Shown here piece by piece: positions 1 to 34,510 of a DNA stretch of 34,510 nucleotides (the first letter of the stretch is position 1; every line of letters begins with the position of its first letter). Origin of the DNA: Candidatus Pacearchaeota archaeon (GTDB taxonomy: Archaea; Nanobdellota; Nanobdellia; Pacearchaeales; GW2011-AR1); contig JASFEO010000014.1 in NCBI GenBank assembly GCA_050124795.1, positions 1 through 34,510 of the forward strand, given 5' to 3'. The notes under the pieces were generated by a model that saw only the letters and a list, made by a program, of their open reading frames with translations, made no database searches and was not told the DNA's origin. A program made the position numbers and the translations under genes.

Positions 1-1722
1 AATTTCTTTTGGTGTTCCCTTTGCCACAATTTCTCCGCCGTGAATCCCTGCGTATTTGCCAATGTCAACAACATAATCTGCTTTTCTGATTGTGTCCTCG
101 TCGTGCTCAACAACAATTAAAGTATTTTCTAAATCTCTTAACTTAAATAAAGTTTCAATTAATCTATTATTATCCCGTTGATGCAAACCAATTGAAGGCT
201 CATCCAAAACATACATGACGCCTGTTAAGTTTGAACCAATCTGTGTTGCCAATCTAATTCTCTGTGCTTCTCCTCCTGACAAAGTTCCTGCGCTCCTCGA
301 CAAAGTTAAATAACCCAATCCAACATTATTCAAAAACCCGAGTCTCTCCCGAATCTCTTTTAAAATCTGCCGCGCAATTTCTTCTTCTTTCTCAGTCAAA
401 CTTAAATCATTAAAAAATGAAATTGCTTTTTTTATTGGCATATCAGTAACATCAATTATAGATTTTCCATTAATTTTTACTGCGAGAATTTTTTGCTTTA
501 ATCTTTTCCCGTCGCAAACAAGGCACGGAGTTATCCTCATGAATTTTTCCAGGAACTTTTTTCTGTAACTTGATTCAGTTGACTTGAATAATCTTTCAGA
601 TTGCGGGATTACTCCTTCCCAGCCGTTTTCAAAATTCATGTTCGCACCAGTTGACCACTTGCCTTTAATTTCCTCATCTGTTCCATTTAATAAAACATCA
701 AGCTGCTTTTTTGAGAAATTTTTTATTGGAGTGTATAAATCAAAACCAAACTTTTTTCCAATTGTTTGAAACTGCTGAGCTCTCCATGACAAATCAATCT
801 TTCCATAAATTGCCAAGGCACCGTCAATAATGCTCAGATTTTTATCAGGAATAATTAAGTCAGAATCAAAATGCATTTTTATCCCAAGACCATGGCAGGC
901 TTCACACGCACCAAAAGGAGAATTAAAAGAAAACATCCTCGGCTGCAATTCTTCAAAAGCAATCCCGCATTTTGGGCAAGTCATTTTTCCTGAATAAAGT
1001 TTTTCTCGTTTGTCCTGCAAAACAATAATTAAACCATCTGACTTTATCACAGCATTTTCAACAGCCTCAATTAATCTTGACTTGTCTTTAATGTTAAGGC
1101 GGTCAATCACAACATCAATGTCATGCTTTTTGTATCTGTCCAGTTCAATTTCTTTTTCCTCGTCAGTTCTGAAAATTTCTTTATTAACTCTGACACGCAA
1201 GTATCCTTCTTTATTTAAGTCCTTAAACAATTGTTCATAAGTTCCTTTTTTTTGTCTCACAATCGGCGACAAAATTGTAACCTCCCCTTCAAAATCTTCA
1301 CTAATCCTTTTTGCGATTCTCTCAGGCGACTGGGCTTCAATTTTTTCACCGTGGATCGGGCAATAAGGTATTCCAATTCTTGCAAATAATAATCTTAAGT
1401 AATCATAAATTTCAGTAACTGTGCCGACTGTTGAACGCGGATTTTTCGAAGTTGTTTTTTGCTCAATTGAAATTGCAGGACTTAAACCTTCAATAGAATC
1501 AACATCAGGCTTATTCATTAAACCTAAAAACTGCCGAGCATAACTTGACAAACTCTCAACATACCGACGCTGACCTTCTGCATAAAGTGTATCAAAAGCT
1601 AAAGTTGATTTTCCTGAACCTGAAACACCAGTTAAAACGATTAATTTATCTTTTGGCAAAACCAAGTTTATGTTTTTCAGATTATGCTCTCTTGCGCCTT
1701 TGATAATAATTTCTTTACTCAT
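1..1722 (-). CDS. uvrA: Excinuclease ABC subunit A (5' part; runs off window start)
   Basis: Not in the ORF track; manual translation from ATG at 1722 gives MSKEIIIKGAREHNLKN..GVSGSGKSTLAFDTLYAEGQRRYVES..NPRSTVGT, Zn fingers (CPKC, CEACHGLG), LSGGEAQRIRLA signature and LDEPSIGLH Walker B. Confidence 0.97.
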   Translation of the reverse strand, partial: MSKEIIIKGAREHNLKNINLVLPKDKLIVLTGVSGSGKSTLAFDTLYAEGQRRYVESLSSYARQFLGLMNKPDVDSIEGLSPAISIEQKTTSKNPRSTVGTVTEIYDYLRLLFARIGIPYCPIHGEKIEAQSPERIAKRISEDFEGEVTILSPIVRQKKGTYEQLFKDLNKEGYLRVRVNKEIFRTDEEKEIELDRYKKHDIDVVIDRLNIKDKSRLIEAVENAVIKSDGLIIVLQDKREKLYSGKMTCPKCGIAFEELQPRMFSFNSPFGACEACHGLGIKMHFDSDLIIPDKNLSIIDGALAIYGKIDLSWRAQQFQTIGKKFGFDLYTPIKNFSKKQLDVLLNGTDEEIKGKWSTGANMNFENGWEGVIPQSERLFKSTESSYRKKFLEKFMRITPCLVCDGKRLKQKILAVKINGKSIIDVTDMPIKKAISFFNDLSLTEKEEEIARQILKEIRERLGFLNNVGLGYLTLSRSAGTLSGGEAQRIRLATQIGSNLTGVMYVLDEPSIGLHQRDNNRLIETLFKLRDLENTLIVVEHDEDTIRKADYVVDIGKYAGIHGGEIVAKGTPKEI

Positions 1723-1795
1723 TTGAAATTTAAATTAATAAGAATTTAATGTAGAAAAATTAAAATACTTTGGGTTTTAAATTTTTCGGGTTTTG

Positions 1796-2293
1796 CTAGA
1801 GCAACTTTTTTTCATTCATATATTCTTCTCTTAATTCCATCCAAATTTTCCCTAAAAGATTTTTCCCATCTTTATTTTTGCCCCAGCCCCATATTTCATC
1901 CCTCCAAGAATCTTCAATTATTTCCCTTTCACCCGATTGAAGCAATTTTTTTAAGATATAGGGATGTTGATCTATTTTATTCTTTAAGATACTTTTCATT
2001 ATATGTATTTTATTTTTCTCCCATTCCAAATCAACTTTGTCTTTGTTTTTCATAGCGAGTTTTTGTGCCTCGTGCGCAGATTTAGCTTTTTTTATCTCCT
2101 CAAAAATTTTAGGGTTTGCTTTAATAAATTTCATTGCCTGATATGCATGCTCTGAAGTTGGAAAAACAAATCCATTATATTCTATTTGAAATGAGGAAAA
2201 ATTATCAAAGACATAAAATTCCTTTGGATAAAAAAATATCTTATCTTCCGCTCCTGGCTTGTTTATCCGATCATGCGTTATTTTATCTTCCAT
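1796..2293 (-). CDS. NADAR/YbiA family protein
   Basis: FDNFS..FPTSEHAYQAMKF..K.DQH..L..SG.REIIEDS..D.IWG.G..G.N.LG.IWMELR motifs; start trimmed to MEDKITH (2293) because the longer ORF overlaps the tRNA. Confidence 0.88.
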   Translation of the reverse strand: MEDKITHDRINKPGAEDKIFFYPKEFYVFDNFSSFQIEYNGFVFPTSEHAYQAMKFIKANPKIFEEIKKAKSAHEAQKLAMKNKDKVDLEWEKNKIHIMKSILKNKIDQHPYILKKLLQSGEREIIEDSWRDEIWGWGKNKDGKNLLGKIWMELREEYMNEKKLL

Positions 2294-2302
2294 TTTCAAG
2301 AA

Positions 2303-2373
2303 TGGGCGCGGAGAGAATCGAACTCCCTTCTCGCGGGCTGGAGCCGCGTATAATACCAGTATACTACGCACCC
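2303..2373 (-). tRNA. tRNA-Trp (CCA), no intron, 3' CCA not encoded
   Basis: GGGTGCG/CGCGCCC acceptor stem, CGCGG-CT[CCA]GC-CCGCG anticodon arm, GGGAG-TTCGATT-CTCTC T arm, discriminator A; TTTAAAAA box upstream. Confidence 0.95.
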
Positions 2374-2415
2374 TTAATATCTCAAGAAATATCTAATTTT
2401 TAAATTTACTTATTC

Positions 2416-2550
2416 CTAATGCCCATCACAAACAATTATATTCTCATACTTTGCGCATCTTCCACCTGATTTTTTATCTTCTTTCTTTTTGTTTCCTTTC
2501 TTTTTCTTTTTTTGAAAAATTTTACTAAACTCTTTTTTTATTTTTTCCAT
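2416..2550 (-). CDS. Small basic hypothetical protein (44 aa)
   Basis: Manual translation MEKIKKEFSKIFQKKKKKGNKKKEDKKSGGRCAKYENIIVCDGH; fills the gap and has a TTTATA box upstream. Confidence 0.4.
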   Translation of the reverse strand: MEKIKKEFSKIFQKKKKKGNKKKEDKKSGGRCAKYENIIVCDGH

Positions 2551-2622
2551 TTTATATCTAAAACATCATAAGATATAAATCTTTTGTTTTAGAAATATAC
2601 TGGTTATGCATAAAGGATTATC

Positions 2623-3303
2623 TCACCCAATCCTCAAAATCTCTTTAATCTCTTCCTCAGTAATTGAACAACCTTTGAATTTAACTGCCCACAAAAGTGC
2701 GTCAAGAGTTTTTTCTCCGTCGAGTTTCATAATTCCTTTTTTGTGAATAACATAAACTAATTCTGAAGAGCGAATAAATCTAAAACCCCTGAAAAATTTA
2801 AAATCATCAGAAGTTGTTTTTATTTTAATATGGAGTTTTTGCTCAAGAAGTTTTTTTAAGTTCTCAGGTTTCTCCCCCAACAATCTCGTTGTTCTCTCAT
2901 CAACTGCCACAACATGAATAATTTTTTTCTCTGTTAATATCCTCGACAATGCAAGACACGATGCCTCACCTGAATCAATTATATGAACAGGCTTTCCGCG
3001 CGAAGAATAAATATTATTTGCATTCTCAAGAAATTCATTTGTTTTATTCACAACCTCATCTTTTGAAACCCCGACTGAATCAGGCAGTTCAAGAATTTTT
3101 TTATTCAATAATTCCCTTATCCTTAATCCCTCAAGTTCAAACCGCCTTATTTTAATTGGCTTGTCAACAACCTCATTTTTCACTTCCTCAGTTATAAGAA
3201 ATTTTCCATTAAAAATTTTTTTCAATTTTTCTAATTCTGCAAAAAGCCCATTCATTGAAAAACTAATCAAAGTTCCAGCGTCAAAGATTATTGCTTTTGT
3301 CAT
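2623..3303 (-). CDS. PIN-domain protein (DUF3368/COG2405-like)
   Basis: IIFDAGTLI, ITEEVKNE, IDSGEASCLAL and VAVDERTTR provide the PIN acidic tetrad. Confidence 0.7.
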   Translation of the reverse strand: MTKAIIFDAGTLISFSMNGLFAELEKLKKIFNGKFLITEEVKNEVVDKPIKIRRFELEGLRIRELLNKKILELPDSVGVSKDEVVNKTNEFLENANNIYSSRGKPVHIIDSGEASCLALSRILTEKKIIHVVAVDERTTRLLGEKPENLKKLLEQKLHIKIKTTSDDFKFFRGFRFIRSSELVYVIHKKGIMKLDGEKTLDALLWAVKFKGCSITEEEIKEILRIG

Positions 3304-3755
3304 TTCACCTTTTTCTCCATTTCGTAATGAGTTACTTTAAATCCAAGTTTTTCATAAAGTTTTTGAGCAACTTTGTTTTTCAGATTTACCCCCAGAAGCA
3401 AACTTCCAATTTTCTTTTTCTTTAAGAGTTTATTAAACTCATTCATAAATTTTGCCGCAAGACCTCGCCTTCGGCAATTTTTTAAAATAAAAATATCATC
3501 AAGATAACAATTATTTCTTGAATAAATATTCTTAATTAAAGTTGCAATCAGGAATCCGATTTTTTCCCCATCATCTTCAAGGAACAATAAGATCCTTTTT
3601 TTATTATTTTCTAAGATTTCATTAAATTCTTTTTTTATCTGGACTTCTTTTAACAAGAATTTCCTGTTCATCATTTTAGAATACTCTTTGTCCCATTCTT
3701 TTCTTAGACAAATAAAATCTTTCAAATCCTTTTTTGTTGCTTTTCTTATTTTCAT
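3300..3755 (-). CDS. GNAT family acetyltransferase
   Basis: MKIRKAT..D start, YLDDIFI..CRRRGLA (R-x-x-G-x-A), LGV..N..AQKLYEKLGF; GGGGGA SD-like sequence before ATG 3755. Confidence 0.85.
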   Translation of the reverse strand: MKIRKATKKDLKDFICLRKEWDKEYSKMMNRKFLLKEVQIKKEFNEILENNKKRILLFLEDDGEKIGFLIATLIKNIYSRNNCYLDDIFILKNCRRRGLAAKFMNEFNKLLKKKKIGSLLLGVNLKNKVAQKLYEKLGFKVTHYEMEKKVK

Positions 3756-3764
3756 AATCCCCCC

Positions 3765-3785
3765 AAATTTGCCAAAGGCAAATTT
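3765..3785. repeat. Perfect 9-bp inverted repeat AAATTTGCC-AAA-GGCAAATTT
   Basis: Seen directly; occupies most of the spacer between the upstream gene stop and the GNAT SD. Confidence 0.6.
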
Positions 3786-4344
3786 ACTCAAACATCCCCA
3801 TTGCCAATTTAATTCTGTCTTTAACATCAACTGTTTTTGTAATTGGAACATCTGAAACTTGTTTTTCACCTGCATAATTTGCTAACTCAAATATACTTAT
3901 TCCAAGAAGCCGGGCAGTTTTTTCCATGCTTATTCCATGCTCATGAATTTTCAAAGCCTTGTTTATCGACGCTTTTCTAAAAACATCCTGAATATATTTT
4001 TTCAAATTCCCAGACAACTTATCAATCGTCCTCCTGATTAATTCAATATTTTGTTTTAATTTTTTTTCATCATTTTTCTTAATTGCTTTTATTGACTCAT
4101 CAATGCAAGAAACTATTATATTGTAAAAATTATTCCATCCAGGATAATCGCGATATTCCTGTCTCTCGAGAATTTTACTCAAAGAGTAAATTATCACTGC
4201 AATTGCAATGTTGTCAGGGTCCTGTGTTCTCGACGCTGTATTGTTTGTCTGGTTGCTTAATTCTTTTAATTTGATTAAATCAGATTTTTTTATTGCTAAT
4301 TTCACTTCCTGAAAAATCCTTAATATATTCTCTTTTTCCTGCAT
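3784..4344 (-). CDS. Hypothetical protein with C-terminal UPF0175/COG2886-like HTH
   Basis: Helical N-terminus; GISMEKTARLLGISIFEL HTH-like segment. Confidence 0.55.
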   Translation of the reverse strand: MQEKENILRIFQEVKLAIKKSDLIKLKELSNQTNNTASRTQDPDNIAIAVIIYSLSKILERQEYRDYPGWNNFYNIIVSCIDESIKAIKKNDEKKLKQNIELIRRTIDKLSGNLKKYIQDVFRKASINKALKIHEHGISMEKTARLLGISIFELANYAGEKQVSDVPITKTVDVKDRIKLAMGMFE

Positions 4345-4409
4345 CCCAAAAAAAGATAAAAGAAGTTAATAAATGTTAACTTTTTATATACAAATTATTT
4401 TAACTAATT

Positions 4410-5282
4410 ATGAAAACTGTTTGCACGCATGACGGAAGATTTCACACAGATGAAGTTTTTGCAATTGCAATCTTGAAGATTTTCTATAAAGAAATAAAAA
4501 TAATAAGAACAAGGGATGAAAAAGTGTTTAGAAAAACTGACTTAAGAGTAGATATTGGCAGAAGTTATAATGCAAAAACAGGAGACTTTGACCATCATCA
4601 AAATGAATTTAATTTAATGAGAAAAAACAAAATCCCTTATGCTTCAGCAGGATTAATTTGGAAACATTTTGGAAAAAAATTAGTAAATTCAGAAAAAGCA
4701 TTTAATTATATAGACGAAAAACTGATTCAGCCGATTGATGCCATAGATTCAGGAGTGGATATAACATTAAAGGAAATTATCTCTAATTATGGGATTGGGG
4801 AGATTACAAATTCCTTTCTTCCAGTATGGTACGAAGAAAAAAATTATGATAAATCATTTAAGCAGGTTTTAGGATTTGCAAGTGACTTATTGAAAAGAGA
4901 AATTAAATTAGCAAATGGAATTGAGAAAGCAGAGGAGATTGTCAAAAAAGCGATTTCAAAATCAAAGAATAAAGATTATATCATCTTAGAAAAAAATGTT
5001 CCTTGGCGAAAATATGTTATTGAAAATACAAAAATTAAATTTGTAGTAGAGCCAAATTCAGGTGGGTTTTGGAGTGTTTATACAGTAAGAACTAAGATAA
5101 ATAATTTTGAAGACAGGAAATCATTTCCAAAAAAATGGGCAGATTTACAAAAAGAAAAATTAGTAAAAGTTACAGGAGTTGAAGATGCCATGTTTTGCCA
5201 TAAAGATCTTTTCACTGCGGTTGCAAAATCGCGTGAAGGCGCAATTAAACTAGCAGAACTTGCAATTAAAAATAAAAATTAA
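4410..5282 (+). CDS. MYG1 family (UPF0160) metal-dependent hydrolase/exonuclease
   Basis: THDGRFHTDE, IRTRD, VDIG..Y..FDHHQ, ASAGLIWKHFG, IDAIDSG, R..FP..W, FCH motifs. Confidence 0.92.
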   Translation: MKTVCTHDGRFHTDEVFAIAILKIFYKEIKIIRTRDEKVFRKTDLRVDIGRSYNAKTGDFDHHQNEFNLMRKNKIPYASAGLIWKHFGKKLVNSEKAFNYIDEKLIQPIDAIDSGVDITLKEIISNYGIGEITNSFLPVWYEEKNYDKSFKQVLGFASDLLKREIKLANGIEKAEEIVKKAISKSKNKDYIILEKNVPWRKYVIENTKIKFVVEPNSGGFWSVYTVRTKINNFEDRKSFPKKWADLQKEKLVKVTGVEDAMFCHKDLFTAVAKSREGAIKLAELAIKNKN

Positions 5283-5283
5283 A

Positions 5284-5625
5284 ATGAAAGAATTTATCCT
5301 TGACACAAGTTTTATTGTCTCATGCGTGAAAAACAAAATTGATTTTTTTGAAGAATTGATTGGAGAAAAAATAATAATCCCAAAACAGGTAATTGAAGAA
5401 CTCAAAAGAATTAAAGAATCTAATTCAGAACTTGCATTAAAAATTTTAAAATTAAATTCATTTAAAAAAATTGACTTGGGAAAAGGTCATGTTGATAAAT
5501 TATTAATTAAGTACGCAAGAGAAAATCCAAAAGTTATTGTTGCAACTTTAGATAGAGAAATAAAAAATAAATTGAAAAATTATAAACTCATAATAAGAGG
5601 AAAAAAGAAACTTGAGATTTTATAG
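5284..5625 (+). CDS. PIN domain protein, Fcf1/Utp24-like
   Basis: ILDTSFI, V.EEL, VD..L, VATLDRE; canonical position upstream of rpoE1. Confidence 0.85.
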   Translation: MKEFILDTSFIVSCVKNKIDFFEELIGEKIIIPKQVIEELKRIKESNSELALKILKLNSFKKIDLGKGHVDKLLIKYARENPKVIVATLDREIKNKLKNYKLIIRGKKKLEIL

Positions 5626-5667
5626 TAACAACAAGTTTTAAAAACCAAATTTTATTCTAATTTTAAA

Positions 5668-6267
5668 ATGTTTTATCTAACAATTGTTGAAGACCATGTA
5701 AGAGTTGAGCCAAAGCTGTTCGGGCTTCCTACTGACGAGGCTGTTGACAGGCAATTGCGGGAAACTTACAAAGAACATTATGACAAAGAACTCGGTCAGG
5801 TCGTCTCAATTGTCGAGGTTTTGAAAATCAATGAAGGAGTAATTATCCCTGGTGACGGGGCAGCGTATTACAGATGCACATTTAAACTTCTTGTTTGGAA
5901 ACCAGAGTTGCAGGAATTGACTTACGGAATTATTTCAGAGATTACAAGTTTCGGTGCATTTATCGACATGGGTGTTATGAAAGGAATGATTCACATCTCG
6001 CAAACAATGGATGACTATGTTAGTTTTTCAAAAGCAAATTCACTCTTAGGGAAATCCTCAAAGCGAAGTTTAAAACAGGGCGACTTAGTAATGGCAAGAG
6101 TTGTTTCAATTTCTCACAAAGGAGACGAACCAAAAATTGGTCTCACCATGAGACAGCCCGGACTTGGAAAACTTGATTGGATAAAAGAAGATGCAGCAAA
6201 AAAGAAAAAAGCAGAAGAAAAAGCATTAAAGGCTGAAAATGCAAAAGCAAAAGGAGGGAAGAAATAA
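5668..6267 (+). CDS. rpoE1: DNA-directed RNA polymerase subunit Rpo7 (E')
   Basis: VRVEP..FG, GVIIPGDGAAY, S1 domain FGAFIDMG..GMIHISQ, KIGLTMRQPGLGKLDW. Confidence 0.96.
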   Translation: MFYLTIVEDHVRVEPKLFGLPTDEAVDRQLRETYKEHYDKELGQVVSIVEVLKINEGVIIPGDGAAYYRCTFKLLVWKPELQELTYGIISEITSFGAFIDMGVMKGMIHISQTMDDYVSFSKANSLLGKSSKRSLKQGDLVMARVVSISHKGDEPKIGLTMRQPGLGKLDWIKEDAAKKKKAEEKALKAENAKAKGGKK

Positions 6268-6527
6268 TGGCACAACCATTAGAAAAGACTGGGGAAGAAC
6301 CAAAAAGAATACAAAAACTCTCAAGAATGTGGGGGGGTAAGGAGACTGGACATCTAATTAGGACAAAACAAAGTTATGCAGTTATAACTGAATCACATAT
6401 GAATATATTACAAGTTTATGATACAGAACATAATTTTATTGATGGCTGTTGCTTAAGTGATTCTATTGAAGCATTAAAATTACGTGCACAAAGTTCTTTA
6501 TTTAAGAGGAGGGAATATAGATGGTAA
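6267..6527 (+). CDS. Hypothetical protein inserted in rpoE1-spt4 junction
   Basis: TAATG coupling to rpoE1, AGGAGG SD; no family recognised. Confidence 0.55.
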   Translation: MAQPLEKTGEEPKRIQKLSRMWGGKETGHLIRTKQSYAVITESHMNILQVYDTEHNFIDGCCLSDSIEALKLRAQSSLFKRREYRW

Positions 6528-6838
6528 AACAAAAAAATAAAATTATTGATTCAGCAAAAGATTTGGGTATTTTTGCAAAAACATTTTTTGATTATGCAGT
6601 TGATACTAGTTTTAATTATTTATGTGATACTAAAGTTTCTTCGTTTTTTTCTTTATCTCAAAAAAAAGATAAACTAATTAATAAATTAGATCAAGCTATT
6701 TCCTTTGAGCAAGAAGGAGAGATGGTTTATAGATTAGCAAGAATTTGTAATTCAGTAGAATATGCTAAAGCAGGAAGAAGGAGAATTAATAGAGGAAGAG
6801 AATTAAAAAGAATGGTTTATACTGGGAGGATTAATTAA
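6521..6838 (+). CDS. Hypothetical protein inserted in rpoE1-spt4 junction
   Basis: GAGGAGG SD; first 15 nt identical to the start of spt4. Confidence 0.55.
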   Translation: MVKQKNKIIDSAKDLGIFAKTFFDYAVDTSFNYLCDTKVSSFFSLSQKKDKLINKLDQAISFEQEGEMVYRLARICNSVEYAKAGRRRINRGRELKRMVYTGRIN

Positions 6839-6839
6839 A

Positions 6840-7028
6840 ATGGTAAAACAAAAAGCATGCAAAATCTGCAATAAAATTTATACAACTGCAGAATGCCCTA
6901 ATTGCGGCGCCAAAGAATCAACTGAAACTGTGAAAGGCAGAATTTATATCCGCGATTCTGAAAAATCTGAAATTGCAAAAAAACTAAATCTAAAAGGCAA
7001 AGGAAATTTTGCAATAAAAACAAGATAA
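6840..7028 (+). CDS. spt4: Transcription elongation factor Spt4 (RpoE'')
   Basis: KACKIC..ECPNCG..G.I.I.D.EKSEIAKKL..G.FAIK. Confidence 0.93.
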   Translation: MVKQKACKICNKIYTTAECPNCGAKESTETVKGRIYIRDSEKSEIAKKLNLKGKGNFAIKTR

Positions 7029-7450
7029 TGGAATTTAAAATAATTAGTGATGTTGAAAATAAATTATTTAACCGTCGTGAAATTGAAGGAGAAGTCATTT
7101 CAGATTCTGCTCCAAAAAGAGAAGATGTTGCAAAAATAGTTTCAGAAAAAGTTAAAGTTTCTGAGGACTCAATAAAAATAAAAACAATCCAGGCAAAATT
7201 CGGTTCGCGCATTTTTGTGGTTGTTGTAAATGTTTATGATTCTCCTGAAGATAAAAACAAAATTGAAAGAAAGACAAAAAAAGAAAAAGAGTTAGAAGAA
7301 AAAAGAAAAAAGGCAATTGAAGAAACACAAGCTGAAGAAAGCAAAGAATCTGAACCAATCCCTGAACAGCAAACTGGCGAGGACAAAGTTATTGAAGAAA
7401 CTAAAACTGAAGAGAAAAAAGAAGAAGTTAAGGAGGAGAAAAATGAATAA
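7028..7450 (+). CDS. rps24e: 30S ribosomal protein S24e with charged C-terminal extension
   Basis: ENKLFNRREI, P.RE.V, I..KFG, VYDS; operon context. Confidence 0.88.
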   Translation: MEFKIISDVENKLFNRREIEGEVISDSAPKREDVAKIVSEKVKVSEDSIKIKTIQAKFGSRIFVVVVNVYDSPEDKNKIERKTKKEKELEEKRKKAIEETQAEESKESEPIPEQQTGEDKVIEETKTEEKKEEVKEEKNE

Positions 7451-7712
7451 TTACGCAATGAATTCAAAAGAAGTTGTTTATGGGGCGGGGCTAATAGGAA
7501 CTGTAGCATTCGCAAAGATGGCATGTTCTCCGAGGAAAAAACCAGATTACCTTAAGAAACAAATAAGGGGGGGGTTTCATCTTGGTCTTGGGAGAATGAT
7601 TGGTTCTATGAAATTAGTTAAGTCGGGGATTAGAAAAATTCATGAAGGCAAAAGAGAGGAAAGAATCGCTATGAATAATTTTGAAAGAGAAGTCTTAGCA
7701 GGAACTACATAA
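7443..7712 (+). CDS. Hypothetical protein inserted between rps24e and rps27ae
   Basis: ATG overlaps the rps24e end, GGAGG SD; short hydrophobic segment near the N-terminus. Confidence 0.5.
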
Positions 7713-7713
7713 A

Positions 7714-7950
7714 ATGGCAAAAAAGAAAAAAGTCAAAAAGGGAAAAAAACCGCACAAGAACAAGACAACTAGCAAGAAATATACAAAGTATAAAATCGAA
7801 GGTGATAAAGTTGCTCGTGAGAGATTTTGTCCTCGATGCGGACCAGGAGTTTTTTTATTAAACTCTAAAGGAAGACTCTATTGCGGAAAATGTCATTATT
7901 CTGAATTTGCCGGCAAAGCAAAAGAAGAAAAAGTTGAAGAGAAAAAATAA
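7714..7950 (+). CDS. rps27ae: 30S ribosomal protein S27ae (eS31)
   Basis: [12 protein letters not shown]...[11 protein letters not shown]. Confidence 0.95.
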
Positions 7951-7951
7951 A

Positions 7952-8233
7952 TTAACTTTTTGTTTTTTTAAGAGAATATAATAATTCTTTAACATGGTTT
8001 TGGCATTCAACAAATGGATCTTTATCTGATCCTGAACCACTATCATAAGAAGAATCTTTTACGATTCTATTTACTTTTTCATACCTTTTTATTGCAGAGA
8101 TAAAATCAATTCCTGTTGTTGCAGTCCATTTCGACAATTGAACTCCCCCGATACTTTCTTCTAATCTATTCACACAAAGTTTATATTCCTCTAAAATCCC
8201 CTTTCTTCTTGCTTCTTCATTTATTTTATACAT
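7952..8233 (-). CDS. Hypothetical protein
   Basis: 93-aa ORF with TTTAAA box upstream; no family recognised. Confidence 0.55.
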   Translation of the reverse strand: MYKINEEARRKGILEEYKLCVNRLEESIGGVQLSKWTATTGIDFISAIKRYEKVNRIVKDSSYDSGSGSDKDPFVECQNHVKELLYSLKKTKS

Positions 8234-8298
8234 TCTTTTTTTAAAAATTTATCCTTTAAATATATTTATCTTTTTTAAAATATATTTTGAAATTCTTT

Positions 8299-9090
8299 TT
8301 ATTTCCTTCTATATCGTCGTTCAATTGCTAAAAGCGTTGCTATCCCACATATAACCAAAATAAAAACATAAGGGAATTTACTTTTTTTAACATAATTTAA
8401 CAATGCCTCATCTGCATTTTCATCAGGACTTATTCCTCCTGTTAAACTCTTTTTGTTTGAAACCTCTTCATCCAATGCTCCGATTACCTGGCCGATCCCC
8501 ATGCTTTTTAATTCCATACCGTTAATTTCGAAAGTCTCAGAAATTCCGTCACTTACTTTAACATTATAAATTCCGTCGGGCGCAACTAATCTGTAGGTCT
8601 TTGATTTCCCAATATCGATTTTAGGATTTTTCGCTCCTGTTGTTTCTCCGATTGTAATATAAACTTTTCTTTCATATTTTGTATTTCCAATATTCGTAAT
8701 TTTAAGAACACCGTCGGAAATTTCAAACTTTGCTATTTCATTTTCTTTTATAAAAAAATATTCTTTCTTTTCATACCCTTTATAAGAAATTATCATTTCC
8801 CCCTCTCCTGCAATCACGTTCTCTGTTAATTCTATTCTTTCAAATTTATTTGATTGAACTGCAGTCTCTTTTATTTGCACTCCTTTAAGATCATTAAGGT
8901 GAATTAAAACTTCATCATTAATTAAATTATTATTTGAATCATATAATGAAACCTTGATTTGAATTGTTTCCATTGAACCAAAAATTTTATCTTCAGGAAT
9001 TGTTGACACCTCAATTTTATAATCCTGCGCAATTACAAACTGCGATAAAATTATGCAAAGTAAAATTATCAAACCTCTTTTACAATTCAT
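8299..9090 (-). CDS. Secreted, C-terminally membrane-anchored protein
   Basis: N-terminal signal peptide, beta-rich body, C-terminal TM followed by basic tail. Confidence 0.7.
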   Translation of the reverse strand: MNCKRGLIILLCIILSQFVIAQDYKIEVSTIPEDKIFGSMETIQIKVSLYDSNNNLINDEVLIHLNDLKGVQIKETAVQSNKFERIELTENVIAGEGEMIISYKGYEKKEYFFIKENEIAKFEISDGVLKITNIGNTKYERKVYITIGETTGAKNPKIDIGKSKTYRLVAPDGIYNVKVSDGISETFEINGMELKSMGIGQVIGALDEEVSNKKSLTGGISPDENADEALLNYVKKSKFPYVFILVICGIATLLAIERRYRRK

Positions 9091-9272
9091 TTATAAAAAA
9101 TGAACAGAATTTTTTTAAAGATTATGTTGAATTTTTAATAGTTTTAAAAAATCTACTAATTAAAATGAAACTATTTTTTTAAAATCAGTTTAATTTATTC
9201 CATATGCGAAATTATTCTTTTACCGACGCTATTTTTGAAAAAATTTAAAAACTAAATTAAATTATTAACACT

Positions 9273-11807
9273 ATGAAAAAAAAATTAGAGGTTTTATTAT
9301 TTGCAATTTTTTTATTAACCTTTATTTATGCAGGAAATTTTTTAGATGATACTGAATCTGAATTTGACCAGGGAAATTATACCAACACTGAATGGAATGG
9401 CTCTGTCTTGGTTTTGTCAGGTGATAATTTAACAGGAAATTATCTAAGTAAAATTTTTAATCCGGGAACTTACTCAAAATGGAATAACATTAGTTGGGGT
9501 GGAAAAAACGGCGGAGAACTTTTAAGTAACCAGGAAGGAAGTTTAATGAACCAAAATGTTTTGCTTTATCATTTTAATAATGATTCCTCTTACGGAGAAT
9601 CAGATAATTTTACTTATGATTTTTCCGGAAACGGATACAATGGAACTGTTTTTGGAGACTCTTTTTTTAATTCATCAGGAAAACTCAAAGGCTCATTTTC
9701 TTTTGATGGCGATGGAGATTATATCCAAACAAATGCTGATGATTCTTATGCTGGGAAAAACATGACAATAAGCGCGTGGGTTAAATTAGCTACAACAACG
9801 GGACATACAAACAATAAATTAATTGTTGCAAGGCACAGATTTGTCAATGAAAAAAATTTTCAGGTGGGAATGGAAGACGATAATCGTTTAATGTTCACAA
9901 CTTATCCTGCTTGTTCTGGGGGGACTCCGAATACACTTTATTCAACAGAAACATTAGAAGCAAATACATGGTATCATGTAGTTTTTGTTTTAGAATATAA
10001 TGTTAGAAAATATATTTATTCGAACGGAGAACAAATAGTCAATGGTTCTTCTGTAACAGTAATACCTTCTGGATGTTCTCAGGAAACAGTTATCGGAGCA
10101 AACCTTAGAAGCAATGACACTTCCTGGAATGGTTCAATTGATGAGGTTGCAATTTGGCATAGAGTATTGAATCAAAATGAAATCAGCGAAATTTACGAAA
10201 AAGGGATTATAAACCTTAATCTAAGTGCAAGAACCTGCGATGATGATTCTTGTTCAGGAGAAAATTGGACAAATATAATAGATAGCTCTCCTCAAAATTT
10301 GAGTTTGGATAATAATACTTATTTTCAGTATAGATTTAATTTTTCAACAGAAAATTTTGCTTACACCCCTGAGTTACATAATTTAACTCTTGATTATACT
10401 ATTTTAAATTCCGCTCCAATAATAAATATTTCTTTTCCTGAAAATGCAACTTACACAAACTTAAGTTTAGATTTTAATTTTTCGGTCTTTGATAGCGACG
10501 GAAATTTAGACTCCTGCTGGTATAATATAAATAACGGAATTAACATATCATTAAATTGTTCATTAAATTCAACACTCACTAATCTTACTAACGGGAATAA
10601 AATATTAACTCTTTATGCAAATGATTCTTATAATTTAGAAGCAAATGCTAATGTGAGTTTTAGTGTTGATACAATTGGAGTCAATGCAACACTCACACAA
10701 CCGAAAGGAACAAAAACTCTTCGTACAGGAATACCAATTCAATATTCTGTCGAAGGCGATAATTTAACTTGCTGGTATAATGTAAAGACTTCAATAGGGG
10801 GGAGCGTTATTTCAAACACAACTCTGGCGAACTGCGCGGATTCAACTTTTGATGTTTCAAGTGATGGAGATTATGTCCTAAATTTATACGCAAGTAATCT
10901 ATATGGTTCTTCTGCACATGATAATTCTTCTTTTTCAGTGGACACCGGAGGCTCTTCATCATCAAGTTCAGGGGGAGGAAGTTCAGGCGGAGGCTCTTCA
11001 TCAGGAGGAGGAAGTCTGCCAATTATTTCAGGTTTAAATAAAATTGAAATTGAAGAAATTCAAAACCTAATCATGCTCTCAGGGGGGAGCAGAAATTTAG
11101 AATTAAAAGTCAGAAATGCCGGAACAAATTTTTTAAATGACTGCAAAATTATTTCAGGAAAAAATTTCTCCTCGTGGGTTTATTCTGAAGAAACAAAAAA
11201 TCTTGCTGCAGGTGAAGAATACAAATTTCCTTTTGAATTAAATCTGCCTGAAACAATAAAATCCGGAGAACATAACATAACAATTTTTTTAAATTGCAAA
11301 GAGACAAATAAGTCATTTGATTTTTCTGTTGATATAATCGAAGAAAAAATAATTTTTAATTTAATTGATGTTGAAAGAAAATCAAAAGACTTTATTAAAT
11401 TAATTTATTCTCTTGAAGATTTCTCCAATACAGAACAGAATATAGAAGTGCAGTTTTTACTCTTTAATTTAAATAATGAAGAAGTTGCAGAAGTCCGGGA
11501 AAATTTAACAATCCCCGCAGGCTCAAAACAAAATTTCGAAACTTCCATGCAAATAGATTCGCTGTTAGAAGGGGAATTAAACTTATTAATTAATTTAAAT
11601 TCGCAAAATTATTCAAACTTTAAACAGGAGAATATTTTTCTTGGTACTCCAATAAGCGGATTCTCTATCCTCGGAAAAAAAGGAAACATGGACAATTTAA
11701 TCAGCGCGGTTTTTATCTTTGTATTTTTATTTATTGCTTTTTTTATAATTAAGAAAATTGTAAAGCCTAAGGGAAAAAATAAGAAGAAATCTAAAAAGAA
11801 TAACTAA
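9273..11807 (+). CDS. Large surface protein: LamG/ConA-like domain, Ig-like modules, Gly/Ser linker, C-terminal TM anchor
   Basis: Signal peptide; FDGDGDYI..TISAWVK..WYHVVF..IG..WNGSIDEVAIW LamG pattern; many N-x-S/T sequons; GGSSSSSSGGG linker; TM plus Lys-rich tail. Confidence 0.85.
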   Translation: MKKKLEVLLFAIFLLTFIYAGNFLDDTESEFDQGNYTNTEWNGSVLVLSGDNLTGNYLSKIFNPGTYSKWNNISWGGKNGGELLSNQEGSLMNQNVLLYHFNNDSSYGESDNFTYDFSGNGYNGTVFGDSFFNSSGKLKGSFSFDGDGDYIQTNADDSYAGKNMTISAWVKLATTTGHTNNKLIVARHRFVNEKNFQVGMEDDNRLMFTTYPACSGGTPNTLYSTETLEANTWYHVVFVLEYNVRKYIYSNGEQIVNGSSVTVIPSGCSQETVIGANLRSNDTSWNGSIDEVAIWHRVLNQNEISEIYEKGIINLNLSARTCDDDSCSGENWTNIIDSSPQNLSLDNNTYFQYRFNFSTENFAYTPELHNLTLDYTILNSAPIINISFPENATYTNLSLDFNFSVFDSDGNLDSCWYNINNGINISLNCSLNSTLTNLTNGNKILTLYANDSYNLEANANVSFSVDTIGVNATLTQPKGTKTLRTGIPIQYSVEGDNLTCWYNVKTSIGGSVISNTTLANCADSTFDVSSDGDYVLNLYASNLYGSSAHDNSSFSVDTGGSSSSSSGGGSSGGGSSSGGGSLPIISGLNKIEIEEIQNLIMLSGGSRNLELKVRNAGTNFLNDCKIISGKNFSSWVYSEETKNLAAGEEYKFPFELNLPETIKSGEHNITIFLNCKETNKSFDFSVDIIEEKIIFNLIDVERKSKDFIKLIYSLEDFSNTEQNIEVQFLLFNLNNEEVAEVRENLTIPAGSKQNFETSMQIDSLLEGELNLLINLNSQNYSNFKQENIFLGTPISGFSILGKKGNMDNLISAVFIFVFLFIAFFIIKKIVKPKGKNKKKSKKNN

Positions 11808-11839
11808 TTTTGAATAAACCTAGAGGCAGTGTCAATTAA

Positions 11840-11985
11840 GTTCTCTCCCTCATTTTTGGTAATCTATAGATTATGAATTATTCTCTTCGGAGGGTTTAAT
11901 AGTATTTATTTAAACCCTGGGAGATTCTTCAAGTCAGTCAAAACAGATGACCTGAAGCCTCTCCTGGGGAAAAAGAGGTGATAGA
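11840..11985 (-). ncRNA. Candidate structured non-coding RNA (strand tentative)
   Basis: ORF-free spacer with several stems (AGGGTTTAA/TTAAACCCT, CTTCAAGTCA/TGACCTGAAG, CCTCT/AGAGG, TCTCCC/GGGAGA) and a minus-strand GAAACATTTAAATA promoter-like box at 12004-12017. Confidence 0.35.
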
Positions 11986-12130
11986 TTTTCTAAGATATAC
12001 TAGTATTTAAATGTTTCGTTTCTGTTACTCTTCTAAAATGACAAGCCATAATCTTTGCATAGTGGTATATACTATAACTATGCTTGAGAGGAGACAGATA
12101 TTTTATAAAATATATTTTTTTAAATAAATT

Positions 12131-13018
12131 ATGCAAAATGAGGAGAATAAAAATATTACTTTAGCAAAACAAGAGCAAATTCATGACTTGTTGTTTTCAA
12201 GAGAATTAGGTTGGCAGGAAATTATTTATGACCTGATTAATACTGAAGAACTTGACCCGTGGGATTTGAATATTACTCTTTTAACTAATAAATTTCTTGA
12301 GAAAATTAATGAACTGGAGGAAATGGATTTTTTTATTTCCTCAAAAGTTCTTCTTGCGGCTGCGCTTCTCCTAAGAATTAAATCTGAAATTTTGTTGAAT
12401 AAATATATTAAAAGTATTGACGAAATTTTGTTTGGTTCTGAAGAAAAGAAAAAACATGTCCTCGAGAGAATTGAACTTGAGGATGAAATTCCTGAACTTG
12501 TGCCAAGGAGCCCCATGCCGCGTTACAGAAAAGTTACCTTGCAGGAATTAATGGAGAGTTTGAATAAGGCGATTATTACTGAGAACAGAAGAATAAAAAA
12601 AGAAATCATTACGAAAAATGCCTTGAGGCGAACTAACTTTTCCATGCCAAAAAAAAATTTCAGCATAAAAGATAAAATAAAAGAAATTTACGAAAAAGTA
12701 AATATTCATTTTGAAAAAAATAAAGACCACAAAAAAATAACCTTCACAAAATTAATTGGCGAGAACAAGGATGAAAGAATTTTTTCATTTTCCCCGCTTT
12801 TGCATTTGGAAAACCAAAACAAACTCTGGCTTGAACAAGTTGATCATTTTGAAGAAATTCATATTTGGCTAAAAAAAGTTTTTATAAAACATAACGGCGA
12901 CCCGTTTGCAGAATTGCGAGAAGAAATTAGTAAGGAAGCAAAACCAAAAAGAAGAATTTCTAAAAAAAGATTAAAGAAAATTAAGAATGAATTTAGCGAA
13001 CCTTTGGCAGGGATTTAA
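12131..13018 (+). CDS. scpA: Segregation and condensation protein A (kleisin)
   Basis: LDPWDLNI..LT..FL, SSKVLLAAALLLRIKSE, R.VTL.EL...L, C-terminal F.PLLHL....LEQ..HF.EI. Confidence 0.88.
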   Translation: MQNEENKNITLAKQEQIHDLLFSRELGWQEIIYDLINTEELDPWDLNITLLTNKFLEKINELEEMDFFISSKVLLAAALLLRIKSEILLNKYIKSIDEILFGSEEKKKHVLERIELEDEIPELVPRSPMPRYRKVTLQELMESLNKAIITENRRIKKEIITKNALRRTNFSMPKKNFSIKDKIKEIYEKVNIHFEKNKDHKKITFTKLIGENKDERIFSFSPLLHLENQNKLWLEQVDHFEEIHIWLKKVFIKHNGDPFAELREEISKEAKPKRRISKKRLKKIKNEFSEPLAGI

Positions 13019-14868
13019 AACATCCACCTAACACCAACATATACCTTGTCTGGTTTAGTTAGTTCATCTGGTTTACTTTGAAAGTTTAATTCCGCAGCCA
13101 CCCTATTAAAATTATAATATAATCCTGCACTTGCATTTTCTCCATGCCTTTTGTTTATGCCATCTTCAATTTTTTTATAAAGTGCATTAATCCCAATTCC
13201 AAAAATTTCTGCACTTGCATAAAACCCATTTGTATTTTCTCCGGTAATCCCCCCACCCCTAATATAAGAATCTCCTTTAGGAGCAAAAACTCCGCCGACT
13301 CTTGCTTCTTCACCTTCTTTTAAACCTTCTAAAAATACTCCATTCATTTCTCTATATAATTCTCTTCTTGTAATATCTTCAAACATATTTCCTAAAGGAT
13401 TAATTTCACGATTTATTTTTTCATTAAAATACTCTGGAAAAGGATTATGACCTTTGTTTCCAAATAAAGTTAAAAATGTTTTATAGTTTCCATTACTATT
13501 TATAATTCCATTTACAAGTCTGCTTTTAATAGTCGCTCCAACATTTGAATTATCATCAGGATAATTTGTTGTAGTTGCAAATCCTGAAAGTTCTGTATCA
13601 ATCCCTGGAATAAAAAAGAGCGGGCTTTTTCTGGCAAAACCATAAATAATTTCACTCTTTGAACTATTCTCTATTTTTTTAATTCTTTTATTAGTCTCCT
13701 CATGACGCTGGCCATCCCTCTCAACACCTACTCTTGAAATTCCTCTTTCTAACTTAGTTCTTATTCTTGTATTTTTATTTTTCCACCCTACCATAGCTGA
13801 AAAATTTTCATTTGGTTTTAAAATTCCATAAACCAAATCTCTTTTAGATTCTTTTTCGACTTCACTATTTTCTTCTCCGAGTTCTATGGTTGCTGATAAG
13901 TTTTCAGGATTTGCCCTAAGATTTGCAAAAACTCTTGAATGAGTTTCATTTTCTTCTGAATTTTCCTGCATTGCTCCAAAAATAAATCTTGGAGTTTCAA
14001 CCTGCGCAAATTCCGAGACAGTTAGTTTACTATAATAATCTGTTCCTGCTTCAGCATCAATCTTTAATTTTTTTAAATTTATTTTTGAAATATCTTCAGG
14101 CAATAATGAAATCCATTTATTATGTTCCGGAAAATTCCTATTTGCAAAATCACCAAGAGTAATTGAATCAGGCCGGCCCACACCCAAATTAAAATAAGCC
14201 CCTACATTAACATTATAGATTCCTTTGAATCCATGAATAAATTTAATTTTTTCGCCATCCCTTGTTTCAAATCCCTGGAATGTCGTAGTTAAATTATCCG
14301 CATTAGCAAACCCGCTTAAATCAATTTTATATCCCAAAGAATTTTTTTCTCTTGTTGTCTCTGAAAAACCATCAATTTCTTTAAACATTTCTTTCATATC
14401 CCCAACTGTTACTGGCTGGCCCTGAAAAAGCACAACATCTTCCAAATTCATTCCTCTGGTAATAACTTTTGTGAATTGCTCTTTTAATTCTTTTTTTGAA
14501 AGAAAGTTCCCAAAATCCTTTGTGAATTTAAGAACTTTAATCCCTTTTGGGTTAAAATCAAAATCCTCTTTAGAAATTTCATATTCAAAATAAGGAGGAC
14601 TATCTTTTCCTGAATCAAGAGTTATTGTCAGGTCCGTTAAACCAAAGTCAATCCCATCTGGGAGATTGTAATCTGCAGAAAATTTAGTTGAGATTTCTGA
14701 ATCTGATAGCCTTAATTTACTTCCTGCGGGTTTTAATCTTAAAAGTTCTTCTTCAAGAGTTTTATTCTGGTAAGCAAATGCAGAACCTGTTGCAAAAACT
14801 GCAAAAGCAGACGCTAAAGAGATAACTTTTTTTGTTTTTTCCCAAAATTTGCCTGCCGAATTTCTCAT
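13015..14868 (-). CDS. Secreted beta-strand-rich hypothetical protein
   Basis: Signal peptide ending AFA; alternating amphipathic strands; C-terminus VYVGVRWMF. Confidence 0.7.
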   Translation of the reverse strand: MRNSAGKFWEKTKKVISLASAFAVFATGSAFAYQNKTLEEELLRLKPAGSKLRLSDSEISTKFSADYNLPDGIDFGLTDLTITLDSGKDSPPYFEYEISKEDFDFNPKGIKVLKFTKDFGNFLSKKELKEQFTKVITRGMNLEDVVLFQGQPVTVGDMKEMFKEIDGFSETTREKNSLGYKIDLSGFANADNLTTTFQGFETRDGEKIKFIHGFKGIYNVNVGAYFNLGVGRPDSITLGDFANRNFPEHNKWISLLPEDISKINLKKLKIDAEAGTDYYSKLTVSEFAQVETPRFIFGAMQENSEENETHSRVFANLRANPENLSATIELGEENSEVEKESKRDLVYGILKPNENFSAMVGWKNKNTRIRTKLERGISRVGVERDGQRHEETNKRIKKIENSSKSEIIYGFARKSPLFFIPGIDTELSGFATTTNYPDDNSNVGATIKSRLVNGIINSNGNYKTFLTLFGNKGHNPFPEYFNEKINREINPLGNMFEDITRRELYREMNGVFLEGLKEGEEARVGGVFAPKGDSYIRGGGITGENTNGFYASAEIFGIGINALYKKIEDGINKRHGENASAGLYYNFNRVAAELNFQSKPDELTKPDKVYVGVRWMF

Positions 14869-14964
14869 ATTCTTTAATATAATTTTCCCCTTTTAAACCT
14901 TTCTAATGTCACTACTTTAGAGTATTATCATAATTAATTTAAGAAAGGCTTTGTTTTTAAGCTT

Positions 14965-15636
14965 ATGAAATTAGGTGTTTTGTTTTCAGGAGGAAAAGAC
15001 TCGTGCTTTGCTGCGTATTTGGCAAGGCAGCATGGACATGAATTAACTTGTTTGATTTCAATTTTGTCAGAAAATAAAAATAGTTTTATGTTTCACACTC
15101 CGTCGATAAAGAAAACAAAAGTTCAAGCAGGCGCAATGAATATCCCGCTGATTATCAAAAAAACAAAAGGTGAAAAAGAAACTGAACTTGAGGATTTAGA
15201 AAAAGGGATTATAGAAGCAAAAAAAGATTTTGAAATTGAAGGTATTGTGACTGGTGCGATTGCCTCGGTTTATCAGGCTTCAAAAATTCAGAAAATCTGC
15301 AACAAATTAAATCTTGAATGTTTTAATCCTCTCTGGCAAAAAGACGAACTATCTTATCTTCATGAATTAATAAAAAACAAATTCAAAATAATTGTCTCAG
15401 GAGTTTTTGCATACCCTCTTGAAAAATCTTTTTTAGGACGGGAAATTGACAAAAAATTCATTAAAGAAATTATTGAATTAAATAAAAAATATAAAATTCA
15501 CGTCGCTGGAGAAGGAGGGGAATTTGAAACTTTTGTCCTGAATTGCCCATTATTTAGTCATGAATTAAAAATAAAAAATTATAAAGATACTAAAGAAGGT
15601 GAAAATAGTTTTCGTCGTGAATTGGAGGTTGAATAA
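14965..15636 (+). CDS. dph6: Diphthine--ammonia ligase (PP-loop ATPase)
   Basis: LFSGGKDS, SFMFHT, TGAI.S.YQ, PLW, GEGGEFETFV. Confidence 0.92.
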   Translation: MKLGVLFSGGKDSCFAAYLARQHGHELTCLISILSENKNSFMFHTPSIKKTKVQAGAMNIPLIIKKTKGEKETELEDLEKGIIEAKKDFEIEGIVTGAIASVYQASKIQKICNKLNLECFNPLWQKDELSYLHELIKNKFKIIVSGVFAYPLEKSFLGREIDKKFIKEIIELNKKYKIHVAGEGGEFETFVLNCPLFSHELKIKNYKDTKEGENSFRRELEVE

Positions 15637-15644
15637 ATTTTAAA

Positions 15645-16067
15645 ATGAAAAAAATAATTTATACTTTTAGAACAAATCCCTTTAGAGAAGAACTAAATAA
15701 AAATTTTAAAAATTTAATTGTATTTGGAAAACTAAAAGAAGATCTAAAGAAATTAAGAGAAAACTTGATTAGAGAAAAACCTAATTTTATTATTGGATGT
15801 GCAAAGGCAAACAGGTCATGCATTGAGTCAATTGCAATAAATAAATTTAATAATAAGAATGTCTCAAAAGATGGAAAAGAATTCTATAAATTATTTGTCC
15901 CAAAAACAAATTTATTTTCAATATCAAAAAAAGGAACCTCTTCTTTTTGTAACTGGACTATGTATAAAATTTCAGAAATTATTTTAGAAGATAATTTGGA
16001 TACAAAAGTTATTTTTATTCATTTTAAAGAAGAGGATTTTGAGAGATTAATGAAATTTTTAAAATGA
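15645..16067 (+). CDS. Compact pyroglutamyl-peptidase I (C15)-like protein
   Basis: P.FIIG.., IE..A.N, GTSSFCNWTMY, IFIH suggest a Glu-Cys-His triad. Confidence 0.55.
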   Translation: MKKIIYTFRTNPFREELNKNFKNLIVFGKLKEDLKKLRENLIREKPNFIIGCAKANRSCIESIAINKFNNKNVSKDGKEFYKLFVPKTNLFSISKKGTSSFCNWTMYKISEIILEDNLDTKVIFIHFKEEDFERLMKFLK

Positions 16068-16600
16068 CAATACTAATAATAAAAACAAATAAAGAACTTT
16101 TGCATGATTTGGAGTTTGTTAAACCAATTGAAGAAATTTTAAAAAAACAAAATTCAAAATTCAAAACTATTCACTATAAAAAATTAAAAAAACATCATCT
16201 GGCTTTTGCAAAAAAAATTATTATCACTGGAACTTCTTTGCATGATGATTTTTTCTTAAAAGATATTGAAAGATTTAATTGGATAAAAAATTCTAAAAAG
16301 CCAATTCTTGGAATTTGTTCAGGCATGCAGATTATTTCTCTGGTTTTTAATTCAATCATAAAACAAAAAACTGAAATTGGTTTTTACTCTGAAAATTTTA
16401 CAAAAGAATTTTTAGGTTTAATTGGAAAAAATGAAGTTTATCATCTTCATAATAATTATGCAATTACTCCATATGAATTTGAAGATTTCGTAATTTCAGA
16501 AATTCCTCAGGCAATAAAACATAAGACAAAAAATATTTATGGAATTTTATTTCACCCTGAAGTCAGAAATGAAAAATTAGTCATAGAATTTTCTAAATAA
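16064..16600 (+). CDS. Class I glutamine amidotransferase (GuaA-A-like, stand-alone)
   Basis: IIITG, KPILGICSGMQ, YGILFHPE catalytic triad. Confidence 0.88.
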   Translation: MTILIIKTNKELLHDLEFVKPIEEILKKQNSKFKTIHYKKLKKHHLAFAKKIIITGTSLHDDFFLKDIERFNWIKNSKKPILGICSGMQIISLVFNSIIKQKTEIGFYSENFTKEFLGLIGKNEVYHLHNNYAITPYEFEDFVISEIPQAIKHKTKNIYGILFHPEVRNEKLVIEFSK

Positions 16601-16817
16601 ATTCAATTCCAATTTGATTTAAATTTTGAAAGATTTTTTCATTAAACTGAATTCTTTTTTCCCCTTCCAGAATTTTTTGCATTTTCTTAGTATAAGCGCA
16701 TGTTCCCGGACAAATATCTTCTTTTGAATAGTCATAGCATTCAGTAATATAGTATTTCTCAGGGTTGCAAAGATTTACTCCATGTTCAGAGATTATTCTT
16801 TTTCTTAAATTATCCAT
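16593..16817 (-). CDS. Small Cys-containing hypothetical protein
   Basis: 74-aa ORF with C..C..CPGTC and a TATA-like box upstream. Confidence 0.5.
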   Translation of the reverse strand: MDNLRKRIISEHGVNLCNPEKYYITECYDYSKEDICPGTCAYTKKMQKILEGEKRIQFNEKIFQNLNQIGIEFI

Positions 16818-16930
16818 AAAGTTTTCTTTTTTTCTCTTTTAAAAAAATTGTTAATCTCTAATATTCATTTTATTCTGCAGGATTCCCTTTTTAACCTTTT
16901 TTCCGACGATAAAAACTTTTTTGTGGTAAG

Positions 16931-16945
16931 AAAAGTTTATAAACC
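16931..16945 (+). promoter_or_regulatory. BRE/TATA-like promoter of the gyrase operon
   Basis: AAAAG-TTTATAAA-CC about 55 nt upstream of the gyrB ATG. Confidence 0.5.
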
Positions 16946-16999
16946 AAAAGGGATTTTTTATTCTAGAAATCTTTAATTGAGATTTTATTTACATTCAAA

Positions 17000-18880
17000 A
17001 TGGCGAATACTTATGGCGCAAGTGAAATCAAAGTTCTGGAAGGTTTGGAAGGAGTAAGACGAAGACCGGCAATGTATATTGGTTCAACAGGTAAAGAAGG
17101 TTTGCACCACTTAGTCTATGAAGTAGTTGATAATTCTGTTGACGAACACATGGCTGGAAATGGAGATTTAATAAAAGTTACAATTAATGAAGATGGTTCA
17201 TGCACTGTTGAAGATAATGGAAGAGGGATTCCTGTTGGTATGCATCCGCAATTAAAAATTCCTGCAGTTCAGGTCGCCTTAACAAAACTTCATGCAGGCG
17301 GAAAGTTCGACAAGAAGTCCTACGCAATTTCAGGAGGTCTTCACGGAGTTGGAATTTCATGTGTTAATGCACTAAGCAAAAAATTAATTGTTGAAGTAAA
17401 ACAAAATGGAAAAGTTCACAAACAGGAATATTCCAGAGGTACAGCAAAAACAAAATTAAAAATTATCGGAAAGTGCGGGAACAATGAGACCGGAACAAGA
17501 ATAACTTTCTGGCCTGACGAAGAAATTTTCTCAACTCTTAATTTTGATTACAAAGTTTTGGAAACAAGGTTTAGAGAAATTGCATATTTAAATGCAGGAT
17601 TAAAGATAATTTTAAAAGATAAAAACAAAAATAAATCTGAAGAGTTTTTTGCTGCCGGCGGTTTGGTTGAATTTGTCAAGTGGATTAATAAAACAAAAGA
17701 TGTTTTGCATAAGCCAATTTATTTCAAGCGGGAAGGCGACGGCACAGCAGTTGATATTTCAGTTCAGTATAATTCAGGCTACAGGGAAAACATTTTTGGA
17801 TTTGTAAACACAATAAACACAGTTGAAGGAGGGACGCATGTCTCAGGTTTCAAGACTGCATTAACAAGAGTGATTAATGATTACGCAAAGAAAAAAGGTT
17901 TGTTAAAACAGGGAAGTTTATCCGGGGATGACGTTAGAGAAGGAATTACTGCAATTGTGAGCATTAAAATCGGAGACCCGCAGTTTGAGGGGCAGACAAA
18001 AACAAAATTAGGAAATTCCGAAGTCAAGGGTTTTGTTGATTCAATTGCAAGTTCTGCATTAAGCGAGTTTTTCGAGGAGAACCCGGCAGTTGCAAAAAAA
18101 ATAACTTCAAAAGCACTTGATTCTGCAAAGGCAAGACTCGCAGCAAAAAAAGCAAAAGATTTAGTCAGAAGAAAAAACGCATTTTCATTAGGAGGTCTTC
18201 CTGGGAAATTAACGGATTGTTCTGATAAAAAATCTGAGAATACTGAACTTTATATTGTTGAAGGAAAGAGCGCAGCAGGAAGCGCAAAGGGGGGGCGTGA
18301 TAGAAAGACTCAGGCTATTTTACCTCTTCGTGGGAAAATTCTGAATGTTGAAAAATCAAATCCAGTAAGAGCCTTGTCAAGTGAGGAAATCACAAACATG
18401 ATAACTGCAATTGGCACAGGAGTTGGAGACCAGTTTGATTTAAAGAGATTAAGATATTCAAAAATTGTAATAATGACTGATGCAGATGTCGACGGTGAGC
18501 ATATTAAAACTTTGTTACTTACCTTCTTTTTCAGGTTCACCCCCGAGTTAATTAAAGAAGGTCATATCTATGCAGCAATGCCCCCGCTTTTTAGAATCAG
18601 AAAGAAAAAGGATTATTATGTTTATACTGAAGAAGAACTTCGCAAGACAGTTGAAAAACTTAATGCAACAAATGTTACAAGATTCAAAGGTTTAGGAGAA
18701 ATGACAGAAACGCAGCTTTGGGATACGACGATGAACCCTAAGACAAGGAAGATAAAAAAGATTTTTATTGAAGATGCAGTTGAGGCTGATCAGGTTTTTT
18801 CATTATTAATGGGCGATGATGTGCAGGCGCGTAAAGAATTTATTCAGGAAAATGCAAAGGAGGCTAATTTGGATGTATAA
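17000..18880 (+). CDS. gyrB: DNA gyrase subunit B
   Basis: LEGLEGVRRRPAMYIG, EVVDNS.DE, DNGRGIP, GGLHGVG, FEGQTK, PLRGKILNV, MTDADVDG, RFKGLGEM. Confidence 0.97.
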   Translation: MANTYGASEIKVLEGLEGVRRRPAMYIGSTGKEGLHHLVYEVVDNSVDEHMAGNGDLIKVTINEDGSCTVEDNGRGIPVGMHPQLKIPAVQVALTKLHAGGKFDKKSYAISGGLHGVGISCVNALSKKLIVEVKQNGKVHKQEYSRGTAKTKLKIIGKCGNNETGTRITFWPDEEIFSTLNFDYKVLETRFREIAYLNAGLKIILKDKNKNKSEEFFAAGGLVEFVKWINKTKDVLHKPIYFKREGDGTAVDISVQYNSGYRENIFGFVNTINTVEGGTHVSGFKTALTRVINDYAKKKGLLKQGSLSGDDVREGITAIVSIKIGDPQFEGQTKTKLGNSEVKGFVDSIASSALSEFFEENPAVAKKITSKALDSAKARLAAKKAKDLVRRKNAFSLGGLPGKLTDCSDKKSENTELYIVEGKSAAGSAKGGRDRKTQAILPLRGKILNVEKSNPVRALSSEEITNMITAIGTGVGDQFDLKRLRYSKIVIMTDADVDGEHIKTLLLTFFFRFTPELIKEGHIYAAMPPLFRIRKKKDYYVYTEEELRKTVEKLNATNVTRFKGLGEMTETQLWDTTMNPKTRKIKKIFIEDAVEADQVFSLLMGDDVQARKEFIQENAKEANLDV

Positions 18881-18881
18881 A

Positions 18882-19475
18882 ATGGAAAATAATTATTTAA
18901 TAAAAAACCTTGAACAACATATTAATGTTATGGAGAGTTTAATTGGACAGGAAGAAAATATAACAGAGGCAAATAAAAAAATTGTTGATTGTTTTATAAA
19001 TAATGGATGCATTTTAGTCATGGGAAACGGCGGGTCTTTTGCAGATGCAATTCATATTGAAGGAGAACTTGTTGGAAGATTCAAACTTGACAGAAGACCC
19101 TTTGCTGTCAAAGCTGCAGGAACAAGTGGCGCTGTTTTAACTGCATTATCAAATGATTTTTCTTTTGAAGATGCTTATGCAAGAGAGGTGGAAGCATATC
19201 TAAGAAAAGGGGATGTTCTGTGGGGCATAACCACTTCAGGAAATTCAAAGAATGTAATTAAAGCTTTTGAAAAAGGACAGGAAATCGGAACCTACAATCT
19301 TTTAATGAGCGGAAAAACTGGAGGAAAAATTCATGAAAAAAACTTAGCAAATTTAGAGATTTTAGTTAATTCAACAGAAACTGCAAGGATACAGGAAGCT
19401 CATGAATTTATTTATCACACTATGTGCGAACAGATTGAAAAGAGGATGGTTAATTATTTTGGAGGGGATAAATAA
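18882..19475 (+). CDS. gmhA: SIS-domain phosphoheptose isomerase (GmhA-like)
   Basis: GNGGSFADA.H..ELVGRF, LTALSND.SF, TTSGNS.NV, TARIQEAH..H; start set to ATG 18882. Confidence 0.85.
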   Translation: MENNYLIKNLEQHINVMESLIGQEENITEANKKIVDCFINNGCILVMGNGGSFADAIHIEGELVGRFKLDRRPFAVKAAGTSGAVLTALSNDFSFEDAYAREVEAYLRKGDVLWGITTSGNSKNVIKAFEKGQEIGTYNLLMSGKTGGKIHEKNLANLEILVNSTETARIQEAHEFIYHTMCEQIEKRMVNYFGGDK

Positions 19476-20146
19476 TGGTAAAAAATTTTCAGGAAAAAAT
19501 GGATGAAAAATTTTATGAAGAATTAAGAGAACAGATACAAGATTATTTTGAGAAAGGCGGAAGTCATGCATTTGACCATACACAAAGGGTTTTTAATTTA
19601 GCCCTGCATTTATCAAAAGAAAAAGAAATTGATTTAGATATTTTAAAAGCATCGGTTTTACTTCATGATATTGCAAGAAAAAAGCAGGATGAACTTAATG
19701 GAGAAATTTGCCATGCACAAGAAGGTGCAAAAATTGCCAAAGAAATTTTAGAAAAAACTGATTTTCCAGAGGACAAAATAGAAAAGGTGGTTCATGCAAT
19801 TGAGGCTCATCGCCAGAGTAGAGGACCTGAACCTGAAACAGAAGAAGCTAAAATTTTAAGTGATGCAGATAAACTTGATGCATTAGGAGCAATAACTATT
19901 GGAGGGATATTTTCAACAGGAGGAAAAGTTGATAGACCTTTGTATGACCCAAAAATCCCTCCAAAAGAAGATTACAAAAATAAAGGTTATTCTGATACAA
20001 CAATTAATGGTTTTTATGAAAAATTATTAAAATTAAAACCAGAGAATTTTTACACTGAAGAGGCTAAGAAATTAGCAAAAGGTAGATATAAATTTGTTGA
20101 GGAATTTTTAGAGAGATTTCTTAAAGAATGGGATGGTGAATTATAA
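19475..20146 (+). CDS. HD-domain phosphohydrolase (YedJ-like)
   Basis: H..DHT.RV, LLHDI, HA..GA, I..H, DADKLDALGA. Confidence 0.9.
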   Translation: MVKNFQEKMDEKFYEELREQIQDYFEKGGSHAFDHTQRVFNLALHLSKEKEIDLDILKASVLLHDIARKKQDELNGEICHAQEGAKIAKEILEKTDFPEDKIEKVVHAIEAHRQSRGPEPETEEAKILSDADKLDALGAITIGGIFSTGGKVDRPLYDPKIPPKEDYKNKGYSDTTINGFYEKLLKLKPENFYTEEAKKLAKGRYKFVEEFLERFLKEWDGEL

Positions 20147-20147
20147 A

Positions 20148-20510
20148 ATGATAAACGAATTTCAGGAAAAAATAAAAAAGTTTGATGAGACCCGAGGCTG
20201 GGATAAGCATTGGAATATTAAAGACTTATGTTTAAACATGAATGAAGAAATTGGAGAATTATGGCATTTAATTAAATGGATTCCAGAGGAAAAACAAAAA
20301 GAAATTATTAAAGAAAATCAAAATGAAGCAGACAATTTTATTGGTGATGTTTTGTTTATAATTTTGAAAATGGCAAATCAACTTGGGACAGATGCTGAAT
20401 ATGAATTGCAGAAAGTTCTGGAGGAATATGAAAAAAGAATGCCTGTGGGAAAAATGAAAGAAGTCGGGCATGCAAATAAATTAGCAGGAGGTCATGACGA
20501 GAAGGAGTAA
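20148..20510 (+). CDS. MazG-like nucleotide pyrophosphohydrolase
   Basis: RGW, MNEEIGEL, IGDVLF..L.MAN.LG. Confidence 0.75.
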   Translation: MINEFQEKIKKFDETRGWDKHWNIKDLCLNMNEEIGELWHLIKWIPEEKQKEIIKENQNEADNFIGDVLFIILKMANQLGTDAEYELQKVLEEYEKRMPVGKMKEVGHANKLAGGHDEKE

Positions 20511-20511
20511 A

Positions 20512-21018
20512 ATGATAACTTATTTTTTTGAGGATTATTGGAACATTAATGATAAAGATGATGAAAATGCTCAGTTATCCGGGATAGCAATAGTAAGATT
20601 ATCAGAATTTTTTGGGATTAATTTTGGTAGTGAGATATGGAATAAGTTTTGTTTGGAAGTTTTAACAAGGCCGAATTATCCTCGGTCAGCAGGACTTTAT
20701 CTTCCATCAATTAATGGAAAAAATGCAAAAATAATACTACCAGAATATAGCCCTAATATTGAAAATAGGGAAACTGCAGGGCATGAGGCCAGTCATTTTT
20801 TGCATGAGCTTGTTAATCCAGATGGCTTTTTCGTAGAGGGAGTAGTTTCCCCTCAGAAATTATACCGAGAATGCATTGCTACTATTGGAGAAAAAAGATT
20901 TACCGGAATGTTAAAAGGTAATCAATATGATGCACAAAGATTAATTAGGCTTAAGCCCTCTGAAGTTTATGAGAAGTCTAATCAATTATTTAAAATAAGA
21001 AAGGAGTTAACAAATTAA
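20512..21018 (+). CDS. Hypothetical protein with HExxH zinc-metalloprotease motif
   Basis: AGLY..I.L....TAGHEASHFLH...E. Confidence 0.55.
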   Translation: MITYFFEDYWNINDKDDENAQLSGIAIVRLSEFFGINFGSEIWNKFCLEVLTRPNYPRSAGLYLPSINGKNAKIILPEYSPNIENRETAGHEASHFLHELVNPDGFFVEGVVSPQKLYRECIATIGEKRFTGMLKGNQYDAQRLIRLKPSEVYEKSNQLFKIRKELTN

Positions 21019-21245
21019 AATGAATAAAATAAAAATAACTTATAATAATGAACGAGAGATTATAAAAGATTCTTGCCTTTTTTCAGATTATGAAAATTTT
21101 TGTTCACACCCAAATATTGAAAAAAGAAAATTAATATGCAAATATGGGTTAACAGAAATAAATGTTCCAGAGAACTGTCCTTTAAGAAAAAAGTCTTTAA
21201 TAACTAAAATTGAATTATTAACAAATTAAAATGAGTAAAATAAAA
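21007..21245 (+). repeat. 28-nt direct repeat (27/28 identical) at 21007-21034 and 21218-21245 flanking one ORF
   Basis: TTAACAAATTAAAATGA[A/G]TAAAATAAAA; each copy spans a stop codon and the next start codon. Confidence 0.8.
21020..21229 (+). CDS. Small four-Cys hypothetical protein
   Basis: 69 aa, SCLF..FCSHP..ICK..PENCPL; TAAAATG coupling on both sides. Confidence 0.6.
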   Translation: MNKIKITYNNEREIIKDSCLFSDYENFCSHPNIEKRKLICKYGLTEINVPENCPLRKKSLITKIELLTN

Positions 21246-21509
21246 CATAGGTATAGTAGCGAGGTTGAGAATTTTCAAAAAGAGATTTTAGGACGAGTTA
21301 AAGATTTAATTCTTCAGGGAATTGAACAAGAAAAATGCTCAAAGCTAGAAAAATGCAATTATATCTTAAGACAAATCAAAGCAAGTAATTTCTCAATTCC
21401 AAATGCCCATGGATATTTAACTCTTATTTGTGAAAAATATCCTGGTGCTTGTGAAGTTAATTTGCAGGATGATTCAGAAAGATTAAATAATTTAGAGGTT
21501 ATAGTTTAA
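21231..21509 (+). CDS. Small four-Cys hypothetical protein
   Basis: 92 aa, C-x5-C..C-x6-C; coupled junctions. Confidence 0.55.
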   Translation: MSKIKHRYSSEVENFQKEILGRVKDLILQGIEQEKCSKLEKCNYILRQIKASNFSIPNAHGYLTLICEKYPGACEVNLQDDSERLNNLEVIV

Positions 21510-21510
21510 A

Positions 21511-21840
21511 ATGCCAAAGAAAAAATCAAAACTAGCAACACCTGCATGGATTTTAGAAGGTTATGATTCTCCTGAAGATTATGCAAAAGCTCAGGGCAAA
21601 AGTGTCAAGAAAAAAAAGGAAGGAAGAGTTTTCAAAGTTAGAATGTGCCCGAAATGCAAGAGTGAGGATGTCAGGCTTGTTTTAAGTAACAGCGACGCTG
21701 AAGAAGGCGGAGGACGAGAATGGGAATGCCGCAAATGCGGCTGGACTGGTGATGATGTTATTGAAGAAGAATTAAATGAAGAAGAATTTATGGAATTCAT
21801 GGATAGAAATGACAAGGAGGATGAAGAAGATGCCAATTGA
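21511..21840 (+). CDS. Zn-ribbon protein with basic N-terminus and acidic tail
   Basis: CPKCKS..WECRKCGW. Confidence 0.7.
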   Translation: MPKKKSKLATPAWILEGYDSPEDYAKAQGKSVKKKKEGRVFKVRMCPKCKSEDVRLVLSNSDAEEGGGREWECRKCGWTGDDVIEEELNEEEFMEFMDRNDKEDEEDAN

Positions 21841-22093
21841 ATATGATTATATTGACGACGAAGATGATAATGAAGAAGAAGTTGTGATTGACCTTGACAG
21901 CGAAGAAACAGAAGAAATTGATGTTTGGGAATTTGCACTTGATGATGAAGATATTGACGAATTAATTGAAATGCTAAAAGAATTAAAAGAAACAAAACAG
22001 CATTTTCATTTTGACCTTGACGAAGCAAATGAACTTGTGATTCATCATGCTGAAGAAATCGACGATGAAGAATCTGAGGAGGAAGAGGAATGA
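21830..22093 (+). CDS. Highly acidic hypothetical protein (87 aa)
   Basis: Start MPIEY after GGAGG SD; 42 of 87 residues are D/E. Confidence 0.65.
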   Translation: MPIEYDYIDDEDDNEEEVVIDLDSEETEEIDVWEFALDDEDIDELIEMLKELKETKQHFHFDLDEANELVIHHAEEIDDEESEEEEE

Positions 22094-22467
22094 GGATAAC
22101 AATTATTGGAAGCATGAAGTTTTATGAAAAGTTTGAGGAGTTAAAAAAAGAATTAGAAGAACAAGGTAATCAGATTATTGGAATCCCTCTTCCTGATGAG
22201 GTTTATCCAAATGAGACTAATATAAAATTAAAAGCAATGGAAGATTTTAATGATGATCTGGAAAAGTCAGATGCAATTCTGGTTGCTAATTATGATAAAG
22301 ATGAAAAAACCTGCCATATAGGAATTAACTCTATAATGGAAATTGGAATGGCTTTTAACAGAAATAAAAAAATATTCTTATTAAATAAAATCCCTGAAAA
22401 ATGTAAAGATGAATTAGAAGCAATAAACGTTATTGAATTAAATGGAGACTTAGCTAAATTAAAATGA
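22090..22467 (+). CDS. Nucleoside 2-deoxyribosyltransferase-like protein
   Basis: [35 protein letters not shown]. Confidence 0.65.
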
Positions 22468-24956
22468 CAGAAGAAAAAGAAAATATTGAAGAGCCTAAAT
22501 GCGACAACACACTTAAAGACTGCTCAACTGAAAAAGGAGTAATTAATTCAGAAGTTTCAGGTGAAATGAAAAAGGCATATTTAGATTATGCAATGAGTGT
22601 TATTGTTTCACGTGCCTTGCCGTCAATTGAAGATGGAATGAAACCTGTTCAGCGGCGTATTTTATATGTTATGAACAAAATGGGATTAAAACCAAATGTG
22701 CAGACAAGAAAATCAGCAACAGTTGTCGGTGAAGTTATGGGTAAGTATCATCCTCATGGCGATTCTGCGATTTATGATGCAATGGTTAGACTGGCGCAGG
22801 ACTTTTCATTAAGATATCCATTAGTATTTGGTCAGGGAAATTTTGGTTCAATCGACGGAGACCCGCCGGCTGCAATGCGTTATACTGAGGCTAAATTAAT
22901 GAACATCTCTGCTGAACTAATCGAGGATATTGAAAAAGAGACAGTTAAGTTTGTTGATAATTATGACGGCTCAACAAAAGAACCTGAACTTCTTCCGGGC
23001 AAATTGCCGACTTTAATGTTAAACGGCGCAACAGGAATTGCCGTTGGTATGGCAACAAATATTCCTCCGCATAATTTAACTGAAACTGTTGAAGCAATAA
23101 ATTCTTATATTAAAAATCCCGACATTTCAATTGATGAACTTTGCGAGATTGTCAAAGGTCCTGATTTCCCAACTGGCGGCTATGTGCAAGGAGACATGAA
23201 TGAACTTTACAAAACAGGAAGAGGAAGACTCATCATGCGCGGGAAAGTCACAACTGAAAATATTAAAAATAAAGAGGCAGTTGTCATAACTGAAATTCCC
23301 TATATGCTAAACAAATCAACATTAGTCGAACAAATCGCGAACCTTATCCAAAATAAAAAAATAAAAGATGTCGCAGACCTAAGAGATGAATCAAATAAGG
23401 GAAAAATCAGGATTGTCATTGAATTAAAAAAAGGCGCAAGTTCAAAATTCGTAATCAACTCTTTATACAAATATACAAGATTGCAGGATTCATTTAATGT
23501 TAATTTCTTAGCACTTGTCGACGGCCAGCCAAAGATTTTGGATTTGAAAAATGTCATGGAAGAATATGTAAAATACAGGAAGAAAATTATCACAAACAGA
23601 ACAAAGTATGATTTAAAAAAAGCAAAAGAACGGCAAGAAATTGTCGAAGGACTTCTCATAGCTCTCAAAAATATTGATGCAGTGATCAGTTTGATAAAGA
23701 AGTCAAAAGCAAAAGCCGAGGCTCTTGAAGGATTGATTAAAAAATTTAAATTAACAAAAAGACAGGCAGAAGCAGTTTTAGAAACCAAGTTGCAGCAGCT
23801 TACAAGTTTAGAAACTGAAAAACTAAAAAAAGAATCTGAAGAATTAAAAAAGAAGATAAGTGAGTTTGAGAAAATCTTAGCAAACATAAAAGAAGTTTTG
23901 AAAATTATTGTAAAAGAAGTTAATGAATTAAAAAATAAATATGGAGACAACAGAAAAACCCAGATTTTAAAGAGGATTAGTGAACTCACTGAAAAAGACT
24001 TAGTTCAGAAAACTGATGTTGTTGTGACAATTACTGACAAGGGTTATTGCAAAAGAATGAATGTGAAAACTTATAAAGAACAAAAGCGGGGAGGCAAAGG
24101 AGTTATTGGAAGTAATTTAGCTACGGGGGATTTTGTAAAACAAATGATAACCTGCTCAACTCATGATTACTTATTATTTTTCACAACAAGAGGAAGAGTC
24201 CTGTGGCTTAAAACTTATGATTTGCCGTCAGCAGAAAGATACAGCAAGGGAAAAGCAATTATTAACTTATTAAACTTAAGAGATGAAAGAGTGACAAATG
24301 TTATTTCTGTTAAAAATTTCGACGACTCATTATTCATGGCAACTAAAAAAGGAATTGTAAAAAAGATTTCATTATCTAATTTTTCAAAACCAAGGGCTTC
24401 GGGAATCAAGGCAATTAATCTCCCCAACGATAATTCAGACGAACTAATTGGAGTTGAAATTGTAAAACCAAAACAGGAAGTCTGCATTGCAACTAAAAAA
24501 GGTCAGGCAATAAGATTTAATTCTAATGATGTCAGAAGCATGGGCAGAGCAAGTTATGGAGTGACAGGAATCAAATTAGGAAAAGAAGATGAAGTTGTGA
24601 GCATGGAAATTTTGTCAACTGAGGCAATTTTAACAATCACAAGAAAAGGTTATGGCAAAAGAACTTTAGTTGAAGACTATAGAAAAACTGCAAGAGCGGG
24701 CAAAGGTGTGATTAATTTAAAAATAACTCCAAAAACAGGCGACGTTGTAACAACAGTTTCAGTAAATTCCGACGACAGCATAATTATTACAACTGCAAAG
24801 GGGCTTGTCATGCGAACAACTTTGAAAAATATTAGAATTATGGGAAGGGCAACGCAAGGTGTGAGAATTGTAAAACTGCAGCAAGGTGATTATGTAACAG
24901 ATTTAGTAAAAGTTGTTGATAACGAAGTTAACGGGGAAACTGTCGGGGCAGAATAA
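22464..24956 (+). CDS. gyrA: DNA gyrase subunit A
   Basis: [42 protein letters not shown] catalytic Tyr, GyrA-box QKRGGKG, beta-pinwheel repeats. Confidence 0.97.
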
Positions 24957-25008
24957 TTATCTTTTCTATTACAATAATCCTTAAAAAGGCTTGAGGAGTA
25001 AAAAGATT

Positions 25009-25470
25009 ATGGGCGGAGTAATAGAAGTTCCTTATTTTGTTTATAATAATTATGATTGGGCAAATGTGTAGTTGGATTCTGAACCAATAGGTCTTTTGAA
25101 GAGACTTGAAGAAGGAGATAATTTATTCGATGTTATTCCAAAATTTCGAGGAGAGGATTTTTCTTTTGACCTGAAGTGGTCTTTTCCGTTTGGCAGATTT
25201 GAAAAAAGAAGAGAGATTCATAAGGGAGAAGAGATTTTTGATTCTCGTGAAGAACCTATTCAGGTCGGGAAATTGTTAATTCCTTATTATAATATTAAGT
25301 CAAGAGAGAAGATGGAAAAATTATTACAAGCTGAAAGTACTTCGTGCGGTTCTTATATTGAAGCTTTAGCAAAGTTTCCTAATTCAAAAAGGTTTTATTC
25401 ATGGGGGATGTCTTACGAACCAATAGATGAAAATATTTTAATTTTAAATGAGGCGCAACTAATAAGGTAA
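25009..25470 (+). pseudogene. Hypothetical gene with in-frame TAG at codon 21 (25069-25071)
   Basis: ATG 25009 with GAGGAG and a TATA-like box upstream, in frame with the 25072-25470 ORF. Confidence 0.5.
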
Positions 25471-25472
25471 TT

Positions 25473-25721
25473 ATGACAAAAGAAAACGATTTTTCAGTTG
25501 ATAAAGTTGCAAATTCCCTTGAGAAACTTGCAAAACAAATTAGAAGTAAAAAACAGGCGCTGGATTTAGTTAACAGAGGTATGAGGGGAGATGGAAGAGA
25601 GAATTATGATTTTACAGGGGCCTCACGATTTTTCAGAGAAGATTATCCAGATCTCAAAAAACTTTTTTATGAAATTCGCGGCAAAGGAATTCTAAATGGA
25701 TATATCAAAAAAGAAGATTAA
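25473..25721 (+). CDS. Hypothetical protein
   Basis: 82-aa ORF starting 2 nt after the previous stop. Confidence 0.55.
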   Translation: MTKENDFSVDKVANSLEKLAKQIRSKKQALDLVNRGMRGDGRENYDFTGASRFFREDYPDLKKLFYEIRGKGILNGYIKKED

Positions 25722-25734
25722 TTTTTTCAAAGAA

Positions 25735-26505
25735 TTATTTCCAAGCAGGACAAATCTTCTTATATCCGCACCAGTCACAAAGCGGAGAAATAAAAGTGGG
25801 AAATTTTTCTGTTGATTCAATTTCTTTAATTTGCTCTAATATTTTTTCTTTTAATTCATTTAATTGTTCATTTGTTCTTCTTGAACAGACTTTTTTGTCA
25901 AACGCTAAGTAGTGCCAGGTTAAACAGATATTTTTATCTTCGCCGATTACCTCGCGAATTGCAAGCGAGTAAAGCGCAAGCTGCCTGTCATTTTCAACCT
26001 TTTCTTTGTCAGGAAAACTATTTGAAGTTTTATAATCATGAATCTCATATTCATCTTTTTCTTTATTATGGCTTAGTCTGTCAATGTACCCCTGAATTAG
26101 ATATTTCCCGTCGTCATCCAGATTTATTAAGATCTTTTTTTCAACTTCCAATGTGTTATCATCAAATGGATAATTCCTGTTATAATATTCAAGAAGAAAC
26201 TGCACACCCTTGCTAAAATAATCTTTGAGTTCCATCCCCTGTTTTATTATTTTTGTTTCTGTTGAGAATTCTTCTCTCCACTTTTCTGTATAATAAGAGA
26301 TAACTTCACTGATATCAGGGATTTTTTTGTTTTCTATTTTCAAAGAGTAAAGCCATTCAAGTGTTGCATGCACAACTGTCCCAAGATGCGCTTCAATTGT
26401 CTTTAATTCTTCAGGGATTTTTTCAATATATTTGAATTTAAATTTTCTCGGGCATTGTTCAAATGTTCCAATTTTAGAATGTGAGTAATATTTTTTCTTT
26501 GTCAT
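25735..26505 (-). CDS. PD-(D/E)XK RecB/Cas4-like nuclease with 4-Cys (Fe-S-type) motif
   Basis: YSHS..F.QCP, GT.VH..LE, VEK, GYIDR, IHDYKTS, QLALY, LCDWCGYKKICP. Confidence 0.88.
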   Translation of the reverse strand: MTKKKYYSHSKIGTFEQCPRKFKFKYIEKIPEELKTIEAHLGTVVHATLEWLYSLKIENKKIPDISEVISYYTEKWREEFSTETKIIKQGMELKDYFSKGVQFLLEYYNRNYPFDDNTLEVEKKILINLDDDGKYLIQGYIDRLSHNKEKDEYEIHDYKTSNSFPDKEKVENDRQLALYSLAIREVIGEDKNICLTWHYLAFDKKVCSRRTNEQLNELKEKILEQIKEIESTEKFPTFISPLCDWCGYKKICPAWK

Positions 26506-26632
26506 GAAAATTCTAAAAATTATTTAGTTATAAAGTTTTATGAGAACTTACAAGTTAAATATTTATTAGAAACTTTTAAATAATAAATTTCCCTTGTTAT
26601 CTTATTATATTTAATTGAAAGGAGGTTGAAAT

Positions 26633-27529
26633 ATGAAACAAATAAAATTTAGCGCAATAATTTTGTCACTGGTTTTGATTTTGAGTATTCTGCCGGTTGT
26701 AGTTGCAGATGATGAGAGCTTTGCAGAAAGTGATGTGATTGGTTCAGATGATGTTGAAGTTCTTGATGATTTAGAGGCTGCAGATGATTTTGAGGAAATT
26801 GAGGAGATAATTCCTGAAGAAGAAATGCCTGAAGACAATGTTTTAAGAATCCGGCAGGTAACCTATGGACGAGGATTTATTGTAAAAGATGATGAAAGTA
26901 ATGCAGATATTTTCAGAGGACTTTGGGTTGCTGACAGAATAGTGGAAGATTCAACTATCACAGACGCGGCAAGCGCAGAAATAACCACAAAAAAGTTTGG
27001 ATATGTTATGCTCGGAGCAGGAGAAAGACATGAAAAGTTTAGATTAGAAAAAAGTGAGTTTACTGACGAACAAATTACTTTTAATCTGCTTGACTCCGAC
27101 GGAAACAGCGCAGGAACACTTGTATTAAAACCAAAAAAATACACTTACATCAAACTCTGGTTTGGAACTTTGACTCTAACTAGTGGAAATTACGCAGGGA
27201 CATGGTCTGTTAGTGCAATTGCAAGAACAAGAATTGTAAAGCCAAGAATTGTAAAACCTTCCAGATGGAATATTTTTGCAGCCGCACAAAGAAGACGCGC
27301 AGAAGTTCATGAACAAATTCAGGAAAGGCTTTTAGAAAAAGAAGGACTCTCCGAAGATGCAATTGCAGAAGTCAGAGCAAATGTTGCAGATAGTGCAAGT
27401 GGTGTTGCAAAAACTGCTGTGAGAATTAATCGGGCTGAAAAAGTCAGAACTGCTGTTGCGGCAAGGGTCGCGAATAGAATTGTAGTGACAAATGCAGGGC
27501 AAATTCCTTCAACAGACACAGCAGAATAA
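26633..27529 (+). CDS. Secreted hypothetical protein
   Basis: GGAGGT SD, signal peptide, acidic N-region, beta domain, Ala/Arg-rich helical C-terminus. Confidence 0.7.
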   Translation: MKQIKFSAIILSLVLILSILPVVVADDESFAESDVIGSDDVEVLDDLEAADDFEEIEEIIPEEEMPEDNVLRIRQVTYGRGFIVKDDESNADIFRGLWVADRIVEDSTITDAASAEITTKKFGYVMLGAGERHEKFRLEKSEFTDEQITFNLLDSDGNSAGTLVLKPKKYTYIKLWFGTLTLTSGNYAGTWSVSAIARTRIVKPRIVKPSRWNIFAAAQRRRAEVHEQIQERLLEKEGLSEDAIAEVRANVADSASGVAKTAVRINRAEKVRTAVAARVANRIVVTNAGQIPSTDTAE

Positions 27530-27530
27530 A

Positions 27531-27553
27531 TTTTTTATTTTATTTTATTTTAT
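27531..27553 (+). terminator. Oligo-T archaeal-type terminator candidate
   Basis: Run of T-tracts separated by single A residues directly after the stop codon. Confidence 0.4.
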
Positions 27554-27611
27554 TAATTAGTTAAAAATTAGCTTCCCAAATCTTTTTAAACTAAAATTCT
27601 TCTTTTATTTA

Positions 27612-27668
27612 CATGGTTAGAGTAAACCTTAAAAAGGTTTTCACTCATCTGCTTACAGGAGTAATCAA
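27612..27668 (+). promoter_or_regulatory. Structured 5' leader of rpl15e
   Basis: GAGT-AAACCTT-AAA-AAGGTTT-TC-ACTC hairpin and TTAC-AGGA-GTAA around the SD; TTTTTAAA box near 27583. Confidence 0.5.
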
Positions 27669-28238
27669 ATGAAAGGATTATATCATTATATTCGGGAAGC
27701 TTGGAAAAAGCCTGACAAGAAAACTTTGAGAGAAAGAATGATTGAGTGGAGAAAGTCAAATGTGCTTACAAAAGTTGAGAAACCTCTTCGGTTAGACAGG
27801 GCAAGAAGTCTTGGTTATAAAAATAAAAAAGGTTTTGTTGTGATTAGAGTTCGGATAAAAAGAGGGGGGCATAAAAGACCGAGACCAAATGCCGGGCGAA
27901 GAAGTAAGAGAATGCACATTAGAAAAAATTTGCATATGAACTATAAGTGGATTGCTGAAAGCAGGGTTGAGAATAAATTCAGGAATCTGGTTGTGTTAAA
28001 TTCATATTTAATCGGCAAAGACGGAATAAATTATTTTTATGAAGTTATTTGCGTTGACCCAGAGAGGCCGGAAATCAAAAACGACAAAACAATTAATTGG
28101 ACAACCAAGGGAGTTAATAAAAAACGCGCATCTCACGGTTTAACATCAAGTGCTAAAAAGTCGAGAGGACTAAGAAGCAAGCATCCTGCAAATAAAGCGC
28201 GTCCAAGTCGACGTGCAGGAAATCGGAAAGGAAATTAA
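27669..28238 (+). CDS. rpl15e: 50S ribosomal protein L15e
   Basis: IREAWKKP, P.RLDRARSLGYK.K.G..V.RVRI.RGG, VLNSY, YEVI.VDP, GLTS.AKKSRGL. Confidence 0.96.
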   Translation: MKGLYHYIREAWKKPDKKTLRERMIEWRKSNVLTKVEKPLRLDRARSLGYKNKKGFVVIRVRIKRGGHKRPRPNAGRRSKRMHIRKNLHMNYKWIAESRVENKFRNLVVLNSYLIGKDGINYFYEVICVDPERPEIKNDKTINWTTKGVNKKRASHGLTSSAKKSRGLRSKHPANKARPSRRAGNRKGN

Positions 28239-28284
28239 AATCAATCACAATAATTTTTATAAACTAAACTTTTGGTGTAATTTT

Positions 28285-28521
28285 ATGGATAATGAACAAT
28301 ATGCTCGTGAAGCAAAAGAAATTGTTAACCAATATAGCAAATTGTCTCGCAGAATACTTTCAAGAGCAACGAAACATGAGAGGAGGGCATTTGCAGTTTT
28401 AGGTAGAAAAGTTGATAATCTTGTTTCTGATTTTGAAGAAGATTCTGATAAAAGAAGAGATCCACTTTCAGAAATTATTGGCAGCGACGGATACCAACTT
28501 TCTAAGTTGCTTAAAAAATAA
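28285..28521 (+). CDS. Hypothetical protein
   Basis: ATG 28285 about 25 nt after TTTATAAA. Confidence 0.5.
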   Translation: MDNEQYAREAKEIVNQYSKLSRRILSRATKHERRAFAVLGRKVDNLVSDFEEDSDKRRDPLSEIIGSDGYQLSKLLKK

Positions 28522-28575
28522 TTTCACTTAATCGTAATTCAAAAATTATTTAAACTAATATTTTTTTAATCTTCA

Positions 28576-29157
28576 ATGGAATTAAAAGGAAGTGAAACAG
28601 AAAAGAATTTGCTTAAAGCTTTTGCAGGCGAGAGTCAGGCAAGAAATCGTTATACTTATTTTGCAAGTGTTGCAAGAAAAGAAGGTTACAGACAAATTGC
28701 TGCGATTTTTACTGAGACTGCTGACAATGAAAAAGAGCATGCTGAAATTTTCTTTAAACATTTAAAAGAAATAAATGGAGAACTTTTGGAAATTACTGCA
28801 GAATATCCTGCAGGAAAGATTGGAACAACTGAGGAAAATTTATTGGCTGCAGCAGAAGGCGAAAAAGCAGAGTGGGGTTCAATTTATCCTGAGTTTGAAA
28901 AAGTCGCAAGACAGGAAGGCTTTGACGATGCGGCAGATTCATTTAAAGAAATTGCAGAAGTTGAGCAGTATCATGAAAGAAGATATAGAAAACTTCTTAG
29001 AAATGTTGAAGAGGATAAAGTTTTTGTTAAGGGTGAGAAAGTTGGATGGAAGTGCAGGAATTGCGGTTATGTTCATATCGGTGAAGAGGCTCCCGGAACT
29101 TGCCCAGCCTGCAAGCATGATAGAAGTTATTATGAAGTTTGGTGTGAGAATTATTAA
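28576..29157 (+). CDS. rbr: Rubrerythrin
   Basis: NL.KAFAGESQARNRY, EKEHA, GE..E..YP, VEQYHE, WKCRNCGY..CPACKH. Confidence 0.96.
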   Translation: MELKGSETEKNLLKAFAGESQARNRYTYFASVARKEGYRQIAAIFTETADNEKEHAEIFFKHLKEINGELLEITAEYPAGKIGTTEENLLAAAEGEKAEWGSIYPEFEKVARQEGFDDAADSFKEIAEVEQYHERRYRKLLRNVEEDKVFVKGEKVGWKCRNCGYVHIGEEAPGTCPACKHDRSYYEVWCENY

Positions 29158-29221
29158 GTGCTTTGCAACATTAGAATTTTAATACAACAATATTTAAATA
29201 TTGAAAAATAATTATCTATTT

Positions 29222-29623
29222 ATGGCAGATGAACTTTATGTTTGCGGGCTTTCCGAAGATAGTTACTTTGGAGAAAGAGAATGTTTTATAGTCGATGCAT
29301 GCGAAAATAAAAATGGGACAAAGTGGATAAAGTTGATGATGAGACAGGAGGGAAATAATTTTGTTCCGCTTACAAAATTATTTAGTGTGGATGAAATAAA
29401 ATTTCTTAGTAAAAAAAGAAGAGGAGAATTAAGACAGATGTTTAACAAAGGAATTAATGTTTGCACAAACCCTTTAACACATTCAAAAGATTTAACAGCC
29501 TTAACTGACAACAGCCCACTGTTTAATAGGAAAACTTTGAAGGATGAATTTCATGAATATAAGGATATTCATACCGGTGAAATTTTTAATCTAAAAAATC
29601 CATCTTATCAATTTTTACAATAA
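29222..29623 (+). CDS. Hypothetical protein
   Basis: ATG 29222 about 25 nt after TTTAAATA. Confidence 0.55.
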   Translation: MADELYVCGLSEDSYFGERECFIVDACENKNGTKWIKLMMRQEGNNFVPLTKLFSVDEIKFLSKKRRGELRQMFNKGINVCTNPLTHSKDLTALTDNSPLFNRKTLKDEFHEYKDIHTGEIFNLKNPSYQFLQ

Positions 29624-29653
29624 TTATTTAAACTTCTTAATCTTTGGTTTTTT

Positions 29654-30196
29654 ATGAAAAAGGGGAAACCAGAACTTTATGAAAATTATCCTTGGAAAAA
29701 TGTATTGATTTATAATTTAGTTACATGGTCTGTTTATTTTGCCGGGCTTTTTTTAATGTTTAGTGTGCATTTATTTGCAGGGGTGTTGTTTTTTGTTTAT
29801 ATCTTATTTATTGAGTATTCAGTGTATAAGGACGGGTGCAGGCATTGTTATTATTATGGAAAAAGATGTGTTGCAGGAAGAGGAAAGATTGCGCCGTTGT
29901 TTTTTAAAAAAGGAAATCCAAAAAAGTTTTGCGAGAAAACACTCTCGTTTAAGGATTTTATTCCGAGTTTATTAGTTGCATTTATTCCTATGCTCGCAGG
30001 GATTTATCTTTTAATTAAGGATTTTAGTTTTCTAATTTTAGGATTAACTTTGTGGCCATTAATTGTAAACTTCGTCGGCAATCCGATTGTTTATGGAGAA
30101 TTAGCTTGTCCTCATTGCAGGCAAGGCGCAAAGTGCTGTCCAGCTTGTGAATATTTTAAGAAAAATTATGAACCTCGCGGGAAGAAGAAAAAGTAA
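29654..30196 (+). CDS. Four-TM Cys-rich membrane protein
   Basis: Two TM pairs followed by CRHCYYYGKRC and CPHCRQ..CCPAC. Confidence 0.7.
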   Translation: MKKGKPELYENYPWKNVLIYNLVTWSVYFAGLFLMFSVHLFAGVLFFVYILFIEYSVYKDGCRHCYYYGKRCVAGRGKIAPLFFKKGNPKKFCEKTLSFKDFIPSLLVAFIPMLAGIYLLIKDFSFLILGLTLWPLIVNFVGNPIVYGELACPHCRQGAKCCPACEYFKKNYEPRGKKKK

Positions 30197-30228
30197 AATT
30201 ATATAAACTTTGGATTAGTTAGTTTTTT

Positions 30229-30570
30229 ATGACAAAAAAGATTGAAGTAGAAATTCTAGAACAAGATTTGAGATGCATAAAAAAACAGGGTGAGCGTACA
30301 GTATTAGAAGGGTATGTTATAATTGGTTTTGGATGTACAAAATGCCATGCGCCTCAAGAAGTTAGACAAAATTTTCCAAATGAATGGACTAATACAATCT
30401 ACAAATGTAAATCTTGTGATGAAAAATATCTAATCAGCGTGGGAGCAAATAATCCTTTTACTCCGAGAGTAGGAGATAGTGAAGAAGCAGAACATTATAA
30501 AAAGATGATTCCATTTTTTCAGAAAACAAGAGGAGTTCAATCTCAGGATGAAATTAATCTAAAGATGTAA
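30229..30570 (+). CDS. Zn-ribbon hypothetical protein
   Basis: CTKC..CKSC; own TATA-like box; coupled to dfx. Confidence 0.6.
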   Translation: MTKKIEVEILEQDLRCIKKQGERTVLEGYVIIGFGCTKCHAPQEVRQNFPNEWTNTIYKCKSCDEKYLISVGANNPFTPRVGDSEEAEHYKKMIPFFQKTRGVQSQDEINLKM

Positions 30571-30571
30571 A

Positions 30572-30946
30572 ATGACAATTAAATTTCAAATCTATAAATG
30601 TGAAGTTTGCGGAAACATTATTGAAGTTTTGCATGAAGGAGCAGGTGAACTTGTTTGCTGCGGGCAACCCATGAAATTAAAAAAGGAAAATTCTGTTGAT
30701 GCCGCGACTGAAAAACATGTTCCTGTAATTCTCAAAAATGAACAAGGAGTTATTGTCAAGGTCGGCGAAGAAGAGCATCCCAGTACATCTGAACATTATA
30801 TTGAGTGGATAGAAATTTCAACAGACAAAGGGGCATCTAAAAAATTCTTAAAACCCGGTGAAAAACCAGAGGCAAAATTTCCTGTTAAAAAAGATGTCAA
30901 GGCAAGAGAGTATTGCAATTTACATGGACTTTGGAAAAAAGAATAA
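30572..30946 (+). CDS. dfx: Desulfoferrodoxin (2Fe superoxide reductase)
   Basis: YKCEVCGN..LVCCGQPM, EKHVP, HP....HYIEWI, EYCNLHGLW. Confidence 0.96.
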   Translation: MTIKFQIYKCEVCGNIIEVLHEGAGELVCCGQPMKLKKENSVDAATEKHVPVILKNEQGVIVKVGEEEHPSTSEHYIEWIEISTDKGASKKFLKPGEKPEAKFPVKKDVKAREYCNLHGLWKKE

Positions 30947-31363
30947 ATGGAATTTTTAGAAAAAATAAATTTTATTGTAATTCATCATTCAGGAAGTTTA
31001 AATTCTTATGACGCAATAAAAGATTTTCATGTTAATACCCGAGGCTGGGAAGATATTGGCTATCATTGGTTAATTGATAAAAATGGAAAATTATTGAAAG
31101 GAAGAAGTGAGGAATTTATCGGAGCGCATTGTTTAGGCCACAACAGAAATTCAATTGCAGTTTGCATGATTGGGGATTTTGAATTTATTAAACCAACTGA
31201 AAAACAAATGAAAACTTTAATTAAATTTCTAAAAGAAAAACTTGAGGAGAATAATCTTTATTTAAAAAATATTTTGGGCCATAGAGAAGTTGGAGAACGG
31301 GAAAAAATTTGCCCGGGTAAAAATATTAATTTAAATGAATTGCGAGAGAAATTAAAACAATAA
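30947..31363 (+). CDS. N-acetylmuramoyl-L-alanine amidase (Amidase_2/PGRP, T7-lysozyme-like)
   Basis: IVIHHS, H...RGWEDIGYHWLI, GR....GAHC.GHN..SIAVC.IGDF, ILGHRE, CPG. Confidence 0.9.
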   Translation: MEFLEKINFIVIHHSGSLNSYDAIKDFHVNTRGWEDIGYHWLIDKNGKLLKGRSEEFIGAHCLGHNRNSIAVCMIGDFEFIKPTEKQMKTLIKFLKEKLEENNLYLKNILGHREVGEREKICPGKNINLNELREKLKQ

Positions 31364-31393
31364 GGTTAAAAACCTGAAATTCTTAAATTAGTC

Positions 31394-31612
31394 ATGGTGA
31401 TAAATTATTTTAAAATAATAGGTGTGATTGGGTTGTTGTTAATTTCTATTGGGATAATAACAAAGAAAAGAAAAAAACAAGATGCTTATTATCTCGCAGG
31501 GGGGATTTGTCTTTTAATTTATAGTTCTTATCTAAGGGATATTATTTTTATAATCTTTCAATCAGTTTTCACACTTTCAGCAATTTATGATTTGCATAAG
31601 CAATTAAAATGA
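31394..31612 (+). CDS. Small membrane protein (about 3 TM)
   Basis: Hydrophobic segments; ATGA overlap with lig. Confidence 0.65.
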   Translation: MVINYFKIIGVIGLLLISIGIITKKRKKQDAYYLAGGICLLIYSSYLRDIIFIIFQSVFTLSAIYDLHKQLK

Positions 31613-33324
31613 GATACAAAAAATTAGCACAACTTTATGAAGAAGCTTCATCAACTACAAAGAGACTGGAGAAAATAAAAATCCTCTCAAAGTTTTTAGG
31701 GCTTTTATCAAAAGAAGATAGAGATGTTATGTATTTGTTAGAGGGAGATATTTATCCTGAGTATGATGAGAGAAGAATTGGAATTAGCAATCAACTTGCA
31801 ATAAAAGCAATTTCAAAAGCAACTGGAGTGAATGCAAAAAAAATTGTTAGTGAATGGAAGAAGATTGGAGATCTGGGCGAAGTTGCTGAAAAACTTACAA
31901 AAACAAAAAAACAATCAACACTTTATTCACATGTCTTGACAACAAAAAAAGTTGTTGATAATTTAAGGAAATTGCCTGAACTTGTGGGCAAGGGAACAGT
32001 AAATAAAAAACTTGGTTTAATAACTGAACTATTAACTTCTGCAAGTTCTATTGAGGCAAAATATTTGGTGAGAACTTTGATCGGAGATTTAAGAATTGGA
32101 ATTCAGGAAAGCACAATTAAGGAATCATTGGCAGTTGCATATTTTGGCGAGGACAAAAAGAAAGAAGCTTCAGGAATTATCCAGAGAGCAATTGATAAGT
32201 CAAATGATCTGGCCTTGGTTTTTGATATGGTAAGTAAAAAGAATTTGAAAAAAATCAGTGAGGTTGATTTGGAAATTGGAAAACCAATTAAGGCAATGCT
32301 CTGCAAAAAAGTTGCGAATATTAAAGATGGTTTTAAAGAAGTTGGAAAGCCTTGCGCAGTTGAATATAAGTATGATGGATTCAGATTGTTGATTCACAAA
32401 AAAGGAAAGCAGCTGACTTTGTTTACACGGAATTTGGAAAATGTAACAAAGCAGTTTCCTGAAGTTGTTGATTATATTCATAAATATGTAAAGGGCAATT
32501 CTTTTATTTTGGATTCTGAAGCAGTTGGTTATGACAAAAAGACAAAGGAGTATAAACCATTTCAGGCGATTTCCCAAAGAATCAGAAGAAAATATTCAAT
32601 TGAAAAACTGCAAAATGAACTTCCTGTTGAACTTAATATTTTTGATGTTTTATTGTACAATGGAAAATCGCAGCTTGATGAGCCATTTGAAAAAAGAACT
32701 AAACTTTTGAAAAAAATAATTACAAATCATCCTTACAAATTAATTCATGCAAAGCAAATTATAACTGATAGTGAAAAAAAAGCAAAAGTGTTTTACAAAA
32801 AAGCTTTGGCAGATAATCAGGAAGGAATTATGATGAAAAATTTAAAAGCAATTTATCAGCCTGGTCGTCGCGTCGGCAACATGGTTAAATTAAAACCTGA
32901 AGAAAGAGATTTGGATTTGGTGATCACAGGTGCAGAATATGGAACAGGAAAAAGAAGTGGATGGTTTTCAAGTTTTATTTTAAGTTGTCGAAATAAAAAA
33001 GGAAAATATTTGGAAATCGGAAAAATGGGGACGGGGATAAAAGAGAAAAAGGGTGAGGCCGGAATTACATTTGAGGAATTGACTGAAAAAGTTAAGCCTT
33101 TGATTATTGAAGAGCAAGGAAAAAGAGTTAAGATAAAACCTAAAATTATTTTAGCAATTACTTATCAGGAAATTCAAAAGTCGCCAAATTATAAATCGGG
33201 TTTTGCTCTTCGTTTTCCAAGATTTACTGCACTTCGACCTGACAAGCATTTGTCTGAAATTACAACTTTAGAAGAAATTGAAGATGATTTTAAAAATCAA
33301 AAAAGAAATTATAAATATGGATAA
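31609..33324 (+). CDS. lig: ATP-dependent DNA ligase
   Basis: GDLG, LRIG, EYKYDGFR, ILDSE, FDVL, EGIMMK, DLVITG..GKR, ALRFPRF..RPDK. Confidence 0.96.
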   Translation: MRYKKLAQLYEEASSTTKRLEKIKILSKFLGLLSKEDRDVMYLLEGDIYPEYDERRIGISNQLAIKAISKATGVNAKKIVSEWKKIGDLGEVAEKLTKTKKQSTLYSHVLTTKKVVDNLRKLPELVGKGTVNKKLGLITELLTSASSIEAKYLVRTLIGDLRIGIQESTIKESLAVAYFGEDKKKEASGIIQRAIDKSNDLALVFDMVSKKNLKKISEVDLEIGKPIKAMLCKKVANIKDGFKEVGKPCAVEYKYDGFRLLIHKKGKQLTLFTRNLENVTKQFPEVVDYIHKYVKGNSFILDSEAVGYDKKTKEYKPFQAISQRIRRKYSIEKLQNELPVELNIFDVLLYNGKSQLDEPFEKRTKLLKKIITNHPYKLIHAKQIITDSEKKAKVFYKKALADNQEGIMMKNLKAIYQPGRRVGNMVKLKPEERDLDLVITGAEYGTGKRSGWFSSFILSCRNKKGKYLEIGKMGTGIKEKKGEAGITFEELTEKVKPLIIEEQGKRVKIKPKIILAITYQEIQKSPNYKSGFALRFPRFTALRPDKHLSEITTLEEIEDDFKNQKRNYKYG

Positions 33325-33358
33325 AAAACTTTAAAACTTCTCTTTTCTATTAAAGATT

Positions 33359-34405
33359 ATGAAAAGGGGTTTAGTAATTTTAGTTTTTATTTTGTCAGTT
33401 TGTTTTGTCAGTGCAATTCATGTTGCAAAAATTAATGGAGGCAATTCTGTTTCAGTTGAAGAAGGCCAGGCTTATTATTATAACTTCAGTATTGAAAACA
33501 CTGGTTCAGGAAATATAACTCTTGTTAACATAACCCTTCCCTCAGGACTTCATTTCAGGGCAACAACAGAAATCACCGACGCATTTTTCCAGACTTTTAT
33601 CAATACCAGCGACACATTAACATGGAACAATTCTGCAAATTATTTAATTGGTTCAACTGAAACAAAACATTTCGCATTTGTCGGAGAAGCAAAAACGCAA
33701 GGCATTTATCAAATAATAATTTTAACTGATGGCACTGACGGAGAATATTCTTCTGCAATAGAGTTGGAAATTTTTTCAATAGAAAATTCCTCATGCATTT
33801 CTAACTGGAGTTGCGGCGCCTGGTCAGGTTGCGAAGATAATTTCCAGACAAGAACATGCACAGATTTAGATTCATGCAATGATACTTCAACAAAACCCCT
33901 TGAACAAAGATATTGTTCTGCAGAAACATGTCTTCAAAATTGGAGTTGCGGCGCTTGGTCAGGTTGTGCTGGGGGAATTCAAACAAGAACTTGCCTTGAT
34001 TTAAATAGCTGCAATAATTTAACAGGAAAACCAAATGAAACTCAAAGTTGTCTGGGAAATTGCGTTCCTGCATATTCCTGCACAGACTGGCTACCGGAAA
34101 AGTGCGACAAAACCCAAACCCAAACAAGAATCTGCACAGACTCAAATAATTGCGGGAGTGCTTTAGATAAACCTGAAGAATCAAGAGAGTGCAAGGCAGA
34201 CTCACATTTATTTTTCATAATCCTTGTTTCAGTAATTGTAACTGTGATTCTTTTTTTTGGGATTACCTTGTTTATTAAAATAAGAAAAATCATGAAAGAA
34301 AAAAATTCTCAAAATTTCAACTTAACAGAAAATAACCCCTCCAAACAACCAAATCAGAAAGTTAACAAAAATAACCCTCCCGGGGCTCCACTGAAAATCT
34401 CCTAA
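33359..34405 (+). CDS. Membrane-anchored surface protein with three TSP1-like Cys/Trp repeats; 3' end derived from IS terminus
   Basis: Signal peptide, Ig-like N-domain, W.C..WS.C....QTRTC.D...C repeats, TM, cytoplasmic tail. Confidence 0.8.
   Translation: MKRGLVILVFILSVCFVSAIHVAKINGGNSVSVEEGQAYYYNFSIENTGSGNITLVNITLPSGLHFRATTEITDAFFQTFINTSDTLTWNNSANYLIGSTETKHFAFVGEAKTQGIYQIIILTDGTDGEYSSAIELEIFSIENSSCISNWSCGAWSGCEDNFQTRTCTDLDSCNDTSTKPLEQRYCSAETCLQNWSCGAWSGCAGGIQTRTCLDLNSCNNLTGKPNETQSCLGNCVPAYSCTDWLPEKCDKTQTQTRICTDSNNCGSALDKPEESRECKADSHLFFIILVSVIVTVILFFGITLFIKIRKIMKEKNSQNFNLTENNPSKQPNQKVNKNNPPGAPLKIS
33794..34195 (+). repeat. Three intragenic repeats, period about 135 nt
   Basis: TGGAGTTGCGGCGC[C/T]TGGTCAGGTTG at 33806 and 33941; degenerate third copy from about 34070. 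Confidence 0.8.
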
Positions 34406-34510
34406 GCCGCAAGGCTTAAATTGTGTGCAATCCCTTTCAAAAATATTTCTGCTTGCATTCCCTTAATTTTCTTTGCCCGAACTTCTCCGCCGTACTTTCT
34501 TTTGATTGCG
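34384..34510 (-). mobile_element. End of an IS5-family-like insertion sequence (continues past the window)
   Basis: Terminal GGCTCCACTGAAAATCTC resembles GGCT(C/T)TGTTGAA-type TIRs and lies immediately after the transposase stop. Confidence 0.7.
34402..34510 (-). CDS. DDE transposase C-terminus (partial)
   Basis: Manual translation AIKRKYGGEVRAKKIKGMQAEIFLKGIAHNLSLAA* fits the IKR..G..(V/L)RA(K/R).....E..L...HNL ending of IS5/IS4-type transposases. Confidence 0.75.
   Translation of the reverse strand, partial: AIKRKYGGEVRAKKIKGMQAEIFLKGIAHNLSLAA

Follow-up and report, generated by a model that had tools for sequence, protein, structure and literature searches.

Integrons carry the gene of a tyrosine recombinase, IntI, beside the cassette array, together with attI and attC sites, and each cassette boundary holds an imperfect inverted repeat. 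For the entry of new genes into ordinary operons, the relevant passages of Price, Arkin and Alm (2006, PMC1480536) describe newcomers lying beside a native gene and expressed from the native promoter, with close, "canonical" spacings arising later through deletion; the same passages call the mechanism of operon insertion unclear. Coupling by termination–reinitiation, in the sections of PMC10666635 that deal with such gene pairs, takes place at overlaps or very short spacers between unidirectional genes, often those for the subunits of one complex. As to the archaeal enzyme, the parts of Villain et al. (2022, PMC9348778) that bear on DPANN place gyrase in most Woesearchaeota and Pacearchaeota and regard the clustering of gyrB and gyrA as possibly under positive selection, and these parts make no mention of genes between the two in DPANN.

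We analyzed a window of 34,510 nt from a metagenome-assembled genome (MAG; 1.06 Mb, estimated contamination 4%) of a Pacearchaeota/Woesearchaeota-type DPANN archaeon. The gene of the B subunit (gyrB, 17000..18880, + strand; Pfam DNA_gyraseB, Toprim, HATPase_c, and DNA_gyraseB_C) forms the upstream anchor of the locus and that of the A subunit (gyrA, 22464..24956, + strand; DNA_topoisoIV and six DNA_gyraseA_C repeats) the downstream one; gyrB was present in 39 and gyrA in all of the 41 genomes searched. The array of nine genes reported between them is real: positions 18882–22467 are filled by nine + strand ORFs, and the ten junctions from gyrB to gyrA measure, in order, +1, −1, +1, +1, +1, +1, +1, −11, −4, and −4 nt, all being short spacers or overlaps of the kind seen in termination–reinitiation gene pairs. 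Six of the junctions, and not five as first counted, read TAAAATG. This is a habit of the whole genome rather than of the array, as TAAAATG is found at 82 and ATGA at 142 of the 1,013 same-strand gene pairs (genes beyond the supplied ORF lists were called with a simple caller made for the present analysis), and three runs of tight junctions elsewhere in the genome are longer than the one of ten seen here (17, 14, and 12 junctions). Codon usage is native-like, and composition and strand skew are even over 17–25 kb. Gene order and spacing suggest that gyrB to gyrA is probably one long, co-directional, and translationally coupled operon, in which the genes would be cotranscribed and the ORFans translated.

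We consider it most probable (roughly 0.62) that this coupled gyrase operon contains a nesting slot with three layers of genes and turnover of whole ORFs, served by no dedicated recombinase or attachment site. The first layer would be a conserved, lineage-specific core of a Zn-ribbon gene (ORF7) and an acidic gene (ORF8); the second, small enzymes (SIS, HD, MazG, and NDT-like) recurring from a limited pool that also fills other two-subunit operons; and the third, ORFans specific to the lineage (ORF4 to ORF6). Whole ORFs would be gained, lost, and moved on a genus-level time scale.

The comparison with relatives, all of them from other genera, shows how unstable the interval is, with 0 to 9 genes between gyrB and gyrA. 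We selected 80 loci that carry the Zn-ribbon gene, setting aside 90 further relatives from the scan; in 74 loci the interval contains 1 to 9 genes, and 39 of the 58 gene families are singletons. As the first-pass annotation had anticipated for junction-to-junction units, the loci of near relatives are set apart by complete ORFs that begin exactly at ATG and end exactly at TAA. Such whole-gene differences separate loci with 88–90% identical gyrB 3′ ends, a variability of content among close relatives that is also expected of integrons, and the unit-exact indels carry ATGA or AATGG microhomology at each end. All inserted genes are co-directional, and 233 of the 296 junctions in 73 loci are tight. 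The nine ORFs had been described as unrelated, which is correct for their sequences but not for their occurrence, as five of the nine families recur within the gyrB–gyrA interval of other genera.

The array had been proposed to be a gene-cassette capture system, with the reservation that neither IntI nor attC hairpins were visible. Our searches agree with the reservation and speak against the system. Pfam scans of the 47 window proteins revealed no integrase or transposase family (11 array proteins at E up to 0.01 and the 36 other window ORFs of at least 60 aa at E up to 1e-5), and none of the junctions holds a hairpin, the 13 inverted-repeat pairs within 18700–22700 having arms 38–3487 nt apart. 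The junctions, at −11 to +1 nt, are too short to accommodate attC-like sites. The units are single-copy, the nine ORFs being without paralogs in the genome, in which paralogs exist for only 10 of the 84 small nested ORFs. An integron-like capture that relies on a dedicated recombinase and dedicated recombination sites would explain why the units are co-oriented, promoterless, variable, and ORF-sized, but in light of these results, and of the same nesting in many operons, we regard it as very improbable.

The slot is likewise not special to the gyrase operon, and the nesting extends to pheS–pheT, rpoB–rpoA, and a ribosomal operon. In the same relatives, gaps of at least 250 nt separate gyrB and gyrA in 25 of 32 cases, pheS and pheT in 14 of 36, and rpoB and rpoA in 5 of 34. 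Our genome has four genes between pheS and pheT and 17 ORFs lacking Pfam matches interleaved in the L3–L15 ribosomal operon; in four relatives, the filled slots of L3–L15 number 0, 0, 4, and 9.

Two of the nine genes are conserved residents of related gyrase intervals, which contradicts the view of all nine as cassettes. ORF7 (21511..21840, + strand) encodes a Zn-ribbon protein with invariant TPxW, CPxC, and CxxC motifs, the TPxW forming its head, and with an acidic C-terminal helix. Among the related loci, which were picked for carrying the Zn-ribbon gene, all 73 with both flanks have a member of its family between gyrB and gyrA. Of 255 same-family genomes, 126 encode a single copy, and none of 45 genomes from other families encodes any. 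The gene of the putative partner of ORF7, the acidic protein ORF8 (21830..22093, + strand), starts at 21830 (MPIEY...) in agreement with the MPIEF... of its homologs; the protein has a conserved core of ~45 residues between acidic tails, and with the window included its type of gene is downstream of the Zn-ribbon gene in 26 of 26 intervals (25 others). From this strict synteny alone, ORF7 and ORF8 are probably gyrase-associated. In bacteria, YacG binds GyrB and blocks DNA binding. Both YacG, a zinc-finger inhibitor of bacterial gyrase in the pertinent parts of PMC2490753 and PMC4083091, and ORF7 are small, zinc-binding proteins, and the functional tie of YacG to gyrase may serve as a working analogy for ORF7. 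ORF7 has no sequence or fold match to YacG, is encoded between gyrB and gyrA, and has its own TPxW head. An assignment of ORF7 to YacG (PF03884) was rejected: Pfam gave no such match up to E=0.01, and the 13 PDB sequences retrieved with the ORF7 family profile (E up to 1) include no YacG chain.

The recurrent passengers are small enzymes. ORF1 (18882..19475, + strand) is a SIS-domain, GmhA/DiaA-like protein (SIS_2 E=3.7e-20, 72.8 bits against a cut-off of 27; TIGR00441 156.8 against 209.45; DiaA 87.5 against 352); it is found in 0 of 24 same-family relatives, and a gene of its type lies directly after or near gyrB in L121, L147, and L166. ORF2 (19475..20146, + strand) is an HD phosphohydrolase (PF01966 E=1.6e-15, 57.8 bits against a gathering score of 22), and HD genes are present in 13 other gyrase intervals. 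ORF9 (22090..22467, + strand), a nucleoside 2-deoxyribosyltransferase-like (NDT-like) protein scoring 17.3 bits for PF05014 (cut-off 28.8), has one homolog, inside the interval of L115, and a second, distinct NDT-like family occupies six intervals. ORF3 (20148..20510, + strand) is MazG-like, a putative NTP pyrophosphatase with weak matches below the cut-offs (MazG 21.6 bits against 27; MazG-like 18.5 against 22). Its orthologs, 53–62% identical, sit between pheS and pheT in all five relatives that have close ones (G008, G027, G020, G017, and G018). Judged by gene order, the MazG-like gene is relocated, lying in pheS–pheT in these five and in the gyrase slot in our genome. Elsewhere, the pool includes Nudix, HIT, HAD, cytidylyltransferase, and tRNA-binding proteins (Pfam names).

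Many members of the pool act on nucleotides or phosphoesters (HD, MazG, Nudix, HIT, NDT-like, CYTH, His_Phos, and cytidylyltransferase), as would be expected of a functional super-operon, a large ancestral array of nucleotide-pool and DNA-precursor enzymes coexpressed with gyrase and thinned by differential loss with no capture. The order is also partly conserved: Nudix (6/6), TM-Cys (6/6), and SIS genes (4/4) precede the Zn-ribbon gene, and the acidic gene comes after it. On the other hand, HD, cytidylyltransferase, HAD, and NDT-like genes are found on either side of the Zn-ribbon gene, the HD gene having changed its relative position at least two times on the HD tree; the 39 singleton families include a lipase, a peptidase, GNAT, and ORFans; and the MazG gene resides in another operon in relatives, the same families nesting in pheS–pheT. 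We therefore consider a super-operon without capture quite unlikely.

The third layer is formed by lineage-specific genes. ORF4 (20512..21018, + strand) is a HExxH near-ORFan with no family in Pfam, NCBIfam, or PADLOC. A search of 5.8 billion proteins recovered no sequence other than ORF4, and one of 1.84 billion gave two remote relatives (E=2.4e-5 and 1.6e-4), which have the GHExxHFxH stretch in common with it. ORF5 (21020..21229, + strand), a 69-aa ORFan, likewise has no homolog but itself among 5.8 billion proteins, and two weak matches in 150 family genomes. ORF4 and ORF5 are lineage-restricted, on the same strand, and closely spaced in the sense of Price et al. (2006), with +1 junctions on both sides. 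ORF6 (21231..21509, + strand) is a small four-Cys protein from a sparse family that is matched in 4 of the 150 other genomes of the family. G012 has the best match (E=4e-15, residues 21–79), and the homologs in G012 and G145 are located within ribosomal-protein operons.

ORF5 is bracketed by a direct repeat. The 27/28-nt identity noticed earlier (21007–21034 vs. 21218–21245) exists and extends to 34/41. The first copy (21007..21047, + strand) covers the last 12 nt of ORF4, its stop, 1 nt, and the start and first codons of ORF5; the second (21218..21258, + strand) covers the end of ORF5, its stop, 1 nt, and the start and first codons of ORF6. With up to 3 mismatches allowed, the repeat has just these two copies in the 1.06-Mb genome. 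That the repeat or the array reflects an assembly or binning artefact is hardly credible, even for a MAG with some estimated contamination: the longest exact word common to the copies is 17 nt and thus too short for a misjoin at the usual k, ORF4 and ORF5 are each recorded on two contigs, comparable arrays occur in many independent assemblies, and the composition and skew are even, as noted above.

The repeat stands out against a type-matched null of 6,903 TAAAATG-by-TAAAATG junction pairs (local score mean 8.9, 99th percentile 15, maximum 23) with a score of 25. The array's four TAAAATG neighbor pairs score 11, 8, 25, and 8, and the other five 8, 12, 7, 8, and 5. The proposed chain of similarity between neighboring junctions thus holds at ORF5 and dissolves elsewhere, eight of the nine pairs being at chance. 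When the null is not matched for type, the mean of the array does look elevated (P=0.0012; P=0.006 without the top pair) because the junctions share one type. The pair of ORF2 and ORF3 is borderline (score 12; 26/32 identical). Its common stretch is an 8-codon head added to ORF2, of which codons 2–9 are 19/24 identical to those of ORF3; the head is absent from ORF2 homologs, the six best from metagenomes beginning their alignment at residue 9. Gene heads here are low in complexity and A-rich, which inflates similarity.

Genome-wide, 12 of the 1,013 adjacent pairs share heads (codons 2–9 at least 17/24 identical) against 0.66 expected, and six of the 12 are non-paralogs, one of them in the pheS–pheT slot and one beside L39e; the 105-aa ORF at 6521 has its first 15 nt in common with Spt4. 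The signature of junction duplication seen in our genome does not replicate in the 73 related gyrase intervals, where junction likeness is 7.0 for adjacent and 6.6 for nonadjacent pairs (one-sided P=0.06) and head sharing shows no excess (1 of 216 pairs at ≥17 vs. 0.58 expected), single cases of flanking duplication being found in L113 (18 nt) and L164 (16–17 nt). In these relatives, +1 junctions of the TAAAATG type are over-represented where accessory genes adjoin (83/202 vs. 21/94, Fisher P=0.0017, the loci not being independent). The excess of shared heads and this enrichment hint at an insertion process more specific than passive filtering.

A weaker form of the mechanism first proposed, in which units are copied or moved from one operon junction to another by template switching or recombination at short stop/start homology, with no dedicated enzyme and with duplication of the junction and of the opening codons of the gene that follows, could draw on the ORF5 repeat, the ORF2 head, the stretch shared with Spt4, the six non-paralog pairs, the L113 and L164 duplications, the microhomology of the unit-exact indels, and the +1 enrichment. 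We hold it as a tentative possibility, since most neighbor junctions are at chance, the related intervals show no clear signal, a donor copy was found for none of the units, and A-rich heads may feign similarity. Alternatively, the ORF5 and ORF2 repeats could have been left behind by a local tandem duplication or by gene conversion, or reflect convergence on a favored start context, and have nothing to do with gene entry. True tandem paralogs do give the same signal (five C8-array pairs and the C3 109/119-aa pair), the in-register identity of the two copies decays gradually from the junction (15/15, 12/15, 9/15, 7/15, and then background), and ORF5 and ORF6 both have four Cys and a LIC-KY stretch. 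The bodies of ORF5 and ORF6 are nevertheless dissimilar (BLASTP E=0.3; DNA local score 20 vs. 20.3 for the mean of the null), the folds of HD and MazG differ, and the ORF2 head is an extension, and this origin of the repeats appears unlikely.

Under the three-layer reading, the survivors would be only those changes that keep ribosomes running into the essential downstream gene, and the short motif at every gene boundary would make deletion and recombination easy; this survival filter and motif-mediated deletion or recombination may together account for the exact stop/start boundaries and TAAAATG junctions. Some insertions may have left a second copy of the junction and of the opening codons of the next gene, as the footprints at ORF5/ORF6 and ORF2/ORF3 suggest, and the duplicated head would give the newcomer a working start. 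A bolder and rather doubtful extension is that in these genome-reduced archaea the stop/start junction is a generic, enzyme-independent docking site for ORF-sized units copied or moved between essential operons by recombination or template switching at microhomology, each event duplicating the junction and the first codons of the gene downstream, such that the inserted gene is translated without loss of the essential one. If so, the genome would have been caught in a recent burst, the ribosomal operon having taken in 17 nested ORFans and gyrBA nine genes, and duplication footprints would erode in older insertions.

The three-layer slot resembles the described systems in part. With the newcomers of Price et al. 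(2006, PMC1480536), as portrayed in the passages cited above, it shares the placement of new genes beside native operon genes; it differs in that up to nine genes lie between two subunits of an essential enzyme, 17 in one ribosomal operon, mostly with +1 TAAAATG junctions, whole genes turn over between genera, and start regions may be duplicated at some insertions. The −4, −1, and +1 nt junctions between unidirectional genes match the termination–reinitiation pairs in the cited sections of PMC10666635, whereas the chain here passes through unrelated passengers lying between the subunits. As in the gyrBA operons covered by Villain et al. (2022, PMC9348778), the gyrase genes are present and clustered in this Pacearchaeota/Woesearchaeota lineage, here with intervening genes that the cited parts do not mention. 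Integrons and the gyrase slot both have tandem, co-oriented, promoterless, ORF-sized units of variable content, and the slot, like a cassette array, would be read from an upstream promoter, but it has no IntI-type gene in the window, no attI or attC, and single-copy units, and it lies inside an essential operon of a genome in which other operons follow the same pattern. The gyrB–gyrA interval is a hypervariable slot of nested genes, not an integron-like system.

The interval between gyrB (17000-18880) and gyrA (22464-24956) forms a hypervariable slot around a conserved core of a Zn-ribbon gene and an acidic gene, and its remaining genes, the passengers, are whole ORFs from a limited pool, together with ORFans. 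The nine co-directional ORFs that the first-pass annotation placed between the two gyrase genes are real and lie on the + strand (ORF1-ORF9, within 17000-24956). Its count of five TAAAATG junctions was right about the motif and one short, as six of the ten junctions carry it; the ten spacings are +1, -1, +1, +1, +1, +1, +1, -11, -4, and -4 nt. The source assembly (G000), of which the window is contig C14, is a metagenome-assembled genome of 1.06 Mb with 32% G+C. Pfam and NCBIfam identified ORF1 as SIS/GmhA-like, ORF2 as an HD phosphohydrolase, ORF3 as MazG-like (weak matches), ORF7 as a Zn ribbon without a family, and ORF9 as nucleoside 2-deoxyribosyltransferase-like (NDT-like; weak match), and assigned no family to ORF4, ORF5, ORF6, or ORF8. 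Among 5.8 billion proteins, ORF4 and ORF5 matched only themselves; among 1.84 billion proteins, ORF4 had two remote relatives, sharing a stretch with a metal-site-like GHExxHFxH motif. None of the nine has a paralog in its own genome. Searches of metagenome contigs gave no close relatives of ORF4 and 14 loci for ORF2 (identity at most 57%), none of them close to gyrase or another array gene. One DNA run and no RNA run were recorded as containing the stretch; the DNA run yielded only seven short, dissimilar contig matches, none from the organism itself. A viral origin was discarded after ORF4 found no match in phage records by tblastn and ORF6 none in a scan of viral contigs, and a defense-system reading was set aside, the PADLOC matches being weak (E = 1e-5 to 7e-3). 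The 47 window proteins scanned included no integrase or transposase families and no hairpins were found at the array junctions; for this array, first read as a possible gene-cassette capture system, a dedicated integron-like system is unlikely.

To place the array among its relatives, we compared 40 genomes, all from other genera, of which 32 had gyrB and gyrA on one contig. The gap between the two genes had a median of 433 nt, was at least 250 nt in 25 of the 32, and reached 2,085 nt, compared with 3,583 nt in the window. Lists of the ORFs in these intervals first drew attention to a recurring Zn-ribbon protein resembling ORF7. With an alignment of this family we then scanned one genome per species, keeping the best 80 of the 170 relatives found; in these loci, ascertained by the Zn-ribbon gene itself, the gene lies between gyrB and gyrA in all 73 that have both flanks, and the 7 remaining loci stop at a contig edge and are compatible with the same order. 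Of 255 genomes sampled from the same taxonomic family, 126 carry the gene, always as a single copy, and it was not found in 45 genomes from eight other families of the order. The acidic ORF8 family occurs at 26 loci, including the window, downstream of the Zn-ribbon gene in all and adjoining it in 23.

We clustered 233 interval proteins from 74 loci, including the window; the Zn-ribbon gene was called in 73 of these and missed by the caller in one (L162). The loci with one to nine interval genes numbered 7, 28, 20, 7, 2, 3, 4, 1, and 2, respectively. With the window counted wherever it has a member, the passengers include a cytidylyltransferase-like family at 15 loci, an HD family at 14 loci including the window, a HAD family at 7, Nudix, TM/Cys protein, and one NDT-like family at 6 each, and SIS and tRNA_bind families at 4 each, alongside 39 singleton families. 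Further Pfam families in the pool are PNPOx, DUF1653, ACT, GNAT, HIT, CYTH, methyltransferase, His_Phos_1, serine hydrolase, NYN, ADP-ribosylglycohydrolase, GrpB, peptidase S51, GDSL, and B3_4. Genes on the + strand fill a median of 98% of the interval, and tight junctions (-20 to +5 nt) make up 233 of the 296. Among the junctions with a spacing of +1, 84 of 104 read TAAAATG, and such spacings are more common where an accessory gene is involved (83/202 versus 21/94 between core genes; Fisher P = 0.0017, a value that overstates the evidence as the loci are kin). In some relatives, gyrA (G006, G009, G017, G018, G030, and G032) and gyrB (G011, G012, G014, G018, G027, G030, and G040) lie in open frames of 1,061-1,578 aa whose matches are split, the pattern that inteins would give; the window's gyrA and gyrB contain none.

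Gene content varies by whole ORFs, as first proposed, even among loci with gyrB 3′ ends that are 88-90% identical: near-relative intervals read Zn ribbon-cytidylyltransferase, Nudix-Zn ribbon-cytidylyltransferase, Nudix-Zn ribbon, or Zn ribbon-acidic gene. The predicted junction-to-junction units were also found: the difference between loci runs from the ATG of the extra gene to 1-2 nt past its stop, the flanking genes are intact, and ATGA or AATGG is common to both ends of the gained or lost unit. Locus L136, with spacers of about 50 and 100 nt, is an exception to these clean junctions. Genes of the HD, cytidylyltransferase, HAD, and NDT-like families are found on both sides of the Zn-ribbon gene, and in the HD tree the position relative to that gene changed at least twice (13 of 14 rows, a 43-aa fragment being left out). 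SIS was found in none of 24 relatives of the same family, yet it occupies the gyrase slot at three loci (L121, L147, and L166). MazG orthologs with 53-62% identity lie between pheS and pheT in five relatives (G008, G027, G020, G018, and G017), and here in the gyrase slot.

From its genomic position, ORF7, which has ORF8 as an acidic partner, is a candidate for a new gyrase partner in archaea. The predicted structure of ORF7 (pLDDT 69.3) matched no PDB fold at E ≤ 1e-3, its sequence matches were generic zinc ribbons only, and in the ESM Atlas it fell in Nanobdellota clusters labeled "hypothetical protein"; ORF8 gave no lead above 0.78. In the part of the literature available, the nearest functional analogy to ORF7 would be YacG, which is not a relative.

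Other essential operons carry the same nesting, which is extreme in G000. The pheS-pheT gap is at least 250 nt in 14 of 36 relatives, with a maximum of 1,278 nt, and in G000 it spans 1,726 nt and holds four genes (C19:2748-4475): a 210-aa NYN-like and a 116-aa MazG-like protein, both identified by eye, and ORFs of 88 and 111 aa whose codons 2-9 are identical at 17 of 24 nt. The ribosomal operon from L3 to L15 (C2:4930-21602) contains 24 genes with Pfam matches, interleaved with 17 ORFs of 54-124 aa that lack one, each of these sitting between two ribosomal genes with tight junctions and native-like codon usage. In four relatives, 0 (G014), 0 (G023), 4 (G002), and 9 (G008) slots of that operon are filled; of the 17 ORFs, a single one had a match in their operons. 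In the window, the rpoE(Rpb7)-spt4-S24e-S27ae operon (5668-7950) holds three extra ORFs without a family (6267-6527, 6521-6838, and 7443-7712). Homologs of ORF6 in G012 and G145 lie inside ribosomal-protein operons; the neighbors of these small four-Cys proteins, identified by eye, are L35Ae/L10e in G012 and L7Ae-like/S28e-like proteins in G145. The rpoB-rpoA gap is at least 250 nt in 5 of 34 relatives (maximum 518 nt) and -8 nt in G000, where a single unsplit ORF of 1,165 aa (C1:9479-12976) encodes the RNA polymerase A subunit. Topo VI A/B was ruled out as a control gene pair, as the 90%-complete G000 gave no TP6A_N match for subunit A. Of 84 small G000 ORFs with tight nesting at either end, 10 have any paralog, and we therefore rejected the idea that such ORFs belong to one multicopy mobile family.

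We compared the array junctions with background frequencies in G000, using our own simple codon-score caller (1,400 ORFs). Of 1,013 same-strand neighboring pairs, 388 had tight junctions, 142 ATGA overlaps, and 82 TAAAATG; given these 82, TAAAATG is a habit of the genome. The array, with 6 of 10, nevertheless exceeds this background (binomial P = 4e-5 relative to all pairs and 0.008 relative to tight pairs), and only three runs of tight junctions in the genome (17, 14, and 12) are longer than its own run of ten. Similarity was scored as the best ungapped local match in a window of -20 to +23 around the start. The nine neighboring array pairs scored high against random tight junctions (P = 0.0012) because they share a junction type. 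Against 6,903 TAAAATG-by-TAAAATG pairs from outside the array (mean 8.9, 99th percentile 15, maximum 23), the four neighboring TAAAATG pairs of the array scored 11, 8, 25, and 8. The likeness of neighboring junctions reported by the first-pass annotation thus holds for the repeat flanking ORF5, with 25 against a null maximum of 23, whereas most other array junctions are at chance level.

That repeat of 27/28 nt (21007-21034 versus 21218-21245) is real, extends to 34/41, and is unique in the genome. It takes in the final 12 nt of the gene upstream with its stop, a single base, and then the start with about 9-13 codons. Past this stretch, ORF5 and ORF6 are unrelated: BLASTP gave E = 0.3 and the DNA local score was 20 (null mean 20.3), and as far as the gene bodies are concerned we rejected the reading that ORF5 is an ORF6 copy that diverged or was frameshifted. 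A second such footprint, a duplicated start region common to neighboring genes, is found at ORF2 and ORF3, whose starts are identical at 26 of 32 nt (19/24 in codons 2-9). The six best metagenome HD homologs match ORF2 from residue 9 onward only, the HD protein of L147 begins at the equivalent of ORF2 Met9, and MazG orthologs align to ORF3 from residues 2-4; therefore, ORF2 bears an added head, and this resembles the native head of ORF3. Genome-wide, codons 2-9 were at least 17/24 identical in 12 of 1,013 adjacent pairs, where a sample of 200,000 random pairs predicts 0.66. Half of the twelve are true paralogs (five pairs on C8 and one on C11). Of the other six, one is a further pair on C11, and the five that were checked have no detectable paralogy (four by rest-of-protein scores of 26-37 and HD/MazG by family). 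The gyrase slot accounts for two of these six and pheS-pheT for one, and another is located beside L39e. Elsewhere in the genome, paralogous genes of 119 and 109 aa (C3:18810-19495), located between S19e- and L39e-like proteins identified by eye, have junction windows scoring 23. On C8 (32796-35994), seven tandem pentapeptide-repeat genes of 59-359 aa have identical 5′ ends (at least 43 nt) and near-identical 3′ ends and adjoin genes judged by eye to be plasmid- or virus-like; possible explanations are contamination or a repeat array that is recombining or was collapsed. The 105-aa ORF without a family at 6521-6838 has its first 15 nt (MVKQK) in common with the downstream Spt4 gene.

The footprints in G000 favor insertion that itself uses microhomology at the junction and duplicates the start region. 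The same signal was not recovered in the gyrase intervals of the 73 other genomes, where adjacent junctions scored 7.0 and nonadjacent ones 6.6 (one-sided P = 0.06) and shared gene heads showed no excess (1/216 at 17 or more versus 0.58 expected), and this counts against the process unless footprints erode quickly, as does the chance-level likeness of most array junctions. Scores of at least 14 were found in 5 of 223 adjacent and 0 of 342 nonadjacent pairs of those genomes. Two individual loci have repeats of this kind: in L113 (about 1890-2230), a 97-aa singleton directly after gyrB has an exact 18-nt junction repeat on both flanks, and in L164 (about 4250-4715) a cytidylyltransferase gene lies between repeats of 16-17 nt that include the last three Zn-ribbon codons. 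Taken together, we give insertion by junction microhomology about one chance in four. For the slot and its whole-ORF passengers, a plausible course of events is that the passengers' expression would ride on the host operon, and the exact boundaries would reflect a filter, with anything that breaks ribosome flow to the essential downstream gene being lost; deletion would be easy between the junction motifs.

These genomes offer a natural system with frequent gene entry into operons, inside the most constrained operons of the cell. The unit-exact events and the few fresh-looking footprints make the question of operon entry testable with species-level pangenomes. Annotators should treat nested ORFans as a regular part of DPANN operons and not as noise. 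The analysis further highlights the clade-wide Zn-ribbon protein, which has an acidic partner and is always encoded inside gyrBA. Our literature search on DPANN genes between gyrB and gyrA or on interleaved operon ORFs found no paper, although one may exist. Gyrase is present in most Woese- and Pacearchaeota, and the clustering of gyrBA is possibly under positive selection (Villain et al. 2022, PMC9348778); the part of that article available to us makes no mention of intervening gyrB-gyrA genes. According to the accessible part of Price et al. (2006, PMC1480536), ORFans join native operons and close spacing arises later by deletion, the mechanism of gene insertion into operons being declared unclear. 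Compared with the operon insertion described there, the gyrBA case is an extreme variant that affects an essential operon.
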